From positions 1 to 64,000 of IMG/VR virus record IMGVR_UViG_3300031555_005762: DNA of 64,000 bases, one strand, 5' to 3'. Below, piece by piece: positions 1 to 64,000 of the stretch. The notes beneath the pieces were generated by a model. It had not been told where the DNA came from, ran no database searches, and saw nothing but the letters and a program-made list of their open reading frames with translations. Made by a program: the position numbers and the translations under genes. Origin of the DNA: a virus (lineage: Duplodnaviria > Caudoviricetes). Positions within the stretch are counted from its first letter, which is position 1; every line of letters starts with the position of its first letter.

Positions 1-1
1 T

Positions 2-589
2 TCTGTCCATATCTATATGGTGAACTTCAAACCGGGCTTCATCAGTATATTCAACTCCACAATCTTCGCAGGTTTTTTTGGCGGCAGTAGCTTCTTCCCT
101 GAACTGATAATACAAAACGGAGTCTCCGAGTGGATTCTTCTGGAAACCCATCTGACCTTTTACAGGAACATTAGATTCAAAATTTCCATCAGTGAACGGA
201 TATTTGGTTCTATCCTTTTCATATGTTCCAATTTCATATAAAACATCTCCTATCTTCAGCTCGTCGCATCGTTTCTCTCCGAAGACTGTTGGAAACTTAT
301 GATTGGCTGTGCAATCTACGGTTTGCCAAGATGATGTTGTTATACGATATGTCATCTGCACACCGGCCGGGCGGATATCAACAATGTTATTCTCTCGGAT
401 CCTGCCGTCTTCGCATAAAGATAATGCTTTTCCAAAGCCATAATAGCTGTATTTTTTACGAAGATGATTATGCCCTGTTTCTTTCGCATAAACGGGATCA
501 TGTAAAATACAATACATTTCTTTAATGCTAAGCCCTTTTCTGTCTTTTCTTCCAGAAGATCTTTTCAAAAATGTATCTCCTGTCAGACA
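2..589 (-). mobile_element. Intein (N-terminal part) with HNH-type endonuclease, inserted in DnaE after SYSFNA
   Basis: DnaE homology stops at FNA and is followed by block A CLTGDTFLKR, block B VDCTANHKF, then CEDCG...FEVHHIDMDR (HNH-like). Confidence 0.88.
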
Positions 590-2878
590 GGCATTGAATG
601 AATAACTGGAGGAGTCATCAATGATCTGCCACAGCTTGGCGGCCAAAGCTTTTGAATCCTCTTCTGTCACACCTTCCTCCCGGATCTTTTCGCTGAATCC
701 GGAAATGAATGTATCTTTATAGGCCAGAACCTTTTCGGCTCGTTTCTTAGCTATATTTTTGATAGCAGTATAGCATTCCGACATGGGAATTCCGGCATAG
801 TTCAGAGTTGCCATAATGTGTTCCTGATACAAGACAAAGGAGTTTGGCATTTCGTCTGTCTGAATCAGGTCATCAAACTGCTTTACGCCGTAATCGAACG
901 GATCACGGGTTTCGAATGTCTTGTACATGGATTTGAATCCCGGACGGATAGCGGCTACAAAGGCGCACAGCTCAGAGATATTTGTAGGGGCGTACTTCCC
1001 CACCCTGCTGGATGTGCCGGGCTGTTCCACTTGATTGAGACCGAGAGTGCATCCGGTTTTATAGAGGTTCCATGTCTTATCATCGGGGGGCAGCATAGAG
1101 AGAAGTTCCTGCTGCGGAGGTGGTTCCAATCCTGCACGATGATAGGAACGGTAGATCAGGTCTACGACACTTACTTTCAGGAGGTCGTTCTTGAGGAAAT
1201 GATTTTTTTCTGCCCATAGACCGTCCATGAGGCAGCACAGGTGATCCTTGATTTTGATCAGACCTACTTCCTTACGGATGCTGCCCTGATACAGCAGAAA
1301 TCCACAGGGGGCGATTGACCAGCTTGTGATCAGTCCCATGTAATCTTTACTGTCTTCGTAAATCTCTTTGAACTGGTCGTCGATGTAATCCAGAACATCG
1401 ATGTCGTCCTTTTCTTCGTCGTCAGCGTGTTTCACAGCATTTTCGTATCGTTTCAGCTGTTCGGACACAGCATTAGCGGTTTCAAAAGGGACACCTTTTG
1501 CTTTTGCATACAATTTCCATGCGGCGGATTTCTGATATGTACCATAGGCAATCATAGGGTAAGCATGATCTTCGCCGAGAATTTCACGCTGCGCCTGTGC
1601 AAATGGTTCTTGATCGGCTACGTTGAGGTCAAGATCTGGTAATGACCCGGCACTGAGAATACGTTCTGCTGTCATGAATCGCTCTGGGTACATCTTAACT
1701 TTGGCAGAAACACGATCAACTTCCGTAAAACCGAGAAGTTTATTTGTAAAATAGGAAATACCCGAACCTCTTCCGGTGAGAGTCAGCCATCCGCCGAGTT
1801 CTTTACCACGTTTCACGATATAGTAGTCGTCGATGAAATAGTCGGACATATGGCATTCCAATACGTTATCCACTTCATACTGGATTTCCTTTTCGTACTT
1901 AGGCCATTCTTCTTCGGGAACCTTATCCTTGTATTCGTTCCAGCCCTGCCATACCAGTTTTTTGTATTCTTCATCTCTGCCCTGCTGATCCAGTTTCGGG
2001 AGTTTTACGCCGTCGATTTCGTGTTCGCCGTCGTACAGTGTGGGGAGTTTGATGTCGGTGTTGAAGACGGGGCTGTCGTATTCCTCTACATCGAGAAAAG
2101 TATTGGTATTGGCAATAGCGTCTGTGATTTCGGTATGGGTCAGGATGTTCTGGGCGGCGAATCGGTTATAGGCGGTCTGGCCGTCCACGTAATCGAGGAA
2201 CCATCCTTCTTCGTCTTCGTACCGGATGCCTTTGGAGAGTAGAAAATCTTCTCTGGTCTGGTGCTGGTCGGCGGAGATATAATGGCTGTCGCAGCCCATA
2301 ATCAGAGGGATTTTCAGCTTATTATGGAGTGTCAGGATGTGTTTATTGATTTCCTTCTGGCTTTCGGTATTGTGGTACTGGACTTCCAAAAAGAAGTTTT
2401 TGCCGAAGTGGGTTGACAGGGTTCCCGTGATACTGTCGATATCTTCGTATTTCCAGTAGGCCAAACAGGCCGTGGTGATCCACACATCATCCTTCGGCAG
2501 AGACAGCAGGAGGGGAACATCCACTCTCGGGCGGAAATAAAAGCCGGTCAGGTTGGCTTCCGACAGGATATCGTTCAGGGCCTGTCTGCCATTTTCATTC
2601 TTGGCACCAATCCAGATATGGCAGTTGCTGTTATCCGGGGCGAGACGGTTTCTGACCCAATAGGCTTCGGCACCGATCAGACATTTCAGTTTATAGTCCT
2701 TTGCAGTGTCGTAGGTTTCGATATATCGGCCCTGATAGCCGTGCTCGGCGCTGGAGAGGATACTGTGGCCGTATTTGACGGCAGCTTCGGCATAGTCCTT
2801 ATAGGTTACGGTGCTGTCGGAGATGATGGGGTTTGTGCGTTCGCTGTGCTTATGGTAGTTCTGGTAGATGTAGTTCAT
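2..2878 (-). CDS. dnaE: DNA polymerase III alpha subunit (phage DnaE-type), intein-containing; 3' end runs off the window
   Basis: Manual translation of the open minus frame from ATG 2878 (ATGA overlap with the upstream gene; absent from the ORF track). PHP domain (NYHKHS, AEHG, GAEAY, GCDSHY), TGRGSG, catalytic PDLDLN, KNDLL, AAIRPG, LYQEHIM, YSFNA. Confidence 0.93.
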   Translation of the reverse strand, partial: MNYIYQNYHKHSERTNPIISDSTVTYKDYAEAAVKYGHSILSSAEHGYQGRYIETYDTAKDYKLKCLIGAEAYWVRNRLAPDNSNCHIWIGAKNENGRQALNDILSEANLTGFYFRPRVDVPLLLSLPKDDVWITTACLAYWKYEDIDSITGTLSTHFGKNFFLEVQYHNTESQKEINKHILTLHNKLKIPLIMGCDSHYISADQHQTREDFLLSKGIRYEDEEGWFLDYVDGQTAYNRFAAQNILTHTEITDAIANTNTFLDVEEYDSPVFNTDIKLPTLYDGEHEIDGVKLPKLDQQGRDEEYKKLVWQGWNEYKDKVPEEEWPKYEKEIQYEVDNVLECHMSDYFIDDYYIVKRGKELGGWLTLTGRGSGISYFTNKLLGFTEVDRVSAKVKMYPERFMTAERILSAGSLPDLDLNVADQEPFAQAQREILGEDHAYPMIAYGTYQKSAAWKLYAKAKGVPFETANAVSEQLKRYENAVKHADDEEKDDIDVLDYIDDQFKEIYEDSKDYMGLITSWSIAPCGFLLYQGSIRKEVGLIKIKDHLCCLMDGLWAEKNHFLKNDLLKVSVVDLIYRSYHRAGLEPPPQQELLSMLPPDDKTWNLYKTGCTLGLNQVEQPGTSSRVGKYAPTNISELCAFVAAIRPGFKSMYKTFETRDPFDYGVKQFDDLIQTDEMPNSFVLYQEHIMATLNYAGIPMSECYTAIKNIAKKRAEKVLAYKDTFISGFSEKIREEGVTEEDSKALAAKLWQIIDDSSSYSFNACLTGDTFLKRSSGRKDRKGLSIKEMYCILHDPVYAKETGHNHLRKKYSYYGFGKALSLCEDGRIRENNIVDIRPAGVQMTYRITTSSWQTVDCTANHKFPTVFGEKRCDELKIGDVLYEIGTYEKDRTKYPFTDGNFESNVPVKGQMGFQKNPLGDSVLYYQFREEATAAKKTCEDCGVEYTDEARFEVHHIDMDR

Positions 2879-3426
2879 TCCTGCTCCTTATAGGAACCGA
2901 AGTAGTATTTTATGAGGCGGTCTTTACCAATTTCATTTATGGCAGCCTGGGCGATTTCTTTACTACTAAAACATATGTTACTTGTTTGACCGTAATAAGT
3001 AAAGGTAATATGAATATCGGCTTCTCCGGAATTATGATGGCAAAGAATTTCGTATTTTTGCGTTTCTCTATTCCAATCTATTGGATCATTATGTTCTTCG
3101 GCAAAGCGGCGCAGTTCTGTGATGACCTTGTTCCGTTCTACTGCGAAGGTCGCTTCTTCTTTTGTTTGATAGCAGTTGCCGAGATCATATTTTTCAATAT
3201 CTGTCCAATCATAATCCCACTGCCCTGTCCTGACGACACCGGCACTGTCGTAATAGAAATAATGGTCGCCTTTTGTGGGTTTCCATATACAATACTTCCG
3301 CTCTGGTTCTGACGGGACTTCGGCTTCGGCCATTTTCAGGATACTTTCGATGACAGCGTTCTGTTCGGGTGTCAGTTTTTCGGGATCATAGGTTTTGGTC
3401 GGCATTTTCTTCCTCCGTTTTGGCAT
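2875..3426 (-). CDS. Hypothetical phage protein
   Basis: 183 aa ORF translationally coupled to dnaE. Confidence 0.8.
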   Translation of the reverse strand: MPKRRKKMPTKTYDPEKLTPEQNAVIESILKMAEAEVPSEPERKYCIWKPTKGDHYFYYDSAGVVRTGQWDYDWTDIEKYDLGNCYQTKEEATFAVERNKVITELRRFAEEHNDPIDWNRETQKYEILCHHNSGEADIHITFTYYGQTSNICFSSKEIAQAAINEIGKDRLIKYYFGSYKEQE

Positions 3427-3614
3427 AAAAGTTCTCTCACGATCTTTTCGGACTGTCCTTCTGTAACTTCAGATATAAGAGACGGGAGACATGGAATGAT
3501 TTCGTCATAACCTGCTCTTAACATCATTCTTATAAGGTCTGTATCGCCGAGCAGAATACGGTACAGAAGTCCTGTGCTTTTACCATATCCTCTACTGAAT
3601 TCGATACAGCTCAT
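3372..3614 (-). CDS. Hypothetical protein
   Basis: 80 aa ORF in operon order, ATGA overlap with the upstream gene. Confidence 0.6.
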   Translation of the reverse strand: MSCIEFSRGYGKSTGLLYRILLGDTDLIRMMLRAGYDEIIPCLPSLISEVTEGQSEKIVRELLCQNGGRKCRPKPMIPKN

Positions 3615-3937
3615 GATACTTCTCCGATCACTTCTTCCATATTCCTGAGTTGGGTTTCCAGCTCGTCAATGCGAACCTTACAACAGATCAGTTCTTTTAA
3701 CACAGAAGCTCTGTCAAAATCAGAAAAACGGTGTTCGCCGATTTTATAGAAATTCCGGAAGCCTGTTTTCATGTCATAGTCCGTAATATGATCAACAGTG
3801 CCGGCGTCGATATTGAACCACTCAGGTTCCGGCCAGCCTCGCTGCAGGCATTTTTCGCAGGTACAGACAGATGTGATGGTACCACGTTCACCGCGGATAG
3901 TGATTACTTCATCACCTGGTTGGAAATTATAAATCAT
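3611..3937 (-). CDS. Hypothetical protein (CxCxxC), flanked by a 27-bp direct repeat
   Basis: 108 aa ORF with ATGA overlaps on both sides. Confidence 0.75.
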   Translation of the reverse strand: MIYNFQPGDEVITIRGERGTITSVCTCEKCLQRGWPEPEWFNIDAGTVDHITDYDMKTGFRNFYKIGEHRFSDFDRASVLKELICCKVRIDELETQLRNMEEVIGEVS

Positions 3938-3960
3938 GATACTTCTCCGATCACTTCTTC
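3611..3960. repeat. 27-bp perfect direct repeat TCATGATACTTCTCCGATCACTTCTTC at 3611-3637 and 3934-3960
   Basis: Read directly; both copies encode the C-terminus EEVIGEVS-stop. Confidence 0.95.
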
Positions 3961-5883
3961 TATGTTCGGTTCTCTGTCGGGCATTCGCATCTGGGTTTCG
4001 TATGTATTGGTATCCCAGCTGTACTGACGGTCATATTCATCCTGAGTGGTATAGAATCTGCGGCTGGCCTGATCGTAGTACAGACCCATCTGAATGCCGC
4101 TTCTACCTCGGATACGATCTTTGATGATATTCAGGACTACATCGTATCCCATCAGGTTCTGAGGGAGTTCGCTGCCGTAGCCGAAGCCCTGTTTTTCCTG
4201 TTCGGTGATTTTCCGCAGGCCGAAGGTTCGGTGGGCAAGGTTGATGATATTGCTGGTGCCGGAGATGTCCTGAATGCCGACGTTTGAGGTTTTCTGCATT
4301 TTTCTTGGGTGGCAGACCAGGATGGTGGCGGCGTTGTATTTCTTGGAAAAGCTGATGAGCTGTTTGACGACTCTGGTCTGTTCCTTCAGCTCGTCGTCGC
4401 TGTCGTTGGTATCGATGGTCATGAAGTTATCGAGGATGAACAGGCGGCATCCGTATTTCTGGAGACTTCCCTTCATGGCTTCGAGAAGGCTGTCGATATC
4501 CTTGTCGAAGTCATCCCGATACAGGAACCACCGGCCGCGATAACGTTCATTGATGGCTTCTTCCACGCCGTCCTTCAGTTTCCAGTACGGGTCACCTTTT
4601 GGGGTAAGATATCCGTTTACGTTCCGGGGGCCGGCAAGCACGTAATTATGCCAGTCTTTCGACATACCTTCGGACAGCTCGCCGGAGAACAGCCATGTGT
4701 TTACGTCCTGCTCCAGTGCGTTGGCTACGATCTGGCACAGAATGGAGGATTTGCCGGAACCCGGCAGACCGGTCACTACGGTCAGAGTGCCGAAGAACAA
4801 ACGCATCAATTCTTTATCAAGACTGGTGATACCGGTTTCCACGCCGGGCATATCGTAAAAGTTTTTGGATTTGACATCGGACATATCCACCACAGAAGGG
4901 ATTGGGTTATCCTTGGCGGAGAGGATCAGGTTCATGACTTCCTGCTTGCCAAGATAGATCATGGCTTCGTTGACGTCCTTGATTCTGACGGTTCTGCCAT
5001 CCTCTGTGGTATGGGTATCGGGGATCTGCATGGTTTTACAACGCCAGCTTCCCAGTCTGGGGATGATGCCGTCCAGATACTTTTTACCGGATTCGTCGTT
5101 GTCGGCGGCGATGATGATAGAATCAAACTGTTCCAGCCAATTTCCGCATTGATTCACCCAATGTGTATTGCCATCACCCAAAGGGATGGACACGGCGTTC
5201 TGCCAGCCGCATTCAATGGCTGCGGCACAGTCCAGCTCTCCAGAACAAATCAGGAGGGGTTCTGTGGGGTTGATGCGGTTCATGTTGTACAGGAGGGGGC
5301 AGGTGTCGGCGTCCTTCTGGCACCAGTTTTTGATCTCTCCCGCCTCCTTATTGATTTTATGGCTGGGGCGGTACTTGACCATAGTGAGGACGTCGTTGGT
5401 ATCGTAGTAGTTGAAGACGATATTGCCCTGTTCGTCCTGGCGGATATCGAGGTAGTCGGCGGTCTTTGGAGAAATGCCCCGGAGGGCGAGGTAGGCGTAC
5501 ACTTTGGATTTATCGGTACACTCTACCTCTTTGGGATACCGGTACTGAGACATGGTCTTGACCTTATGCTCGCCCATGCTGTGCTGAATGCCGGCCAGTT
5601 CCAGTACCTTGGATGCAGCTTCAGCGAAGGTGAAACCCTTGGTCTGATATACGTCTACCAGATCCCAGCTGCGGTTACAGGCTCCAAAGCATTTATATCG
5701 GTGGTGTTTTTTATCATAAATGAAGCTGGGAGTGTCTTCTTCGTGGAACGGGCAGCGGGATTTCAGGTTCCGCTCATCGAAGTCCTGCAGTTCCAGTTCC
5801 TCTGCGATGATATGAGCCTGGGATTCACCCAGACGCTCCTTGGCTTCTTCTATCAGTTCTTTTTCAATGAGCGTACTGCTCAC
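3934..5883 (-). CDS. Primase-helicase (CHC2 zinc finger, TOPRIM, DnaB-like SF4 helicase; T7 gp4/Twinkle-like)
   Basis: CPFHEEDTPSF and CFGAC zinc finger; SGELD, ADNDESG TOPRIM; GLPGSGKS Walker A; ILDNFM; CHPRK; DISGTSNIINLAH. Confidence 0.93.
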   Translation of the reverse strand: MSSTLIEKELIEEAKERLGESQAHIIAEELELQDFDERNLKSRCPFHEEDTPSFIYDKKHHRYKCFGACNRSWDLVDVYQTKGFTFAEAASKVLELAGIQHSMGEHKVKTMSQYRYPKEVECTDKSKVYAYLALRGISPKTADYLDIRQDEQGNIVFNYYDTNDVLTMVKYRPSHKINKEAGEIKNWCQKDADTCPLLYNMNRINPTEPLLICSGELDCAAAIECGWQNAVSIPLGDGNTHWVNQCGNWLEQFDSIIIAADNDESGKKYLDGIIPRLGSWRCKTMQIPDTHTTEDGRTVRIKDVNEAMIYLGKQEVMNLILSAKDNPIPSVVDMSDVKSKNFYDMPGVETGITSLDKELMRLFFGTLTVVTGLPGSGKSSILCQIVANALEQDVNTWLFSGELSEGMSKDWHNYVLAGPRNVNGYLTPKGDPYWKLKDGVEEAINERYRGRWFLYRDDFDKDIDSLLEAMKGSLQKYGCRLFILDNFMTIDTNDSDDELKEQTRVVKQLISFSKKYNAATILVCHPRKMQKTSNVGIQDISGTSNIINLAHRTFGLRKITEQEKQGFGYGSELPQNLMGYDVVLNIIKDRIRGRSGIQMGLYYDQASRRFYTTQDEYDRQYSWDTNTYETQMRMPDREPNIEEVIGEVS

Positions 5884-5893
5884 TCCTTTCAGG

Positions 5894-6169
5894 TCAGTCT
5901 ACCGGGATTTCGTGGAGGCTTTCCAGTTCTGCTTCGGTAAGCCATGCGGGGTAGAGTTCTGCGATTTCCATGTCGGCATAATCGAACTCGATGGTGGCTA
6001 CACCTTCGCAGTCGTAGATGATGCTGCAGTTATATTTCAAGTCTCCCAGGAGGTTGACGGTTCTTGCTACGTCCTCCTGAAAGTCGTACTTGTTCTGGTA
6101 ATTATGGGGGTCGATTTCGATTCGGTTTGGCAGGTTCATAGGTTCTCCTTTACGGGATGCGTTCTTCAT
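5894..6169 (-). CDS. Hypothetical protein
   Basis: 91 aa ORF; the RBS suggests the second Met (MNLPNR) as start. Confidence 0.7.
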   Translation of the reverse strand: MKNASRKGEPMNLPNRIEIDPHNYQNKYDFQEDVARTVNLLGDLKYNCSIIYDCEGVATIEFDYADMEIAELYPAWLTEAELESLHEIPVD

Positions 6170-6479
6170 TCATGATCACGGTATAATGATCTTCGATACA
6201 CTTTACGATATCTCCTGTAAAGTCATCTGCTTCTACGGAGATGGCGTCAAAGCAGCCTTCTGCCACCATGCCGGCGTTATAATGGGTTTTCAGGCCGGGC
6301 TGGATGCTTTCTTCATAGAATGTGTACAGGTACCACAGGCCGCCATCGGGATCTTCCGGCAGGGTGGAAGCGAGGATGGTGACGGGAATATTTCTGCTGC
6401 GGAGAATACCTGCGGCTTCCATGACGATATGAAAAGAGCGGTTGTCGATGTCGTATGTGAAGTTATAATTGGTTTGCAT
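6150..6479 (-). CDS. Hypothetical protein
   Basis: ORF in operon order; start taken as MQTNYNF. Confidence 0.7.
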   Translation of the reverse strand: MQTNYNFTYDIDNRSFHIVMEAAGILRSRNIPVTILASTLPEDPDGGLWYLYTFYEESIQPGLKTHYNAGMVAEGCFDAISVEADDFTGDIVKCIEDHYTVIMNEERIP

Positions 6480-7335
6480 CGGGTTTGTCCTTTCTGAAAT
6501 AACTGTTCCGTTTGGCGTAGGACAGAGAGCGGCTGCAGTATTTTCGGACGCTGCAAATATGGTCACAGAAGAAATCTCTGTCGATGGGTTTGCCGGTTTT
6601 GGTTTTGCCCTTTGGTTTCAGGGGGTATTTTTCGTCCTTGTAGATGGTTCCTATGGTATCGTTGAACCACCACTGCGCCTGTTCCAGAGCTTTTTCGTCA
6701 AAGTCGGACTCTACGATTTCGCCGATGCGGAACATATTGAAGATCAGCTTTTTCGGGTACCGGCCGTAGGTATCGTACACATAAAGGCTATACAGATAAA
6801 GCTGTCTCAGGTATTCCGCCAGCTCCCAGTGATCCTTGAACCGGCTTTTGGACTTATGGTCTACGATGTAGATATCTCCTGTTTCCGGGTTCTGCAGGAT
6901 CAGGTCGATGACACCGATGAAGGAATGTCCGCCGATCTTTCTGGTAAACCGTTCTTCCACGCCCAGGACTTTATATCCTGACCACGGGTCATTGAAGGTA
7001 TCGAAATACTGTTTGCCGGCTTCGTAATAGTTTTCTGCCATGGCGTTGTTTCTGGAGGGAGGAAAGGCCGAGGTTACGTTTGCATCGTACTGGTTAGTGT
7101 ACCGTTCAGACAGCTCGAACAGCTCGATCTCGCCTTTGTAGTATCGCTCCAGAAGACCGTGGCAGAAAGATCCGAAATCAGAAAAGGCGTTGTTCTCTCT
7201 GGTTTTGTCGCCGTCAAGATATGTATAGCGGAACATTCTGGGACAGGTGTTATAGGCACTTACGGATGAGAAGCTGAAGCGCATACTGTCCAGAATGAAG
7301 AGTTGTGCGTCACGGTCTTGCTCAATTTTTGCCAT
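6463..7335 (-). CDS. PD-(D/E)XK nuclease (RecB/Cas4-like, Cys cluster)
   Basis: FSFSSVSAYNTCP, GSFCHGLLE, GVIDLI, IVDHKS, QLYLYS, CDHICSVRKYC. Confidence 0.88.
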   Translation of the reverse strand: MAKIEQDRDAQLFILDSMRFSFSSVSAYNTCPRMFRYTYLDGDKTRENNAFSDFGSFCHGLLERYYKGEIELFELSERYTNQYDANVTSAFPPSRNNAMAENYYEAGKQYFDTFNDPWSGYKVLGVEERFTRKIGGHSFIGVIDLILQNPETGDIYIVDHKSKSRFKDHWELAEYLRQLYLYSLYVYDTYGRYPKKLIFNMFRIGEIVESDFDEKALEQAQWWFNDTIGTIYKDEKYPLKPKGKTKTGKPIDRDFFCDHICSVRKYCSRSLSYAKRNSYFRKDKPDANQL

Positions 7336-7358
7336 CGGGGATCACCTCCGGACTGCCT

Positions 7359-7769
7359 TTAGAAGGGCAGTTCATCGGAGGCGGATTCTTCCTGAGCAGG
7401 TGCGGCAGGAGCCGGTGCGGGGTTAGCGGCGGGAGCAGGGTTCTGGGCGTTCTGTCCGGAGAAATCCTTGGGAACGAAATCTACGGAAACCGCACTAATA
7501 TTGACTGCTCTCTGGTTCTGTCCGTTCTTATCGGTATATTCATCCATATCTGCCTTACCGGTGATGAACACGGGGGAACCGTTCTTGAAATACTTGCCTG
7601 CCTTTTCTGCTTCCTTACCGAAGACAGTGACATTCCAGAAATTGTTCTTCTTATTTTCGTCGCGGACTCTGGACTTCCGTTCCTTTACAGTGAACTTGGC
7701 AATAGTGATGTTATTGTTCTGAGAAATGGTAATATCGGAAGAAATGTTGGCGAGAATGTTTACGTTCAT
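7359..7769 (-). CDS. ssb: Single-stranded DNA-binding protein
   Basis: OB-fold pattern (FWNVTVFGKEAE, KNGSPVFITGK, YTDKNG) and acidic tail ending DELPF. Confidence 0.92.
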   Translation of the reverse strand: MNVNILANISSDITISQNNNITIAKFTVKERKSRVRDENKKNNFWNVTVFGKEAEKAGKYFKNGSPVFITGKADMDEYTDKNGQNQRAVNISAVSVDFVPKDFSGQNAQNPAPAANPAPAPAAPAQEESASDELPF

Positions 7770-7799
7770 AATGAAATTCCTTTCAAAAATAACAATAGT

Positions 7800-8093
7800 T
7801 CAGTGATTCTTTTTCAGTATGTACAGGGTATTTCTGGTCAGGATCTGGATTTCTTCGTCTCCGATCTTGCCGTCAATGTTTTCTACAGTGGAGAGATGCA
7901 GGTAGGGGCCTCTGTCGTAAGACTGTCTGTCAAATGCGAAACAGGCTCGTTCGCCTACGCACATGGTTACGATATGTACAGGTTCACCGAGGACTTTTTC
8001 TGCCAGATAATGGGTGCCGCCGGTCTTGGGGGTCATGGCGGTTATGGTATAGGAGGGCATATATGTGGTTCCGTTTTCAGTATTCTCGTTCAT
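7800..8093 (-). CDS. Hypothetical protein
   Basis: 97 aa ORF with RBS. Confidence 0.7.
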   Translation of the reverse strand: MNENTENGTTYMPSYTITAMTPKTGGTHYLAEKVLGEPVHIVTMCVGERACFAFDRQSYDRGPYLHLSTVENIDGKIGDEEIQILTRNTLYILKKNH

Positions 8094-8166
8094 GTATTAC
8101 AAGATTCCTTTCATACTACTTTGGTCAAAATCAAAATTGGCGCAAAAAGAAAACGGGTATTCATTT

Positions 8167-8442
8167 TCAGCGCAGGAGTGCTTCAAAATTGGTGACGATA
8201 TGGCCGTTGTCGGTCTTGGTCTTTTCCAGTTCGGCCTGGGTTTCTTCGATTTCCCGGATGCGCTGGGTATTGGCTTCCTGTTCCCGCTCAATGGCTTCGT
8301 TGATTCCCTTCAGCTCGGCGATGGTGCTCGTGATCATGAACACGGCACTGGCGGAGGCGTTCTGCAGGGACTGGAGCGGGGTCAGCTGGGGCTCTGCCTG
8401 CTTCTTTCTGCGGCGAATCAGGCGTTTCAGTTTCCGGAGCAT
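8167..8442 (-). CDS. Coiled-coil hypothetical protein
   Basis: 91 aa ORF abutting the upstream gene. Confidence 0.75.
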   Translation of the reverse strand: MLRKLKRLIRRRKKQAEPQLTPLQSLQNASASAVFMITSTIAELKGINEAIEREQEANTQRIREIEETQAELEKTKTDNGHIVTNFEALLR

Positions 8443-9057
8443 TTATGCTTTCACTCCTTCCAGAGCCTTCAGAACTTCGTCTGCGATTTCCTGCGTCTTG
8501 ATGGAATTGGGGTTCTTGTCTCCGGAGATTTCTTCAATGATGGCGTAGATTTCGTCCTTATCCTTACCGGAGGAAATCAGGTTTTTACATGTTTCCACGA
8601 TGCTCTTTTTGGTACCCGCCAGCTGCTTCTGGGTTTCGTTCTTCTTTTCATTGGCTTCCTTGGCAGCGCTGGACAGCTCTTCTCCTTCCCACAAGTTCAG
8701 ATCCAGTCCGAATAGGGCCAGGCACTTGACCATACATCTCTTGATGGAGTTATTGACCTGGGTACTGGTGACGGTTTCAGCGGAGACGGCCTGATTCTTA
8801 TGATCCATGACGGCCAGGGTTTCCACCTGCACTTCGTCGCCGATATGTACGGACACTTCTACCCAGCAGGTTCTGCCGTCGGTATGGTACAGATTCTGAT
8901 TTTCGTCCTTCAGGACTTCATATGTAGCGGTGGGATACTTGCGCTTTACGGCTGCCCATGCAGCCGACCAGGGGAGATATGTTTTATTCTGCTTTTTCTT
9001 ATGGCTGCCGGTCATGTCCAGTTCATTCAGGGTTTCAAAGATACTCTTTTCGTTCAT
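8443..9057 (-). CDS. Sak3/DUF1071-like single-strand annealing protein (Rad52 superfamily)
   Basis: TYLPWSAAW, TCWVEVSV, VMDHKN, VNNSIKRCMVKCLALFGLDLNLWEGE pattern. Confidence 0.82.
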   Translation of the reverse strand: MNEKSIFETLNELDMTGSHKKKQNKTYLPWSAAWAAVKRKYPTATYEVLKDENQNLYHTDGRTCWVEVSVHIGDEVQVETLAVMDHKNQAVSAETVTSTQVNNSIKRCMVKCLALFGLDLNLWEGEELSSAAKEANEKKNETQKQLAGTKKSIVETCKNLISSGKDKDEIYAIIEEISGDKNPNSIKTQEIADEVLKALEGVKA

Positions 9058-9287
9058 GCGTTTCGTTCCTTTCGTTCTTTCCGTTTCTTTTCAGGTTTCT
9101 CTTCTCTCCAGATATTCTGGAGTTCTATGGGGTCTTTACTGGTCTGGATTTTCTCGGGCTTGTCTCCCTCAATTTTGTACAGGGTAAACTTAGGCGGATC
9201 TGTGAGAGACTGGGTGATCACGTATTCCAACTCGTCCTCGGCGGACAGAAGTCTGGTGGCGATCTTTTCGGATTTCGGGAATTTCAT
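9054..9287 (-). CDS. Hypothetical protein
   Basis: 77 aa ORF with RBS and ATGA overlap. Confidence 0.7.
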   Translation of the reverse strand: MKFPKSEKIATRLLSAEDELEYVITQSLTDPPKFTLYKIEGDKPEKIQTSKDPIELQNIWREEKPEKKRKERKERNA

Positions 9288-9488
9288 ATGGGCTCCTTTG
9301 GATGTGATTTTACACAGGGGAAAGCTGTCCTGATTTTGGGTTTTGGCATCTCACTGGGTGGCACAAATAAGAGCGATGGATTATCTTTGGGTTGAGGTGC
9401 ATTTTGGACAGGAAAATCCTTGCCAAAGTCCCGGTCGGCATACGAATCTCTAAAATGCTAACCGGGAGATTGGCGTGGAAAAGTCTGG

Positions 9489-9884
9489 TTATTCTTCGTC
9501 CGGATCCAGATCCTTCAGCATGGCCAGCAGTTCTTCCGGAGACTTGGACTTCAGGGCGTTTTCTTTCTGTTCAGCCAGGGCCTGCAGGATCTTCTTTCTC
9601 TGGATCTGCTGTTCTGCCTTTGCCTTGCGGGCTGCCTTTTCGTTCTGTTTCAGTTCGAAGATGGTTTTGACGATTTCGATTTTGGCAGCGAGGATGGTGT
9701 CTTCCTTATTGCGGGTGGTCATGAGGCTGTCCTCTTCAGCCTTCTTCTGTTCGGACTTGAGGGACTTATAGATGGCGTCCAGATCAGTTTCGGACAAATC
9801 GAAGAGGTCTTCGGTGGTGATTTCGCCCTTGAAATGGTAACGGAATTTGTTTCTGGCGGCGAGTTCAAAGATGTTCTGTTCCAT
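9489..9884 (-). CDS. Conserved phage coiled-coil protein
   Basis: RBS then MEQNIFELAARNKFRY...TEDLFDLS...LDAIYKSL. Confidence 0.8.
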   Translation of the reverse strand: MEQNIFELAARNKFRYHFKGEITTEDLFDLSETDLDAIYKSLKSEQKKAEEDSLMTTRNKEDTILAAKIEIVKTIFELKQNEKAARKAKAEQQIQRKKILQALAEQKENALKSKSPEELLAMLKDLDPDEE

Positions 9885-9897
9885 ATTTGGTTCTCCT

Positions 9898-11064
9898 TTA
9901 ATCATAGATATCGTTTCTGGTTCTGCCGTGGGAACTGTAATGTATATTGGCTGCAATATCCAGAAAAGTAGCGTCCATGGGCTTTTCATCCATATGGGTG
10001 ACTGCAAAATTTGAAGTCATGTTCTCAGAGGAATGACAACGAAGGTCTGATTGTACGGCAATGAGTGTAGAAGCAATAGATAGTTCTCCATACCGCAGAC
10101 TTCCCTGCCACGGATTGTCCACATTGGTCTGGTCGGCAGGGATACCAAGCTCTTCCCGGCTGGATTCTTTCCACATAGGGCCTGCGCCGTGTCGGGTTTC
10201 GTAAGTACGCATGACGTAACACACTTCTGTCGGGATTTTACTTCCTGTTTTTGTTTCCAGGTCGGCAAGCAGTCTGGCTGGTTCCTTCAGTCCTGTGCTG
10301 CAGGGGGTTGCATGGTGTTTGTCTTCGGCATAGTCAGGATCCAGACCGAGCCCCTGTCCGTTTTCGAACACCAGATGGTCGTACCTTGGCAGGATATCGT
10401 CCTCGGCCAGTTTTACGTGGTCAAGAAAAAAGTTCACGTCGTCCATGAAAACCTTGTCTATATCTGCACCCCAGTCGAACAGGAAGATAGAATCCTTCTC
10501 CGGGATCGTCATGTCGTATTCTTTGATTCTACGGGGCAGGTACTGTTCCCGTATGGCTTTCATGTACAGGAAGTAGGTGCTTCTGGAAAATTCGCGGAGT
10601 TTCTGCAGGGTCAGGGGTTCGTCGCTTTTCTTATTTCGTTCGATGGTTTCCCACACGCCACAGCCGCAAGAGCCGTGACGGTCTTCCCCGCGCATGGTTT
10701 CCACGGTCTGGTTGATATAGACGTCATACGGGGTTGTGACGATGCAGGAGGGGTTTACGTACACGGTAGGGTGTATACCCATCTTTTCCAGTTCTTCCCA
10801 TTCTTCGCGGAAAATCATAGGACTGACTATAAAGTTTCCTGCGATATAGGTATCTGCTCCGGCGAAGGTTCCGGATCCGATATGGCGGAACACATGGGTC
10901 TGGCCTTCCGGGGTTACTACGGTATGGCCTCTCTGGGCAGCACCGGCGGCGAAGACTGTACAGGTCTTTTTGCCGCTCTGTACGGCTCTGTGGGCGAAGT
11001 AGTCGGTCATGAGTCCTTTTCCTTCGTCACCGTATCTACATCCGATTACAACTTCAGCGGTCAT
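9898..11064 (-). CDS. Divergent adenylosuccinate synthetase-family protein (PurA-like, not PurZ)
   Basis: YGDEGKG P-loop, GHTVV, HIGSG, FENGQG, TYETRHGAGP, THMD; the aspartate-binding loop is replaced. Confidence 0.88.
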   Translation of the reverse strand: MTAEVVIGCRYGDEGKGLMTDYFAHRAVQSGKKTCTVFAAGAAQRGHTVVTPEGQTHVFRHIGSGTFAGADTYIAGNFIVSPMIFREEWEELEKMGIHPTVYVNPSCIVTTPYDVYINQTVETMRGEDRHGSCGCGVWETIERNKKSDEPLTLQKLREFSRSTYFLYMKAIREQYLPRRIKEYDMTIPEKDSIFLFDWGADIDKVFMDDVNFFLDHVKLAEDDILPRYDHLVFENGQGLGLDPDYAEDKHHATPCSTGLKEPARLLADLETKTGSKIPTEVCYVMRTYETRHGAGPMWKESSREELGIPADQTNVDNPWQGSLRYGELSIASTLIAVQSDLRCHSSENMTSNFAVTHMDEKPMDATFLDIAANIHYSSHGRTRNDIYD

Positions 11065-11299
11065 ACGTGTTCTCACTTTCTGGATTATTTTCTTTTTTCC
11101 GATATTTTTCCAATTCGATTTCCAGTTTTACAACGTATCGGTACAGAAGGAGATAACACAGAACGACGATGACAATGATGATTCTGGAAATCAAGAAAAA
11201 CAGAAAATCGGGATTCTGCGGGATCCAAAACAGGTTTATAAAGGATGCGCTAAGGGAACCTGTCAGCGAGATAAGACAGCATTTCTGATGATTTTTCAT
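11054..11299 (-). CDS. Small two-TM membrane protein
   Basis: 81 aa with hydrophobic segments, overlapping the start of the PurA-like gene. Confidence 0.65.
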   Translation of the reverse strand: MKNHQKCCLISLTGSLSASFINLFWIPQNPDFLFFLISRIIIVIVVLCYLLLYRYVVKLEIELEKYRKKENNPESENTYDR

Positions 11300-11303
11300 A
11301 GCA

Positions 11304-12194
11304 TTACCACACGATATATCCGTTTTCGTCGGTCTGGGCGGCGGTGGAGGGTGTGGAGATGAATGCGGTTCTGGATGCGGCGTTGTCCTTTACGATCTGG
11401 ATAATGGCGTCGGCCACCTCTTCAGTCTTTACGGTTCTGGCACGTTCGCCAAGATATTCCTGGAATGTGGTCAGGCAGTTCTGGAAGTGATCATCGTAAT
11501 AGGAACTGTTGAGATGGTTGACGTTCAGGTGGTAGATATCAAACTTTTCGGCAACCTTCGGGTACAGGTCTTTGGTTTCTACGTCGGTCTGGTTTGTGTC
11601 TCCTGTAACACGGTTCAGATCTGCACAGGGGAGATAGGGATTCAGGGTTTCGTCGCCCATGGTGATGATGATGCCCTTCTGGCCACGCTTCCAGCAGTCC
11701 AGATCGGTATGGTACAGGCCGAAATACCATGCGGCGGTATAGGATTCGTACTTATTCCCGCCGCCGCCGGCTTCGAAATACAGTTTGTCCAGCTGTTCGG
11801 AGATGCGGATATCGGATTCAAACTGGCTGGCCTGGATGGGGGCTCTGTCGTATGCCAGATCTCCGATGCCCATGGTCAGGAACTGGACATCCTTTACGGA
11901 ATCGTACAGTTTGGTCATGACTACGTTGAGGGTTTTCGCTACCTCCACGGCTGCCGATCCCATGGAACCGGTTACATCCAGAGCCAGGATTACGGGGATG
12001 GTTTCCGGGTGTTCTTCGCTGTCACGGCATTCCCGGATGACGCCTTTGGGATCCAGTGCGGGATCCAGATGCCGGCTTTTATACAGCTCCTGTGCGCTGC
12101 CGGAGAAATCCAGAAGACCGTCTGCGGACACAGACATTCCTTTAGCGAGGGAGGTTGTTACGTATGATTTGGCGCTCCATGAACCGTATCCCAT
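11304..12194 (-). CDS. von Willebrand factor A (vWA) domain protein
   Basis: MIDAS-like ILALDVTGSMG, GIGD, EAGGGGNKYESY, IITMGDE. Confidence 0.85.
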   Translation of the reverse strand: MGYGSWSAKSYVTTSLAKGMSVSADGLLDFSGSAQELYKSRHLDPALDPKGVIRECRDSEEHPETIPVILALDVTGSMGSAAVEVAKTLNVVMTKLYDSVKDVQFLTMGIGDLAYDRAPIQASQFESDIRISEQLDKLYFEAGGGGNKYESYTAAWYFGLYHTDLDCWKRGQKGIIITMGDETLNPYLPCADLNRVTGDTNQTDVETKDLYPKVAEKFDIYHLNVNHLNSSYYDDHFQNCLTTFQEYLGERARTVKTEEVADAIIQIVKDNAASRTAFISTPSTAAQTDENGYIVW

Positions 12195-12784
12195 TATGCT
12201 TCCTCCGTTTCTGCTTCGGTTTCTTCTTCGTCATCGAAGTCGAACATACCATCGAACATATCTTCCATGTCACCGCCCATCATCATAGACATAACCATCA
12301 TATTTTTCATGTCTCCGCCGGTGCCGCCGCCTTTCATCATTTCCCCGAGCATCATCATTTTCATGATCTTCTTCATGCCCTTTTCGCCCTTCAGGCCGCT
12401 GCCGGAGCCGAACATGGAGATGACCTTGCCGTAGAAATAGGTATTGCCCATGAATACATGCCGTTCGGGAAGGATGGTTTTGACACTGGAATCTTCGTAG
12501 TCGATGACGGTGATCTGCTTCTTGCCGGGTTCGATGACGCACTTGGGCTTGCCGCCTACGAGGATGATATCGCCGGCTTCTACTTTATTGGTGGGCATGA
12601 CCATGAAGAATTCGTCCATGGCGTCGCCGCTGAACAGGAAGCCGCTGCAGTTGACGAGATTGCCGGTCTTGAGGTTATAGGACTTATAACCGGTGCTGGT
12701 TTTAACGGCGATATCGCCGTTCATGGAAAGTCTGCACATGCCGGAGCCGAGTTTGCCGCACATGCCGGATGCGATGTTGAACAT
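12194..12784 (-). CDS. Hypothetical protein with Met/Gly-rich and acidic C-terminus
   Basis: 196 aa ORF, TAATG coupling to the vWA gene. Confidence 0.8.
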   Translation of the reverse strand: MFNIASGMCGKLGSGMCRLSMNGDIAVKTSTGYKSYNLKTGNLVNCSGFLFSGDAMDEFFMVMPTNKVEAGDIILVGGKPKCVIEPGKKQITVIDYEDSSVKTILPERHVFMGNTYFYGKVISMFGSGSGLKGEKGMKKIMKMMMLGEMMKGGGTGGDMKNMMVMSMMMGGDMEDMFDGMFDFDDEEETEAETEEA

Positions 12785-12799
12785 AGTTTTGTCTCCTTT

Positions 12800-12988
12800 T
12801 CAGTTCAGTTTGTCATTTGTTATGAATACGCCGATTGCTGTGATAATGAAACCGGCGATGATCATACATACTCTAAGGGAATTTGGATCGTAGGATGGGT
12901 TCCTGATGCCACCAACGGCTCCTCCTGCGATCAGGATCAGGACTCCGATGGTGATAATGAGTAGGCGGATCAGGTTTTGTTTCTGCAT
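12800..12988 (-). CDS. Small membrane protein
   Basis: 62 aa, two hydrophobic helices, RBS. Confidence 0.7.
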   Translation of the reverse strand: MQKQNLIRLLIITIGVLILIAGGAVGGIRNPSYDPNSLRVCMIIAGFIITAIGVFITNDKLN

Positions 12989-12999
12989 AGGGTTCTCCT

Positions 13000-13407
13000 T
13001 TATGCGGAAGCAGATGTAAGGGTTTCAATAATATCCAGTATTGCTTTTTCCGGGAAGTGAATGGCGGTCAGGATGTCGATGGACTGAACAGATACGACAA
13101 TACAAGTGATAATGAAAAAGACAATTGCACAAGTAAAGGATACCGCAAAAAATTCGTCCAACATCCTATTGCCAAATTCATCTTTCTTAACCGAAAAGAA
13201 CCAAATGACAGTCACGATAGCTATAAGAATGGTAATAACAGCAATGAATATAATCCAGAAGATGGATGTTGAGATTTCGTACTGGATCAGGTTCTCACCG
13301 AGGGATTGGACATATGGGAGGATATTTTCCTGTGTCCAGTCGATGACGATGCCGAATTTGCCGCAAAGGTATTCGAGAACTTCGATGATTTCATTACTGA
13401 CGGTCAT
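13000..13407 (-). CDS. Phage membrane protein
   Basis: 135 aa with two TM segments. Confidence 0.75.
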   Translation of the reverse strand: MTVSNEIIEVLEYLCGKFGIVIDWTQENILPYVQSLGENLIQYEISTSIFWIIFIAVITILIAIVTVIWFFSVKKDEFGNRMLDEFFAVSFTCAIVFFIITCIVVSVQSIDILTAIHFPEKAILDIIETLTSASA

Positions 13408-13638
13408 TTAGTCTTCCTCTTCCTCTGCGGAATTTCCCTCTTCGTAATCTACGTTTTCGTCTACATCTCCGGTGTATACAGTAGCTCCACAATGAGAACA
13501 ATGGAATGAACAGCAGTTGAATTCGCTGAGGTTTACGGTAACTTCTTCTTTTCCGTTGATTTCCACGATGTGGTTGGGTTCACATTCATTGCCGCACACA
13601 GGGCAGTCTACAGTAATGCAATAAGACTGGAGTTTCAT
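13408..13638 (-). CDS. Zinc-ribbon protein
   Basis: CPVCG...CSHCG. Confidence 0.75.
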   Translation of the reverse strand: MKLQSYCITVDCPVCGNECEPNHIVEINGKEEVTVNLSEFNCCSFHCSHCGATVYTGDVDENVDYEEGNSAEEEED

Positions 13639-13652
13639 GATAGTATCCTTTC

Positions 13653-15716
13653 TCAGAATTTGATTTTCAGCATTCTTTCGGTGCTGCCGGTGACCTTTAC
13701 GACCAGTTCATTTCTCTGGGTTTCGGAAAATCCGAGGCCGGAGAGCTGGTTTTCGTCGGGTTCTGCCGACATTCTGCTGCCGAGGGCTTCGAAGACTCTG
13801 TTATGTTCCAGCAGTTCGTTCTTCAAGTATTCGTTGAAGAAGCCGCTGGGGGAGTCGGGGTTCTGACAATCCTTCAGGAGGAAGAAGTAGTGCTTGTTGC
13901 CGATACCGGTAGTTTCATTCCAGTAGTTGGGGGAATGGCAGATCAGGGACACGGGGATAAAATTGTTGGTCTGGATGTTCCATACTTCTTTGGAGGACTG
14001 GTCGGAGGGGAGATGGTGAGTGATGGTGAACTGGTTTCCCTTTTTGGTGACAGTGGCTACCTTGACGCTTTCGCCAGTGCGAAGTTCATTGGAATGAGAA
14101 TAGGTATAGATGGTACCGTCGAATTCGATTTCTGCCCGGAAGCTGTTATTACCGGTTCTTCTGGCATAACAATGAACCCAGAAGGCATACGTACCGTCGG
14201 GCATTCCAGAGCGGCTGGGCCATGTGATGTTCTCAACGGCTGCATTCTTTTCAGGTCTTGTGATGTCTACATCCAGCTCTCCTGTGCCGATGCGACGATC
14301 TGCAAAATAGATATGACCGTTCGGGGCCTTGCAGTGGGCGTCCAGGTCGTCGTTACAGTTGCCCTTATCGTTCCACTGGATGCTGAAGCGAAGATCCCCG
14401 GTTACGCTGCCGCCGGCTTTTTCCACGTTCTGGCGGATATCAGAGTCGGCGATGTTTCCGGCATATGCCCAGCTGAAGGGGTTATCCCACTTGAACATGG
14501 AGGGAGCTTCCGGATCCTTGGGAGCGATGAGAGAAACGAGGTTTTTGGTATGCTTCCCTTCCACGTAGACTTCTACCTTACTCGCGGTAGGCAGGACATC
14601 GGCGAGGAATTTTTCGATATGGATTTCTTCCACTCTGTCAAAGGAAAGGGGTTTCTTTTTGGTTTCGGCGGACATAGCGGCGAAGACATCATTGGTATTG
14701 ACGTTCTTCATGCGGCTGACTACGCTTCTGTCGGCGAAGAGGACGTTGTTGACGGTAACGTCATCCAGACGGGCGAATCTTCTGCCGAGGGAGTTCATAT
14801 AGCCCATTTCTTCCAGCTTTGCCTTTGCGTCGTCCAGCATTTTCTGGGTGAAGATGGCCTTGGGACGCTTATAGTTGGTGGGGGCTACGATATTCTCGTA
14901 CCGCTTGACGGCGGTTTCCAGATTCTCACCGTAACTGATGTCGGTCAGGAGGGTGCCGATGCTGTGGTTGCGCATATGGGCGATGACCTCGCCGGTCTGC
15001 AGGTACCACTTCCAGCATTTCAGGTGTTTTGCTTTTTCAGAGGACTGTCTTTCAAATTCTTCCTTGAAAGCCCGGAAAGTCTTCAGCTGGTTCTTCCATT
15101 CGGCACCGCGGTACAGGGAATCCTGGGCGATGAGTTCCAGAACGGTGTTTACGGATTCCAGTGTGATTTCGTTCAGGGAGCGGTAGAACACGGCTTCTCC
15201 GGTTTTGGCGTTGCCGCGGGTGGTACCATGCGTTGAAGCGGGTTTGACGTAGGATGCGGGGAGGAGGGCATGGAGGTGTTCCCACTGTTCGACCTCGCCG
15301 TTCTTATTCTGGCCGATGGTTTTATCGGTGCCGATTCTTCGGGTATCGGTCATATACAGGGAATCGATGCTGCGGCTCTGGATGAAAGTATCCAGCTTCT
15401 TTGTGGTGTTTCCATACTCAGGGTTATCGAAGCCGAAATTCCAGACGGTTTCCATGGAGGGTTCGCCGGTGACGGGGTCTTCTTTGATAATTACTACACC
15501 GCCGAAATTGCGGATGAACTGTTTGCAGGCGTTGCAGTCCAGTTCCCGGCGTTCTCGGAAGAGTTTGTTATGTTCCGGAGGGAAGCTGTCCAGGTAGAGA
15601 TTATAGAGGACGGTTCTGTCATCCGGGGTCAGTTCCACTTCAAACAGGGTGGGGGTGGTGGACAGCATGGCATTCAGGTGATCGGTGAAATCGGTGAGGA
15701 ATTTGTTGAAGTTCAT
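13653..15716 (-). CDS. Large conserved phage protein with YfaP/DUF2135-like beta domain
   Basis: 687 aa; FSIQWND...DDLDAHC...GELDVD...VENITW...GTYAFWVHCY. Confidence 0.8.
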   Translation of the reverse strand: MNFNKFLTDFTDHLNAMLSTTPTLFEVELTPDDRTVLYNLYLDSFPPEHNKLFRERRELDCNACKQFIRNFGGVVIIKEDPVTGEPSMETVWNFGFDNPEYGNTTKKLDTFIQSRSIDSLYMTDTRRIGTDKTIGQNKNGEVEQWEHLHALLPASYVKPASTHGTTRGNAKTGEAVFYRSLNEITLESVNTVLELIAQDSLYRGAEWKNQLKTFRAFKEEFERQSSEKAKHLKCWKWYLQTGEVIAHMRNHSIGTLLTDISYGENLETAVKRYENIVAPTNYKRPKAIFTQKMLDDAKAKLEEMGYMNSLGRRFARLDDVTVNNVLFADRSVVSRMKNVNTNDVFAAMSAETKKKPLSFDRVEEIHIEKFLADVLPTASKVEVYVEGKHTKNLVSLIAPKDPEAPSMFKWDNPFSWAYAGNIADSDIRQNVEKAGGSVTGDLRFSIQWNDKGNCNDDLDAHCKAPNGHIYFADRRIGTGELDVDITRPEKNAAVENITWPSRSGMPDGTYAFWVHCYARRTGNNSFRAEIEFDGTIYTYSHSNELRTGESVKVATVTKKGNQFTITHHLPSDQSSKEVWNIQTNNFIPVSLICHSPNYWNETTGIGNKHYFFLLKDCQNPDSPSGFFNEYLKNELLEHNRVFEALGSRMSAEPDENQLSGLGFSETQRNELVVKVTGSTERMLKIKF

Positions 15717-15727
15717 TCTATATTCTC

Positions 15728-16123
15728 CTATAGGAAAGTATCTTTAAGGGTTTCGTAGAAGATAGTGAAATCGGAAAAATATTGTTTTGTGATCTGAAAA
15801 CCTATAGGAAAATGGGTTTCGGGATCCACAACGCAGTACAGGCACGGGTAGGTTTCCGGGGGCAGGACTTCCTGCATATCGTTTCTGAACCAGCTGAGGT
15901 ATTTTTTCAGGAACTGGAAATCAGCCTCGGTATGGAGGATATACACACGGGCTGTTCTGCCGCTGTCCAGTTCTGCGGGCCATGGGATATGGATATATGG
16001 CATTTTTGCGGCTTCTTCGGCAAGTTTTTTGGCCTTTTCGTATCTTTCGCATTTCTCTTTATCGGAGAACTCGAAGCCGTCGTCGCTATACCAATAGGTT
16101 TTTGTGATGGTTTTTTCGATCAT
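15728..16123 (-). CDS. Hypothetical protein
   Basis: 131 aa; N-terminal YSDDGFEFSDKEKCERYE. Confidence 0.75.
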   Translation of the reverse strand: MIEKTITKTYWYSDDGFEFSDKEKCERYEKAKKLAEEAAKMPYIHIPWPAELDSGRTARVYILHTEADFQFLKKYLSWFRNDMQEVLPPETYPCLYCVVDPETHFPIGFQITKQYFSDFTIFYETLKDTFL

Positions 16124-16132
16124 GAGGTCTCC

Positions 16133-16435
16133 TTATATATCTTTGAATCCACCCATTTGGCGGTCGTCCGGAGGATCCGATGGTGTCAGCCTGCATCTTT
16201 TATTCAGCCATTCTTCCGCTGACTCGATGCTGTCATAATAGCATCCGTACAGTCGGAACATGGGACAGTCTTCGTCCGCCCCTGTGCTGCTGTCATGGAT
16301 TACCATATAAGACAAACCAGACCATGGATCTTCAAGGTATTCTTCCTCTTTGGGATTTCCTTCGTCATCGCAGAGATGCGCATGGAATTTTCCGCCGCAG
16401 AACGGACATGGTTTGGTACGCAGGTTTATGATCAT
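16133..16435 (-). CDS. Lar-family (restriction alleviation-like) zinc protein
   Basis: KPCPFCGG at the N-terminus, later DCP, ends EWLNKR. Confidence 0.6.
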   Translation of the reverse strand: MIINLRTKPCPFCGGKFHAHLCDDEGNPKEEEYLEDPWSGLSYMVIHDSSTGADEDCPMFRLYGCYYDSIESAEEWLNKRCRLTPSDPPDDRQMGGFKDI

Positions 16436-18675
16436 ACGCCCTCCTTATAGGTGGTAAGGAACTGTTTTCTGAGGGTACAGATATTGGTGCGGGTCTGGTC
16501 GGCGAGGGTCATACTGTCGGCAGGGGACATGGTTTCGTGCAGGTGTTTGCACCAGCCGTAGAAGGCGTTTTCCATGGGGGTCAGTAGGCTGCCGGTGTAT
16601 TTGTAACTGCCGGTCTTCAGGGTGGAGACTGCTACGCTTCTGAGGTTCTTCCATTTCTTGTAATACGCCAGTTTCATTTTGGTCATGAAGCCGTGGGCGT
16701 CTTCCAGAACGAAGCCTTCGATATATTCGCCGTTCCATGTATAGTCTTCCTTCAGCATTTCTTCAAACCACGGGACGAAGCTTTGCCAGCTGTCAATGGT
16801 ATAGGCGATCTTTTTGACCTCCAGTCCGAGGTGGTCTGCCAGATTCCACAGGTCTTCGTAAGAGAATTTTTCAAAATTCGGCTGGTTTTTGATGACATCC
16901 AGCAGGACAACCTTGGATTTCGGATACTCGATGATATGGGGATCTTTTTCCATATCACAGCATTCGAACACAAAGGAGACGTTGCCCTGCAGGACATACT
17001 CTTCGATGCGGTTCATGGTTTCTTCGCCGTACTGGCGGTACAGGTTTTCCCGGAAGATATCGGCGAAGGGGCCTCTGGGAGTGGATTTGCTGCAGATAAG
17101 CAGGTCATTCGTTGCGGGATCTCTGCCGACGATGCCCAGAAAACCGTTTTCCTTGACATAGGCTTTTACCGGGAAATGAAGTTTGTAGCGCAGGCTGGAA
17201 AGGGAGGTTTCGGGGCGTTCGTTGATAGCGAAGAACTTATCATAGCTTCTGGCTACGATTTCGTAGGTTTCGTTGTCGATGAACAGACCTCTTGCTTTGG
17301 TGGTGATGCTGTCCCATGCTTTGTCGTTGAATGCCTGTCTTGTGAAATTCAAAGAGGAAACTCTGCCAAAGCGGTTTTCCTTTACGTTCCGGCTGCCCCG
17401 CATTTCATGTACCATCTGATACGTAGTCATGTCTACGTTCTCGCCCGGAAGTCTGGCGTTGTCCTCGGCTTCCTTTTCTTCCTGGGTCTGGAAAACTTCG
17501 TTCTTAACGGCAGCGGTGGTGATACCTTCCTTTGTGATCTGCACGGCTCTCAGGAATCCGCCCCGTTCCACATCTCCTTCCAGATTGTATGTACAGTCTG
17601 TAGTCTGGATGGGGGATTTTTCGACGTTGCGGTGACCGTGGATCTGAATGGCATATCCGTTTGTGTGATTGCAGAAAGATTCGTCCGCAAGGTTTGCTTC
17701 GCTGTAGCGGCCGGTACCCCGGATCAGCTGGTCTGTGGCAACGGTAGTAAGCTCAACGGGCATGTTAGCCAGTCCGCCGTGGGTGATGAGGAAGGTTTTA
17801 TCATAGTAAGTGAAGTAGGCACACTGGCACAGGCGGCGATAGAATTCACGGATGGCTTTCTTGGAAACGCCGGCTTTGTCCAGCTGGGGTTTGGTGACGA
17901 ACTCGAATTCCCTGCTGTCGGCGATTTCGTCATTAGCGTACTTCCAGAGCCATCGTTCATGATTTCCTTCCAGAAATATCATGTTCTTGTGACCGGTCTG
18001 GGTCAGAAGGAAGTTTACGGTTTCGGCATTTTCGATGCCCCTGTCTACGTAGTCACCGGTAAAAATATATAGCTCGTCCGGTTGGATGCCGCCATCCTCT
18101 GCAAAATACTGCTGCAGGACGGTATTGCAGCCGTGGATATCACCGATTACGTGGATTTTCTTCCAGTCGGACAGGACGGCAGGTCTGTACCAGATCTTGT
18201 AGAGTTCGTCCGGCTTCAGAATCTGGATGCCTGCGGGGACTTTTTGGGTTTCGAAGCGGGAGAGCATTTTATCGATGACTTCTTCCGGTACCTGCTTCAG
18301 GAGGGGGCGGGTCATGTTTCGCTGCAGCAGGGTTTCTCTCGGGACATCGGTCATATCGATGCAGTAGATCCGGTAGCGGTACTGGTCGGCCAGGTCTCTG
18401 TAGCGTTTCATCTCTTCCGTTTTGGAATTGGTGGCGTCGATGACAGTGAATTCGCCATGCTGCATTCTGGTTTCGAGAATCTGAAACAGGGTTTTCCATA
18501 CCAGTTTGTCGTTTTCCTGACTGATACGGCAGAAACCGCTTGTGTCCATGGTGGGACTGGCGCACATAAGACGGATGTCATCGGCGCAGAGGGAATAGGG
18601 TTTCAGGGCGTGTTCTTCGATATATGTGGATTTTCCGCAGCCGGGTGCGCCGCGGAACAGGAGGAGGACTCTCAC
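16432..18675 (-). CDS. Trifunctional RNA repair enzyme: polynucleotide kinase, metallophosphoesterase, ATP-dependent RNA ligase
   Basis: GAPGCGKS and IDATN kinase; GDIHG, GDYVDRG, GNHE, HGG, HGH phosphoesterase; ligase motifs KENG, FE, EGFVL, KMK. Confidence 0.92.
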   Translation of the reverse strand: MRVLLLFRGAPGCGKSTYIEEHALKPYSLCADDIRLMCASPTMDTSGFCRISQENDKLVWKTLFQILETRMQHGEFTVIDATNSKTEEMKRYRDLADQYRYRIYCIDMTDVPRETLLQRNMTRPLLKQVPEEVIDKMLSRFETQKVPAGIQILKPDELYKIWYRPAVLSDWKKIHVIGDIHGCNTVLQQYFAEDGGIQPDELYIFTGDYVDRGIENAETVNFLLTQTGHKNMIFLEGNHERWLWKYANDEIADSREFEFVTKPQLDKAGVSKKAIREFYRRLCQCAYFTYYDKTFLITHGGLANMPVELTTVATDQLIRGTGRYSEANLADESFCNHTNGYAIQIHGHRNVEKSPIQTTDCTYNLEGDVERGGFLRAVQITKEGITTAAVKNEVFQTQEEKEAEDNARLPGENVDMTTYQMVHEMRGSRNVKENRFGRVSSLNFTRQAFNDKAWDSITTKARGLFIDNETYEIVARSYDKFFAINERPETSLSSLRYKLHFPVKAYVKENGFLGIVGRDPATNDLLICSKSTPRGPFADIFRENLYRQYGEETMNRIEEYVLQGNVSFVFECCDMEKDPHIIEYPKSKVVLLDVIKNQPNFEKFSYEDLWNLADHLGLEVKKIAYTIDSWQSFVPWFEEMLKEDYTWNGEYIEGFVLEDAHGFMTKMKLAYYKKWKNLRSVAVSTLKTGSYKYTGSLLTPMENAFYGWCKHLHETMSPADSMTLADQTRTNICTLRKQFLTTYKEGV

Positions 18676-18869
18676 TTATGGGTATCTCCTTTCTCTTGGG
18701 TTTTGGATTTGCGGTTCTGCCATTTTCCTTTTAGATAGTCGATGATGTCGGTTTCTTCGTCGAGAAACTGGTAAACAAAAACAAGACCGAAGAATATGGC
18801 TACAAGGGTGAAAACGACAATAAGGATAGACATACAAATGAGGAATGTATTCAGAAGGAATGACCACAT
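18672..18869 (-). CDS. Small membrane protein
   Basis: 65 aa with hydrophobic N-terminal half. Confidence 0.7.
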   Translation of the reverse strand: MWSFLLNTFLICMSILIVVFTLVAIFFGLVFVYQFLDEETDIIDYLKGKWQNRKSKTQEKGDTHK

Positions 18870-18870
18870 A

Positions 18871-19605
18871 TTACTTCTCCTCCTTCAGGAACCATTCTCT
18901 GGTATACGGGAGGGTCAGGATCCAGTCACAGAAGATGTGCCACTCATTCAACTTATGGTTCTTTCTGGCATGATACATATTCATCAGGTTTTCGTAGTTC
19001 CCTGTCCATGTTCGCATCTGATTATAGCTGGTGGGCAGGAGCTCGATCATCTGGAGCCATGCTCCCTTATCATACTTCGGATATTCGATGCTGGTTCCGT
19101 CAGGCTGACCTACATAGCCGCCTTCGTTGAAGATGGTGCGCCAGAAGTTCAGTTCTTCGATGGTGGATTCCAGAACTGCCATAGACCGGGGGACAAGTTT
19201 TTCACAGGAAAAGTTGTCTTTAGTGAATTCCTTTGCGTGGATCTTATGCATGGTGCTGCAGGAATTGGCGGTGGTAGCTACCTTGTAGGTGTCGGCTTCC
19301 TTCCACCAGTACAGGGGAGCGGTGATATCAACCGATACGAAAATCTGGCGCAGGAATTTGCGGTCGTCGCTGCCGCCTGCTATCAGGTTTTTTGCCAGTT
19401 TCATATCGTTGGGGCCGATGTGAAATACGTGGGCTGCACCGACAGATGGGCAGTTATTCTGAAACCAACAAAGATTACGGTTGAAAAGGTTTTCCTTACA
19501 CACACAATATTCGCTGTCAGATTTGTCCCAGCTGTTCATGGGGTTACGCATACCACGGATAGCGTTATCGAGGTTCATGACGGATGTGCGTTCGAGTTTG
19601 ATCAT
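18871..19605 (-). CDS. ThyX-like (flavin-dependent thymidylate synthase fold) phage protein
   Basis: RKFLRQIFVSVDITAPLYWWKE...NSCSTMHK, LPTSYNQ.R, NYENL.N.Y.ARKNHKL.EW.FC. Confidence 0.75.
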   Translation of the reverse strand: MIKLERTSVMNLDNAIRGMRNPMNSWDKSDSEYCVCKENLFNRNLCWFQNNCPSVGAAHVFHIGPNDMKLAKNLIAGGSDDRKFLRQIFVSVDITAPLYWWKEADTYKVATTANSCSTMHKIHAKEFTKDNFSCEKLVPRSMAVLESTIEELNFWRTIFNEGGYVGQPDGTSIEYPKYDKGAWLQMIELLPTSYNQMRTWTGNYENLMNMYHARKNHKLNEWHIFCDWILTLPYTREWFLKEEK

Positions 19606-19665
19606 CTTGTCTCCTTTTAGTTTGATATTCTTATTTGGTGGTAACTTCTTCTTTGCTGTGGATTG

Positions 19666-20124
19666 TTATGCGCAGACGATGCTGCGGATTTTGTCTGCTA
19701 TGCGGGTGGCTGTTTCGGTTTCGGGGGTTACTACGAAGACGGTGTCATATCCGGCGATGGTTCCGATAATCTCCGGGTCTTTGGCGTCATCCAGTGCTGT
19801 TGCCACGGACTGGGCCATGGCGGGGAAAGTATGTACTACGATCAGGTTTCCGGCGGTAGCTACGGTTTTGATCTGTTCGCTGAGGTTGGCGCTGTTGATA
19901 TAGGCTTCGGGTTTTGCGTTGCCTTTATCCGGCAGTTTCCAGACAGGCTGACCATGAAATGTGGGGATTTTGACTGCCTGCAGGTCGTTCATGTCGCTCA
20001 TCAGCTGGTACATCTGCATTTCGGCACCGTTGCTGTTCATTTCTTCCAGAATCTCTTCTCTGGTATGGAGCTCTCTGGTTTCCAGCAGAATCCGGAGCAG
20101 CTTCAGGCGGTTTTGTTTCTGCAC
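19666..20124 (-). CDS. argR: Arginine repressor (ArgR/AhrC) homologue
   Basis: N-terminal winged HTH spacing; C-terminal NLIVVHTFPAMAQSVATALD and IIGTIAGYDTVFV; GTG start with GGAGG RBS. Confidence 0.88.
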   Translation of the reverse strand: MQKQNRLKLLRILLETRELHTREEILEEMNSNGAEMQMYQLMSDMNDLQAVKIPTFHGQPVWKLPDKGNAKPEAYINSANLSEQIKTVATAGNLIVVHTFPAMAQSVATALDDAKDPEIIGTIAGYDTVFVVTPETETATRIADKIRSIVCA

Positions 20125-20150
20125 GTTACCTCCATTGCGTTATAATATTG

Positions 20151-20240
20151 TCATACCCCGGAGACTCGAACTCCGTACGGCGATTGCCGGCACCTGCTGT
20201 ATGATATTGCAAATTATGGTAACAACTGCTTTACGGTATG
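20151..20240 (-). ncRNA. tRNA-like element (acceptor stem, canonical T arm, long variable arm, degenerate D and anticodon arms)
   Basis: CATACC/GGTATG acceptor stem; T arm CGGAG-TTCGAGT-CTCCG; variable hairpin CGGC-AATC-GCCG; no 7-nt anticodon loop and no CCA. Confidence 0.5.
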
Positions 20241-20246
20241 TACTGC

Positions 20247-20268
20247 AAGACGACTTTTCGTCGTCTGT
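20247..20268 (-). terminator. Hairpin AGACGAC-GAAAA-GTCGTCT after the MrpR-like gene
   Basis: 7-bp perfect stem just downstream of the stop codon; weak U-tract. Confidence 0.45.
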
Positions 20269-20277
20269 GCGGTTGAG

Positions 20278-21297
20278 TTACTGAGAATCCCGGGGTTGTT
20301 TCTTTGCAAAATATTTTTCGAATTCCGGCTTCCGGCAGTATTCCTCGTACATTTCCCATCGGGCGAGCCATCTGCGGATACCGTGGACATCCCCTTTGTA
20401 GAATTTCGTGAAATACTCCTCAGGAGATTCGATCTGTCCCGATTCCAGTTCTGTTCTGACCTGATATAGGATCCCGCTGATATTTGCGGTATCGATGCCG
20501 TAGGTGACCTGCTTTTCTTCCGGTCTTCCTTCGTTCAAAATTTTGTTGAAGGACATGATCTCCTTGAAGACGGCTATGGGTTTTATGGGATTTACCTGTT
20601 TCCTTGATGGTCTGGGTTCCATTCTTGGACGGAGATTTTCGCAGAGGAGGAATGGACTGTTTGTGATCTTATACTTGATGAGGTAGTCCTGATCCTTGAC
20701 ATCCGGGTTCCGGACTGCATCCGAATTCCGGTACTGGAGAAAGATACTCCGGAAGGGTTCAGGGACTTCGATCTTTCTGTCCAGTGCGGTGATAGCAGTG
20801 GCGCTTTTGTTCAGGGCTGTTTTCGGCAGGTTTACGGCATCCTTTACAGATACGCCCATCCATTCCAGCATGAGGGCGAGATGCATAACGGATGGAAATT
20901 CGCTTTCATACCGGTTCAGCTCGTCTGCCAGATGCTCAGGGCTTACAAAGAAATGACGGAACTTTTCTCTGTTGGATTCGTTTTGCTGCTGCAGACTCAG
21001 AATATCTTTGTCGGCGATTTTGGCGAGGATTTCAAGCTTCTCCTCAATATCCACAGCGCCTTCCACGGTTTCTGCGGCTTTCAGATATGCCACCATGCCG
21101 TTCCGGATATTTCTGCCGGCGGCGATGGTTGTCCGGGAAAGCATTGTGGTAACAACTTCCTCAAACGACGACAGGGGGCAAGATGCGATCTCTTTAGATG
21201 CATCTGAAGAATCCTCCAGATACTTATCGTAAAATTTTCTGAAACGGTCTTCGGTATATCCTTCGTTCATGTTCTGATACACACGTTTGGTATCCAT
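20278..21297 (-). CDS. Tyrosine-recombinase-fold protein, probably a MrpR (SPbeta YopR)-like lysogeny repressor
   Basis: 339 aa; helical N-domain, then an integrase-like core (LALMLEWMGVSVKDAVNL...ITALDRKIEV); no recognisable RHxLRH catalytic box. Confidence 0.55.
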   Translation of the reverse strand: MDTKRVYQNMNEGYTEDRFRKFYDKYLEDSSDASKEIASCPLSSFEEVVTTMLSRTTIAAGRNIRNGMVAYLKAAETVEGAVDIEEKLEILAKIADKDILSLQQQNESNREKFRHFFVSPEHLADELNRYESEFPSVMHLALMLEWMGVSVKDAVNLPKTALNKSATAITALDRKIEVPEPFRSIFLQYRNSDAVRNPDVKDQDYLIKYKITNSPFLLCENLRPRMEPRPSRKQVNPIKPIAVFKEIMSFNKILNEGRPEEKQVTYGIDTANISGILYQVRTELESGQIESPEEYFTKFYKGDVHGIRRWLARWEMYEEYCRKPEFEKYFAKKQPRDSQ

Positions 21298-21306
21298 ATT
21301 ATCACC

Positions 21307-21717
21307 TCATGCGAATTGGCTGATGGGAAACTGTACCCGGAAGGCGGCTCCCAGCTTTACCATGATCTCCGGCGGGATGGTTGTAAGGCAGTCCGATACG
21401 ATCCAGTCTTTGCTGACAGGGGTGAGTTGTTCCACCATGGCAACTGACTCCAGGAGAATGCCGTCTCCCGGAATCAGTACGTGCATGGGGTAATTTTTGG
21501 ATTTTTTGGTTCTGCTGGTGGTCAGGGGAATCACCTGAATCGTCGGACTGTACTTATTGTTCTGATTATTGGACACGACGATTGCCGGGCGGATTCCGGA
21601 CTGGACGCTGCATCCGACGCCAGACTCCGGAAAAGCGATGCGGTATACGTCGCCCATGCGGATGATGCGTTCTGTGCAGATGGTTTCGGTGCCGTAGATT
21701 GTGGGGGTATATTCCAT
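21307..21717 (-). CDS. MazF/PemK-family endoribonuclease homologue
   Basis: GDVYRIAF...VQSGIRPAIVVSNNQNNKYSPTIQVIPLTT...SVAMVEQL; start MEYTPT with RBS. Confidence 0.88.
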   Translation of the reverse strand: MEYTPTIYGTETICTERIIRMGDVYRIAFPESGVGCSVQSGIRPAIVVSNNQNNKYSPTIQVIPLTTSRTKKSKNYPMHVLIPGDGILLESVAMVEQLTPVSKDWIVSDCLTTIPPEIMVKLGAAFRVQFPISQFA

Positions 21718-21765
21718 AGGGGTTTTAGCTTCTCCTTTTCTGGCATCTCTGCCTTTGATGGTCTC

Positions 21766-21795
21766 ATTATAACACAGAGACTTCGGGTTTGTCAA
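21766..21795 (-). promoter_or_regulatory. SigmaA promoter TTGACA-18-TATAAT with extended -10 TG
   Basis: Read directly, upstream of the mazF-like/mrpR-like genes. Confidence 0.8.
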
Positions 21796-21847
21796 TGGGT
21801 GGTAACAAATTATTTTTGAACGAATTGTAAATGCTTTAAGTAAAATG

Positions 21848-22468
21848 TCAGAACAGAGGGGTTCGTTTCCGGAGATAGCCGCTGTCCGGCTGGATGTAAC
21901 TGAACGGGATTACGGTGGTTCTGGTTTCGCCTTTATCGTCGTTCTGAGACATGGACATGATGACTGTACCGTCCGCAGCCCGATACCATGCAGCATTATA
22001 AGATGGTTTTGTAGTTCCGTCAGGCATTTTCATTTTTGGATCATAAGCATCACCGATCAGAGCAAAGTCCTTATATCCCCCTTCTCTGAGCGAATAATTG
22101 ATATAGGCTCTGTTGTAGTCAGTGAGCATAGGATGAGGGTGCCAGATGGCGAGATAGCGAATGCAGTCTTTACGGAGTCTGGCGAGATTTTCTGCATAAT
22201 CGTAATCGGGGTCGGGCTCAATCACCAGATCGGTCATAGAGTACAGAGACATTTTGTGGAATTTTTCGGCCATGTTCTCAAAATACTCCTCGTCTATGTA
22301 CCGGAGATAACTGGCCAGCCAGAAGCACTCTGTTTCTGCGTCTTCCAGCAGATCCACTGTGTCCTCTTCGTCCATCACGTTCAGAAGCTGTTCCATACGT
22401 TCATATGCCACGAGGACTGTTTCGGGTTTTACGCATTCTTCTTCAATTTCTGTCAGCAGCCGGATCAT
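21848..22468 (-). CDS. Hypothetical protein
   Basis: 206 aa ORF with RBS. Confidence 0.75.
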   Translation of the reverse strand: MIRLLTEIEEECVKPETVLVAYERMEQLLNVMDEEDTVDLLEDAETECFWLASYLRYIDEEYFENMAEKFHKMSLYSMTDLVIEPDPDYDYAENLARLRKDCIRYLAIWHPHPMLTDYNRAYINYSLREGGYKDFALIGDAYDPKMKMPDGTTKPSYNAAWYRAADGTVIMSMSQNDDKGETRTTVIPFSYIQPDSGYLRKRTPLF

Positions 22469-22499
22469 TCAAACACCTCCAATATTTTTGTCTTCATAT

Positions 22500-23063
22500 T
22501 CAAGCCTGCCATCTCCATATTTCGTCTCTGTGCCGCTTATAGGCACTGGCAAATCCCATGCCGCACCGGTCTGTGATGGTCACCGGGATAAATCCCCGGC
22601 GCAGGCACTCCACTTCCAGTGTGGTATATCCCATATTCTGCAGTTCCTGCATCAGCCCGTCCCGGTAGGTTTCGCTGTGCTGAAGCTGTCTTTCTACTTC
22701 CTTCGTTTTGATCCGCAGGTCTACTTCGTCGTGCATGAGCCGGTAGCCCTTGGACATGAGCCAGATGATTTCGATATACTGTTCCGGCGGGGCGGTTTTG
22801 AAATTGCCGGACAGGGCGTACACCAGAAATGTGATTCCGGCGACGCTGATATAGCTGCTCAGGTAAGCGATCAGGAGGGCGGTGAAAAACGGGGTCCCGC
22901 CTTCCAGGGTTCCCCCTACGGCTGCCATACAGATGAAGGTACACGCAAGGGTTATGGGATGGTACAAGAGTTTGACAGCAACTACACCTGCCACTTCCCT
23001 GTTGTCTTTTGCGATCTTTTCGGTGGTCTGGCGGTAGAAATCAGGGTCAATCCGGAAGTTCAT
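22500..23063 (-). CDS. Membrane protein
   Basis: Start MNFRIDP; two to three TM helices. Confidence 0.75.
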   Translation of the reverse strand: MNFRIDPDFYRQTTEKIAKDNREVAGVVAVKLLYHPITLACTFICMAAVGGTLEGGTPFFTALLIAYLSSYISVAGITFLVYALSGNFKTAPPEQYIEIIWLMSKGYRLMHDEVDLRIKTKEVERQLQHSETYRDGLMQELQNMGYTTLEVECLRRGFIPVTITDRCGMGFASAYKRHRDEIWRWQA

Positions 23064-23566
23064 CGTTTGCCTCCTTTCCGCTCTCTGGCAGAACGCATAA
23101 TGAAATAGGTATCCAGAGTGTCCTGAAGTTCCGGATATCTGCGGTGGCTGAAACGTGTATCTCCGCCGAGGTCGCAGAGGAAATAGCTTTCTGCAAAATG
23201 GGAAAACAGATTTCCGGCTTCGGTTAGGCACTTTGCGGCTTCCGGGTCTGTTGTGGGACTGACATAAGCAATTCCCTTTCCGAGATACACAGCGCCGCTT
23301 GTGACGGTGTGGTGTTCTTTCAGGGGATCAGGGTCAGGCTTGTCCAGCCAGAACCAGAAGCAATATGCGGCTCCGGGGCAGACGGCGTTATAGTTTCCGG
23401 AGGCGGCGTTCAGCTGGAATTCCGCTCCTTCTTCCGTAAGCCTTGTATAAATCCTTGTATAGGTTTTTATCTTCTCCGCATCGGGTTTCGCGTTTTTGAG
23501 AGCGTCTGTTTCCGAAATCAGCGCAGCCATTTGCTGCAGGGTTTCCAGACTTGTGTTCTCTTGCAT
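23060..23566 (-). CDS. Hypothetical protein
   Basis: 168 aa ORF directly behind a consensus promoter. Confidence 0.8.
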   Translation of the reverse strand: MQENTSLETLQQMAALISETDALKNAKPDAEKIKTYTRIYTRLTEEGAEFQLNAASGNYNAVCPGAAYCFWFWLDKPDPDPLKEHHTVTSGAVYLGKGIAYVSPTTDPEAAKCLTEAGNLFSHFAESYFLCDLGGDTRFSHRRYPELQDTLDTYFIMRSARERKGGKR

Positions 23567-23593
23567 CGAACGTGTGTTCCTTTCTGTGATGGT

Positions 23594-23622
23594 ATTATAG
23601 CATACGAACGGATGTTTGTCAA
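23594..23622 (-). promoter_or_regulatory. SigmaA promoter TTGACA-17-TATAAT
   Basis: Perfect consensus. Confidence 0.9.
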
Positions 23623-23647
23623 TGGGGTATGGGAAAATTTGTTCGGG

Positions 23648-24001
23648 TTATTCTGCGGCTGCTTCCAGGGCATCTACGGCGTCGGTGCAGTCGGACAGAA
23701 TGGAACGGAGACCTTCCAATACGGTATCCTCCAAGGTTTCCCGAAGTTCGGAGAGATCTTCGGTATCGAGGTATCCTTCTGCGTCCTGCAGGCTGGATAC
23801 GGCTTCTTCCATGGCTTCACCCTTTTCGCTCATCTGGAAAGATTCCGGCAGGTTATCGTATGCGTCCTGTTCATCGGATTCGATTTCCTCGATTTCGCCG
23901 AGGGTTTCTGTGAGAATATTTTCCGCTTCTTCCAGAAGTTCTATGGCGGACTGGGTCTTCTCGATGGCGGTCTCAATCTGTTTCCGTCGTTTTCTGTTCA
24001 T
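23648..24001 (-). CDS. Very acidic helical protein
   Basis: Start MNRKRRKQ; EQDAYDNLPESFQ.SEKGE motif; strongly D/E-rich. Confidence 0.8.
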   Translation of the reverse strand: MNRKRRKQIETAIEKTQSAIELLEEAENILTETLGEIEEIESDEQDAYDNLPESFQMSEKGEAMEEAVSSLQDAEGYLDTEDLSELRETLEDTVLEGLRSILSDCTDAVDALEAAAE

Positions 24002-24085
24002 AATCTGGTTCCTTTCTGTTACAATGTCTGTATTATACTGGGTTTTCTGGAATCTGTCAACGAGCAAATATTGGAAGTGCTTACA

Positions 24086-24463
24086 TCATGCGGAAATGGC
24101 GTTTTCGGTCATGTAGTCTTCGATCCACGCTTTGGCTTCTTCTCTGGTTCTGGTGACATAATCGGGGTACAGGCACATATAGGTTTCGAAGATGCATTCG
24201 GCGGCGATCCGGAAGGTTTCTTCTCCGTACAGTTTCTCAAGTTCCACCCAGCTGTCATAACCGTACATACCGAGGGTGATGCGGAGTTCTTCCTGGGCTT
24301 CCTTGTTGCTGAAGTAGTCCATGATGTCTACGATGCCGGTATAAATGTAGTGTTCTTCCTGAAAGGATTCCACCTGGACGAATTCGTATTCGGTATCGGT
24401 CAGGCGGCGGCAGTGCTGATTGGTATTGGGGTCGGTGCAGATCCAGTTGGTTGTGGTTGTCAT
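24086..24463 (-). CDS. Hypothetical protein
   Basis: 125 aa ORF with RBS. Confidence 0.75.
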   Translation of the reverse strand: MTTTTNWICTDPNTNQHCRRLTDTEYEFVQVESFQEEHYIYTGIVDIMDYFSNKEAQEELRITLGMYGYDSWVELEKLYGEETFRIAAECIFETYMCLYPDYVTRTREEAKAWIEDYMTENAISA

Positions 24464-24476
24464 GGTATGTACTCCT

Positions 24477-24872
24477 TTATTCGATAGGTGTTGTGAGATT
24501 TTCTTTCAGCATGATTTCATAGATGGTTTCGAGGGATTCGGGGGAGATTTTCAGATCCCAACTATACGAACGGAATGCCAGCAGAAGGTTTTCCCGGATC
24601 TTTTTATGATGGAGATATTCCTGCAGGGTATTCCAGTTTTCAAACAGGACATAATTGGAATTTTCGTCGTCTGTGGGGGTGGGGGCGTATCTGAAGGTTT
24701 CCTTATCGAAGCGGAAGGTTCGGGCGGTGCCACAGGTACAGTAGAAATATTTCCGGCCGATTTTGGAGATGGTCATTTCGATGGGGTCGTTATTGTACCT
24801 TGCGGCGTTGCCGCCGGGGATGGCGTATACGAGTTGGCCTTCGGTTATAGAGAATGGGGTGGTGTTTTGCAT
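24477..24872 (-). CDS. Hypothetical protein
   Basis: 131 aa; contains SKIGRKYFY. Confidence 0.75.
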   Translation of the reverse strand: MQNTTPFSITEGQLVYAIPGGNAARYNNDPIEMTISKIGRKYFYCTCGTARTFRFDKETFRYAPTPTDDENSNYVLFENWNTLQEYLHHKKIRENLLLAFRSYSWDLKISPESLETIYEIMLKENLTTPIE

Positions 24873-24887
24873 AGGTGGCTCCTTCGA

Positions 24888-25391
24888 TTATTTTATAAAC
24901 AGAAGTTTTTCTGCAGAGAGTTTGGTTTCGCTGCACAGCTCTTTTTCGGCAGCTCTGTATGTTTCGCCGAGCTGGCGCAGGTCATTGATTCTGTCGGAGT
25001 CATAGGGCAGCACTTTTGTGGGGGCAACTCTGCCGAGTAGTTCATATCCTTCAATGGTTACGGTGCCGTCGTTATACCAGTTTTTGATTTTGCCAGCGAT
25101 GTAATACGGCGGGTTGTCATAATTCCAGATGGCCATGAGGGGCTGTTCGGGATGGGATTCTATAGAATCACAAGCCGTTTTTGATGCTTCGATGATGATT
25201 CTGCCGTTGGACAAGGTGATATAAGTGATATACATATCCAGAACGGCATCGGACGGTTCGCTGTCAAGAATGGCTGTACTGAATACAGGAGATGCATCAT
25301 GCCATGATATTCCGGATTCTGTGCAGTCGAAAATGTCGTAGTTGCAGTTGCAGTCAAAGGTGGGGTTATTGATCAGGTCTCTGACTTTCAT
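24888..25391 (-). CDS. Hypothetical protein
   Basis: 167 aa ORF with RBS. Confidence 0.75.
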   Translation of the reverse strand: MKVRDLINNPTFDCNCNYDIFDCTESGISWHDASPVFSTAILDSEPSDAVLDMYITYITLSNGRIIIEASKTACDSIESHPEQPLMAIWNYDNPPYYIAGKIKNWYNDGTVTIEGYELLGRVAPTKVLPYDSDRINDLRQLGETYRAAEKELCSETKLSAEKLLFIK

Positions 25392-25419
25392 ATGTACTGT
25401 CCTTTCTGTTTCTTTTGGT

Positions 25420-25647
25420 TTATACCTCTATGTTGTGACACTGAATTTTGACAATATCGCCGGACTCTGTGGTGGTTGGGAGGAAACCCCATTCGTCGGA
25501 TTTAACCGGACGGTCGGCCAGTCTCGGCGGGATATGGAACAGGTCTTCGCAGTCAATCCAGCAGGCGGCAACAATCCATCCGTCCTCGCGGATGATGCAG
25601 AGTTCTCTTGTATTGGTTTGGGTTCGCAGGAATTCTCTGAGAGACAT
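25420..25647 (-). CDS. Hypothetical protein
   Basis: Start MSLREFL with GGAGG RBS. Confidence 0.75.
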   Translation of the reverse strand: MSLREFLRTQTNTRELCIIREDGWIVAACWIDCEDLFHIPPRLADRPVKSDEWGFLPTTTESGDIVKIQCHNIEV

Positions 25648-25675
25648 AGGTTGATTCCTCCTTGAAATCGTCGTC

Positions 25676-25897
25676 TTAAAACCAATTCCCTTGACTATCC
25701 TGCATAATCTCTTTACCACAATGTTTACAAACGCAATGTGTAGAGCAACCATCCGACCACTGCGGAGAATTGTCTGGTTGATGCCATCCGAGAACATCGT
25801 GATATAATTTCTTAAATAAACCTGTCTTTAAATAAATAGCAGATGCAACTATAAAAATTATTCCAACTGCAAGAAATACCTTTAATACATAAATCAT
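25676..25897 (-). CDS. Small membrane-anchored Cys/His protein (AT-rich block)
   Basis: N-terminal TM segment; HCVCKHCG. Confidence 0.7.
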   Translation of the reverse strand: MIYVLKVFLAVGIIFIVASAIYLKTGLFKKLYHDVLGWHQPDNSPQWSDGCSTHCVCKHCGKEIMQDSQGNWF

Positions 25898-25914
25898 AAT
25901 TTCACCTCATAAAA

Positions 25915-26100
25915 TCACTTTTTCAGTTTCTTAATGCACTCTATGGAATCGAGTTTATAATTTCCGCCCTGGCCATATTCAGAATGGCTCTTGCAGTATT
26001 CTCTTGCTTTAGCAGCAGCATCCTTCTTGTTTTCTGCTTCAATCTCAAACTGTTTCCAGCCAGAAAAATAGGCCTCGATTCTCATGAGATATTTATTCAT
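25915..26100 (-). CDS. Hypothetical protein (AT-rich block)
   Basis: 61 aa ORF. Confidence 0.7.
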   Translation of the reverse strand: MNKYLMRIEAYFSGWKQFEIEAENKKDAAAKAREYCKSHSEYGQGGNYKLDSIECIKKLKK

Positions 26101-26240
26101 CTTCGCATGCCTTTCTGTTTTTGATATACTTTATGATTTCAAATATAAACATTACAATCCTAAGCACGAGAACTATTGACCACAATACGATTGCTATACA
26201 GCACAAAACACTTACAATATCAAATCCAAACATAATAAAC

Positions 26241-26552
26241 TTATTCGTATTCGATGTCCCGGCAGATATCCAGGATGGTGTCTGTCAGGTTCGGGATGGA
26301 ATCGATGCCGTATCCGGTACATATTCCCATCATGTCTCCGGCCTGTTCGTCCACGATCTCGCAGCGGTGGCACCACAGTTCGTCAAAGGTATCATAATAC
26401 AGACTGATATCCAGTCTGTCATATTTTGATATGGAGCATTCCCACACTCTTGTATCGAATGTGGGCGGTTTGTCCCCTTCGCCGTTCCAGAAATCGGGGT
26501 TCATTTCTTCGAAGAATGTTGCGGCGATTTCGCAGGCTTTTCCTCTTGTCAT
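26241..26552 (-). CDS. Hypothetical protein
   Basis: 103 aa ORF with RBS. Confidence 0.75.
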   Translation of the reverse strand: MTRGKACEIAATFFEEMNPDFWNGEGDKPPTFDTRVWECSISKYDRLDISLYYDTFDELWCHRCEIVDEQAGDMMGICTGYGIDSIPNLTDTILDICRDIEYE

Positions 26553-26564
26553 ATGTGTCCTCCT

Positions 26565-27221
26565 TTACCATAGATCGTGGACATCTTTATTCAGATCCAG
26601 TGCGGTCAGCGGATAAATGTCTGTGATGTCTTTCGACATTTCCACGCCACGCTGCAGGGAGAGTTTGGTGCGGGCTTCCTCTTCGGTTTCGGCAATGACA
26701 AAGCCGCCAGAAATACCGTCCTGAATTTCAAAAATCCAGATTTTTGTGATATCCATGCATCCTCTTTTGGAGTCATCATATAACGCAAGGATGGCGGCTT
26801 TGACTCGCTCTCGCTTGACATTGATTCTATGATCCAGAATTCGGGCGTACTCTTCGTCGGTTACATCAAATTTGAGGTTGATCACATTCGGTGCTGCCCG
26901 GAAAAGAAACTCGGTGCCGTCGTAGTTGCCATAGATATTTTCTTCGACATATTCATCGTTAGATGCTTCGCTGTTCCGCAGGGAGTTCAGGAAATTATCA
27001 ATGCATGTATGCCACGTTTCGACCATGGAATCCCGATGGGTGTGAATGTTTTCCCGCAGGAATCTACAGACTTCTTCCACATCCTCTATGGCTTTGGCTC
27101 TGTCGGTGTATGTTCTCTCGAACTTAAACCAGTCACAGCTTTCCTGCGTCATGCCTCTCGGGACAAACTGGAAACCAAAATCGCCGTCGGTCTGAATGTT
27201 GATTGTGAATATGTATTTCAT
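26565..27221 (-). CDS. Hypothetical protein
   Basis: Start MKYIFTI with AAGGAGG RBS. Confidence 0.75.
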   Translation of the reverse strand: MKYIFTINIQTDGDFGFQFVPRGMTQESCDWFKFERTYTDRAKAIEDVEEVCRFLRENIHTHRDSMVETWHTCIDNFLNSLRNSEASNDEYVEENIYGNYDGTEFLFRAAPNVINLKFDVTDEEYARILDHRINVKRERVKAAILALYDDSKRGCMDITKIWIFEIQDGISGGFVIAETEEEARTKLSLQRGVEMSKDITDIYPLTALDLNKDVHDLW

Positions 27222-27232
27222 ATGCTCCTCCT

Positions 27233-27550
27233 TTACTGCAGGTGGGTTTTGACCCAATCGGGGTCCAATGTGGGGCGGCCGGTACCGTGGCACTGGAGGA
27301 CTACCTCGTCCCAGCAGTGCAGTATGCCGCAATAGTTCAGGGGAGCATTCAAGAGAATGGCGGGGATTTTTCCATAGAAATCGTCGTTCTGATATTTTTC
27401 TTTATCTTCCGGAGTTACCCATCCCCAGACACCCTCACCGTTTTCGGAATGGATATTATTTTCGGCAGGGATATTGAATTTGATAAGGCCGGCATCGAGC
27501 TGGTCTTGGGAGAGCGCATCGATAAATGCGATCTTGTTTTCGATTTTCAT
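27233..27550 (-). CDS. Hypothetical protein
   Basis: 105 aa; GEGVWGW motif. Confidence 0.75.
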   Translation of the reverse strand: MKIENKIAFIDALSQDQLDAGLIKFNIPAENNIHSENGEGVWGWVTPEDKEKYQNDDFYGKIPAILLNAPLNYCGILHCWDEVVLQCHGTGRPTLDPDWVKTHLQ

Positions 27551-27565
27551 ATTGTGATTCCTTTC

Positions 27566-27817
27566 TTAATACAGATCGTACGGATATGGGGCAATCTCTC
27601 CGTACATTGCAATGATTTCTTCATCTGTCTTTTTCAGTACGTCGAATATGTATCTGACTTCTTCGCAGCCATCCTGAAGACATTTTGCGATATGGATCAT
27701 GCCGTCCTCTGTAAGATTGTCGCAGGACGGCGAGCAAGGCATGGACAAATCCAGCATACATTTTGCGCATTTCTTCATGCAGCCGCATTCGCCGCCGCAG
27801 TATCCTTTAATTGCCAT
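27566..27817 (-). CDS. Cys-rich hypothetical protein
   Basis: Start MAIKGYCGGECGC. Confidence 0.75.
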   Translation of the reverse strand: MAIKGYCGGECGCMKKCAKCMLDLSMPCSPSCDNLTEDGMIHIAKCLQDGCEEVRYIFDVLKKTDEEIIAMYGEIAPYPYDLY

Positions 27818-27827
27818 ATTTTTCTCC

Positions 27828-28064
27828 TTAATGAACAATGTGTTCTTCTACGTACCAGTCGTAACTGATGCCTGTATCCGGTACGAAAATGAGCCAGTGG
27901 TCTTCGCCTTTTCCGGCGTACAATCCGGGGTAGTTTTCCTTTTCCAGCTCGCTGTAGATATACTCGAATTGTTCGTCCGCGGCGGCTATGGCTTTTTCGG
28001 GGGTATCATACAGGGTGATTGTGGAATCTTCGCCGCAGTCACATCTTACGGAATAGACAGTCAT
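27828..28064 (-). CDS. Hypothetical protein
   Basis: 78 aa ORF. Confidence 0.7.
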   Translation of the reverse strand: MTVYSVRCDCGEDSTITLYDTPEKAIAAADEQFEYIYSELEKENYPGLYAGKGEDHWLIFVPDTGISYDWYVEEHIVH

Positions 28065-28067
28065 AGT

Positions 28068-28295
28068 TCACTTCCCTCCCCGCAGGCAGAAAGGCTTGAC
28101 CACATAGTATACAGGAGATGTGGAGTATTCTTCTTCCATTCTATTCGCATCTTCATTCAGGTCTTTTGCGATGGAATCTGCCATTTCCTTTTCGGCACAG
28201 ACGCTGATAAGTTCACTGGTTGTTGGCGTTTCACCATATTCATCCACATAAGACGACAGATCGCGGATTTCGATTACGGCATACACTACAGTCAT
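28068..28295 (-). CDS. Hypothetical protein
   Basis: 75 aa ORF with ATGA coupling. Confidence 0.7.
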   Translation of the reverse strand: MTVVYAVIEIRDLSSYVDEYGETPTTSELISVCAEKEMADSIAKDLNEDANRMEEEYSTSPVYYVVKPFCLRGGK

Positions 28296-28501
28296 GCGGG
28301 CACCTCCTCGTTCCAGGCGATACAGAAGGGGTAGACTTCCTCGAACAGGTCGGGGTCGGCAGGATCTTCGATTGTCTTTTCTGCCAGATAGTCCGGACGG
28401 CTTCTGCCTTTACTGGCGTACAGGACGCCGCCGTGGGATTTCCGGAAGAATTTTGCTTCTTCAAGGGTCTGGAAAAACTTTCTTTTATGGGCGATTCTCA
28501 T
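28292..28501 (-). CDS. Hypothetical protein
   Basis: 69 aa ORF with RBS. Confidence 0.7.
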   Translation of the reverse strand: MRIAHKRKFFQTLEEAKFFRKSHGGVLYASKGRSRPDYLAEKTIEDPADPDLFEEVYPFCIAWNEEVPA

Positions 28502-28740
28502 GTGGTTTCCTCCTGTTCGTATGTATCTTCCAGAATGTCGGTCAGCAGGATTCCCATATTGGTGATCTCTGCCGAGGTGCTTCTATATGTCTTAATGGTG
28601 TTCGTGGCGTAGGGTTCTTCGGCTTCGGTTTCCTTTGCCAGTTCCTCAAACATATCGGACAGGAAACCGCAGATGTCCTCTACCTCACATTCCAGAAGGA
28701 CATATTCGCGCAGTTTTTCTTTGATTTTAGCCTTGGTCAT
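28498..28740 (-). CDS. Hypothetical protein
   Basis: Start MTKAKIK with RBS. Confidence 0.7.
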   Translation of the reverse strand: MTKAKIKEKLREYVLLECEVEDICGFLSDMFEELAKETEAEEPYATNTIKTYRSTSAEITNMGILLTDILEDTYEQEETT

Positions 28741-29251
28741 CTTCGATTTCCTCCTCAAGATCCAGCAGATATTCGTAACCGAAGTATCGGATTTCAGCTT
28801 CGGTCAGGCCGTCGTTTTTCAGGCGCTGCAAGTGGTTGCTGCCGGAGATGTTGTTATAGTCTTCTGCGATACCGGAGAGCAGGTTATTTACAATGCTGAG
28901 AAGACGTTTATACGGGATGGGTGCTTTGTCATCGTAGACATCGGGCGGGGCCAGAAAGAAGACACCTTCGTAGGCCATGTACAGGGTGAGATTTGAGGGG
29001 TGAAGATCCTTCATTTCTTCGGCGCAGCACAGGACGGCTTCGATGAAGGCTGCGTTTTCAACAGGGATGCCGATATTCTCCTGATACTTATGGATCCGTT
29101 CGGTATCGGCCAACAGTTTTTTGACATTGCGGGAACCTTCTTCGAACAGGGTGTACACAGCGCTGCGGAAAATCATATCACCGGCGCTGGTATATTTGGT
29201 GCGGATTTCGTTCAGCCTTTTGGCGGTTTCTTTGTATGTACTGTAGGTCAT
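28727..29251 (-). CDS. Hypothetical protein
   Basis: 174 aa ORF with overlap coupling. Confidence 0.75.
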   Translation of the reverse strand: MTYSTYKETAKRLNEIRTKYTSAGDMIFRSAVYTLFEEGSRNVKKLLADTERIHKYQENIGIPVENAAFIEAVLCCAEEMKDLHPSNLTLYMAYEGVFFLAPPDVYDDKAPIPYKRLLSIVNNLLSGIAEDYNNISGSNHLQRLKNDGLTEAEIRYFGYEYLLDLEEEIEDDQG

Positions 29252-29523
29252 GCGGACTTTTCCTCCTTGAAATAGGATTCGATGGACAGGATGATGGCGG
29301 TGGTGGGGTTGTACTCCTTCATGTGGATCAGGCGCATGGCGGATTTGGTGACTGCCTTGACTGCTTTCTGTTTTTCGGGGAACGGCAGGTGCAGGAAGGC
29401 GGGGTATTCCTTGATGCGGTCTTCTACGTCATGGAGCATAAACAGAAGCTGCTGTTCTTCGTAGGCACGGAACAGTTCCTCTTTGGTGAGGGTGATTCGC
29501 TGGTCATTTCTGGTGATTGTCAT
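29248..29523 (-). CDS. Hypothetical protein
   Basis: 91 aa ORF. Confidence 0.7.
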   Translation of the reverse strand: MTITRNDQRITLTKEELFRAYEEQQLLFMLHDVEDRIKEYPAFLHLPFPEKQKAVKAVTKSAMRLIHMKEYNPTTAIILSIESYFKEEKSA

Positions 29524-29968
29524 TTTGTTCCTCCGGGTATTTTTCGTGAACGAGGGAATTCAGGATTCCGATCTGTTTTTCGCGGACGGCTTTTACGTAA
29601 GCAGCAACGTTGGTTTCAATTTCTTCCAGTGTGCCTACGACGCCTCCGTAGCCGTCGCCTTCAACCTGAAGACAAACCCATCTTGGATACGGTTTAGGAT
29701 CGTAAGTTTCATCGGCGCAGTCGCTGTTCAGGTAAAACTTCTGCATGGCTGCCAGTTCTTCGTAACTGCGGACATAAAGCCACATATAATCGGAAGAGTC
29801 TCCTCCGGCTATAGAACAATAGTGCTCAAAACGAGGGGTATTATATCCAACGGTTCTTTCATATTCGACACAAGCTTCTTCGGAGTTGAATTCGGTGCCG
29901 TCTTCTGCCAAATAGGCATTCACGGATTTGTATGTTGTTACAGGAATGCTTTTCGTAATTCTTCTCAT
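29504..29968 (-). CDS. Hypothetical protein
   Basis: 154 aa; YLAEDGTEFNSEEACVEYE. Confidence 0.75.
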   Translation of the reverse strand: MRRITKSIPVTTYKSVNAYLAEDGTEFNSEEACVEYERTVGYNTPRFEHYCSIAGGDSSDYMWLYVRSYEELAAMQKFYLNSDCADETYDPKPYPRWVCLQVEGDGYGGVVGTLEEIETNVAAYVKAVREKQIGILNSLVHEKYPEEQNDNHQK

Positions 29969-29971
29969 AAT

Positions 29972-30589
29972 TTATCCTTCCTTTATGATTTTGAAGTTTT
30001 CGGGGATGGTGGCGGAGTAGATTCTGCCGTTTTTGAACCACTTGAGTTTGCCGTTATAGTGGCAGCGTAGCAGTCGGATTTGTTCTCCGGCTTTGGTGCC
30101 GTCTGTGAGGTCGTATTTTGCCGGGAACTCGATGACACTTCCCTCTTTCAGTCTTGCCAGTGTGTTTTTCCATTTCCGCTTTGCTTCGCAGCGGTTCCGC
30201 CAATTTTCAGCGTACTCTGTGGTGGGCGGAGGGAGAAGATCGAGGATCTTTTTGGGGCAGTCACACTCGGCAGGGCCCATGGATTCGTCGATGGATTTAT
30301 GCCAGAAGGTATCTCCGGTGATTCTTGTGAGCTCGACCATACCGAAGACCCGTTTTTCGGTCAGCTCTGGGTGATCGGTTACGGATACGTGCTGTTCAAC
30401 GGCCCCGTACCATGTGGCACCGACCATAGAAGAAGCAAGGGGTTTGGAAATGCAGATTTTCGTTTCCATTTTGCCGTTTACATCGATACAGGTTTTGGAT
30501 GTGAAATTCCAGATGGCGTCGCATTCGGCTTTGCGGTCGCATTTTCCTTCGGAAGTATAATATGTAATGGTGTCGCCGTACCAGCCCAT
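29972..30589 (-). CDS. DUF6927-like protein
   Basis: MGW...K.IDESMGP...CP.KILDLL......A.NWR.RC pattern. Confidence 0.6.
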   Translation of the reverse strand: MGWYGDTITYYTSEGKCDRKAECDAIWNFTSKTCIDVNGKMETKICISKPLASSMVGATWYGAVEQHVSVTDHPELTEKRVFGMVELTRITGDTFWHKSIDESMGPAECDCPKKILDLLPPPTTEYAENWRNRCEAKRKWKNTLARLKEGSVIEFPAKYDLTDGTKAGEQIRLLRCHYNGKLKWFKNGRIYSATIPENFKIIKEG

Positions 30590-30609
30590 ATGGGTTCCTC
30601 CTTTTGTTG

Positions 30610-30851
30610 TTAAAGTTTAATCCACCAGTCCGGGGCAATATACCAGGTGTTATCCTGCTTATCTCTGGCAAGGCCGATCCCTTTGAAGAAATCGGCGCTG
30701 TCCAGAGTCAGAACCTGATTGTTGCCGTTTTCAGATGGATCCGAAAGGGTTCGGATTCGTAATCTATCACCTTGGTTGTATAGGTGCCGTCTGTGATATA
30801 GACGATTTCGCCGCGCTGCAGGGCTTCTTCCAATATTTGTAGCCAGTACAT
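30610..30851 (-). pseudogene. Small gene split by a single frameshift
   Basis: RBS-ATG 30851 frame stops at codon 48, while a protein-like -1 frame (SENGNNQVLTLDSADFFKGIG...WWIKL) runs to TAA 30610. Confidence 0.45.
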
Positions 30852-30860
30852 ACGCTCACC

Positions 30861-31109
30861 TCAATCCGGGACACACTGGATGTACAGATTCACAAAGTTG
30901 GCAGCGGCGTAGTTCTTTTCTGCGGCGTGGAATTTGCAATCCGGGATATCTTCGATGATTTCCCAGTCAAGGTCTTTTGCCAGAGCCTTTTCGGTTTCAA
31001 GAGCTTCACGATAGGTATCGATGGCTTCCGGCATGGTATGTTTTACAGCCAGAATGTCGGTGGCTCCGGCACATTCTTCGGCCCATTCCATGATGATCAG
31101 GTAATGCAT
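30861..31109 (-). CDS. Hypothetical protein
   Basis: 82 aa ORF with GGAGG RBS. Confidence 0.75.
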   Translation of the reverse strand: MHYLIIMEWAEECAGATDILAVKHTMPEAIDTYREALETEKALAKDLDWEIIEDIPDCKFHAAEKNYAAANFVNLYIQCVPD

Positions 31110-31120
31110 TCAGTCCTCCT

Positions 31121-31390
31121 TTAAGGGATATAATCGAATTCTGCGGGGCCTCCGGAATCCTGTACATATTGTATACAGGATTCTACGGTAAACTCCGTTC
31201 CGTATTCCGGCCACTGCTCAAAGGTATCCGGGGAATCGAAATAGGACAGGATCATCGAAACAAGATGCTCGATAGATGTTTTGGGTGTATATCCGATTTC
31301 AGTGATCCAGTCTGCTATGCGGTCACAGTCACATTTTTTCTGTTCGGCGGTATCTGGAATATATGTCCATCTGCCATAGGTATCGACCAT
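31121..31390 (-). CDS. Hypothetical protein
   Basis: 89 aa ORF with RBS. Confidence 0.75.
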   Translation of the reverse strand: MVDTYGRWTYIPDTAEQKKCDCDRIADWITEIGYTPKTSIEHLVSMILSYFDSPDTFEQWPEYGTEFTVESCIQYVQDSGGPAEFDYIP

Positions 31391-31392
31391 AG

Positions 31393-32217
31393 TTAGTCCT
31401 CCGTTTCGATTTTGTCTGCCATAACGGCGTAGCGGCGGTAGTCCTGTCCGCAGCCCCAGCTGATCTGGTTATAATATTCGTGTTCTGCGGTTTCGTCATT
31501 CTGGTCGTAGGAGGATTCCATGAGGCTGCCGTACAGGGGGTATCTGGTGGTTGCGCCGGGGTTGAAGCGGGCGAGTTCTTCCTTCATGTCGATCCGGAAA
31601 TTTTCCATATAGGTTCTGGCTTCCCGTTCGGCTTCTTCGGCGGTTCTGCAGATCTGGCGGATGCGGTAGATATATTCGTGGGTATCGGCGTTTTCGTACA
31701 AGGTGGATACGGTGTACAGCGTTTTGGGGATGGCGGTCGGCTTGGGTTCGGGAGTAATGAATTTTTCAAAATCCCGATATACATTTTCTTCGAACATTTT
31801 GATCAGGTCATTCTTAATCTCCCGTTTTTCGTATGGGATCATCAAAATGATCTCATGGCCGAAAGCGTCTGTGTCCTTACCGTACAGAATCTCACAGCCG
31901 GGACAGGTTAAAGTTTCGGCGTAGTTTCTCAGGTTGTTTTCCCGTTCCGGCTCGATTATATCCGGCATCACATCTTCCAGATAGTTGTAATCGAACAGAG
32001 CGACGTATGCGGTATAAGCTTTGTAGTTCCAGGAAACGACATATTCGGGTCTGTCATTACGCTTTGCCATGTACAATTCCTGTTCCCGGAGAGGCATAAC
32101 GGTAATATCCTGAGCAGGGTTATAACTGTCTACGGCGTATGGATTGATGAGTTCACCCTCCGCATTACACCAGTATTGAAACGACTGATTTTCGTAGATT
32201 TCATTCAGGTCTTTCAT
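31393..32217 (-). CDS. Hypothetical protein, N-domain paralogous to 32770-33606
   Basis: Start MKDLNE; Y.CN..GEL..PY motif. Confidence 0.8.
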   Translation of the reverse strand: MKDLNEIYENQSFQYWCNAEGELINPYAVDSYNPAQDITVMPLREQELYMAKRNDRPEYVVSWNYKAYTAYVALFDYNYLEDVMPDIIEPERENNLRNYAETLTCPGCEILYGKDTDAFGHEIILMIPYEKREIKNDLIKMFEENVYRDFEKFITPEPKPTAIPKTLYTVSTLYENADTHEYIYRIRQICRTAEEAEREARTYMENFRIDMKEELARFNPGATTRYPLYGSLMESSYDQNDETAEHEYYNQISWGCGQDYRRYAVMADKIETED

Positions 32218-32755
32218 CCTGTACCTCCTTGATATAATCATAGATGGCGTCCTCGATGGTGCGCCAGTATGCGTCGTTGTAGGTGAAGTCTCCGGACTGG
32301 CGGGTTTCTGCCAGATCCAGGATTTCGTAGAAGTCGGGGCCTATATCTTCTGGGATTTCGCCGTCGGCGGTCATTTCTTCCCATTTCTGCTCCACATCGG
32401 ACTTCATGCCTTCTTTCAGGAATTCGGTTTTCAGATTGTATGCTTCGAGGTCGGTCAGTTCGATGATTCTGGTGCCGAGGTCGTATTTGGTACTGGGGAT
32501 GACTTCGGCGATTTTACGGAATCGGATGTATTCTCCCAGTTCACTTTGAGACCATCCGTCGTAGCCGTACAGATATTTCGTATCGGTATACAGAGGGACG
32601 ATACCAAGCTGTTCTATCATCAACTCCCAATCCCGGATATCTGTAACGGATACAGAGATAAATCCGGATTCCTGCAGGATGGTTTTATAGGATCCATGGT
32701 TCTTTTGTATGTATACATGAGTGATTCCGGGATTTTTATATAATTCGATTACCAT
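32201..32755 (-). CDS. Hypothetical protein
   Basis: 184 aa ORF with RBS. Confidence 0.75.
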   Translation of the reverse strand: MVIELYKNPGITHVYIQKNHGSYKTILQESGFISVSVTDIRDWELMIEQLGIVPLYTDTKYLYGYDGWSQSELGEYIRFRKIAEVIPSTKYDLGTRIIELTDLEAYNLKTEFLKEGMKSDVEQKWEEMTADGEIPEDIGPDFYEILDLAETRQSGDFTYNDAYWRTIEDAIYDYIKEVQDERPE

Positions 32756-32769
32756 GCGGGTTCCTCCTT

Positions 32770-33606
32770 TTACAGGTGATTTGTCAGCTTGGACAGAAAT
32801 TTTGCGACGTCGAGGATAACATCTTCGTCAATGAGATAAGTGGTGCAGTAATATTCTCTGCCCAGGCACAGAACGGTTTTTGGGAATGTGGTATCACTGA
32901 AAACTACATCCGGAAGCTCGGCATAGTCCCCATCAAATTTTGTGTCCAGAACTTCCTTCTGGTACCATTCTGCCTGTTCTCTGTTTTGGAAGGTGACCAG
33001 TTTAGAGAAATCCGGTTCGGTGTCCCAACTCACATAAGGAACATAGATATCTGTTTCCTCCGGAGGAGTGATTTTCGACTTACCGAATTTGTCTGTGAAT
33101 TCTTCCCCGAATGATTTATCTGCCACCTTTATCAGATTGGCCCACTCATGGATCTTGCCACGATTTTTATACGGGATCAGCAGAAGGAATTCCGCTTTAT
33201 CAGTCATGTCGGATCTACTCATTGACCAGAAGTCCAGATAACATTCAGCGTCGGGCCCGAGCAGAATTTCCAGATTGGTGAAGAAATCGATCATCCATTT
33301 CTGCCAGTCTTCCGGGATATTTCTGACGCTGTAATCCACTTCGCCAGACAGCAGTTCATGCAGACAGTCGCCGTCGTATTCCATGGCCAGAATCATATAA
33401 GCCATGCCGTCTCTGGTTGCCACATAGGCATACGTAGGCTGGTCGAGGTATGCTTCGTACAGATCCCGTTCTGCCGGAGAAAGGAATGACGGGTCGTCGT
33501 AGTTCGTCGGGTTATAGGGGTCGGCCAGTTCGCCGCCGCTGTTGCAGCGATAGGTAAGGTTGTCGAGGTGGGTTTTGTAGTCCTGTTCGGTATAGATAAC
33601 TTTCAT
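32770..33606 (-). CDS. Hypothetical protein, N-domain paralogous to 31393-32217
   Basis: Start MKVIYT; YRCNSGGELADPY. Confidence 0.8.
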   Translation of the reverse strand: MKVIYTEQDYKTHLDNLTYRCNSGGELADPYNPTNYDDPSFLSPAERDLYEAYLDQPTYAYVATRDGMAYMILAMEYDGDCLHELLSGEVDYSVRNIPEDWQKWMIDFFTNLEILLGPDAECYLDFWSMSRSDMTDKAEFLLLIPYKNRGKIHEWANLIKVADKSFGEEFTDKFGKSKITPPEETDIYVPYVSWDTEPDFSKLVTFQNREQAEWYQKEVLDTKFDGDYAELPDVVFSDTTFPKTVLCLGREYYCTTYLIDEDVILDVAKFLSKLTNHL

Positions 33607-33617
33607 TTGGTTCCTCC

Positions 33618-34085
33618 TTAACCATAAATTCTGTTTTCGACCGGCAGATCCCAGCACTCTATAAAGATTTCTTCGTCGCCAGGACCCATACAGCAATCAG
33701 TAACCAGATCCTCTCCGTCGTACACCCAATACCACATTCCGACGCCGGAAAAATCATGGTTTTCGTCGAGATCGTTCATGCGCTTCTGCCAGTCCTTCAG
33801 GAATTCTTCCGGGGAGTCATACGTACAGAAAGTGTGTACAGTTGTGTCCATCAGATCGTATGTAAAATTCACATACCGGTCAATCTCATTACCATTGGAG
33901 TCGAATTCTTCATCGGGAGGATCTGTGATTGCCATGATGATCCTGCCTTTCGGCACATCGATATCGAATGAGCCACCGCATTCTGGACAGGATACATGCC
34001 AGCCGAGTTCATCAATAGAAACCCACTTGCTGTAGAATTGGTGTTCGCAGTGGGGACAGATGAAGTTTTTATCGAGAGTTTTCAT
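33618..34085 (-). CDS. Zinc-ribbon protein
   Basis: CPHC...CPECG; start MKTLDK. Confidence 0.75.
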   Translation of the reverse strand: MKTLDKNFICPHCEHQFYSKWVSIDELGWHVSCPECGGSFDIDVPKGRIIMAITDPPDEEFDSNGNEIDRYVNFTYDLMDTTVHTFCTYDSPEEFLKDWQKRMNDLDENHDFSGVGMWYWVYDGEDLVTDCCMGPGDEEIFIECWDLPVENRIYG

Positions 34086-34107
34086 TTGGTTCCTCCTTTT
34101 GATTAGA

Positions 34108-34755
34108 TTACCACGGGAATTCATCTTTGTTTTCGTTCTGTCTGTGCTCCGCCAGCTTCTGCTCGAATTCTTCTTCGTTCAGGAGCCACCAGTCTTCATG
34201 CCGCCAGAAGCTGAGGTACATTTCGTCAAAGCGATCCCCGATGCCCTGCTGTTCGAAGCTCTCGCCCCAACCGTCGGAGAGCTGACCGGTTATGTAGTCT
34301 TTTAGCTCGGATTCTTCTTCCGGGGTCAGGGGATCTATGAGAGAGACGGTGATAGCACCATAGAGACCGACGTTCAGACAATATTTTACGCCGATATTAA
34401 TGTAGTAGATTTTTCGCAAGGTCTGAAAAGGAGCATCAAAGTATTCTGTGAGATCACAGGGAGCATTGTGCTTGTACAGCTCGATGCCCTTTTGTATATC
34501 ATAAACATGTTTGGAAATTTCCCACGGGTCGATGATTTTTGCTCCATTCCGGCGCAAGGTAAGCGGGCAATAGAAGGTTTGGAAAATCATATCTTCTGTG
34601 GAAATATTGTCATATCCGGCGTTCCTGATGCTGTCTGCGAGGGTATTCATGTAGGAAAACATATCATTTTCGGAAACACGGCATTCGAACGCATCCGGAG
34701 CATTATCGAGAATTTCAAGCAGTTCATTGTACAGGTGTTCAATGCGTCTTAACAT
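34108..34755 (-). CDS. Hypothetical protein with ITGQLSDGWGESFEQ motif
   Basis: 215 aa ORF with RBS. Confidence 0.8.
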   Translation of the reverse strand: MLRRIEHLYNELLEILDNAPDAFECRVSENDMFSYMNTLADSIRNAGYDNISTEDMIFQTFYCPLTLRRNGAKIIDPWEISKHVYDIQKGIELYKHNAPCDLTEYFDAPFQTLRKIYYINIGVKYCLNVGLYGAITVSLIDPLTPEEESELKDYITGQLSDGWGESFEQQGIGDRFDEMYLSFWRHEDWWLLNEEEFEQKLAEHRQNENKDEFPW

Positions 34756-34964
34756 TTGGTTCCTCCTGAAATTTTATAATATGTATCGGCGTCTACGTGG
34801 TACAGGTACTTGCCGGCCTGAACGCACAGAACTTCTTTTGCGCCGTAAATCCCGCCGCCCCAGATGCGTTTCATACCGGCTACATTGGGATAGGGGCCGG
34901 CGTTGGGAAAACGGGAAAGGTTCAGACGTTCGGCTTCTTCTCTGGATATACGAAGGGTTTTCAT
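34749..34964 (-). CDS. Hypothetical protein
   Basis: 71 aa ORF. Confidence 0.7.
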   Translation of the reverse strand: MKTLRISREEAERLNLSRFPNAGPYPNVAGMKRIWGGGIYGAKEVLCVQAGKYLYHVDADTYYKISGGTKC

Positions 34965-35254
34965 TTCTTACCTCTCAGATTCGTGATATGGTCGGGATAT
35001 ACTGCCATGAGTTCGCCCTTCGTAAAGAACCATGTATCCTTGTGTGTAAGCTGCTCTGTTACCCGGATCTGGGTGTACAGAATACTGTGGGGAGACCATG
35101 GAAATTTTGTGAGGGTTCCTTTTACAGTAATCTTATCACCGTCAGAGCATTCTATAAATACAGTTACTTCTGCTCCTGGTATCATATCTTCGATACGGAT
35201 ACCGTAACTGTTTCTGCCTCCATTTCTGTCAAAATCTGCTTTATAATACAACAT
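34961..35254 (-). CDS. Hypothetical protein
   Basis: 97 aa ORF. Confidence 0.65.
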   Translation of the reverse strand: MLYYKADFDRNGGRNSYGIRIEDMIPGAEVTVFIECSDGDKITVKGTLTKFPWSPHSILYTQIRVTEQLTHKDTWFFTKGELMAVYPDHITNLRGKK

Positions 35255-35257
35255 AAT

Positions 35258-35890
35258 TCAATGCTGATGAAACCATACGGCTTCTCCCTTCTTCAGTTTC
35301 CAGCAGCTTGCGTCTGTTCTGACACAGTCTCCGCAGTGGCCGCTGCATTCTCTGGCGTGGGCTGGGATATTGCTTGGGGTTTCGTCCGACTTGAACTTCA
35401 CCCAGCTTTCGGGGAAGTTATGGGGATTCGGGCATGGAAAATCCCCCCATCTGGAATATACAATCCGCAGATTGGAGGGAATGATGTGTTTTTCGGCTAT
35501 GTAGTTGTTGATCATCTCATACTTCTTAGTAAAACATAAGAAGCTTGTCTCTCTGTGGGCTCTGGCGAGCCGGCACATTCTCCGCAGGAAATCTTCGTCC
35601 GGGATGTCGCCGGAGCTGAACCATCGGAAGAATCTATAGGGGATATCCTTCAGGTACAGGTCGATTTCCGTGAAGAAGCGGTCGGGGTCGGCGTTCCAGA
35701 GGTCGAGATTCCGCTGCAGGCAGTCCTTGACGTTTCTGAAGACGAAGCGGCCGTGGGTGGCGTAGCAGAGCTTCTTACAGGGGGCGTCTTCCCGGCAGGT
35801 CTGGATGGGCGGCAGGTTTACGGCGGGGATTCTGTCGCCGAGTTTGGAAATGCCGTTGGTTATATGCACTGGCACTTTTGTTCCCTCCAA
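35258..35890 (-). CDS. GP88-like (radical SAM-related) phage protein
   Basis: NLPP..TC....PC...CYA..G; FRWFSSGDIPD; FLCFTKK; C-terminal CSGHCGDC..CW. Confidence 0.7.
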   Translation of the reverse strand: MEGTKVPVHITNGISKLGDRIPAVNLPPIQTCREDAPCKKLCYATHGRFVFRNVKDCLQRNLDLWNADPDRFFTEIDLYLKDIPYRFFRWFSSGDIPDEDFLRRMCRLARAHRETSFLCFTKKYEMINNYIAEKHIIPSNLRIVYSRWGDFPCPNPHNFPESWVKFKSDETPSNIPAHARECSGHCGDCVRTDASCWKLKKGEAVWFHQH

Positions 35891-35912
35891 TCTATTTGGT
35901 TGTGAATGAGCT

Positions 35913-36137
35913 TTAGGGTTCTATGACTTCGTAATTCAGAATTTTTCCTTTAATGAATTTGTTTTGGAATTCTTCGACCATTTTCGACTCGAACTCCGCT
36001 TCTGTCATACGAAGAACAGCGAAATCAATCTGGAGATCTAAGTTTAAGTATGGCCTGCACAAATAGGCTGCGTGAACATCATAGATTTTTTCAACGTCCG
36101 GTTCTGCCCACCATATATATTTGATTTTCATAGGCAC
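35913..36137 (-). CDS. Hypothetical protein (AT-rich)
   Basis: 74 aa ORF. Confidence 0.6.
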   Translation of the reverse strand: MPMKIKYIWWAEPDVEKIYDVHAAYLCRPYLNLDLQIDFAVLRMTEAEFESKMVEEFQNKFIKGKILNYEVIEP

Positions 36138-36138
36138 C

Positions 36139-37074
36139 TCACAGACCTACCCTTTCCATGACCTTCTGAGTGAAGGTATCCAGAACCGGGTGGCCGTCCA
36201 TCAGTTTGCCCCAGTTGTTTTCCCGGTAGTTTGCAGTCTGGCGTTTGGGAGCGTTATGGGTGACCATATCGGACATGGCGTTGATGGCACCCCATGCGGT
36301 TCCCACGAACTTGGCGATATCCGGGGCGAAGTAGCAGACCATGTACTCGTCCTTGGTGCGCTTTACGGTTTCCTTGCGGCGGTCGGAGTCGTCTTCCTGT
36401 ACCGGCCACATTTCGTTCAGGATTTCATCGAGGGTTTGTCTTGTGATTGCGGCGTTGGCAAGGTCGTCGGCTTTCTTATCGAGGTTGTACATATACTCTT
36501 CGCTGAAGGCCAGAACTTCTCTTGCTTCCTGCATTTTCTCGTTCAGGTCGCCGACGTGTTTGGTTGCCCAGTGGCGCTTGGCTTCACGGAGAGCGATGGT
36601 CAGGGTGTTATTGCAGACCACACGGATGGGGGTTACACAGGCTCTGATGGCTCCGGAACCGTCGTGGGTATTGGTGAAACAGAGGTAGGGATCTACCTCG
36701 TCACCAGCTACCTTTGTCTGGGGGAGCTTGGCAAGGAGCCAGACGGTTTTTCCGTCTCTCAGGCTGCCTGCGGTTTCGTATCTGACATCTCCGCCAATGA
36801 GGTTATCTGTAAAACTAAATGCTTCTGTGTTCTGGCAGATTCTGTAGCGGTCGGTGACTATTCCCAGAACGTTGTTGTCTTTGGACCTGGTATTGGCTTT
36901 CCAGCCAGGGATTTCGATTCCGGCTTCGGTGTAGATGGGTTCGGAGGTTACCTCCCAGTCCAGACCAGCGAGACGGAGGGCTTCGGCGCTGGTGGGGGCG
37001 GTTTCGACTCTTGTTCCAAAACCGTACCACGGAACTTCTCTTACGTACATTACGCTTTCAACCATGTGTGCCAT
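36139..37074 (-). CDS. DUF932 / phage-plasmid-like protein (TIGR03299 type)
   Basis: MAHMVESVMYVREVPW.G.G; AGLDWEV; YRICQN; YETAGSL.DGK; NTHDGSG; TPIRVVCNNTL. Confidence 0.88.
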   Translation of the reverse strand: MAHMVESVMYVREVPWYGFGTRVETAPTSAEALRLAGLDWEVTSEPIYTEAGIEIPGWKANTRSKDNNVLGIVTDRYRICQNTEAFSFTDNLIGGDVRYETAGSLRDGKTVWLLAKLPQTKVAGDEVDPYLCFTNTHDGSGAIRACVTPIRVVCNNTLTIALREAKRHWATKHVGDLNEKMQEAREVLAFSEEYMYNLDKKADDLANAAITRQTLDEILNEMWPVQEDDSDRRKETVKRTKDEYMVCYFAPDIAKFVGTAWGAINAMSDMVTHNAPKRQTANYRENNWGKLMDGHPVLDTFTQKVMERVGL

Positions 37075-37089
37075 ATTGTTATCTCCTTT

Positions 37090-37599
37090 TTATTTAACAT
37101 GTTTCCATCGTTCTCTTTTCACGATGCGTCTGATATTGTTGGGTGTGTCATCGAACATTTTTGCAAGCTGCGAGACGGTATAAATCTTATAGTCATACAT
37201 ATCCCGGATAAAATGTATATCATAATTCTCATGTTTGGCGTTATAATTATTTTCGCCGACATTCCTTTTAAGAACTTCAGAAGCATGCTTGGCTTGTTCT
37301 TTGAATGTAGCCCATTCAAGATTCGCTACGGAATTATCTCTTCGGTCTCCGCTGATATGATTGACTGTTTTCTTTCCTTCCGGATTTGGTATGAATGTTT
37401 CGGCAACGGCTTTATGTACTCGCATCCATCCGTGATAGTGTTGTCCGTCATGGACATAGTCGTATCCGAACTTCAGATAATGACCGTCGTATGATTGTGC
37501 CTTGATATGCCCATTCTTTGCATTCCGAATTCTTCCGAGGGTGCTTGCCTCGTATCTACCATGCAGGCTCTCAATGGGCTTCCACAATTCTTCTGTCAA
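37090..37599 (-). CDS. Free-standing NUMOD4-HNH homing endonuclease
   Basis: EELWKPIE...YEASTLGRIR; VHKAVAETFIPNP; VNHISGDRRDNSVANLEW. Confidence 0.9.
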   Translation of the reverse strand: MTEELWKPIESLHGRYEASTLGRIRNAKNGHIKAQSYDGHYLKFGYDYVHDGQHYHGWMRVHKAVAETFIPNPEGKKTVNHISGDRRDNSVANLEWATFKEQAKHASEVLKRNVGENNYNAKHENYDIHFIRDMYDYKIYTVSQLAKMFDDTPNNIRRIVKRERWKHVK

Positions 37600-37683
37600 T
37601 TTTCAGGTTCTCCTTTATGTATCAAAATGTTAAGTCCGGGTCTTCCGGCGGGGATTCGTATTCTACGGTTACTTTGATTTTGC

Positions 37684-37971
37684 TCATTGGTACATCTCCT
37701 CTCTGAATTTGATCATTGCCATGCGTTTTCTTTCTATGGTGGATTTGGTCAGGATGCCATCTTCGGCGAACTGGATGATTTCGTCAAAGGTGATTTCGGG
37801 GATCATCTTATCGAGGAAGGTTACGAACATATCCTTACTGACATGATAGTTCTTATGGGCGTGGTCGAGGATGTTGTCGATCAGCTCTCTGGTGAAGGAA
37901 CACCGCATAGGCTCCGGGAACTGGTCGATCAGGTATTCCTTGAATGCGGTTTCGTTGAAGCCGTCACGCAT
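37684..37971 (-). CDS. Hypothetical protein
   Basis: Start MRDGFN with RBS. Confidence 0.7.
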   Translation of the reverse strand: MRDGFNETAFKEYLIDQFPEPMRCSFTRELIDNILDHAHKNYHVSKDMFVTFLDKMIPEITFDEIIQFAEDGILTKSTIERKRMAMIKFREEMYQ

Positions 37972-37972
37972 A

Positions 37973-38266
37973 TTAACAACTCCTTCCGTATGTGACAAGA
38001 AACTCTTCGATTGGGCCGTCTACATCCAGGCAAAGCCAGTCACATCCGTGTGCAAAGGAAAGTCCCATCAGCAGGAAGAGATCTTCCGGAACATTTTTGC
38101 GGAATGCATCGATATCATCATAGTAATTGCGCGTAAAAATCCAGAAACCGTAGCCTTCCTTTTCATAGCATACAACTTCGCCAGATTCTACGGCTTCTTC
38201 CAGAAACCGTATGGTTTTTTCTGATATATGATCGAGAGACAAGGTCATCATTTTGCAGATTTCCAT
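37973..38266 (-). CDS. DUF5983-like protein
   Basis: TLSLDHISEKT...YGFWIF...PEDL...CDWLCLDVDGP. Confidence 0.6.
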   Translation of the reverse strand: MEICKMMTLSLDHISEKTIRFLEEAVESGEVVCYEKEGYGFWIFTRNYYDDIDAFRKNVPEDLFLLMGLSFAHGCDWLCLDVDGPIEEFLVTYGRSC

Positions 38267-38616
38267 CAGTTCACCGTTCCCTTTCCGTCGTATGGCAGAT
38301 AGGTATAGTCTTCGGGTCTGCCGCTGTAGCGGATCTGGAGAATTCTGTCATCCTCCACGGTTTCGGTGCCCCTGCTGTTCATGATCATGCTGCAGATGTC
38401 GCCCGGGAGCCAGTCTTCGATGGGGGTTTCATATGTGAACACATGGCCGGTTGCTGTCATCAGGGTCAGTAGGTTCTGAGATTCGTTGGTATTGACGACT
38501 ATGGCCGTCTCAGGGTACAGGTTTTTTGGTTTGGGTATGGATGTAGCAATCGCGCCTGTTATGACTGATAGAATCAGGGCAATGGCAAAAATGGCGGCTT
38601 TGTCTTTTAATTTCAT
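38266..38616 (-). CDS. Membrane-anchored hypothetical protein
   Basis: N-terminal TM segment; start MKLKDK. Confidence 0.75.
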   Translation of the reverse strand: MKLKDKAAIFAIALILSVITGAIATSIPKPKNLYPETAIVVNTNESQNLLTLMTATGHVFTYETPIEDWLPGDICSMIMNSRGTETVEDDRILQIRYSGRPEDYTYLPYDGKGTVN

Positions 38617-39179
38617 GCGTTCCTCCTGTATCCTCTCTGGTTGATTTTCCAGCCGTATACTGCGGCGATTCTGTCTCCCAGACGGTATGTATAGTGGCTT
38701 CTCTGCCACCCGGTAAACTTATCTTCCATCAAGTTTCCGCAAAGGGCCTGCAGGCGGTCTTCGGTTTCGCCGGATTTATCTGGGCGAACGCCACGATATG
38801 TATAATAGTTGGTGCCATCATGATGGGCTTCTCTGCAGCACAGGTCCCCGTGTTCGTCCAGATACCAGTGGCAGGTGCTGTCACAGTCCATCAGTGAGCT
38901 CAGGCAGTCGGCGACGTTGCCGCTCCGGATAATTTTTACGGCGGTATGTCTGCCATCCCATCTGCCCATATCGGCGATGCAGAGGATGGGGGTGCCGAGG
39001 TTTATATTTAAGTTTGTGCGTTCGTCATCCAGATACTGGTCATTCAACTCAACGGCCAAATTGTATGCTTCGTAATCTTCCAGTAACTCTTCCCTGCTTT
39101 TGTCCGGAAATTCTTCTTCGAGAAAATCCAGCCAGTCTTCGATCTGGATTTCTGCATTCCAGATGGTGTGCTTTATCAT
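38613..39179 (-). CDS. Hypothetical protein
   Basis: 188 aa; ADMGRWDGR, HHDGTNYY. Confidence 0.8.
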   Translation of the reverse strand: MIKHTIWNAEIQIEDWLDFLEEEFPDKSREELLEDYEAYNLAVELNDQYLDDERTNLNINLGTPILCIADMGRWDGRHTAVKIIRSGNVADCLSSLMDCDSTCHWYLDEHGDLCCREAHHDGTNYYTYRGVRPDKSGETEDRLQALCGNLMEDKFTGWQRSHYTYRLGDRIAAVYGWKINQRGYRRNA

Positions 39180-39183
39180 GTTT

Positions 39184-39350
39184 ACCTCACTTTCGAAACG
39201 GTCTTTCCGTTATGCTTGATGATGATTCGCTCGGCGCACTTATACTTGACGGCTTCCCGGGAGAATTTCACCATGGTGTCCAGTTCGTACTCCGAATCCG
39301 GGAAATCCCGGATATCGAAGCACTGGCCGTTCTTATTTATATACAACAAT
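39184..39350 (-). CDS. Small hypothetical protein (about 55 aa, not in the ORF track)
   Basis: Manual translation LYINKNGQCFDIRDF...GKTVSKVR-stop; start uncertain. Confidence 0.45.
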
Positions 39351-39362
39351 GTGAACACTGAG

Positions 39363-39481
39363 TGGTAACAACTTCCTTTCGGTTGGTATTTATATGAGAA
39401 GCAGGAAACGCTGTGGTAACTGCTTCTTTACGGGTCAGATTTAAAAACGAAGATGTTCAAAATTTATGGTAACAACTTCTT
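39363..39481 (-). repeat. Three copies of AAAG(A/G)AG(T/C)WGTTACCA at 51-52 nt period with unique spacers
   Basis: Copies at 39363-39379, 39414-39429 and 39466-39481. Confidence 0.85.
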
Positions 39482-39488
39482 TCCATGG

Positions 39489-39517
39489 AGTATAGCACAA
39501 GAACACCTGTTTGTCAA
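39489..39517 (-). promoter_or_regulatory. SigmaA promoter TTGACA-17-TATACT
   Basis: Read directly; the predicted +1 falls on the first repeat. Confidence 0.85.
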
Positions 39518-40431
39518 GCGGTTTTTGTATTTTTGTTTCCGGGAATTTCTTCCTTGGCTTTTTCAGCCAGTTCAGACAGGTCAAACTTGCCGTCGTGGAC
39601 CTTATGCATGAGTTCGTACACAGCCATATGCTCTGTGCAGTGTGGGCTCATAGCCTTGGCGGCGGAGACGAACTGTTCCAGGGGCATTCCATTGATCACT
39701 TCTGCCACATCCAATACGTCTTCGGTGGGATCTTCGTGGCCGGATTTGATGTACAGCTTCCGCCAGAGGGTCATGATGGGGCGGATACAATAGCTGCTGA
39801 AGGCGTTCAGGTCGGTGTGCCAGCCGGCCAGCTCAATGAACTGGAAGATGGCTTCGGCTACGGCGGCTCCCCAGTGTTCGATGATGCTCTCCATACCGGA
39901 TACATCCTTAAGGAGAGGGATGTCGAACTCGCCTGTCTTGAACAGGAACACGCCGTGGCGGTCACAGAGCTCTTTCAGGATGGTGGCACCGGTTTCGCCC
40001 ACGGTGAGTTTGGCTCTCAGCATATCTCTTGGGCGGAGTCTTCTGTTGTTGTCGTTCTGCTGGTAGAAGAGTTTTGCTTCTTCTTCCTCTGACAGACCCT
40101 TGAACACTCTGCAGGGGAGCATTTCGACGTTTTTCAGTTTGGCGGCCATATAGCGGTGCTGTCCGTCGATGATCAGGAAGGTGCCGTCCTCCTTCCAGCT
40201 GACGGTCAGGGGCTGGCATTTGGTGATGTCCCATTCTTCGGCGATTTTGCGGTAGTGGTCGGCCAGGTCGCGCTGGATTCTGGGATGCACCTGCAGCATG
40301 GCGGTGGGAAGATCCTTATAATAGATGCCGCATACCTTTGGGACATTTGCCATCATGGCGTTTGCAAGGGATACGTTCGACATGGTTTCGGTCATGGATG
40401 CGTTTACGGATGTGTTGATAATGGTAGGCAT
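39514..40431 (-). CDS. ParB/Sulfiredoxin-like (DUF6551-type) protein
   Basis: RIQRDL, PLTVS, IIDGQHRYMAA, EEEEAKLFYQQN. Confidence 0.78.
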   Translation of the reverse strand: MPTIINTSVNASMTETMSNVSLANAMMANVPKVCGIYYKDLPTAMLQVHPRIQRDLADHYRKIAEEWDITKCQPLTVSWKEDGTFLIIDGQHRYMAAKLKNVEMLPCRVFKGLSEEEEAKLFYQQNDNNRRLRPRDMLRAKLTVGETGATILKELCDRHGVFLFKTGEFDIPLLKDVSGMESIIEHWGAAVAEAIFQFIELAGWHTDLNAFSSYCIRPIMTLWRKLYIKSGHEDPTEDVLDVAEVINGMPLEQFVSAAKAMSPHCTEHMAVYELMHKVHDGKFDLSELAEKAKEEIPGNKNTKTA

Positions 40432-40473
40432 AATTGATTCTCCTTTTATGTAAAAATTTTAATGGATAGTATA

Positions 40474-40498
40474 AGAAAAAGAGCCTTATTTCGGCTCT
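40474..40498 (-). terminator. Rho-independent terminator
   Basis: GAGCC/GGCTC stem followed by TTTTTCTT. Confidence 0.7.
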
Positions 40499-40554
40499 TG
40501 TGGAATTTTGTATGTAGTTAGTAGGGGTTGATTATAGCTTTATTGAGCTGTCAC

Positions 40555-40776
40555 CTAATATGATATATAAATATCCATATCGGCAGTATACTGCAGAGTA
40601 TAAAGGCGGTTATCATCGATGCCTTTTACGCATTGCATCCAGCGCCCGTCTTCATCCAGTTCTGGTTCGCCGCAAAGGATCAGATCATCTTCGCCGCGGT
40701 CAGACATAAAATCCTGCACCATGATCTCGAATGTGTTCTTATCGAGGCCGCTGGCATCCTTTTTCGGAAGTTCCAT
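40555..40776 (-). CDS. Small acidic hypothetical protein
   Basis: 73 aa ORF with RBS. Confidence 0.7.
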   Translation of the reverse strand: MELPKKDASGLDKNTFEIMVQDFMSDRGEDDLILCGEPELDEDGRWMQCVKGIDDNRLYTLQYTADMDIYISY

Positions 40777-40850
40777 TTTCTCACCTCATTCGGTTTTGAT
40801 TGAAATTTACTGTGTCATATGCCGATGCATTTCAACCTCTTGAATTAAAA

Positions 40851-40932
40851 TACACCACAGCGGACTCGCTAAACAAGTCTTGCGACTTATTACACGGTTC
40901 ATCCCCACACAGTGGGGCAATGCTGTGGTGTA
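40851..40932 (-). ncRNA. Candidate structured RNA closed by an 11-bp perfect stem
   Basis: TACACCACAGC/GCTGTGGTGTA closing stem with internal CCCCAC-3-GTGGGG and TCGC/GCGA arms; starts at the predicted +1. Confidence 0.5.
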
Positions 40933-40937
40933 CTTAT

Positions 40938-40966
40938 ATTATAGCATATCAGCGGCTTCTTGTCAA
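40938..40966 (-). promoter_or_regulatory. SigmaA promoter TTGACA-17-TATAAT
   Basis: Perfect consensus. Confidence 0.9.
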
Positions 40967-40971
40967 GGGGA

Positions 40972-41265
40972 TTATCTGCCGAAAATGTTATCCAGAATAG
41001 GGTCCCCGGTCTGGCTGGTTCTGCCGGGGGCTTCGATAAAGATAACGTCCACGCAGTCTCTCGGGGCGGACTGGAATCTGATTTCGCCCTTGGGTCTGGT
41101 GAAGGAGCGGGGGACACGGACGCTCCCCAGCTCCGGCATGATGCAGGACAGGACATGGCTCAGGGCGTCGTTGGCTTTCTGCAGGCGTTCGATTTCGGTC
41201 TGCAGTTTGATGTTTTCGTCACGGATCCGGAGGTTTTCGGATAGGAGGAAGTTATTGTCAAACAT
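40972..41265 (-). CDS. Hypothetical protein with N-terminal coiled coil
   Basis: 97 aa ORF with RBS. Confidence 0.7.
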   Translation of the reverse strand: MFDNNFLLSENLRIRDENIKLQTEIERLQKANDALSHVLSCIMPELGSVRVPRSFTRPKGEIRFQSAPRDCVDVIFIEAPGRTSQTGDPILDNIFGR

Positions 41266-41279
41266 ATATATATTCTCCT

Positions 41280-41681
41280 TTACAGGTCGTAGGTTGTGAG
41301 GTTCCAGCTGTGACCCATTTCGTAATAACAGCCGTGTCGGGCGAAGATTTTGCGAAATTCTTCTTCCAGTTTCGCCCAGCCGGGGGTATAGGCGTTGAGA
41401 ACGTGGTTTAGGCTGCCTTCAAAGGACATGGAAAGTCCATCGGGGTTGACGTACTCGAAGTAGTCACGAGGATTTTTGTCCTTAAAATAGTAGAGCATTG
41501 CGCCGGGGTCGGGACAAAGAAGGGCGTTTGCTTTTTCACTGCCCCACTGGATGCAGTTAGTGATGGCGTGGCCGTTAAAATAGATGATGTTGTCGCCCCA
41601 GAGGTCGTTCTTGACGCACCACCGATAGATATCCCATGCCAGTTTGCCGAATCGGGTTTCAAAAAGGGCTTTGGTATTCAT
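41280..41681 (-). CDS. Hypothetical protein
   Basis: Start MNTKALF; GLSMSFEG, YYEMGHSWNL. Confidence 0.75.
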   Translation of the reverse strand: MNTKALFETRFGKLAWDIYRWCVKNDLWGDNIIYFNGHAITNCIQWGSEKANALLCPDPGAMLYYFKDKNPRDYFEYVNPDGLSMSFEGSLNHVLNAYTPGWAKLEEEFRKIFARHGCYYEMGHSWNLTTYDL

Positions 41682-41983
41682 TCCTCTACCTCCCCGAAGA
41701 TTTCTTCGTATTCGTCGCCGTCGAGGTGTTTTTCTACCCATCTTTTCGCCTCGACTTCGGTCATGGGGATGATTTTTTCTCCGCCGCCGGTCATATTTCC
41801 GTAGGACTGGGAATACTTGGACATGGGGCCGCCGCTGCCGTACAGGAAATATTCACCGGTACGTTTGCGGTACAGGATTTCTCTGCAGTTAGAAAAATCT
41901 CTGATAGAAAGCCCGTTCCACCATGAACCAACTTCTGTAGCGGTTTTTGTGTCGTATTTTTTACCGTTTATGATCTGTTTCAT
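41678..41983 (-). CDS. Conserved phage protein (INGKKYDT.TA family)
   Basis: MKQIINGKKYDTKTA...LYRKRTGEYFLYG.GGPMSKY. Confidence 0.8.
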   Translation of the reverse strand: MKQIINGKKYDTKTATEVGSWWNGLSIRDFSNCREILYRKRTGEYFLYGSGGPMSKYSQSYGNMTGGGEKIIPMTEVEAKRWVEKHLDGDEYEEIFGEVEE

Positions 41984-41994
41984 TTTGATTCTCC

Positions 41995-42207
41995 TTATGC
42001 TGCTTTGGACGGACACTTCAGTTTGCGGACATAGTACCAGCCGAGGGGGAGTTTCCACTCTACCCGGTATATGGTTGCGTTCATGAATTTTCGGGCGTGT
42101 TCTCTGGCACCTGTTATGGTATCAAATTCGCTGGTGTGCTTTTCTTTGACGTATACTCTGCCGGTGCGGTCATCCAGCAGGGGGTGAAAAACGACAACGT
42201 ATTTCAT
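41995..42207 (-). CDS. Hypothetical protein
   Basis: 70 aa ORF with RBS. Confidence 0.7.
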   Translation of the reverse strand: MKYVVVFHPLLDDRTGRVYVKEKHTSEFDTITGAREHARKFMNATIYRVEWKLPLGWYYVRKLKCPSKAA

Positions 42208-42857
42208 TTTGATTCCTCCATTTCTACTTCGTAGCCGGGCAGCAGGACTCCGCCTACCATGAAGCCGCTCTGGTAGCCGTTTATGATTTTCGGCTGTAGT
42301 TCGGCGAAGTATTTATTATACTTCTTGAAGCGGCCTGCCAGATATTTTTCGGCGGATTCCAGATCCTTATAGGTTTTATGATGCTGACCGTCAATGGCTT
42401 CTGGATACGGTGCCGCCGGGGACTGGGCGTAAAATGACCAGCTTATATCATACCCGGTAATTGTTTTTTCGCCTTTCACATAACTGGTATTTTCACGCAG
42501 GCATTCCCAGAATTCGTAGGTCTTATTGGAGATGGTGCGTTCAGTATACCATTCTTTCCGTTCTGTCCACTGGTTACCGGAATGATCCCGGGTCTTTGTC
42601 TGCTGATACTTAGATGCCATTTTTAAGATTGTGGTTTCGCCAGCCTGCTCTGCCCACTCATCCAGAATGGCTTTAGCTCTCTGGTACAGTTCCCTTTCCC
42701 GGTATTCGGAACTGCCGATAGCCTGTTCCAGTTCAGTGGGGTTTTTGTCGATGTATGGAACAATGTTGTCTATTTTGGAATTGTAATGGACGGTACGTTC
42801 CAGTGTGGCTTTCTCGCCGGATACGAGACGGTCGGCGTAATCGTAAATATCAGGCAT
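42204..42857 (-). CDS. Hypothetical protein
   Basis: 217 aa ORF with RBS. Confidence 0.8.
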   Translation of the reverse strand: MPDIYDYADRLVSGEKATLERTVHYNSKIDNIVPYIDKNPTELEQAIGSSEYRERELYQRAKAILDEWAEQAGETTILKMASKYQQTKTRDHSGNQWTERKEWYTERTISNKTYEFWECLRENTSYVKGEKTITGYDISWSFYAQSPAAPYPEAIDGQHHKTYKDLESAEKYLAGRFKKYNKYFAELQPKIINGYQSGFMVGGVLLPGYEVEMEESK

Positions 42858-43023
42858 GGTCTTCCTCCTTTATGCGGATCAGCTTTGCGGCGAATCCGTT
42901 TTTCTTTAGCTCACAGTAATACCCATTTGCAAGCTGCTCATTCTTGAAGTCTTTTTTGCGCACATGACGGCGGTCTTTATTATAGCTTACAACACGATAC
43001 ACAGTGCGGATCATATTTCCTCC

Positions 43024-43455
43024 TCAGCTTGCGTAGCAGCCAAATTTTTTATAGATGTAGTCAAGAAAATCCCACCAGTTTCCAATGTATTCCTCCCTCC
43101 CGGACGGATACAGTCGCTCGAAATAACAGGACTCCTCGCACCCATTTTCATAGACAAACTCACGGATGGCGGCGATCTGTGCCTCGGTGGGCTTTCGCAT
43201 AAACTCGAAGCCATTGGATTCCGGGGAGGTTCTGATATGCCCACGGGACAACATTCCCTCTACGCCATACCAACCGGAGCCAGAATGATAACGGGATTTT
43301 GTCGTGTTGAACACGGTAGAGATTCTGCGGTGGTCATCTCCGGTACAACGAATATCCACATTTGTTCCGTCTGCCATTAGGTATCCGCCAAGATAGGAGT
43401 GATTCTGGGAACACGGAAATGTTTTCCGGATCCGTTCTTCGATTGTGATATTCAT
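43024..43455 (-). CDS. Hypothetical protein
   Basis: Start MNITIEE; GYLMADG...DHR. Confidence 0.75.
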   Translation of the reverse strand: MNITIEERIRKTFPCSQNHSYLGGYLMADGTNVDIRCTGDDHRRISTVFNTTKSRYHSGSGWYGVEGMLSRGHIRTSPESNGFEFMRKPTEAQIAAIREFVYENGCEESCYFERLYPSGREEYIGNWWDFLDYIYKKFGCYAS

Positions 43456-43532
43456 TTTACTTCCTCCGATACGATGTCGTCGCAGTCCCATGTGATGGTG
43501 TAGTGGTAGCGTTTTTCCATTGTGGTTCCTCC

Positions 43533-43766
43533 TTATTTGCAGAGCTGTTCCAGAATTTCCTTGAAGCAGGCTTTTCTCGCCATATTATCATCAATTCCGT
43601 TCTGGTAGTATTCAATATTAGCATTAGGGTCTTCTTGCAGAACATTATTGATCCGTTCGTTGGCATACTCGATTTCCAGATCGCAGTTTTTGATCTGAGA
43701 ATCGATATATTCGCATATGGTTTCGATAGATTCCGCCTTGATTCTTTTCTTCTTGTAGATAGTCAT
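43533..43766 (-). CDS. Hypothetical protein
   Basis: 77 aa ORF with RBS. Confidence 0.7.
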   Translation of the reverse strand: MTIYKKKRIKAESIETICEYIDSQIKNCDLEIEYANERINNVLQEDPNANIEYYQNGIDDNMARKACFKEILEQLCK

Positions 43767-43849
43767 GATTTGGTTCTCCTTTATATATAATAATTTTTGG
43801 GCATAGAAAAAGAGCCTTGGACTTTTGGCGTCTCGGCTCTTTGGGGAAT

Positions 43850-44083
43850 TCAGTTTTCGGCTTGGTTATGATCCCGCTCTGCGGCTTCGGCGATTCTGAC
43901 AGCGGCCAGCTCGGGACTGAACAGCAGCTGTCCTGCAGCAAAACGGTATTTCAGCCACAGCTCAGCGAATTTTTCGGGAATGTTTTCCGGGTATTCGGCT
44001 TCCGCCAGTGCCAGATCAAGAACATGATGGGCGAGGGCGGCAGTAAACTCCTTTGTGTCGTTTTTCATGGTGTTTTCCTCCAT
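43850..44083 (-). CDS. Hypothetical protein
   Basis: 77 aa ORF directly behind a promoter. Confidence 0.7.
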   Translation of the reverse strand: MEENTMKNDTKEFTAALAHHVLDLALAEAEYPENIPEKFAELWLKYRFAAGQLLFSPELAAVRIAEAAERDHNQAEN

Positions 44084-44097
44084 GTTTGTTTGGGTAT

Positions 44098-44126
44098 AGT
44101 ATACCCTATTCCGCCGGATTTGTCAA
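44098..44126 (-). promoter_or_regulatory. SigmaA promoter TTGACA-17-TATACT
   Basis: Read directly. Confidence 0.85.
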
Positions 44127-44434
44127 GTCAGGCGGACGGCGGCGACTCTGTCTCCGTAGATCAGCTGGGCGGCTCGCTTCGGCTGGGTGGATCTGGGCAG
44201 GTAGACAGTAGCGAAGGTATTGGTTTTTCGTCTGCCGCTGGCGGTGAGGATGCCGGTATACTCTGCTACGCGGTAGGCGAGGAGTTTTGCGGCTTCGTCG
44301 TGGGACAGGATTTCGATGCCGGATTCGGTCAGTCTGCCGTTCTGGAAGACGGAGAAGGCGAACTGGTAAGTGCCCTCATAGTTATTTGAGGGGGCGGGTT
44401 TCGCGAGGATGGATTTTGCGGTGTAGATTTTCAT
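44123..44434 (-). CDS. Hypothetical protein
   Basis: Start MKIYTAK with RBS. Confidence 0.7.
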   Translation of the reverse strand: MKIYTAKSILAKPAPSNNYEGTYQFAFSVFQNGRLTESGIEILSHDEAAKLLAYRVAEYTGILTASGRRKTNTFATVYLPRSTQPKRAAQLIYGDRVAAVRLT

Positions 44435-44547
44435 GGTTTGCTCCTTTCGGGTATTTTTTGGTTGGGTGGGGACTGATACGCTCATATCCCCGAGAAGCGT
44501 AGGGTTTTGGGAGGTTGGCGGTTCTGGAAAATTGAAAATCAGCTTAG

Positions 44548-44730
44548 TTATATCACGCAGCCGACTGCACATAGCAACCCAATGACGGCAAGCCACGGGC
44601 GCAGGGCTTCCGTGGGGATTGCTGCTTCTTCTTGGGATACGCGGGGACGGGCGGCAGTTCTGCCGAGGTAGTAGGATATCCCGGCGGTTGTCAGAACGAA
44701 GAAAATGGAGAGAGTGGTGGTGTATGTCAT
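44548..44730 (-). CDS. Small two-TM membrane protein
   Basis: Start MTYTTT. Confidence 0.65.
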   Translation of the reverse strand: MTYTTTLSIFFVLTTAGISYYLGRTAARPRVSQEEAAIPTEALRPWLAVIGLLCAVGCVI

Positions 44731-44819
44731 GATGTACTCCTTTCGGTATAGAAAAAGCCGTAGAGTTTTGGGCACTCCCGGCTTTTTGAAAATTGAAATT
44801 CGGCTTGGGTTATATGAAA

Positions 44820-45005
44820 TTATTCGCAGTCGGCCTCATCGTCCTGCCATGCGAAATTGATTCGCTCTTTGAGTTCGTGGATTTCGATATCGAGATCCAT
44901 TATCTCGGCTTCCGTTTCGGGAGTCAGAGGCAGGGCGGCTCGGCGGGACTGGAGTTCCTTCAGGCGTTCTTCCAGTGTGTGAGGGTTTTCGTATTGGCGG
45001 TACAT
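44820..45005 (-). CDS. Small coiled-coil protein
   Basis: MYRQYENP..LE...ELKERINFAWQD.E. Confidence 0.75.
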   Translation of the reverse strand: MYRQYENPHTLEERLKELQSRRAALPLTPETEAEIMDLDIEIHELKERINFAWQDDEADCE

Positions 45006-45520
45006 CAGTGCACCTCCATCCAGCGGGCGAAATAGTCCGCTTCCGGTTCGTATGTAATGGTGCTGGGATCGTCCATATAATCCTCTCTGTGGTGGTAGAT
45101 GTCGGACATATCGCAGAGGATGTCATGAATCTGGCGGTCTGAGTCGCTGGGGTTCAGGTGTTCCCGGATCAGGCGGGTAAGCTCAGCAACGTGGACACCT
45201 GCCATATTGGCGTAATAGAGGTCGTCCATCATCTCTCTGTACTGCTGGCGTGTGAGACCGGCGGCAGGAGTATCCTGTATAAGCAGATCTATGTGCCGGG
45301 ACAGGTTGTAGGTATACTCTCCGATCAGTTCCACATAGGGCGGCATGAATTCAAGGAAAATATAGTCGATGACTCTGGACACTTCGGATTCGGGGATGTC
45401 GATCCAAACGAAGGTATTGAAATCAATGGGTTCAAGACCACCGGCGTTCAAGAGAGCAGCTTTTTGCAGTTCCCGGCGGGTAGGAATGGATGCGGTGGGG
45501 AAACGGATGTCGTACAGCAT
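45005..45520 (-). CDS. Hypothetical protein
   Basis: Start MLYDIRF. Confidence 0.75.
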   Translation of the reverse strand: MLYDIRFPTASIPTRRELQKAALLNAGGLEPIDFNTFVWIDIPESEVSRVIDYIFLEFMPPYVELIGEYTYNLSRHIDLLIQDTPAAGLTRQQYREMMDDLYYANMAGVHVAELTRLIREHLNPSDSDRQIHDILCDMSDIYHHREDYMDDPSTITYEPEADYFARWMEVH

Positions 45521-45590
45521 GATGGTGTGTCCTTTCTGTTGTATTTGTAGTTGGTTGGGGATTGATGTGCTCAAGTCCCCGAAAGGCAAT

Positions 45591-45618
45591 AAAAAAGAAC
45601 CGCTGGCGTGGCGGTTCT
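45591..45618 (-). terminator. Rho-independent terminator
   Basis: AGAACCGC/GCGGTTCT stem followed by TTTTT. Confidence 0.75.
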
Positions 45619-45627
45619 GGGTGGTGG

Positions 45628-45822
45628 TTATTTGCGCTTTCTTTTCAGATTCAATCCATATGTGCGGTTCAAGGCGTTAATAATTAACTCTGAAACTGTC
45701 ATTTCATATTCTTCTGCAGTTGATTTCAATTTGTCCATATCCTCACGAAGAATTTTAACGGATACATTTGAATAAGTTTTCGCCTGATATTCTTTGCTAT
45801 ATTGCTTTTCATCAAATGCCAA
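45628..45822 (-). CDS. Ribbon-helix-helix (Arc/CopG-like) DNA-binding protein
   Basis: SNVSVKI beta strand followed by two helices (EDMDKLKSTAEE, TVSELIINALNR). Confidence 0.75.
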   Translation of the reverse strand: MAFDEKQYSKEYQAKTYSNVSVKILREDMDKLKSTAEEYEMTVSELIINALNRTYGLNLKRKRK

Positions 45823-45858
45823 ACAAAAAACCCCTTTCGTTCGTGGCTATGTAACTGC

Positions 45859-45887
45859 ATTATACCACAAAACGATTGGGGTGTCAA
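45859..45887 (-). promoter_or_regulatory. SigmaA promoter TTGACA-17-TATAAT
   Basis: Perfect consensus upstream of the RHH gene. Confidence 0.9.
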
Positions 45888-45890
45888 GAT

Positions 45891-46298
45891 TTATCGAGTT
45901 GCTCTGTGTTGTTCCTCTATAAGAACCTGTGTAGTGGATTTGCAGAAGAATTTGCATTTTGCATCATATGCAGGTTTGGGAACTTCTGCCATTCGAGTAT
46001 AATTCCGGTAAGTTTCCGGATACCTCTTTCGTGATTCTGCCGTGGCAGCGTTCTGTTCTGCTGTAATGCGGCGAAATTCGCGGTTCAAGTCTTTCGTAAA
46101 GGAAGAATTTTCTTCAAATTTTTCCCATTTTCCGCCTATAAGTTTGAAGACGCGCGTGGTGTCCATTGCCGGGCTTTTGTACCCGGTAGAAATAAACGGG
46201 TATTTTTTACAAAATCCATAGAAACAGCCCGTTGGTACGGTTATACCGTAAAATCTGACTGTCTCCATTTGATCGGCGTACTTTATATATCCTTGCAT
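45891..46298 (-). CDS. Basic hypothetical protein
   Basis: Start MQGYIKY with RBS. Confidence 0.7.
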   Translation of the reverse strand: MQGYIKYADQMETVRFYGITVPTGCFYGFCKKYPFISTGYKSPAMDTTRVFKLIGGKWEKFEENSSFTKDLNREFRRITAEQNAATAESRKRYPETYRNYTRMAEVPKPAYDAKCKFFCKSTTQVLIEEQHRATR

Positions 46299-46350
46299 AG
46301 TATTTCCCTTCCTGGTGTGGCGGCACTGAACAAATGTTTTTTTAGTGGGC

Positions 46351-46378
46351 AAAAAGAAAAACGCCCTTTTGGGCGTTC
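46351..46378 (-). terminator. Rho-independent terminator
   Basis: AACGCCC-AAAA-GGGCGTT followed by TTTCTTTTT. Confidence 0.8.
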
Positions 46379-46381
46379 TCT

Positions 46382-47047
46382 TTATGCGGCTTTTTCTGCC
46401 TTTGCATTTTCCGCGGCTACAATCGCGGCGGCTTCAGATGTGGCGCTGTTTTCAGCTTCCTTTTTCTTTGCGGCGGCTTCCTGTTTTGCTTTTTGGGCGG
46501 CTTTCTGTGCTTCCTTGCGTGCGGCTTTTGCGGCGGCTTTTTCGGCGGCGTATTGTTCTGCGGTCTTGCCAACTTTCCCCATCTGTCTATCATACAGATA
46601 ACGTTCAACTTCCCGCCGTGCCGTTTGTTCCCCCTTGATGCAATCGAAAACATCAACAGCATTTCCGTTTTCGTCTTTTTCCGCCTTTGTTGCGGTCAAA
46701 CGGATTGCAAGCAATTCCGGCTCGTTCTCCCCGTTCGGGAAGGTGAAGCCGGCAAAACTGCGGATATCTGCAAGCGCAGAATAAATACCGGAAACAGCGG
46801 CTTTTTTTGCGGCGGCGGCGTCTTCTTGCAAAATTTTTTCGCCCATAATGGCGGCGTTGCTATCTGCCTGCATTGCAGATACATAACCGGAAACGGCGGA
46901 AACCAGTGCGGAAACGTACGCTTTCCATGCGGTCATAGTTGCGGAGTCCATTCCGGTTGCTTTTGCGTTGATAGCCTTACGCATGGGTGCGGCGGCGATG
47001 ATTGCAGCCAGTACAGAAGTGTTTCTAACGATGGTCTTGTTTTCCAT
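46382..47047 (-). CDS. Ala/Lys-rich protein, first gene of the leftward arm
   Basis: Start MENKTI; C-terminal AAEKAAAKAARKEAQKAAQKAK low-complexity helix. Confidence 0.8.
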   Translation of the reverse strand: MENKTIVRNTSVLAAIIAAAPMRKAINAKATGMDSATMTAWKAYVSALVSAVSGYVSAMQADSNAAIMGEKILQEDAAAAKKAAVSGIYSALADIRSFAGFTFPNGENEPELLAIRLTATKAEKDENGNAVDVFDCIKGEQTARREVERYLYDRQMGKVGKTAEQYAAEKAAAKAARKEAQKAAQKAKQEAAAKKKEAENSATSEAAAIVAAENAKAEKAA

Positions 47048-47394
47048 GGTAAATTCTCCATTTCTAAAATATAAAATATATGCTTTACGCATTCCCCCCG
47101 GTACAATAAACTTGTACCGGGTAGAACGTGCAATGCACGTATTTTATGTACGGTTTGCGGCTGTCATTCTTGCGGCGTGTTACCTATCGGGCACGTCCCT
47201 GCCGTGTGTGTGCGGCGGTACTGACAGCAATTAGTATACAGTTGTCAACGAACGCTCACGTTCTACAATGTTACAACGCAAGTTAATGCTACATTGATAG
47301 AGCTTTGTCGGATGGGCGGCGTCTGCGGCGGCGTGTCGGCTTTATCCGGTACAGGCGGCAGCAGTCGGAACATGGTAGTACCATGTACGATTGT

Positions 47395-47423
47395 ATTATA
47401 ACACATGGTAATACCATTGTCAA
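47395..47423 (-). promoter_or_regulatory. SigmaA promoter TTGACA-17-TATAAT overlapped by two ATGGTA-N-TACCAT palindromes (47372-47384, 47405-47417)
   Basis: Read directly. Confidence 0.88.
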
Positions 47424-47499
47424 TAGGTTTTTGAAAATTTTTTTTAGATTTTTTTGGCGACCTGTACCCTTCCCCATGAGATACCCTGACACGCTGCCG

Positions 47500-48590
47500 A
47501 CACTGCTATATACTTTTGTTTATAGTCTGCCTGGCTGTAATCCTATCAAACATCCCCTGACCATGTCACACGGACAGAAGACGAACAATTGTTCTATTCT
47601 GCGGTCAGACTGGACCATTACTATATACATATGTCTATAGGTTGTTTTCTGTATATAATAATGAAGGAAACTATACAGCAGGATAGATATATACTATTGT
47701 ATACAGTCTACCCGTCCGGGGGAATCCGCCTGTATACTCCTGTATATAGTACAGCCATACTGTAAATCCTATTGGAATTGTAGGTATTGTATATTTCCTA
47801 TTGGTGCAGTAGGAGAAAAGAGGATTGGTTAATTCATAGGGGAATGATAGGGATCGATGTACAAATGGAGAGAAAAGTGTGAGACAATTGTAAGCGGTCT
47901 ATAGAAATAGACCACTTTTCGACGTATGCAAAATATCCGAAAATAGTTTACCGCTAAACTGTTATCCCCAATAAAATATTTCCGTCAATTGCAACAAATT
48001 CTGGTTTATCCGGTAATAACTCATTTATGACTTTTGACTTTATGTAGATAGAACCGTTTCAAACAGCCTGTAAAGCCCCACGGGGGAGGATAACATAAAA
48101 CACTGTCCAATATATCCCCGTCCCTCTGGTTAGCTGTTCCCTCTCGATCTTCCTACCCTTTAAAACTTTTCCATCCTACACTCTTCCACCCTCTCCTAAA
48201 CCAGTATTTCGGCTATATTCTAATTTAGGATGTATAAAACCTATGTATAATTAAAATCCTGTAAAAGAAAAATATTTAATTAGATATATATCTAAAAATA
48301 TAGAAATACTTTGATTCTGTAGAGGAAACTATAGTTTTTCATGGCCCGGGGAGGGCCTTTACATAAGAATGAATAAGGACTACTTCCCTTCTGTTGGACG
48401 GCTTACAGTTACAGAAAATCAATACTGATCTTTATTTTTGTACAGGAAGCTGACAGAACTGGAGTGTAACTATCCTGTAAAAAGAAAAAGAGCCCCCACC
48501 GGGCTCAAATAGTAGTATAGGCAGCTGACAGACCGTTTGTTCTACTTCACTTAAAGTATTTACAATTAGTTCATAAATAAGCGGTTATCA
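47500..48590. other. AT-rich non-coding divergence region with short repeats (candidate origin, packaging or terminal region)
   Basis: No ORFs; clustered TATACAG/CTGTATA, CCTATTGG x2, TCCTGTAAAA x2 and GCTGACAGA x2. Confidence 0.45.
48481..48507 (-). terminator. Leftward rho-independent terminator
   Basis: GAGCCC/GGGCTC stem followed by TTTTTCTTTT on the minus strand. Confidence 0.65.
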
Positions 48591-48594
48591 GCTA

Positions 48595-48623
48595 TTGCAA
48601 AACCAAAAGAACTGTGGTATAAT
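48595..48623 (+). promoter_or_regulatory. Rightward sigmaA promoter TTGCAA-17-TATAAT (TG extended), followed by a GAAGTAGTTACCA element at 48642-48657
   Basis: Read directly. Confidence 0.8.
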
Positions 48624-49013
48624 ACAATCACAGCAAACAGCAAAGAAGTAGTTACCAATGTTTTATTGTCCAATCTTTTGCACAGGAACTCTTCCGGAGA
48701 GCTGCGAAGCTGCTCGGAGGAATTCAATAAAATAAGGGTACCTTATTATCGTTTCTCTTTTAAGGCTTCGGGTTTTTCGACCCCTCGTTTGGATAGAGGG
48801 AATCTACCTATTCTTCGGGTGCCAATTTTCATTTTACACCAACTTCTGGCGTAGAATTGGAGCTGGTTGTCATCTTTGGGGAGATTCCGATTGACAGTTC
48901 GGTCAGGTATACTCTGACTAAAGTGCCAATCCAAAGATTCCTTCTACAGACACTAAATTTTACACCAGGTCGGCAGATTTTACACCAGTAGATTTCAACA
49001 ACAGGAGGTACAT

Positions 49014-50273
49014 ATGACACAACCAGAGGTTCTGGTATGCGACGTCATGATGGGCGGCGGCAAAACGTCAGCGGCCATAGAATACATGAAGGAGGTGGTC
49101 AACCACGAGCGGATAGTATACGCCACTCCGTTACTGGATGAAGGAGACCGGATTGTCAGCGGCAGCCCAGTTAGTAAGTTCATTACGCCGACGGATGAAA
49201 TACATTCCGCCAAACATGTTCACCTTGCTTATCTCTTATCCGAGAAGAAAAACGTAGCGATCAGCCACAAGCTTTTTGATTACTTTACCCCGGATATAGA
49301 TCGTCGTGTACAGGAAGGTGAGTATACCCTACTTATAGATGAGGCTATGAATGGACTGGTAGAAGTCAGGAACGTCCACAACGATTATGACGCATCTGAC
49401 CTACAGGAGGCAGAACGGATAGGTTATCTGACCCGCCGTGAGGACGGAACTACGGCGTGGGCAGATGACAAGTATGTTGGATCATACTATTCAAATCTGC
49501 GGCAGGCATGTGATACCGGTAAGCTTGACATGGAAGACGGTACCTACATATATGAGTATGACCCGGCACACTTCTTATCCTTTCGCAAGATCATCATCAT
49601 GACGTATATGTTTGAGTTTCAGCCGATGAGATACTACTTCGATATGAACAACATCAATTATACTTACATCGGTGTGAAGAATGATAACGGAAAGTATCGA
49701 TTCTGTAACTCTTTCGTAAACATTCCAAGTGCGTCAAATTTGCGCGACCGTATAACGATTGAAAAAGGCAAGATCAACAATATCGGTATGGAACCGAGTG
49801 CATTATCCTATAGCTGGTGTGAGAAAAATAGGAATGACGAAGAGGTGATGAAGCAGCTCTATAGAAACATTTACAATTTTCACCGAAATCGATGTAATGC
49901 CGGTGCCGACCAAATGATTTGGACTTCGTACAAGTTGCTGAAAGAACAGCTCGAAAACAGGCACTACAGGGATGGGTTCGTTCCGTGTACAGCAAAAGCT
50001 ACGAATAAGTATATTAAGTATCCGTATGCGGCATATTGCGTGAATCGGTATATGAATCCCGTGCTGTTAAACTACTATACCTCACGCGGTTGTGAAGTGA
50101 ATGCCGACGGATACGCCTTATCCGAGATGGTGCAGTGGGTCTGGCGGTCGGCTATTCGAGACGGAGAGAGCAGCATCCGGCTGTATGTGCCGTCGAGCAG
50201 AATGCGAAGACTGTTTACAGGATGGCTTGAAGATTTAGCAGCCGGTGGTCACGGCGGAGAATGTTGTAAATAA
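49014..50273 (+). CDS. SF2 helicase-like protein
   Basis: DVMMGGGKTS Walker A, LLIDEAM Walker B, ATNKY, QWVWRSAIR.G motif VI-like. Confidence 0.8.
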   Translation: MTQPEVLVCDVMMGGGKTSAAIEYMKEVVNHERIVYATPLLDEGDRIVSGSPVSKFITPTDEIHSAKHVHLAYLLSEKKNVAISHKLFDYFTPDIDRRVQEGEYTLLIDEAMNGLVEVRNVHNDYDASDLQEAERIGYLTRREDGTTAWADDKYVGSYYSNLRQACDTGKLDMEDGTYIYEYDPAHFLSFRKIIIMTYMFEFQPMRYYFDMNNINYTYIGVKNDNGKYRFCNSFVNIPSASNLRDRITIEKGKINNIGMEPSALSYSWCEKNRNDEEVMKQLYRNIYNFHRNRCNAGADQMIWTSYKLLKEQLENRHYRDGFVPCTAKATNKYIKYPYAAYCVNRYMNPVLLNYYTSRGCEVNADGYALSEMVQWVWRSAIRDGESSIRLYVPSSRMRRLFTGWLEDLAAGGHGGECCK

Positions 50274-50280
50274 GGAGTAT

Positions 50281-51273
50281 ATGATGAACAAAATTACATT
50301 GCATCTCACAGAAGAGGAAAGCAGGATTTATGGTTATGGTCTCGTTCCATACAGGGAAATGATTCATCCAAGCGGAGAATTTCTTCTGGATCCGCCGGAA
50401 CAATGGACTCTTAGAGGGCAGCTTATAGAACAGTATGAAGCTAAGATCTGCTGGGAGACGCTGGACAGTCTGCTGACAGACGATTCATATCGGTTCGACG
50501 GAACGGATCTGGTTATTGATCCGATAGTAGCATTGTTCATGTTGCTGAAGCTGTTTGATGCTTATTACACAATGGCATTTACATACGACGTAAAGCAAGT
50601 GCAGAAGGAAACCCGAGCAGATTTGAAAAAGAACTATGAGTCAAATGACCCTAATGCGGACTGGTATTTAGAAAGAGCTATGAGTTCCAGGACTTCCTTG
50701 CAGGACTATGCTTGTGTGTTGTATGACAGATTAAGCAATGGGTATCATGCCGTACTGCGTGGTGCCGTTGAAGAGATCGATGAGTATGCTTTAGGAAAGG
50801 CCATATTCTCTACGCCAGAAGAATTAAGCGTAGAAGCACCTCTGTATGAGTTTAGAGAAGTTCATGCACTTATATATGAGTTAAATCCAGTGATGCGCCT
50901 ATTAGATAAATTTATTCATGACGATTTATCTATCGATGGTGCGGTAGAGGAAGGAACTCTTACGTACTTGTATCTAGCAACAAAGTGGGAACTCATGGAT
51001 AAATACCTGGAACATATTCTGGATTGTAGAGAAGCGGTTGATGTCATGACTCACTTCTACTTTACAAAAGAATCCCGTCGGATGGAGTATGGCGATCTTT
51101 ACGCTGATCCTATTGAATTTCAGGCAGAATGGGAAGATTATCGCCGGCGGCTGGAGGAAATGATGGATGATGTAAAGCCGATGCGATTGGAATACGAGAA
51201 GCAGGTTCTGGATTCTATATACGACAAGTTGGCTGCAGCGATCGATGATGCGCTTGGAGAATCACATTCATGA
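50281..51273 (+). CDS. Acidic all-helical hypothetical protein
   Basis: About 330 aa ORF with AAGGAG RBS. Confidence 0.75.
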   Translation: MMNKITLHLTEEESRIYGYGLVPYREMIHPSGEFLLDPPEQWTLRGQLIEQYEAKICWETLDSLLTDDSYRFDGTDLVIDPIVALFMLLKLFDAYYTMAFTYDVKQVQKETRADLKKNYESNDPNADWYLERAMSSRTSLQDYACVLYDRLSNGYHAVLRGAVEEIDEYALGKAIFSTPEELSVEAPLYEFREVHALIYELNPVMRLLDKFIHDDLSIDGAVEEGTLTYLYLATKWELMDKYLEHILDCREAVDVMTHFYFTKESRRMEYGDLYADPIEFQAEWEDYRRRLEEMMDDVKPMRLEYEKQVLDSIYDKLAAAIDDALGESHS

Positions 51274-51328
51274 AGGGTATCGGTCTTCCGGACTGATTTA
51301 TCCTATATATAAGAAAGAAAGGGACAAT

Positions 51329-52072
51329 ATGGAAACTATTGTAGTAAACATCTTTGGTGTCCCCGGGGCTGGTAAATCCACCGGGGCTGCCTATGTATTC
51401 GCTGCACTGAAGATGCAGGGAGTCAATGCCGAACTGGTGACGGAGTATGCGAAGGACAAGGTTTGGGAAGAAAACAATGAAGCTTTTAAGAATCAGGCGT
51501 TTCTGTTCGGAAAGCAGTCATATCGTATGAGCCGGTGCGCCGGTAAGGTAGATGTGATTGTAACGGACTCGCCGCTGCCGCTGAGTATCCTGTACAACAA
51601 TGATCCGCGACTGACGGAGAATTTTAACCGGTCGGTCATGGATGTGTTTAACTCTTACCGGAATATGAATTTCTTCCTGAACAGAACGAAACCGTATAAT
51701 CCTGCCGGGCGGCTGCAGACAGAAGAGGAGTCTGATGCTCTGGCTGAACCGTTACAGAATCTTCTGAGTAACCGGGGAATACTTTACAAAGAAGCTCCTG
51801 GTGACAAGCAAGGGTATGACTGGATCGTACAGGAAGTGATTGAGGCTATGAAGCCTGTTGTAAAGATGCCGGAGATCTCGGCGGAAGATGTTCTGTATTT
51901 ACGTGGCAAGATCTGCCAAGCGATGGATTGTGACTCTTGTCCTCTTGAGGAAGGAATGGATTGTGATGACGTTCTGGTAAATGAACCTCCTATGGCGGTA
52001 CAAAGACTTGTGCGTTGGGGGCTTGATCGTGGAATTCTGCAAGAGTGCGATGGCAAGGTGTTCAGATTATGA
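51329..52072 (+). CDS. AAA/NadR-type P-loop ATPase or kinase
   Basis: GVPGAGKST, ELVTEYAKD, IVTDSPL, YNPAGRLQ. Confidence 0.82.
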   Translation: METIVVNIFGVPGAGKSTGAAYVFAALKMQGVNAELVTEYAKDKVWEENNEAFKNQAFLFGKQSYRMSRCAGKVDVIVTDSPLPLSILYNNDPRLTENFNRSVMDVFNSYRNMNFFLNRTKPYNPAGRLQTEEESDALAEPLQNLLSNRGILYKEAPGDKQGYDWIVQEVIEAMKPVVKMPEISAEDVLYLRGKICQAMDCDSCPLEEGMDCDDVLVNEPPMAVQRLVRWGLDRGILQECDGKVFRL

Positions 52073-52272
52073 GAGCTAAAAATATAACGTGGGATCATGT
52101 TACCAAAGAATATGTCGGCCTGCCGTTGTTCCAAAGATGGTGTAATTTGAACTCCTGCTGTGAGGAATGCGATGCTAAGGTTCGGTTCTGGTGCAGAGTG
52201 AAGAGCAAGATAACGGAACATCAGGAAAAGCTGATCCGGCGGATTTTAAACAAACGGGCTATTAAGAAATGA
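52069..52272 (+). CDS. Small Cys-containing protein
   Basis: Start MRAKNI. Confidence 0.6.
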   Translation: MRAKNITWDHVTKEYVGLPLFQRWCNLNSCCEECDAKVRFWCRVKSKITEHQEKLIRRILNKRAIKK

Positions 52273-52281
52273 GGGACTGCA

Positions 52282-52515
52282 ATGACAAAGAAAGAATACA
52301 TATTGATGATGACAGAAGATGGCACTGTCGGCGGGAGAGATATTGCTACCCGGCGGGTACAGTGTGACTTTTTACCTCTCGTTGGAGAAAAGATAAAGGT
52401 AACCAAAGGGAGTGTGGTCTGTGTCGGAGAGGTGACGAGAATTGTTCATTCTATTGATGAAGACAACATTGCCGACGTTTTTGTAATCTGTAAATTTGTT
52501 GGAACGAGGTTATAA
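52282..52515 (+). CDS. Hypothetical protein
   Basis: 77 aa ORF. Confidence 0.65.
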   Translation: MTKKEYILMMTEDGTVGGRDIATRRVQCDFLPLVGEKIKVTKGSVVCVGEVTRIVHSIDEDNIADVFVICKFVGTRL

Positions 52516-52516
52516 T

Positions 52517-52906
52517 ATGAAGAGCGAAGGAATCAAGAAAGGTTTTGTACCGGAACATAAAGAAGCGAGTAGTTTCGGGGAATATATGTGTGACTTCTGG
52601 AATACAGAGCTTGGCTGCGGTAAAATCTATAACGGAACTGTTGAAGAAGCCAGCTATTCTCTGCCAGGAAGGGTTGTACATATCTGGATTTATGGAGACA
52701 GTTTGTCTATTACCCGTCTGATGGGGGATGGGTATTACATGGAATGGGTCAATGATGACGAGATGGCTCTGGAAAATACAGAATGGATGAAGACACTTGA
52801 TCTGATGCAGGTGCTGCGGTCATTCCCTGCTGATCCGTTTTCCGACATGGTCAAAAAGAAAACGGCAAAGATCCTGATTGCCGCCGGTGTTTTAAATGAG
52901 TGTTGA
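52517..52906 (+). CDS. Hypothetical protein
   Basis: Start MKSEG with RBS. Confidence 0.7.
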   Translation: MKSEGIKKGFVPEHKEASSFGEYMCDFWNTELGCGKIYNGTVEEASYSLPGRVVHIWIYGDSLSITRLMGDGYYMEWVNDDEMALENTEWMKTLDLMQVLRSFPADPFSDMVKKKTAKILIAAGVLNEC

Positions 52907-53615
52907 CAAAGCGATTCAGAAGTTCGGGAAGATCCGGGATGCTTTTGACCGGACGGTGAAGGTATTGGAGCTGCTCCGGGCAGCAGACTATCTGTACGAA
53001 AAAGACAAAGATTTTCTTGACAAAAAGCTGGATGATCTGAAGGTACGGGCGGAAGAAATTCGTATAGAAGAACTGAAAAAACCGCAATATACTCCGCCGC
53101 CAACGAAGCTCAGCAGTGATAAAGCTGATAATCTTGCTTTCGGTGCTGCTTTGGACGACAGTCGGGATGAGCTTCGTAAGGGTATAGAATCTATGTACCG
53201 TAGCTCCCCAGGGCTTACGGTTGCCCTTAAGTCCGTATTGTCTGAATTGGATTCGGTCTCCAGTCACGTTACAGATGCACGGATATATGCGAATGATGGA
53301 ATGTGTCTTCATGCAGAGGGGCTGAATCCGCTGAGGGAGGTAAAGACTGCGGAACCGGCTACATCTTCTTCTCATGATTTTCTCGGCGATTATTGGTGGT
53401 ATGACTTAAAACCCGGAGATATCGTTCATTGCGTGGACGAGCAGCGTAATTATCACACATTGTCTGTTATCAGAAATGATAGGGATGAGATGTGTTTGAG
53501 AGATCATTATAGCGGAATATCTTCATTGTGGAGAGTCGGAGCTATAATGTCGTATCTCGCACCGAAGAGAGAAATGCTGAAAGACAAACATCCTGTCGAT
53601 ATGAGATTTTTGTAA
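52896..53615 (+). CDS. Hypothetical protein
   Basis: 239 aa ORF. Confidence 0.75.
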   Translation: MSVDKAIQKFGKIRDAFDRTVKVLELLRAADYLYEKDKDFLDKKLDDLKVRAEEIRIEELKKPQYTPPPTKLSSDKADNLAFGAALDDSRDELRKGIESMYRSSPGLTVALKSVLSELDSVSSHVTDARIYANDGMCLHAEGLNPLREVKTAEPATSSSHDFLGDYWWYDLKPGDIVHCVDEQRNYHTLSVIRNDRDEMCLRDHYSGISSLWRVGAIMSYLAPKREMLKDKHPVDMRFL

Positions 53616-53619
53616 GGAA

Positions 53620-54132
53620 GTGGTTGAAATGAATCTGGATAAGATTGCTTTTGTACTGGAAAACTGTGACGTTATTGAAATTCCCGGCAAGTATGTTGGG
53701 GAGTGCTGGGCGGAAATTACGAAGACAAGAATAGGACGGATAGCCAGTAATGCATATGGCGAAGAACAGATCTGTGAATCATTTGTTCTTGAGCTTTATC
53801 GCGGCGCTGAACGGGTACGACATCCATTCGACGATCCGAGCATTTTAAAGACGCATACTGTATTTGAGCGTTTATCTTTCGGCGACATCACATCTATTTG
53901 CATGACTGTAGACGGTGTAGAAAAACGATTCACTGTTCCTTGGCGTTCTGATGACGGTGTAGAGAATCGATATCAAACATCCAAGGTTGGTAAAAGCGGT
54001 CATCTTTACATAACGATTTCCGAGAAGTCGATTTTTGACGAAGTTTTCCCGACGGATATTATTGATGATCTTGCAGCTAATGATCTTTTGATGCGGCTGT
54101 ATGGCAGAGGCAAGGAATTTCAGGAGGATTAA
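53620..54132 (+). CDS. Conserved phage protein
   Basis: FVLENC.VI...NRYQT....G.LYI.I. Confidence 0.75.
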   Translation: MVEMNLDKIAFVLENCDVIEIPGKYVGECWAEITKTRIGRIASNAYGEEQICESFVLELYRGAERVRHPFDDPSILKTHTVFERLSFGDITSICMTVDGVEKRFTVPWRSDDGVENRYQTSKVGKSGHLYITISEKSIFDEVFPTDIIDDLAANDLLMRLYGRGKEFQED

Positions 54133-54503
54133 TGGGCGACAAGAATTTTGAAGTGCAGTTTGTCAGTGGACTTACTGCCTATAACGAAGCTACCGGAGAA
54201 GAGGTGTTTCATATTCCCGGGGAGATATCACTGTCGGATGTTTATGTGGAGGATCCGGTGCCGAAGGAAGTTATTCGGTTTGAGCCACACGTAGAGATTT
54301 CCTTTACGGGAACCATGAAATGGTATCCAAAGGGGCTGTGTAAATCTGGTGCCTTTAAGGATGTCGCAATCAGCATGGTACAGGCTTATCTGCAGAATGG
54401 CGGGTCCCGGCGGGTTGCTCATCTCGCGCTATATGCCAGACGGTATCATGACCGTGTGAAGAATCTGACACGGGTTTATCGGTGCAATATGGGCGAAATT
54501 TAA
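54132..54503 (+). CDS. Hypothetical protein
   Basis: 123 aa ORF with TAATG coupling. Confidence 0.7.
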   Translation: MGDKNFEVQFVSGLTAYNEATGEEVFHIPGEISLSDVYVEDPVPKEVIRFEPHVEISFTGTMKWYPKGLCKSGAFKDVAISMVQAYLQNGGSRRVAHLALYARRYHDRVKNLTRVYRCNMGEI

Positions 54504-54572
54504 CGCTGAACCGGCGTAGGTTTTATTTTTTGCGCCTGTTTGTAAATTACAAAAGTAGAAAGTGGTGATTTT

Positions 54573-54806
54573 TTGGTGTACTTATATCGTGATAACGAAG
54601 ATGACGATCTTTTGGTGTCACAAAGCCGAGAATATGAATGGGAAGAAGAACTCCCTGAAGGTGTGTTCTCATATAGCTTTCTCGGAGAATTTAGTTCTCG
54701 TGACGAACTGTCGGAATTCTTGGAGTGTCTGCGAGGGGTCATTCCTGATAGACGTATCGATGCTGCCATGATGATTGCAGATTATATGAATGCCTGGGAG
54801 GTTTGA
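54573..54806 (+). CDS. Small acidic protein
   Basis: 77 aa ORF. Confidence 0.6.
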   Translation: MVYLYRDNEDDDLLVSQSREYEWEEELPEGVFSYSFLGEFSSRDELSEFLECLRGVIPDRRIDAAMMIADYMNAWEV

Positions 54807-55282
54807 TGGATACAAGAAAAATCGAAGCGGATCTGGCCGACCTGTATAAATACAAGAACCTGCCGGATTATCTGTCGCAGTTTTACAGAGAGCTGTATAG
54901 GAAAAACATACCTCATTTCCTCGTTTCAAGAGACGGCCCTATTTATCTGCATACATCACGCGGCACGATATTCTCTGAGGATTTCGATAGGATTGTTGTA
55001 GGAGACTATGGAGCGTTCATTGAGTTCTCTGCTCCGGCGGAACCAGATCTGTTCATTACACAGCCCGGGCAAGAATACAGAGAGAAGGAACCGTACAGGA
55101 AGAATGTCAAGTATCTCTGGCTGACCGTAGACGACGGCAGCGGGATCAAGATTTACAAGCAGCTTCGCGGCGTGACATATGCGGATTATGTACCGGGAAA
55201 ATATTATGTTAGCGTTCATGAGGTTCTTGGAACAAACATCAAGGAGGGTATAAATGATTCAGATTCGAAGAGGAGTCTTTGA
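54803..55282 (+). CDS. Conserved phage protein
   Basis: RIVVGDYGAFIEF, KYLWL, IYKQLRGVTYADY.PGKYYVS. Confidence 0.8.
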   Translation: MMDTRKIEADLADLYKYKNLPDYLSQFYRELYRKNIPHFLVSRDGPIYLHTSRGTIFSEDFDRIVVGDYGAFIEFSAPAEPDLFITQPGQEYREKEPYRKNVKYLWLTVDDGSGIKIYKQLRGVTYADYVPGKYYVSVHEVLGTNIKEGINDSDSKRSL

Positions 55283-55799
55283 GACGAACTCCAGCAGTAC
55301 ACACAGTATTTGTATTTCCAGAGGAGGATACAAGATTCCGGAGATGACGTATTTCCGGATTGATGAATGGGGGTGGGAGATCGGTATTGAGTATGATACA
55401 GCATCGTATTTGTATACGGCGATCATTACCTGTTTTGAGGAAAAGGAAACGGATATGCTCCTTGCGTCCCTGAAGGATACGTTGGATGGTCTTGGAATCC
55501 GGTACGAAATGGAAGATCCGGAGTGGAAAATGTACAGCTGGGGGCGAGATACAGAAAAAGGCGGCATTGACCATGGCAGTGAACTGTTGGAATTTGTAGA
55601 AGCGGTTCTGAATGATTCTGATCTGCTCCTGCGGTATCTTTATGGAGATAGCTTTATTGCTACCGGCAATGACAACAATGATCGGCATGATATGTCGGAT
55701 GCAGCCTTTTCGACGATTTATGACTTTGAAACTCGTGAATACGTTGGCAATCCGCATCACGATGAAGAACATTATGAGTATTTTTACAAAGGAAACTGA
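55254..55799 (+). CDS. FETNSSS-motif protein 1
   Basis: MIQIRRGVFETNSSSTHSICI. Confidence 0.85.
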   Translation: MIQIRRGVFETNSSSTHSICISRGGYKIPEMTYFRIDEWGWEIGIEYDTASYLYTAIITCFEEKETDMLLASLKDTLDGLGIRYEMEDPEWKMYSWGRDTEKGGIDHGSELLEFVEAVLNDSDLLLRYLYGDSFIATGNDNNDRHDMSDAAFSTIYDFETREYVGNPHHDEEHYEYFYKGN

Positions 55800-55808
55800 G
55801 GTGATTTA

Positions 55809-56321
55809 ATGCTGCAAATCAGACAGGGCGTGTTTGAAACCAATTCCAGCTCGTCCCATAGTCTTGTGATCAAGAAACAGGGCGGCAAGTACACACACGA
55901 AGAGCTTATGGAGAATTTCGGGTGGTGTCTTGATGTTCCTGGCCGGGAAGGATACTGGCAGCCGTGGTCAGATGATCTTTATTTCGGTCGGTCACCGTTT
56001 CAGGTGCTGGACGGATTCAGAGAGAAACTTGCTTATGCGTATGCCAATACTGCTCCGGCCAAATGGGATGATGTAACGGCTGTAGCACATGAGATTATGC
56101 CGGAATATCTGGGGATGAAAACTATAGGCGATGATATGTGGTGCGGTACAGACGATATGGCATTATACGACTGGCTTGATAAGGCTGGTGTAAGCCTGAG
56201 AGAATTTTTGGAAGACAGCCGATATGTGGTCATCTGTGACGGTGATGAATACTGCGTATGGGACAGCCTGAAACAGTCCGGACTGGTAGACAAGCTTGTT
56301 ATCGACAAGGAAATTGTATAA
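55809..56321 (+). CDS. FETNSSS-motif protein 2
   Basis: MLQIRQGVFETNSSSSHSLVI. Confidence 0.85.
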   Translation: MLQIRQGVFETNSSSSHSLVIKKQGGKYTHEELMENFGWCLDVPGREGYWQPWSDDLYFGRSPFQVLDGFREKLAYAYANTAPAKWDDVTAVAHEIMPEYLGMKTIGDDMWCGTDDMALYDWLDKAGVSLREFLEDSRYVVICDGDEYCVWDSLKQSGLVDKLVIDKEIV

Positions 56322-56330
56322 GGAGAATGT

Positions 56331-56690
56331 ATGAAGCAGATCAGAAGAAGCGTTTTTGAAACGAACAGCAGCAGTACGCACAGCATTACGATGTGTTTGA
56401 AATCAGAGTATGACCGCTGGGAAGCCGGTGAGTTTTACTGGAGCCGCTGGGATTGTGAGTTGGTACCGGTAAATAAAGCTGACAAAGAGGTTCTCGACGG
56501 TATCGGAGCATCTGGTGAGATGTATTCCAAGGATGAAATCGATAAAATCCGGCGAGGTGACTACGGATTCTATACATACGATGAATTCTGGAACGGCGGA
56601 TACATTGAATATGAAGACTATTGTGAGTCTTTCTTGATACCGGGTGGCGAAAAGGTGATCGCCTTTGGTTATTACGGACAGGATTATTGA
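56331..56690 (+). CDS. FETNSSS-motif protein 3
   Basis: MKQIRRSVFETNSSSTHSITM. Confidence 0.85.
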   Translation: MKQIRRSVFETNSSSTHSITMCLKSEYDRWEAGEFYWSRWDCELVPVNKADKEVLDGIGASGEMYSKDEIDKIRRGDYGFYTYDEFWNGGYIEYEDYCESFLIPGGEKVIAFGYYGQDY

Positions 56691-56697
56691 GGTGGCG

Positions 56698-57585
56698 ATG
56701 AAGATACTTGGCATTTATACGAATAACGACTATCAGGTTGCCATCTTTGAAGACGGGACCAAAATCCGGTACAACAAACTGGAATCATTTCATCCTGTGA
56801 AGCCGGAGTGTATTGATCTGAAAATTACCAATCGCTGTACCGGTACCGGCTGTGCCTACTGCCATGAGGATTCTTCTCCCGACGGACAGCACGGAGACAT
56901 TCTGAATCTTCCCTTTTTGGATTCTTTACTGCCGTACACAGAACTTGCCATCGGCGGTGGGAATCCTTTGGAACATCCGGATCTGACTGCGTTTCTGGCT
57001 GAGTGCCGCAAGCGGAAGATTATTGCCAACATGACAGTGAACCAGAAGCATTTTGTGGACAACTGGATGCAGATAGATTCTATGCTTACTTTTCAGGAAA
57101 TTTACGGGCTCGGTGTATCTGTGACCCGGGTGGACGAAGAGTTTCTAAATTTCGTTCGGTACATGAACGGAATGAATATTGTGTTTCATGTGATCAATGG
57201 CGTGATTGAACCGACAGAGCTGGAGAAGCTGTACGGAATGGGATACAAGATTCTGATTCTTGGGTACAAGCAGTTCCGGCGTGGTGAGAAGTTCTATTCC
57301 CCTGCTGTACAGGCCAGAATGGATATGATGTCTGCGAAACTGCCGGAGATTCTGACGCAGTTTAATGTGGTTAGCTTTGACAATTTGGCGCTGAAACAGC
57401 TTCCGGTAAAAGAACAGATGTCATACGAGGAATGGGAAAAGTTCTATATGGGCGATGACGGTCAGTTTACCATGTACATAGACGCTGTGAAGCAGGAGTT
57501 CGCGAAGAGCTCGACTTCAACGGAACGCTGGCCGATTACCGGCGATATTGCAAAAATGTTTGGGGTGGTGAGAAATCAGTTTTGA
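56698..57585 (+). CDS. Radical SAM enzyme (CX4CX2C)
   Basis: IDLKITNRCTGTGCAYCHEDS; ELAIGGGNPLEHP; NMTVN; GLGVS; HVING. Confidence 0.9.
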   Translation: MKILGIYTNNDYQVAIFEDGTKIRYNKLESFHPVKPECIDLKITNRCTGTGCAYCHEDSSPDGQHGDILNLPFLDSLLPYTELAIGGGNPLEHPDLTAFLAECRKRKIIANMTVNQKHFVDNWMQIDSMLTFQEIYGLGVSVTRVDEEFLNFVRYMNGMNIVFHVINGVIEPTELEKLYGMGYKILILGYKQFRRGEKFYSPAVQARMDMMSAKLPEILTQFNVVSFDNLALKQLPVKEQMSYEEWEKFYMGDDGQFTMYIDAVKQEFAKSSTSTERWPITGDIAKMFGVVRNQF

Positions 57586-58562
57586 AAAATGTGTCACGAG
57601 GTGTGAATGATTTTAGTTCCATATTTCCTCAGTATATGCCATATTTGAAGGATAAAGATGATGGATATAAGCACACACCTCATTCTAATAAGTCTGTGTG
57701 GTGGAAATGTCCCGATTGTGGACATGAATTCAAACAATCTTTTAACAAATTTGTTTCCAAGCTAAATAAATGTCCAGCCTGTTCTGATACAGCGAGCTAT
57801 GCGGTTAAATTCTTATGTTGTGTATTTAACCAGCTTAGTGTTCCGTTCCAGATGGAAAAGAGCTTTGACTGGCTACCGCGGCGCAGGTATGATTTTTGGC
57901 TCCCTGAACAAGATGTAATTATCGAGATACATGGCAAACAGCATTATTCTATCGGTGATCCTTGGAACTCTGACGGCAAGCAAAAATACATAGATTTGAT
58001 GAAGGAAGAAAAGGCTTACGAAAATGGATATACAGGAAGGTACATTGTTTTAATGTATGATGTGTCCGGAGACGGAAGTCGTTTTGTTACACAAATACTT
58101 GGCAGTAATCTACAGACTATGTTTTCGATGGAAAATGTAGACTGGTCTGCCTGTAACCAATATGCTATTTTAAGCAATTCAGTTAAAGAGGTATGTGACA
58201 TTTATAATTCTGGAGTCGTAGATCTAACTCAAATCTGCCGCATGACGCATTATTCTTCTCTGAACACGATTCGTGAAAAGTTGAAGAAAGGCGCTTTATT
58301 GGGGTGGTGTGATTACTCTGCCGCTGTGGCATTGCAGAATGCTCACCGTAAGAGCGGAGATCATGTTTTAGCGACTATGTGTAATTCCGTAGTGTGTTTT
58401 GACCTGGACGGGAATAAATTATGTACCTATCCAAGTCTACAGGAAGCTCAGCGAAGATGCGGTATATCTCACATTTGGGAATGTTGTGTTGGGAAAAGGG
58501 AGACTGCGGGAGGTTTTCGCTGGATGTATGAAAAAGATTGTATAGTGAGAGGTGAATGTTGA
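57582..58562 (+). CDS. Free-standing homing endonuclease-like protein (zinc ribbon, Vsr/DUF559-like PD-(D/E)XK, NUMOD1)
   Basis: VWWKCPDCGHEF...CPAC; RYDFWL...IIEIHGKQHY; TYPSLQEAQR...TAGGFRWMY; AT-rich. Confidence 0.8.
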   Translation: MKNVSRGVNDFSSIFPQYMPYLKDKDDGYKHTPHSNKSVWWKCPDCGHEFKQSFNKFVSKLNKCPACSDTASYAVKFLCCVFNQLSVPFQMEKSFDWLPRRRYDFWLPEQDVIIEIHGKQHYSIGDPWNSDGKQKYIDLMKEEKAYENGYTGRYIVLMYDVSGDGSRFVTQILGSNLQTMFSMENVDWSACNQYAILSNSVKEVCDIYNSGVVDLTQICRMTHYSSLNTIREKLKKGALLGWCDYSAAVALQNAHRKSGDHVLATMCNSVVCFDLDGNKLCTYPSLQEAQRRCGISHIWECCVGKRETAGGFRWMYEKDCIVRGEC

Positions 58563-58903
58563 TGAAGAAAGATACGTTTATTAAGATCATGGATGCTCTT
58601 ATGGAATACTGGGATAAGGTGCAGCTTCTGGAAAATGTGTTCGGATGTTATTTTGAGGACAGTTTTCTGATGAAGATTATGGACGGTGTTCTGGATGCTG
58701 TTTATGACGAAATGGAAGGAAACTGTCCGGAAACATGGGAACCTTTGGTTTTTGACTTTGCGTTCAATCACAACTGGGGGCGGGATGATGCGTTGGTTGT
58801 GTGGATCGGAGAGAAAGAATATGCTGCGTCTACTGCCGGTGAGTTGTATGATCTGATTCTTCTGATGCAGCCGTTATACGATAAGGAGGGTAAAAATGGA
58901 TAA
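58556..58903 (+). CDS. Hypothetical protein
   Basis: 115 aa ORF. Confidence 0.75.
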   Translation: MLMKKDTFIKIMDALMEYWDKVQLLENVFGCYFEDSFLMKIMDGVLDAVYDEMEGNCPETWEPLVFDFAFNHNWGRDDALVVWIGEKEYAASTAGELYDLILLMQPLYDKEGKNG

Positions 58904-59117
58904 TAAAAGCAGCGGCGGACTCGGTTTATGCGGAGTTCTAACGATTGTGTTTGTCGTGTTGAAGTTGACCGGTGTGATCAGCTGGTCTTGGTGGTGGGTT
59001 CTCTCGCCTGTCTGGATTGATCTTTTGCTTGCCGGTGTGGTGCTGCTACTTATAGCAGTGATTAATCGATATGAAGAACGCAGACTTTACGGAAGGAGTA
59101 AAAGATGGAAGCACTGA
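58896..59117 (+). CDS. Small phage membrane protein
   Basis: GGLG...LTIVFVVLKLTGVI.WSWWWVLSP.W family pattern. Confidence 0.85.
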   Translation: MDNKSSGGLGLCGVLTIVFVVLKLTGVISWSWWWVLSPVWIDLLLAGVVLLLIAVINRYEERRLYGRSKRWKH

Positions 59118-59290
59118 ACCAGATGATCCGTGAATGGCGTGATATGGAACTTTGGCTAATGACAGAGACTACACTTCATGATCTAAAAATGGACAGGCAG
59201 GGACGTAAGGTTTGGCGATGGCTTGGCCGGTACAGAAAACTTCTTATGAGACTGTGCCGGTTCTATGGGAGAAGTACATATGACTTGTAA
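59105..59290 (+). CDS. Hypothetical protein
   Basis: 61 aa ORF. Confidence 0.55.
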   Translation: MEALNQMIREWRDMELWLMTETTLHDLKMDRQGRKVWRWLGRYRKLLMRLCRFYGRSTYDL

Positions 59291-59492
59291 GAAATGCAGC
59301 TGGAGCGGAATTACCATCCGCCCTGACGGGATACACGAATTAGACGCTTGCCTATTTCAATTGAAGCAGAAACTGCGGAACGTAACGATAGAGATTCTGG
59401 AGTGCCCGGTCTGCGGTGATGTTTCTATTGGTTGGTATAAGCAGGACAATACAGAAGATATAACGGAGAATGAAGATGGTAGAAATTCGTGA
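59280..59492 (+). CDS. Zinc-finger small protein
   Basis: CKKC...CPVCG. Confidence 0.7.
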   Translation: MTCKKCSWSGITIRPDGIHELDACLFQLKQKLRNVTIEILECPVCGDVSIGWYKQDNTEDITENEDGRNS

Positions 59493-59766
59493 AACCTGTT
59501 ATGACCATGATGCCGATTTTGACTATGGATGCGTAACTACGAATGAAGGCGTATGGATCCGTAAGATTATCAAGCTGTCTGAAGAATATCCTGATCAGGT
59601 TTTAATTACCAAAAGGCCTGAGGACAATCAATCTTATCTTATGGCACGGGTTCCTAAATCTTGGTTTGTGATCCGCCCGCCGAAGAAGATGAATCTGAGC
59701 GAGGAGCAGAAGGATGCTCTCAGAGACAGAATGGCGAAAGCCAGAGAAAAAAGAAAGGAAAACTGA
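59470..59766 (+). CDS. Hypothetical protein
   Basis: VP.SWF.IRPPKKMNLSEEQK. Confidence 0.75.
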   Translation: MKMVEIRETCYDHDADFDYGCVTTNEGVWIRKIIKLSEEYPDQVLITKRPEDNQSYLMARVPKSWFVIRPPKKMNLSEEQKDALRDRMAKAREKRKEN

Positions 59767-59996
59767 TGGCGTTTAATATTTGCGTGATAATTGGTATTGT
59801 AATACAAGGCATAATCATCATCTGGCTGGCTAAGCAATGTGTGGCGCATAATTTTGCTCTTGCGGCAATGCTTGCCTACTTTCAGGCATTAGCAACAGAC
59901 CTTGGCTACCCGAAGATTATCGAAAACGATGATGTTGATTCCGATGAGCTTCGGAAATGGGTTCACGCTAAAAAGGAAACAAACGGAGATACCTGA
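59766..59996 (+). CDS. Small membrane protein
   Basis: Start MAFNIC; N-terminal TM segment. Confidence 0.65.
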   Translation: MAFNICVIIGIVIQGIIIIWLAKQCVAHNFALAAMLAYFQALATDLGYPKIIENDDVDSDELRKWVHAKKETNGDT

Positions 59997-59997
59997 T

Positions 59998-60177
59998 ATG
60001 AAAAAGCAAAATTGCAAAGGTTGCATCTGGTTAGACACTTGTCTTAACAAGACAGAAACAGATGAGGCTTGTGAAGATTATTTCACGGACGAAGAAGACA
60101 ATCTTGTTAGGCACCTGACTAACCAAAGAAGAGAATATCAAAAGGAATGGGACATTTACGTACAAGATGCAGACTGA
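59998..60177 (+). CDS. Small Cys-rich protein
   Basis: CKGCIWLDTC. Confidence 0.65.
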   Translation: MKKQNCKGCIWLDTCLNKTETDEACEDYFTDEEDNLVRHLTNQRREYQKEWDIYVQDAD

Positions 60178-60188
60178 GAGGTTAGATC

Positions 60189-63100
60189 TTGACAAGCAGA
60201 CCTTTATATACATATAAGTTCAAGTCTTCCAGATTGAAGGAAGCTAAATATGATCTGAATATATCTTTCAAGGAAGCAAAAAAGAGAAATGAAGTAATCT
60301 CGCTCGCTGATTCTCAGATTCTGCGAAGCATCCGGTACATACAGGGGCGAGAGATCGATTACGAGGAACTGGAACGGCTGATCTCCAGAAGAGATTATCT
60401 CCGGCGGCAGAAGGGTGCTCGAAGAGAGTATACTGAGTTACAGGAAACGCAGGATAAGATTAATGATATGCTGATGGTTCCTGAATATGTGACGGTTTTT
60501 ATAGAGGAAAGCTCACATTATGAGTATATTTTCAGAAACGGCATTCGCCTAAATGGAAAGACATACAAACGCCTATCTTGTTCTGCCGGTCAGGCAAGAA
60601 ACTCGACAGTGGTTCTATGTGATACTGAAATCATAGACAGGCTCAAAGAGATCTTAAACAATGGGCGTGATATGTCGAAGCCGCTGGCCCCCAGTAAGTT
60701 CAATGCATATTTTGGACTCGCTGGATCATCAACTCATATTGTGTCCGAACCAAAGTTTATTGTTATCCGGGACTATGAAAACACAACGTCATTCATGGCG
60801 AACTATCTTACGGAAAATCCGGACTGGGACAGAGACGACACGCTGGATGTACGGATGATCGAAGATATGCCCATGAACCGCACGGACGGCATGGGATTGA
60901 TTTCTCCGGAACTGTCCGAGAAATGGGCCAAGGAACTGGGTCTTGATTACATACCGGCGCAGTGGTGTATCCGTCAGTCCTTTATCAAAGGAATGGTTTG
61001 CACCTTCCCTATCCATCAGTTCTGCGAAGAAGTGGCTGGCGGGAATTATATGGTGGAAACGATCTACAAAGACGAAGCCGGTAATCCGATTGTGGCTGAC
61101 CTGCGGGATTACGATATGATTCTGACGGAGTCTCAGTTTAAGCTGTGGGACAGCTACCCTTCTCTGGATGTGTACATAGAAAATTATCATAAGAATCACC
61201 TGTACTGGGGCGTCAGCCAGTTTACACCGAAACAGGCCAAAGATACACTTACACTGAATTATCAGTTTATACAGACGCTTGATCTGGATGAGGAAGGTGT
61301 AAGAGAACTGTGCGGGCAGTTTGTTGACTGGATCAGCGGTGTGTCCTGTGACAATTATTCGTATATGCTTCTTTATCTGATGGGTGTTGGAGACGACGAG
61401 GACAAGTTGCGAAACTGGATGCGAAGCAGCGACAACTGGTGGCTGAAGTCTCTGATGATGTGTCCAGACCTGATGAATGATAAGTACACACGGGCAAAAA
61501 TCCGGGATCTGATACGGAACCGGATTCAGAACGGCTGCATGGGTGAGATTTGTGTAGATGGAAACTTCCAGGTGATGGTATCGGATCCGTATGGGTTTAT
61601 GCAGCATGCCTGCGGTCTTCCGGTGACGGGGCTTCTGGGCAAGGACGAATTCTATTGCAGCTACTGGAATGAGCGTGGTGTTACGCAGGTGGATTCCATG
61701 CGATCGCCTCTTACATATCGCAGTGAGCACGTTATTGCGAATCTGGTGAAGAATGAAGAAACGGAGAAGTGGTATCGGTATTGTTATCTTGGGTTTATTC
61801 TGAATTATCATGGACATGATACAGTGATGTACGCCGGGTCGGATCAATCGGGTTCTGCCTTATGGCATAACATGGTGAACCAGCAGAGCTGGGTGTCTGC
61901 ATACGCAGGCTAACGGGGGACAGCTACGGGCGCAAGCCTATGCCAATCCCGTGCGAAATTTGGTGTTATATCAGAGAATGGGAGGTTAATGGAATATAGA
62001 GAAATCCCTTTTTTAAGAGGGTATAAGATCAGTGAATACGGAGATGTTTTATCCAAACGGAATGGGAAACCATTAAGAATCTATGCAAAACCATTAGGTG
62101 ACGATAGATGTTGTATCCGTGAAACGTATTATCTCATATCAGAGCTTGTTGCATCAACTTATCTTGGTGAAATGGATTTGGATGTTTATTGTGTATGTCA
62201 TAAAGATGGAAATCAACATAATAACCATGTATCCAATCTTGAGTGGCATAAACGAAAGAAAGATTTGATATATAAACCTATACCAGGATATCCTAATTAT
62301 GAGATATCTGAGCTGGGCGATGTATATAATCTTGTGTATCGAAAGCATATGGGAGCCCATCCCGATCAGGACGGTTACTATAAAGTTCATATATCTAATA
62401 ATGGTAAGACAGACACTTGGTTCGTACACCGTCTTGTAGCTCTTACATATTTAGAGAAGCCGGAAGGTTGCAATGTTGTAAATCATTTAGATTCTGATAG
62501 GAAGAACAATGATTACAGGAACTTGGAATGGACTACTGCTCAAGGGAATTATGAGCATGGTATGCTTTATGGTTATAATCAGCCGCAAGGTGAAAATAAT
62601 CCTCGTAGTAAATTAACAGAAGATCAAGTAAAAGACATCCGTTATTTATTTTCGAATGGGTACCGTGTAGCTGATATCCAAAAGAAATATGATTTTGTAC
62701 GTTGGGAAGAAATAAAGAATATTGTGACTTATAGAGCGTGGAAAAACGTAAACTGATCTAACACCAATAAACGTGTAACGACTATCCCTTGGCTCCCCGG
62801 CTAATAAATGGAGCAATAGGAGTACGGCGGCCGCGAGGTCGTGGGTGAGAACCCCTTAAATGGAAGTGCCATGCCTCAACAATGTTGAGTGAAGATATAG
62901 TCTACTCCGTGGGTATGTACCCAGAAATATCCCGAAAGGGACGGTATAAAGGTTCGATCAAATGGTCGCGCTGCGTAGCGATGCGCAGATGAAAATGTGG
63001 TGAACCTGTAAATACAGGGTGTCGCCGGGACGGTTAGGAACCGCAGGAAATGGCGGTTTATCCGGCGGCTGACAGGGGAGGCTGAATGAAGTATGCTAAT

Positions 63101-64000
63101 CCTGTGGCAAGCGTGGAAACACGAAGCTCAAACGACTAACCCTTGGCCAGATGGCAATAGGTGTACGGCCCCGGTGAAATTCCGGGGCGGGTGAAATTCC
63201 CTTAATTGGAAGTGCCACACACCTCTCAGAGGTGATGATATAGTCTAATCCCGATGGAAACATCATGAAATACGGCGAAAGCCGGGGTTCAATTGTATGA
63301 TATAGTAGCCAGTACATCAAACAAAACCATGATTAACGGCGTATACCGGAATGAACTTCCTGTTGTATACGATCCTCCTAAACCCAAGAAGATACTCTTT
63401 ACTGATGAAGACCTGTATCGGGCAGACACATTCGGTTTCGGGTCTATTATCGGGAGTATTACCAACAAGAGTTCTATTGCCTATTCCCTGCTCCCTCTCA
63501 TTGAACGGGACTATGGGAAAGACAGTGAGGAATACAAGCTGACTGTGTCGAGATTACAGCAGTGCTGTGCGGCACAGTCGAGACAGATCGATAAAATTTT
63601 GTCGCTTTACGCAGCGATGCGTATCGAACAATGTGGTGAACCTGCAGATGCAGGGTGTCCGCTTTACGTATAGGATCAACAGGAAATGGTTGATAAAAAG
63701 CGGGCTGACCGGGGAAACCGTAGCGGGTCGTGCCGTCGGCAATCCGGTGCTTGAAAACAAGTCCAACGATCATCCCTTTGGCCGTGGAATTCGGCAACAG
63801 GAGTAGGGCTGTCAGGCATGGCAGCGGGTGAGAGTCCCTTAAATCGAAGCGCCACACAACTCTTTGAGTTGATGATATGATCTACACCCTGCCCCGTCCG
63901 GGGGCGAAATACCGGGAAACCGGGGGTATTCAGGAAAACGAAGATCGGACAGGTTGTCAAGGGTATTCCGAAGGTTTGGATTGAAAAGCAGGACGATGAG
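60189..64000 (+). CDS. YonO-like single-subunit (RdRP-fold, two-barrel) DNA-dependent RNA polymerase; spliced from exons 60189-61844, 62953-62958, 63296-63592 and 63935 onward
   Basis: TDGMGLIS, CIRQ..IKG, RSP motifs. In-frame splicing yields AGSD-FD-YDIVASTSN (catalytic DxDxD) and RQID-KTKIG; exon lengths 1656, 6, 297 and 66+ nt are all multiples of 3. Confidence 0.88.
61845..62952 (+). mobile_element. Group I intron 1 (carries an HNH endonuclease ORF)
   Basis: Exon ends in U, intron ends in G; AATCCCGTG; P7 ACGACTAT (near 62779) pairs with AAGATATAGTCTA (near 62892). Confidence 0.9.
61989..62756 (+). CDS. Intron-encoded tandem NUMOD4-HNH homing endonuclease
   Basis: Two HNH units (CHKDGNQHNNHVSNLEW; NHLDSDRKNNDYRNLEW) and C-terminal GENNPRSKLTEDQV. 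Confidence 0.9.
   Translation: MEYREIPFLRGYKISEYGDVLSKRNGKPLRIYAKPLGDDRCCIRETYYLISELVASTYLGEMDLDVYCVCHKDGNQHNNHVSNLEWHKRKKDLIYKPIPGYPNYEISELGDVYNLVYRKHMGAHPDQDGYYKVHISNNGKTDTWFVHRLVALTYLEKPEGCNVVNHLDSDRKNNDYRNLEWTTAQGNYEHGMLYGYNQPQGENNPRSKLTEDQVKDIRYLFSNGYRVADIQKKYDFVRWEEIKNIVTYRAWKNVN
62959..63295 (+). mobile_element. Group I intron 2 (ORF-less, 337 nt)
   Basis: P1 CGAU|C pairs with GGUCG including the U-G wobble; P7 ACGACTAA / GATATAGTCTA; terminal G at 63295. Confidence 0.9.
63593..63934 (+). mobile_element. Group I intron 3 (ORF-less, 342 nt)
   Basis: 5' part homologous to intron 2 (GCGATGCG...AATGTGGTGAACCTG..A..CAGGGTGTC); P7 covaries to GATCA / TGATC; terminal G at 63934. Confidence 0.88.

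What the first reader, a model, noticed from the sequence alone, without database searches (positions are those of the whole stretch)
55254..57585. Three tandem IRxxVFETNSSSxHS proteins plus a radical SAM enzyme: candidate undescribed protein-modification system
Three adjacent genes (181, 170 and 119 aa) share an almost invariant 15-residue N-terminal motif but diverge afterwards. They are followed 7 nt later by a radical SAM gene. A fixed Ser-rich motif on otherwise variable proteins next to a radical SAM enzyme looks like a recognition or modification tag, as in RiPP or anSME-type maturases. It could also be a self-processing Ser site (pyruvoyl or Ntn chemistry) or a shared assembly strand of a heteromeric enzyme. 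I know of no characterised function for this motif.
Basis: partly seen in the sequence, partly recalled or inferred. Interest (0 to 1): 0.8.

Follow-up and report, generated by a model that had tools for sequence, protein, structure and literature searches.

The report
Phage radical-SAM enzyme with tagged proteins
Three small phage proteins that all begin with the same roughly 20-residue serine-rich tag sit directly in front of a radical-SAM enzyme, and this enzyme-plus-tag pairing recurs in hundreds of phages and some bacteria with no described function, so it is probably an unrecognised protein-modification (or tag-dependent enzyme) system.

Summary
ORFs 55254-55799, 55809-56321 and 56331-56690 all start M-x-Q-I-R-x-x-V-F-E-T-N-S-S-S-x-H-S. 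A radical SAM gene (ATG 56698, end 57585) follows 7 nt later.

The tag is a portable N-terminal module. It sits on at least two body families that match only over about the first 37 residues (class A about 180 aa, class B about 95-155 aa), plus many minor ones. None has a Pfam domain.

Tag and enzyme travel together in both directions:
- 80 of 83 tag-seeded loci contain the enzyme.
- 77 of 79 enzyme-seeded loci contain a tagged ORF.

The pairing occurs from Microcystis phage Ma-LMM01 to Lak megaphages and gut phages. Several natural tag-body-enzyme fusions exist. The tag profile finds 8,949 clusters among 1.84 billion representative proteins.

The enzyme has a single Fe-S cluster. Its model is closest to the peptide maturases SkfB and SuiB, including their N-terminal region, but it has no SPASM cysteines. 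In the class A model, tag residues 1-12 are not packed on the body.

My best reading (about 45%) is that the enzyme takes the tag into its active site and modifies it. The main rival (about 30%) is that the tagged proteins are subunits or adaptors of the enzyme. The chemistry is unknown.

This scan already noted the same system on other DNA (e1-5642161 and others). I found no publication describing it.

The parts
55254..55799 (+). Tagged protein 1 (181 aa), canonical class A body. Tag is residues 1-22. Body motifs are IDH (106-107), TGNDN (137-141) and a C-terminal YFYKGN.
   Evidence: ORF. phrog_28997 at E 1.5e-20. 778 homologues, none with Pfam. Invariant residues. AF2 pLDDT 88.5, with residues 1-12 below 50. 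No PDB fold match.
55809..56321 (+). Tagged protein 2 (170 aa), divergent class A-type body.
   Evidence: ORF. phrog_28997 matches residues 2-26 only. Groups with class A by single-linkage BLAST of the bodies. The direct profile match to class A reaches only about residue 42.
56331..56690 (+). Tagged protein 3 (119 aa), class B body: tag, then TMC..EY..W..G, a variable acidic insert, and a C-terminal ..PGGEKVIAFGYYGQDY.
   Evidence: ORF. Class B alignment A3. Shares only the first ~37 residues with class A (hhalign). No PDB sequence match.
56698..57585 (+). Radical SAM enzyme (295 aa from the ATG; a TTG at 56665 is an alternative start). It has a single [4Fe-4S] motif C47/C52/C55, a GGGNPL SAM motif and an N-terminal three-strand sheet (Y-x-N-x-x-Y...DGTKIR).
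   Evidence: phrog_16999 at E 5e-48. Weak Pfam Radical_SAM hit. Alignment A2. AF2 pLDDT 92.4. Foldseek/VIA top hits are SuiB and SkfB. Only three conserved Cys columns in 218 relatives.
57582..58562 (+). Homing-endonuclease-like gene (DUF4379 zinc finger plus NUMOD1) overlapping the radical SAM stop codon. It is a mobile passenger, not part of the module.
   Evidence: Pfam and PHROG hits. Present in only 4 of 83 loci.

Best explanation
This is a conserved phage 'tag plus radical SAM' module. One single-cluster radical SAM enzyme has a fold closest to peptide (RiPP) maturases and carries a small N-terminal beta-sheet. It works on a set of small, acidic, otherwise unrelated proteins through their shared N-terminal tag. 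In the class A model the tag consists of a free arm (residues 1-12; the secondary-structure assignment suggests a hairpin, Q-I-R / turn / V-F-E, but at low confidence), a hinge (T-N-S-S-S) and the first core strand of the body (S-T-H-S-I-x-I). The inferred mechanism is as follows. The arm docks on the enzyme and places the E-T-N-S-S-S-x-H segment next to SAM and the cluster. The 5'-deoxyadenosyl radical abstracts a hydrogen from a tag residue, most plausibly one of the three serines. The resulting covalent change matures each tagged protein for its own function. This would resemble formylglycine or glycyl-radical installation more than leader-guided peptide tailoring. Shown here: the anatomy, the obligate linkage, the fusions and the fold relationships. 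Inferred: docking, the modified residue, the chemistry and the biological role.
For: (1) Linkage. 80 of 83 tag-seeded viral/phage loci have the enzyme adjacent on the same strand. 62 of 77 loci from genomes and MAGs contain it. In 4 of 5 records without an adjacent copy, the enzyme lies elsewhere in the record. 77 of 79 enzyme-seeded loci carry a tagged ORF.
(2) One enzyme serves 1-7 tagged genes.
(3) The tag is portable. Class A and class B profiles match only over ~37 residues. Bodies fall into 21 BLAST families. R5, E10, N12, S13-15 and H17 are invariant in 79 diverse members.
(4) The tag is at the extreme N-terminus in almost all members.
(5) In the confident class A model the first 12 residues are unpacked (pLDDT <50), although they are the most conserved part.
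(6) The enzyme model's best structural matches are SkfB (Z 17.9) and SuiB (Z 17.8). Only these alignments span the model's first ~30 residues, matching the N-terminal region of those maturases (Foldseek).
(7) Natural tag-body-enzyme fusions keep the tag at the N-terminus.
(8) Arm positions -7, -4 and -2 agree among paralogues of one genome more than in any of 2000 shuffles, although their bodies are unrelated. This fits one shared partner.
(9) Published precedent: radical SAM maturation of a folded protein at a Ser/His motif (SHRSS) in the HXS system (PMC13128918).
Against: No modification has been observed and I could not model a complex. Substrate-enzyme fusions are unusual, whereas fusions of subunits are common, so favour the holoenzyme rival at least as much. 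The enzyme lacks the auxiliary clusters used by most peptide-modifying relatives. I found no enzyme column that clearly covaries with tag variants. In the fused bacterial clade, N12 and H17 are replaced (..ETSSSSAS..), so not all 'invariant' residues are essential. The usual set of exactly two conserved body families (A plus B) resembles a three-subunit enzyme as much as two clients. The within-genome concordance of the arms could also come from gene conversion.
Confidence: 0.45

Rival explanations
1. Holoenzyme/adaptor model. The tagged proteins are not substrates but stoichiometric subunits of the radical SAM enzyme. The tag inserts into or completes the active site, supplying E, S-S-S and H as binding or catalytic residues. 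The variable bodies bind different targets (small molecule, nucleotide, RNA or host protein), like interchangeable specificity subunits.
For: At least 10 protein clusters are natural fusions of a tagged body to the enzyme. In the two full-tag fusion loci examined (L241, L243), the fused gene is the only tagged gene within 8 kb. The commonest layout is one class A, one class B and the enzyme, tightly coupled. Class A bodies have their own invariant polar residues (D106, H107, N139, D140, K179), suggesting a site in the body. The tag is retained even when tethering makes docking unnecessary.
Against: The model does not explain why 1-7 bodies with unrelated folds all need the identical tag. The extreme N-terminal position and the unpacked arm suit a client equally well. 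No known radical SAM enzyme uses such a subunit.
Confidence: 0.3
2. Pathway model. The tagged proteins are enzymes or ligand-binding proteins of one divergent superfamily, and the N-terminal loop is a phosphate- or metal-binding or catalytic loop. They and the radical SAM enzyme act successively on a small molecule or nucleic-acid base without touching each other.
For: The strand-then-Ser/Thr-rich-loop layout recalls phosphate-binding loops (own knowledge). The module sits among nucleotide-metabolism, replication and RNA-repair genes in many phages: dCMP deaminase, RNA ligase, kinase; an aaRS-like gene in Ma-LMM01; Thg1 in L241. Bodies of many families end in a similar strand plus a G/D/N-rich turn (read from the sequences).
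Against: No neighbour other than the enzyme is conserved across clades. Class A and B share nothing detectable beyond ~37 residues, so no common active-site scaffold exists. The class A model matches no nucleotide-binding fold. The proteins are very acidic, with median pI about 4.5.
Confidence: 0.1
3. Self-processing site. The N-S-S-S junction undergoes an autocatalytic N-to-O acyl shift, giving an N-terminal Ser nucleophile or a pyruvoyl group at residue 13. The radical SAM enzyme is only a pathway neighbour.
For: Ser-Ser and X-Ser junctions are the cleavage sites of pyruvoyl and Ntn enzymes (own knowledge). Order in the class A model begins around residue 13.
Against: The radical SAM linkage and the fusions are left unexplained. 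The bodies are too diverse to provide one self-processing fold. The residues upstream of the putative cut (R5, F9, E10) are as invariant as those after it.
Confidence: 0.05
4. Capsid-targeting sequence. As in T4 internal proteins, a shared N-terminal tag directs polymorphic tandem proteins into the prohead and is removed by the head protease. The tag contains V-F-E, resembling the T4 (L/I)-x-E cleavage site.
For: The tandem, polymorphic, acidic small proteins with a common N-terminal tag in large tailed phages match the T4 internal-protein pattern (own knowledge).
Against: The tag is near-identical across phages as different as Ma-LMM01, Lak and gut phages. It is obligately linked and sometimes fused to a radical SAM enzyme. 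It also occurs in a bacterial chromosomal context without phage genes (L244). In the window it lies in the replication/early region, not near head genes.
Confidence: 0.03

Closest known systems
RiPP radical SAM maturases with an N-terminal peptide-binding domain (SkfB PDB 6EFN, SuiB 5V1T, CteB 5WGG, PqqE 6C8V)
   Same: They are the best structural matches of the enzyme model: Z 17.9 and 17.8 for SkfB and SuiB, with the alignment spanning the N-terminal region. One enzyme serves several genes that share an N-terminal recognition segment and differ afterwards.
   Different: The enzyme has no SPASM/twitch auxiliary-cluster cysteines and no helices of a full RRE. The partners are folded 90-320 aa proteins, not short peptides. 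The conserved segment probably contains the site itself rather than only a leader. The scores against peptide-maturase models fall far below their family cut-offs.
HXS antiphage system (HxsA matured by radical SAM enzymes HxsB/HxsC with HxsD; Nat Commun 2026, PMC13128918)
   Same: It shows radical SAM-dependent maturation of a folded protein at a Ser/His-rich motif (SHRSS, +8 Da) together with N-terminal processing. It belongs to the phage-bacterium conflict.
   Different: HXS has two two-cluster enzymes plus HxsD. Its motif is a repeat, not an N-terminal tag. It is a bacterial defence system, whereas this module is phage-borne. No NCBIfam Hxs model was among the hits at E<=1.
Activases that install a catalytic group on a client protein: anSME (formylglycine in sulfatases) and glycyl-radical activating enzymes
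   Same: A radical SAM enzyme acts on a short, near-invariant motif of folded client proteins, and one enzyme can serve several clients. Like the glycyl-radical activases, it has a single cluster.
   Different: The clients have neither a C/S-x-P-x-R nor an RVxG motif. anSME needs two auxiliary clusters that are absent here. anSME ranks lower structurally (Z 13.8). The BssD-type model scores only E 0.063.
T4 internal proteins with a capsid-targeting sequence
   Same: Tandem, polymorphic small proteins share only a short N-terminal tag.
   Different: The T4 tag is lineage-specific and tied to the head protease. This tag is near-invariant across unrelated phages and tied, sometimes fused, to a radical SAM enzyme.

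Membership tests
Radical SAM superfamily | CxxxCxxC-type three-Cys motif for the SAM-binding [4Fe-4S] cluster, and a partial TIM-barrel core | tested here: met
   C47/C52/C55 are invariant. The window has Cx4Cx2C; 182 of 218 relatives have Cx3Cx2C. The model aligns to many radical SAM structures at Z 10-18. Pfam PF04055 scores only 17 bits, below its 29.5 cut-off.
SPASM/twitch peptide maturases (SuiB, SkfB, CteB, PqqE, anSME) | C-terminal Cys-rich domain binding one or two auxiliary Fe-S clusters | tested here: not met
   Only the three cluster-motif columns have Cys in more than 30% of 218 relatives.
SPASM/twitch peptide maturases (SuiB, SkfB, CteB, PqqE, anSME) | N-terminal RiPP recognition element (winged helix-turn-helix with a three-strand sheet) or equivalent peptide-binding domain | tested here: inconclusive
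   The model has three N-terminal strands (3-9, 12-17, 22-25). The SkfB and SuiB alignments start at model residues 1-3, while all other hits start near residue 30. No helices of a full RRE are present.
RiPP systems | Short precursor peptide with a leader and a separate modified core | tested here: not met
   The partners are 90-320 aa. Class A gives a confident folded model (pLDDT 88.5).
Glycyl-radical enzyme / activase pairs | Client with a C-terminal RVxG[FWY] glycyl-radical loop; activase matching PflA/NrdG/BssD models | tested here: not met
   No such motif is seen in classes A or B. The BssD model scores E 0.063 and 12 bits against a 496-bit cut-off.
HXS system (HxsA-D) | Paired two-cluster enzymes HxsB/HxsC, HxsD, and an effector with His-Xaa-Ser repeats | tested here: not met
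   There is one single-cluster enzyme only. No Hxs NCBIfam model is among the hits at E<=1. The tag is not a repeat. System features are taken from PMC13128918.
PHROG phrog_28997 (tagged proteins) and phrog_16999 (enzyme) | Significant match to the family profile | tested here: met
   ORF1 scores E 1.5e-20 over the whole length. ORF2 and ORF3 match on the tag only. The enzyme scores E 5.2e-48. phrog_28997 is labelled 'unknown function' and phrog_16999 only 'Fe-S oxidoreductase' (category 'other'); neither has a characterised function.
T4-type capsid-targeted internal proteins | Packaging into the virion and removal of the tag by the prohead protease | not testable with these tools
   This needs virion proteomics. 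Genomic context (replication/early region) and the bacterial chromosomal fusion L244 argue against it.

The most novel reading that the evidence does not exclude
The radical SAM enzyme installs a previously unknown catalytic cofactor or stable protein radical on the N-terminal E-T-N-S-S-S-x-H segment. This would turn a very large, unannotated superfamily of phage proteins (about 9,000 clusters at 50% identity) into active enzymes or inhibitors used during infection. It would be a new class of post-translationally generated active site, specific to viruses of bacteria.
Probability: 0.2. Interest if true: 0.9.

Novelty: new variant of a known kind. Interest (0 to 1): 0.78.

Why it matters
Radical SAM maturation of peptides is well studied, but maturation of folded proteins by such enzymes is known for only a few cases: sulfatases, glycyl-radical enzymes and, recently, HxsA. 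Here a compact enzyme without auxiliary clusters is tied to a near-invariant 20-residue tag. That tag occurs on thousands of unannotated phage proteins, from a cultured cyanophage (Ma-LMM01 gp128/gp130) to Lak megaphages and many gut phages. The enzyme gene often carries inteins or has homing endonuclease genes next to it. If the tag is modified, this is new enzymology and a new layer of regulation in phage infection. If the tagged proteins are instead interchangeable subunits, it is a new architecture for radical SAM enzymes. Either result would annotate a large block of viral dark matter. The system can be tested directly with four small genes.

Tried and rejected
- **Family libraries.** Pfam, NCBIfam and PADLOC on the three tagged proteins, and Pfam on 79 diverse relatives, gave nothing significant.
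- **PDB sequence profiles.** Classes A and B found nothing.
- **Fold searches of the class A model.** Foldseek PDB had best E 0.35. VIA against 48,161 chains had best Z 2.7. BFVD returned only a family member at TM 0.5. I do not claim a new fold, because the model cannot be validated and the BFVD model of a homologue differs.
- **Search for longer relatives of ORF1.** It gave a single hit, P0121. This is an upstream kinase/HD gene read through into a tagged gene whose internal Met is kept, so it is an artefact or a recoded stop and not a fusion.
- **Mutual information between tag-arm variants and enzyme columns.** The top values barely exceeded the shuffled maxima and no column stood out.
- **Conserved third partner.** Clustering all neighbouring ORFs found no family shared across clades. 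RNA-repair, nucleotide-metabolism and cysteine desulfurase genes are clade-specific neighbours.
- **DNA-level repeat as the cause of the tag identity.** Rejected because of synonymous differences.
- **Literature.** Searches for 'ETNSSS', 'phage-encoded radical SAM', Ma-LMM01 plus radical SAM, and phage anti-defence maturases found no description.
- **tRNA genes.** None in the window.
Full report
**1. What is in the window**

The window is part of a 73,366-bp IMG/VR virus record that CheckV estimates to be 43% complete. Three + strand ORFs lie at 55254-55799 (181 aa), 55809-56321 (170 aa) and 56331-56690 (119 aa). They begin MIQIRRGVFETNSSSTHSI, MLQIRQGVFETNSSSSHSL and MKQIRRSVFETNSSSTHSI and then diverge.

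The gaps between genes are 9, 9 and 7 nt. The next gene is a radical SAM enzyme. Relatives align from its ATG at 56698, which gives 295 aa ending at 57585. A homing-endonuclease-like gene overlaps its stop codon.

The three tags use different synonymous codons, and each gene has its own Shine-Dalgarno sequence. The identity is therefore maintained at protein level.

**2. No known family**

Pfam, NCBIfam and PADLOC find nothing for the tagged proteins. PHROGs places them in phrog_28997 (unknown function) and the enzyme in phrog_16999, labelled only 'Fe-S oxidoreductase'.

Profile searches of PDB sequences find nothing for either body class. A Pfam scan of 79 diverse tagged proteins gives no credible domain. 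Full-text searches for the motif and for phage radical SAM maturation systems found no description.

**3. The pairing is general and obligate**

tblastn against isolated and curated phages finds the ORF1 family only in Microcystis phages of the Ma-LMM01 group and in Lak megaphages. Both groups also hold the closest relatives of the enzyme.
- In Ma-LMM01, gp130 (tagged) and gp128 (enzyme) are separated by one small gene.
- In Lak-C1 the enzyme is followed by five tandem tagged genes.

Across the fetched loci:

| Seed and source | Result |
|---|---|
| 80 IMG/VR loci seeded with the ORF1 family, plus the window, Ma-LMM01 and Lak-C1 | 80 of 83 have the enzyme adjacent on the same strand; nearly all have two or more tagged genes |
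| 5 records without an adjacent enzyme | 4 carry it elsewhere, one of them split by an insertion |
| 79 new IMG/VR loci seeded with the enzyme | 77 have a tagged ORF on the same strand |
| 77 loci from species-representative genomes and MAGs | 62 contain the enzyme; 1-7 tagged genes each |

Some of the genome loci come from isolates: Thomasclavelia cocleata DSM 1551, Acetivibrio ethanolgignens and Eubacterium plexicaudatum ASF492.

Among 117 non-redundant loci the tagged genes lie only upstream of the enzyme in 105. The number of tagged genes per locus in that set is:

| Tagged genes per locus | 1 | 2 | 3 | 4 | 5 | 6 |
|---|---|---|---|---|---|---|
| Loci | 33 | 60 | 14 | 4 | 3 | 3 |

A profile of diverse tagged proteins finds 8,949 clusters at E<=0.001 among 1.84 billion representatives. 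The match starts at residue 1 in almost all of the best 150.

**4. The tag is a portable module**

After removing the first 22 residues, 355 tagged proteins fall into two large body families and about 19 small BLAST groups:
- **Class A:** about 180 aa, 171 members. It includes ORF1, with ORF2 as a divergent member.
- **Class B:** about 95-155 aa, 125 members. It includes ORF3.
- **Small groups:** one is a Cys-rich class (C..FF....L.DC.C).

Profile-profile comparison of classes A and B matches only the first ~37 residues. Over 79 diverse members R5, E10, N12, S13, S14, S15 and H17 are invariant, and M1, F9 and T11 nearly so.

Class A has further invariant residues of its own: D106, H107, T137-G138-N139-D140, and a C-terminal Y-x-x-K-G-N. 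Class B keeps TMC..EY..W..G, a variable acidic insert and a C-terminal ..TTPSGE.VVAFGYYGYD.

The bodies are strongly acidic (median pI about 4.5) and rich in aromatic residues. The tag itself is basic.

**5. Structure predictions**

- **Class A (ORF1, 46-sequence alignment):** the model is confident (mean pLDDT 88.5, pTM 0.85), except for residues 1-12, which are below 50. A core strand starts at residue 15. The most conserved residues thus form an unpacked arm, a hinge at N-S-S-S and the first strand of the body. The secondary-structure assignment gives short strands at 3-5 and 8-10, which hints at a hairpin, but that stretch is the low-confidence part.
- **Fold comparison of class A:** the model has no convincing match in the PDB. 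Foldseek's best E is 0.35, and VIA against 48,161 chains gives a best Z of 2.7. BFVD returns only a family member at TM 0.5. I do not claim a new fold.
- **Enzyme (pLDDT 92.4):** its best matches are the peptide maturases SuiB and SkfB (Foldseek E 2e-7 to 1e-5). By VIA, SkfB scores Z 17.9 and SuiB Z 17.8, about 2.4 units above BlsE, viperins and EpeE. Only the SkfB and SuiB alignments span the model's first ~30 residues, which form a three-strand sheet.
- **Cluster content:** among 218 relatives only the three cluster-motif cysteines are conserved. The enzyme therefore has a single cluster and is not a SPASM/twitch member.

**6. Fusions and mobile elements**

A search for longer relatives of the enzyme gives 131 clusters. 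Most carry inteins, shown by LAGLIDADG and Hint Pfam domains. In L155 the intein sits inside the GGGNPL SAM-binding motif.

A smaller set are true fusions of a tagged body to the enzyme, with the tag at the N-terminus:
- **Full or near-full tag:** P0353, P0364, P0380 and P0388.
- **Reduced tag (..ETSSSSAS..):** P0355, P0358, P0370, P0372, P0381 and P0384.

The start of the body of P0364 matches class A. In the two full-tag fusion loci examined (L241, L243) the fused gene is the only tagged gene within 8 kb. The contexts differ: an integrative element next to Thg1-like and metallophosphatase genes (L241), a phage-like contig (L243) and, for the reduced-tag fusion P0373, a bacterial chromosome (L244).

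These fusions show that tagged body and enzyme act together physically. They do not say whether the body is a substrate or a subunit.

**7. Concerted variation of the arm**

In 84 non-redundant loci with two or more tags, arm positions -7, -4 and -2 (relative to E10) agree among paralogues of one genome more than in any of 2000 shuffles. Positions +6 and +8 do not. Because the bodies in one genome are unrelated, this points to a shared constraint on the arm, either a common partner or gene conversion. I found no enzyme column that clearly covaries with these variants.

**8. Interpretation**

My best-supported reading (about 0.45) is a client model. The arm docks on the enzyme, possibly on its N-terminal sheet, and the E-T-N-S-S-S-x-H segment enters the active site and is modified. 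Each tagged protein is thereby matured.

The degree of conservation is that of a catalytic or cofactor-forming motif, such as the sulfatase or glycyl-radical motifs, rather than a docking leader. The HXS system provides published precedent for radical SAM maturation of a folded protein at a Ser/His motif (PMC13128918).

The main rival (about 0.3) is that the tagged proteins are subunits or adaptors, with the tag completing the active site. The fusions and the regular A+B+enzyme layout favour this reading.

Lesser rivals are:
- a diffusible pathway of separate enzymes;
- self-processing at the N-S-S-S junction;
- a T4-like capsid-targeting tag.

The linkage, the fusions and the bacterial chromosomal context argue against all three.

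**9. Earlier notes of this scan**

After forming the reading above, I found that this scan had noted the same tag system in other genomes (e1-5642161, e1-5689103, e1-5923131, e1-5923126). It had also noted a related R-x-GFVSNSSSSSF tag with another radical SAM clade (e1-4723335, e1-2848238).

The follow-up report on e1-5642161 states that fusions exist, which I confirmed independently. It also states that a prediction puts the tag in the active site, which I could not test. Note e1-5335955 led me to the HXS paper, which I read.

**10. Verdict**

The feature is real and highly non-random. It is a member of a very large, unannotated, mostly viral system. Its function is unproven, but it is almost certainly centred on an interaction between tag and radical SAM enzyme. 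I rate it a new variant of a known kind (radical SAM-dependent maturation), with high interest.

Noticed in passing
window 9898-11076 (-): A 392-aa ORF matches phrog_1211, labelled '2-aminooxy adenylosuccinate synthetase', at E 3.6e-53. It may be a PurZ-type adenylosuccinate synthetase, which would suggest that this phage replaces adenine by 2-aminoadenine in its DNA.
   Followed up: no
window 16432-18675 (-): A 747-aa protein combines polynucleotide kinase, phosphoesterase and RNA ligase matches (phrog_8238 at E 4e-223). It resembles a Pnkp-type RNA repair enzyme. RNA-repair genes (RNA ligase, kinase/HD) also lie just upstream of the tag module in many related phages.
   Followed up: partly
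window 60189-61913 (+) and 61989-62756 (+): A 574-aa ORF matches Pfam RdRP (PF05183, E 8e-12) and phrog_8308/25339, so it may be a single-subunit RNA polymerase of the double-psi barrel type. It is followed directly by an HNH/NUMOD4 homing endonuclease, so the polymerase gene may be split.
   Followed up: no
L155:3592-5701 and proteins P0270-P0387: More than 100 clusters of this radical SAM enzyme carry inteins with LAGLIDADG domains. In L155 the intein sits inside the GGGNPL SAM-binding motif. In the window a homing-endonuclease-like gene (57582-58562) overlaps the enzyme's stop codon.
   Followed up: partly
L241 (P0353), L243 (P0364), L244 (P0373): Tag-body-enzyme fusions occur outside typical phage contexts. 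One lies on an integrative element next to Thg1-like and metallophosphatase genes. One lies in a bacterial chromosome between housekeeping genes; that clade has a reduced tag (..ETSSSSAS..).
   Followed up: partly
P0121 (490 aa): A kinase/HD-domain protein is read through into a tagged class A protein whose own Met-Ile-Gln start is kept. This suggests a lost or recoded stop codon in that phage.
   Followed up: no
L143, L147, L156-L158, L160, L161, L131, L151: A minor class of tagged proteins carries a conserved Cys-rich motif near the C-terminus (C..FF....L.DC.C). It could bind a metal or cluster.
   Followed up: no
window about 48000: Coding strand and AT skew switch here. Replication genes (DNA polymerase 2-2878, primase-helicase 3934-5883) and most ORFs before 48 kb are on the - strand. 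The tag module and its neighbours after 48 kb are on the + strand.
   Followed up: no
L117/L118, L127: Arrays of three to six tagged genes lie on contigs binned as Methanobrevibacter. These could be mis-binned phage contigs or a virus of a methanogen.
   Followed up: no

Follow-up and report, generated by a model that had tools for sequence, protein, structure and literature searches.

A six-nucleotide exon between two td-like group I introns within the Asp triad of a YonO-like phage RNA polymerase gene

The window, that is, the whole 64,000-nucleotide stretch of phage DNA analysed here, ends inside a gene for a YonO-like single-subunit RNA polymerase, which runs from 60189 to position 64753 of the source contig and is cut by three group I introns (Table 1). 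The contig is a metagenomic assembly from IMG/VR with an estimated completeness of 43%. Exon 1, which closes with ...GGG TCG GAT at 61844, matches Pfam RdRP (E 7e-12) and phrog_8308 (E 5e-117), and Pfam PF05183, which matches exon 1, covers residues 107-680 of the uninterrupted protein of the related locus L007. When the 924-aa protein of Bacillus phage BUCT082, an uninterrupted homologue, was used as a tblastn query, its residues 1-550 aligned with 60189-61844 and residues 553-648 with 63296-63592, and exactly two residues, F551 and D552, were left without a counterpart in the long exons. Each of the four exons is open and in frame, and once joined they encode 925 aa that are collinear with the BUCT082 protein at 48% identity; over the triad, BUCT082 reads AGSDFDYDII and the window AGSD/FD/YDIV, where slashes mark the exon joints. 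The DFDYD motif aligns with the sole DxDxD of SPbeta YonO (DNDGD, 535-539), and this metal-binding triad, together with homology to RdRP and YonO, places the product among the YonO-like two-barrel RNA polymerases. Of 149 uninterrupted spans, 145 have kept the triad, and read-through into introns accounts for three of the remaining four; YonO is inactive as a triple Asp-to-Asn mutant (PMC5467207). SPbeta YonO is a polymerase of the same two-barrel type with the same Asp triad, but its gene is uninterrupted whereas the window gene is split by introns. A search of PDB sequences with an uninterrupted homologue as the query returned no match. The first-pass annotation had proposed that each Asp of the DxDxD lies on a separate exon, and both the collinearity with BUCT082 and the alignment with YonO bear this out; the boundaries it gave (exon 1 to 61844, a 1108-nt intron to G62952, TTCGAT at 62953-62958 and TAT GAT from 63296) are all correct in the sequence. 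Of its three-exon gene, exon 1, the micro-exon and exon 3 stand, but the gene has four exons, with a third intron at 63593-63934.

Table 1. Coordinates of the exons, introns, intron 1 helices and endonuclease reading frame at the polymerase locus (positions in the window unless stated otherwise).
Feature	Position	Strand	Details
Exon 1	60189..61844	+	552 codons, TTG start; last codon is the first catalytic Asp, GAT
Intron 1 (site A)	61845..62952	+	1108 nt, td-like group I; terminal G (omega-G) 62952
Intron 1 P1	61841-45/61851-55	+	by hand from sequence
Intron 1 P2	61856-59/61864-67	+	by hand from sequence
Intron 1 P3	61871-77/62867-73	+	by hand from sequence
Intron 1 P4	61913-18/61947-52	+	by hand from sequence
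Intron 1 P6a	61960-68/62759-67	+	by hand from sequence
HNH homing-endonuclease ORF	61989..62756	+	255 aa; inside intron 1 P6a (terminal loop)
Intron 1 P7	62780-84/62898-902	+	by hand from sequence
Intron 1 P8	62875-80/62884-89	+	by hand from sequence
Intron 1 P9	62907-09/62942-44	+	by hand from sequence
Micro-exon TTCGAT (Phe-Asp)	62953..62958	+	second catalytic Asp; F551/D552 of BUCT082, unpartnered in the long exons
Intron 2 (site B)	62959..63295	+	337 nt, ORF-less group I; terminal G (omega-G) 63295
Exon 3	63296..63592	+	99 codons; starts TAT GAT, the third catalytic Asp; ends ...ATC GAT
Intron 3 (site C)	63593..63934	+	342 nt, ORF-less group I of the family of introns 1 and 2; omega-G 63934
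Exon 4 (start)	63935..64000	+	runs past the window; stop codon at contig 64751-64753

Covariance models for the 5' domain (R2) and the 3' domain (R1) were built from the introns of relatives only, and in the 64-kb window each of them found exactly three domains, with no match beyond these. The 3' domains end on G62952, G63295 and G63934, and the reading frame requires all three of these terminal guanosines; a motif scan over the whole 73-kb contig found no fourth intron of the family. At each of the three 5' splice sites the U that ends a GAU codon forms the U-G wobble of P1 with the internal guide sequence, and no intron shares its P3-P9 core or its terminal G with another. R1 and R2 thus find a full set of domains on either side of the 6-nt exon, which is therefore flanked by two separate group I introns, as had been claimed. 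A twintron was considered and rejected, since intron 2 starts 6 nt past the terminal G of intron 1 and the two domain sets are not interleaved.

The secondary structure of the family is supported by covariation. Among nine ORF-less members, including introns 2 and 3, base pairing holds in 93.2% of cells, against 36-45% in slid controls, both sides have changed in 42 of 64 pairs, and none of 500 shuffles reached the observed values; this covariation supports P3, P4, P6, P7, P8 and P9. P3, P4 and P7 also covary across the three window introns, and the P3-P8 and P4-P6 domains and the P3/P7 pseudoknot of a group I core are all present. In site-A introns P1 covaries with the exon (GGAU/GUUC, CAGAU/GUCUG, GUGAU/GUCAC). 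Pairing of P4 with the 3' strand of the hairpin that follows P3 was rejected because the third pair covaries solely with the assigned P4 (ACGGGG/UCCCGU, ACAGGG/UCCUGU, ACCGGG/UCCGGU). Most members have an insertion of 60-95 nt between P7 and the 3' strand of P3, where subgroup IA (td-like) introns carry the P7.1/P7.2 extension, and in two members it is much reduced; it contains at least one conserved hairpin (GGG/CCC, columns 269-271 with 279-281), in which one pair changes on both sides. We take the window introns to resemble the td/IA introns of phage T4 at J6/7-P7 (AACGACUAUCCC) and at J8/7-P7 (GAUAUAGUC), and presumably also in the P7-to-P3 insertion, in the endonuclease ORF within the P6a loop and in their insertion into a conserved catalytic region. 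Furthermore, blastn detected core similarity to introns in genes of Staphylococcus Twort-like phages. Unlike the T4 td and phage IA introns, however, every member of the family has two additional covarying hairpins between P3 and P4, and the family falls below the Rfam gathering score. At the gathering threshold neither the window nor any of 12 related loci gave an Rfam match; below it, RF00028 (Intron_gpI) matched intron 2 (35.8 bits, E 7e-7) and the 3' part of intron 1 (12.4 bits), with no match to intron 3, and the Rfam group I model appears to fit this family poorly. Judging from sequence, we infer that all three introns are self-splicing.

Intron 1 is recognised by both models over their full length (R2 at 61837-61958, E 9e-16; R1 at 62777-62952, E 4e-16), and U61844-G61852 is the wobble at its 5' splice site. 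A P10 in the canonical register was rejected since its third pair fails; shifted by one or two bases, P10 pairs in the window and, by eye, in three of four site-A relatives (L116, L085 and L082), and in L059 it pairs, also by eye, in another register. The 9-bp P6a stem encloses an ORF with matches to Pfam HNH_3 (E 1e-11), NUMOD4 (E 6e-9) and phrog_959 (E 1e-50); along its entire length this ORF aligns, at 51% identity, with the one in the L085 site-A intron. To judge by its HNH domain, its NUMOD module and its place in a peripheral loop, this ORF is an intron-encoded HNH homing endonuclease. For intron 2, R2 matches at 62951 (E 6e-30) and R1 at 63131-63295 (E 1e-17). The helix that had been proposed between the micro-exon and this intron (CGAU/C with GGUCG) is present, and its pairs are C62955-G62968, G62956-C62967, A62957-U62966, U62958-G62965 (the splice-site wobble) and C62959-G62964, such that the last four of the six micro-exon nucleotides make up the whole exon strand of P1. 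Introns 1 and 2 both have a short P1 helix, with four exon pairs plus one. Intron 3, which begins after the 297-nt exon 3, matches R2 at 63585 (E 2e-30) and R1 at 63765-63934 (E 3e-15), and its P1 wobble pairs U63592 with a G of UUGUCG. Over the two joints around the micro-exon the spliced RNA is predicted to read GGGUCGGAU-UUCGAU-UAUGAU.

Occupancy by this intron family was surveyed across about 195 related loci (2.17 Mb), 173 of which hold no intron of the family. The family occupies at least four sites in the polymerase gene, each after a GAT. Site A is filled without site B in L116/L117 (78% protein identity), L085, L059, L082 and L189, and together with site C in L116/L117 and L189. Site B is filled without site A in L004-L006, L055, L144 and L145, the last two having site C as well. 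Site C is filled in L023, L084 and L086 in addition to L116/L117 and L144/L145, and a further site 6 nt upstream of site A is filled in L057 and L193. Both A and B are filled in the window contig only, a single locus of the roughly 195, and its closest relatives (78% and 72% identity) have intron A and no intron B. Relatives with A only, B only or no intron make this the pattern of mobile introns and not that of a conserved regulatory feature. In all site-B alleles TTCGAT precedes the intron, which is consistent with the C-G pair in P1 of intron 2, and in the site-A-only alleles that were checked (L116, L085, L059 and L082) TTTGAT follows the intron. A degenerate pattern combining the end of a site-A intron, TTYGAT and the start of a site-B intron had 21 matches in IMG/VR, none of which holds an intron of the family, so that we regard them as chance matches. 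The intron tree puts intron 1 together with L116_A and L085_A, both from site A (support 92/84), and intron 2, with moderate support (79/77), together with site-C introns; a single clade of all site-B introns was rejected (AU p 0.0001). Moreover, intron 2 has a P2 hairpin, which sets it apart from its site-B counterparts elsewhere.

Group I introns separated by a short exon are already known, and the two-codon exon, which the first-pass annotation had called striking, is an extreme phage example of them and not a new principle. Phage Twort orf142 has three group I introns with a 23-nt exon between introns 2 and 3, and the 23S rRNA of Coxiella burnetii has a 34-nt exon between two group I introns, with exon skipping in both (PMC10136302). 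The window shares with these systems tandem group I introns in one gene, related to one another within that gene and separated by a very short exon (PMC10136302). Unlike the Twort exon, that of the window has only 6 nt, about a quarter of the length, with its last 4 nt taken up entirely by the downstream P1; unlike both, it codes for an active-site residue; its splicing is predicted and its skipping hypothetical. In placozoan cox1 a 1-nt exon lies between group I introns (PMC5436844), and organellar mini-exons of fewer than four codons between group I introns have been called regular (PMC10352661). As in placozoan and fungal cox1, where intron insertion has left a few nucleotides with an essential residue between two group I introns (PMC5436844, PMC10352661), the window exon probably arose by insertion; those mini-exons, however, are organellar and lie between group IB introns that are often protein-assisted, whereas the window has td-like (IA-type) introns in a phage gene. 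Mobile introns are also known in phage RNA polymerase genes, for example gp273/274 of 201phi2-1 (PMC2919709). Our searches of the open-access literature turned up no exon this short from a phage or a bacterium, and no introns within the Asp triad of a YonO-like gene.

The exon-intron boundaries, the core structure and the occupancy in relatives are direct observations, and we consider it highly probable that the locus holds two complete, independent td-like group I introns in neighbouring sites, as a by-product of mobility into a very conserved target; they are most likely selfish elements and do not form a regulatory device. Insertion would have occurred after the first Asp codon at site A, after the second, 6 nt on, at site B, and 297 nt further at site C, and an active enzyme would then require three separate self-splicing events with the 6-nt exon kept. 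Intron 2 is most like the site-C introns and may stem from one of them by ectopic insertion; the 5' exon of site C also ends in TCGAT. Because only 6 bp separate the two introns, intron 2 would probably be co-converted whenever intron 1 homes. At the RNA level, P10 of intron 1 and P1 of intron 2 would compete for one CGAU, a competition under which intron 2 may tend to be the first to splice.

It is conceivable, but unlikely, that the 6-nt exon couples both ribozymes, with an obligatory order of splicing or with part of the transcripts diverted to a skipped, inactive polymerase. The idea comes from the four bases shared by P10 (UCGAU with AUCGG) and P1 (CGAU with GUCG) and from guides that can read either site, and if it were true, the conditions for ribozyme folding would govern how much active late-gene polymerase is made. 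A second idea, compatible with this one, is that the family moves between GAU sites within a single gene. Each guide is predicted to pair about equally with the other 5' splice site (-3.2 and -4.1 kcal/mol) and with its own (-3.0 and -4.1 kcal/mol), so accurate splicing is not guaranteed, and energies so alike say nothing firm on splicing order. The first-pass annotation had suggested that late transcription could be gated by the order or the efficiency of splicing. We find it improbable that skipping is regulated, with the introns' relative rates fixing how much polymerase is active (DFDYD) as against inactive (D-YD) and thereby timing late transcription. The product without the micro-exon is, as had been predicted, an open frame, of 923 aa and reading GSDYDIV; both 5' splice sites read GAU/C and are cross-paired by the guides at similar predicted energy; skipping is documented for the Twort and Coxiella exons (PMC10136302), and YonO transcribes the late genes of SPbeta (PMC5467207). 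Against this frame arithmetic and precedent, the arrangement occurs at a single surveyed locus, is not conserved in the closest relatives and sits in a family of genes most of which have no such intron; skipping would merely waste transcripts, and no sensor element was seen.

A dead gene, or one composite intron at 61845-63295 with TTCGAT lost and the polymerase one Asp short, is a very improbable reading: intron 2 pairs with just four exon bases in its P1, and the 6-nt spacing could hinder independent folding of the ribozymes, but the four open exons are collinear with intact homologues, the hexamer supplies, in frame, precisely the two residues that are missing, complete covarying cores with U-G wobble and terminal G are kept in both introns, and relatives with an intact gene carry one or the other by itself at the corresponding site. 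We give almost no credence to an assembly chimera of an intron-A strain and an intron-B strain, even though the contig is metagenomic and both single-intron alleles exist in nature, since at the joint the alleles would have no more than the 6 nt TTCGAT in common, much less than any word length used in assembly, a route out of intron 1 and into intron 2 would need reads from real molecules, and intron 2 differs from site-B introns elsewhere in its P2 hairpin and its grouping with site-C introns.

The locus offers a natural setting in which to ask how near two self-splicing ribozymes can sit, and use of four of the six exon bases by the substrate helix of the downstream intron brings into question whether folding and splicing are independent, splicing is ordered or the exon is skipped. 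The stretch coding for the Asp triad of YonO-like genes is an intron hot spot, with three sites spaced by 6 nt and a fourth downstream. Related introns at different sites in related phages make this gene family well suited to the study of intron site change, and it is also useful for tracing gain and loss of endonuclease genes. For annotation, gene callers will truncate the polymerase at intron 1, and its active site will be lost.

The ORF starting at 60189 has hits in Pfam (RdRP, PF05183, E 7e-12) and among the PHROGs (phrog_8308, E 5e-117). Its annotated phage relatives include YonO, the single-subunit RNA polymerase of SPbeta; the closest of them is the 924-aa protein of Bacillus phage BUCT082, which is uninterrupted and 53% identical over exon 1; related prophage genes were found in Lachnospiraceae, other Clostridia and Bacilli. 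Mapping the BUCT082 protein to the contig by tblastn gave three collinear blocks (table) and left two residues, F551 and D552, unplaced: AGSDFDYDII in BUCT082 corresponds in the window to AGSD, 1108 nt, TTCGAT, 337 nt and YDIV. When exon 1, the micro-exon, exon 3 and exon 4 are joined, a single open frame of 925 aa results (stop 64751-64753), collinear with BUCT082 over 917 of the 925 residues. A third intron of the same family follows the codons ATC GAT, so the polymerase gene has four exons, not the three of the first-pass annotation. The DFDYD of the window aligns with the only DxDxD of YonO (DNDGD, 535-539), an enzyme that transcribes the SPbeta late genes and is inactive as a triple Asp-to-Asn mutant (PMC5467207). 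The three Asp are kept in 145 of 149 uninterrupted spans of relatives, three of the four exceptions being read-through into introns. From this mapping and alignment, each catalytic Asp does lie on a separate exon, as had been claimed. The contig of which the window is bases 1-64000 (73,366 bp, IMG/VR viral, completeness estimate 43%) is metagenomic and could be an assembly chimera of a strain with intron 1 and a strain with intron 2, but this is unlikely, since two such single-intron alleles would have only six bases in common at the joint.

Features of the polymerase gene in the window, and insertion sites with the related loci (L numbers) in which they are occupied
Feature	Position	Strand	Detail
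Exon 1, tblastn block 1	60189-61844	+	BUCT082 residues 1-550
Intron 1 (site A)	61845-62952		1108 nt
Intron 1 P1	G61841-C61855, G61842-U61854, A61843-U61853, U61844-G61852, C61845-G61851		
Intron 1 HNH ORF	61989-62756		255 aa, HNH_3 + NUMOD4
Micro-exon	62953-62958		TTCGAT (Phe-Asp)
Intron 2 (site B)	62959-63295		337 nt
Intron 2 P1	C62955-G62968, G62956-C62967, A62957-U62966, U62958-G62965, C62959-G62964		
Exon 3, tblastn block 2	63296-63592	+	BUCT082 residues 553-648; alignment extends 3 nt more, to 63595
Intron 3 (site C)	63593-63934		
Exon 4, tblastn block 3	63935 to stop at 64751-64753	+	BUCT082 residues 648-924 (block 63935-64726)
Site Z	6 nt upstream of A		L057, L193
Site A	after first Asp codon		L116/L117, L085, L059, L082, L189
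Site B	after second Asp codon		L004-L006, L055, L144, L145
Site C	after ...QID		many, incl. L023, L084, L086, L116/L117, L144/L145

The Rfam group I model matches 62949-63267 at 35.8 bits (E 7e-7), under its gathering score of 50, and the 3' part of intron 1 weakly. We aligned nine ORF-less inserts over their full length, introns 2 and 3 among them, and obtained a structure of 64 pairs from RNAalifold, with P7 and P8 placed by hand. In these nine inserts 93.2% of cells form standard pairs, compared with 36-45% after a shift of the partners by 1-3 columns, and 42 of the 64 pairs vary on both sides, values reached by 0 of 500 shuffles. Moreover, the window's own three introns covary in P3 (CAUGGU/GCCAUG vs UGUGGU/GCCACA), P4 (ACGGGG/UCCCGU, ACAGGG/UCCUGU, ACCGGG/UCCGGU) and P7 (GACUA/UAGUC vs GAUCA/UGAUC). 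Of two covariance models built from relatives only, that of the 5' domain (exon -8 to P6) gave exactly three matches in the 64-kb window, at 61837-61958 (E 9e-16), 62951-63111 (6e-30) and 63585-63754 (2e-30), and that of the 3' domain (J6/7 to last base) matched 62777-62952 (E 4e-16), 63131-63295 (1e-17) and 63765-63934 (3e-15), ending exactly at the terminal G residues demanded by the reading frame. Along the DNA, intron 1 has its ORF between a 5' and a 3' domain, and six bases further on intron 2 has a 5' and a 3' domain of its own; hence there are two complete ribozymes. This order speaks against a single composite intron over 61845-63295, as well as a twintron, the two ribozymes being parted by the six bases. 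Each 5' splice site follows the U of a U-G wobble, and P1 of intron 2 pairs with CGAU of the micro-exon, as anticipated. Two additional covarying hairpins, which may account for the low Rfam score of the family, lie between the P3 5' strand and P4 in every member (window 63005-63069 and 63641-63705; A2 columns 60-124). We know of no peripheral helices between P3 and P4 in td-like introns.

The micro-exon locus of the first-pass annotation is thus fully confirmed as an observation by exon mapping and covariance models; new to it are the third intron, the four insertion sites and a survey of related genes. The survey comprised 195 polymerase-gene loci (83 IMG/VR, 77 further metagenome and 35 genome loci, some duplicated across collections; 2.17 Mb), in which the 3'-domain model detected 28 introns in 22 loci, all within the polymerase gene and none closer than 290 nt to another; introns at both A and B occur in the window alone. 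All insertion sites directly follow a GAT codon, and the stretch coding for the Asp triad is an intron hot spot. In the closest relatives by protein identity (L116/L117, 78%; L085, 72%) the site-A intron begins almost like that of the window (GGGTCGGAT/CAATCGG...) and is directly followed by TTTGATTACGAC, so F-D-Y-D is continuous in those genes. TTCGAT precedes the intron in every site-B allele, its C being the base that pairs with G of the intron 2 guide sequence, and TTTGAT follows the intron in the site-A-only alleles checked (L116, L085, L059, L082). Site-Z introns (L057:3612-4466; L193 ~7619-8563) lie after the codon preceding S-D-F-D, which makes three sites 6 nt apart; in L193 the exon beyond is apparently one base out of frame. 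In L067 and L070 (~8017-9334) a candidate family intron seems to lie slightly upstream of site C, by a few bases, after an exon with the tentative end ...AGACAGAT G and with no clear U-G wobble in the register tried.

The tree built from intron cores places intron 1 with the site-A introns of L116 and L085 (support 92/84). The endonuclease of intron 1, encoded in the loop that caps a 9-bp P6a stem (61960-68 with 62759-67), shares 51% identity across the full length with its counterpart in the L085 site-A intron. Intron 2 joins the site-C introns (79/77), apart from the other site-B introns, and a single clade of all site-B introns is rejected (AU p 0.0001). A P2 hairpin, a typical feature of site-C introns, is likewise present in intron 2 and absent from the other site-B introns; in the window phage the 5' exon ends in ATCGAT at site C vs TTCGAT at site B. 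These sequence comparisons give moderate support to an origin of intron 2 from a site-C-type intron by ectopic insertion. Introns at different sites in related phages also cluster (L057 at Z with L055 at B, 98/96), so site switching seems common in the family. The near-identical phages L144 (7672-9228) and L145 (5937-7522) are a clean case of endonuclease gene gain or loss: the former has an HNH ORF in its site-B intron and none at site C, and the latter the reverse. Presence and absence across relatives, this reciprocity included, follow the pattern of mobile elements.

An active polymerase would need all three introns out and TTCGAT kept. P1 of intron 2, wholly made of the last four exon bases and the intron's own first base, would exist in the precursor whatever happens to intron 1. 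A second possible partner of the micro-exon is the P1 loop of intron 1 (UCGAU with AUCGG 61847-61851, predicted -3.6 kcal/mol), in a P10-like helix one base off the canonical register; a similar pairing can be drawn by eye at the site-A intron in L116, L085 and L082, where the third exon base varies (C-G, U-G, U-A). As the two helices would be mutually exclusive, and two bases lie between the intron 1 terminal G and intron 2 P1, splicing intron 2 first looks easier. Since many group I introns can do without P10, a fixed order is at most possible. Both 5' splice sites are GAU/C, and by duplex energies either guide sequence pairs about equally well with the other site, which makes some exon skipping plausible, by analogy with the tandem group I introns of Twort orf142 and Coxiella 23S rRNA, where exons of 23 and 34 nt, compared with 6 nt here, are skipped (PMC10136302). 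The skipped product would be in frame (923 aa) with one Asp fewer, as proposed. The suggestion that skipping, or splicing order or efficiency, gates late transcription is not supported: nothing suggests regulatory use. No other locus of those examined has the arrangement, and occupancy in the 195 loci shows a mobile-element pattern.

Phage RNA polymerase genes with introns are on record (PMC2919709), and in mitochondrial cox1 the exon between two group I introns can be a few bases long or even a single base (PMC5436844, PMC10352661). Searches of the open-access literature turned up neither introns in YonO-like genes nor an exon as short as 6 nt between introns in a phage or bacterium. The tandem-intron, short-exon arrangement is already known, and the micro-exon locus is an extreme phage case. 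A free-standing ORF some 1.6 kb 5' of the polymerase gene (57582-58562, +, 326 aa) encodes a treble-clef zinc ribbon (DUF4379), with a weak NUMOD1 match under the Pfam threshold and PHROG matches to homing and HNH endonucleases. In L004, ~3 kb downstream of the polymerase gene, an Rfam drum RNA (88.5 bits) is directly followed by a DUF3800-XI RNA (62.5 bits; together 12485-12638).
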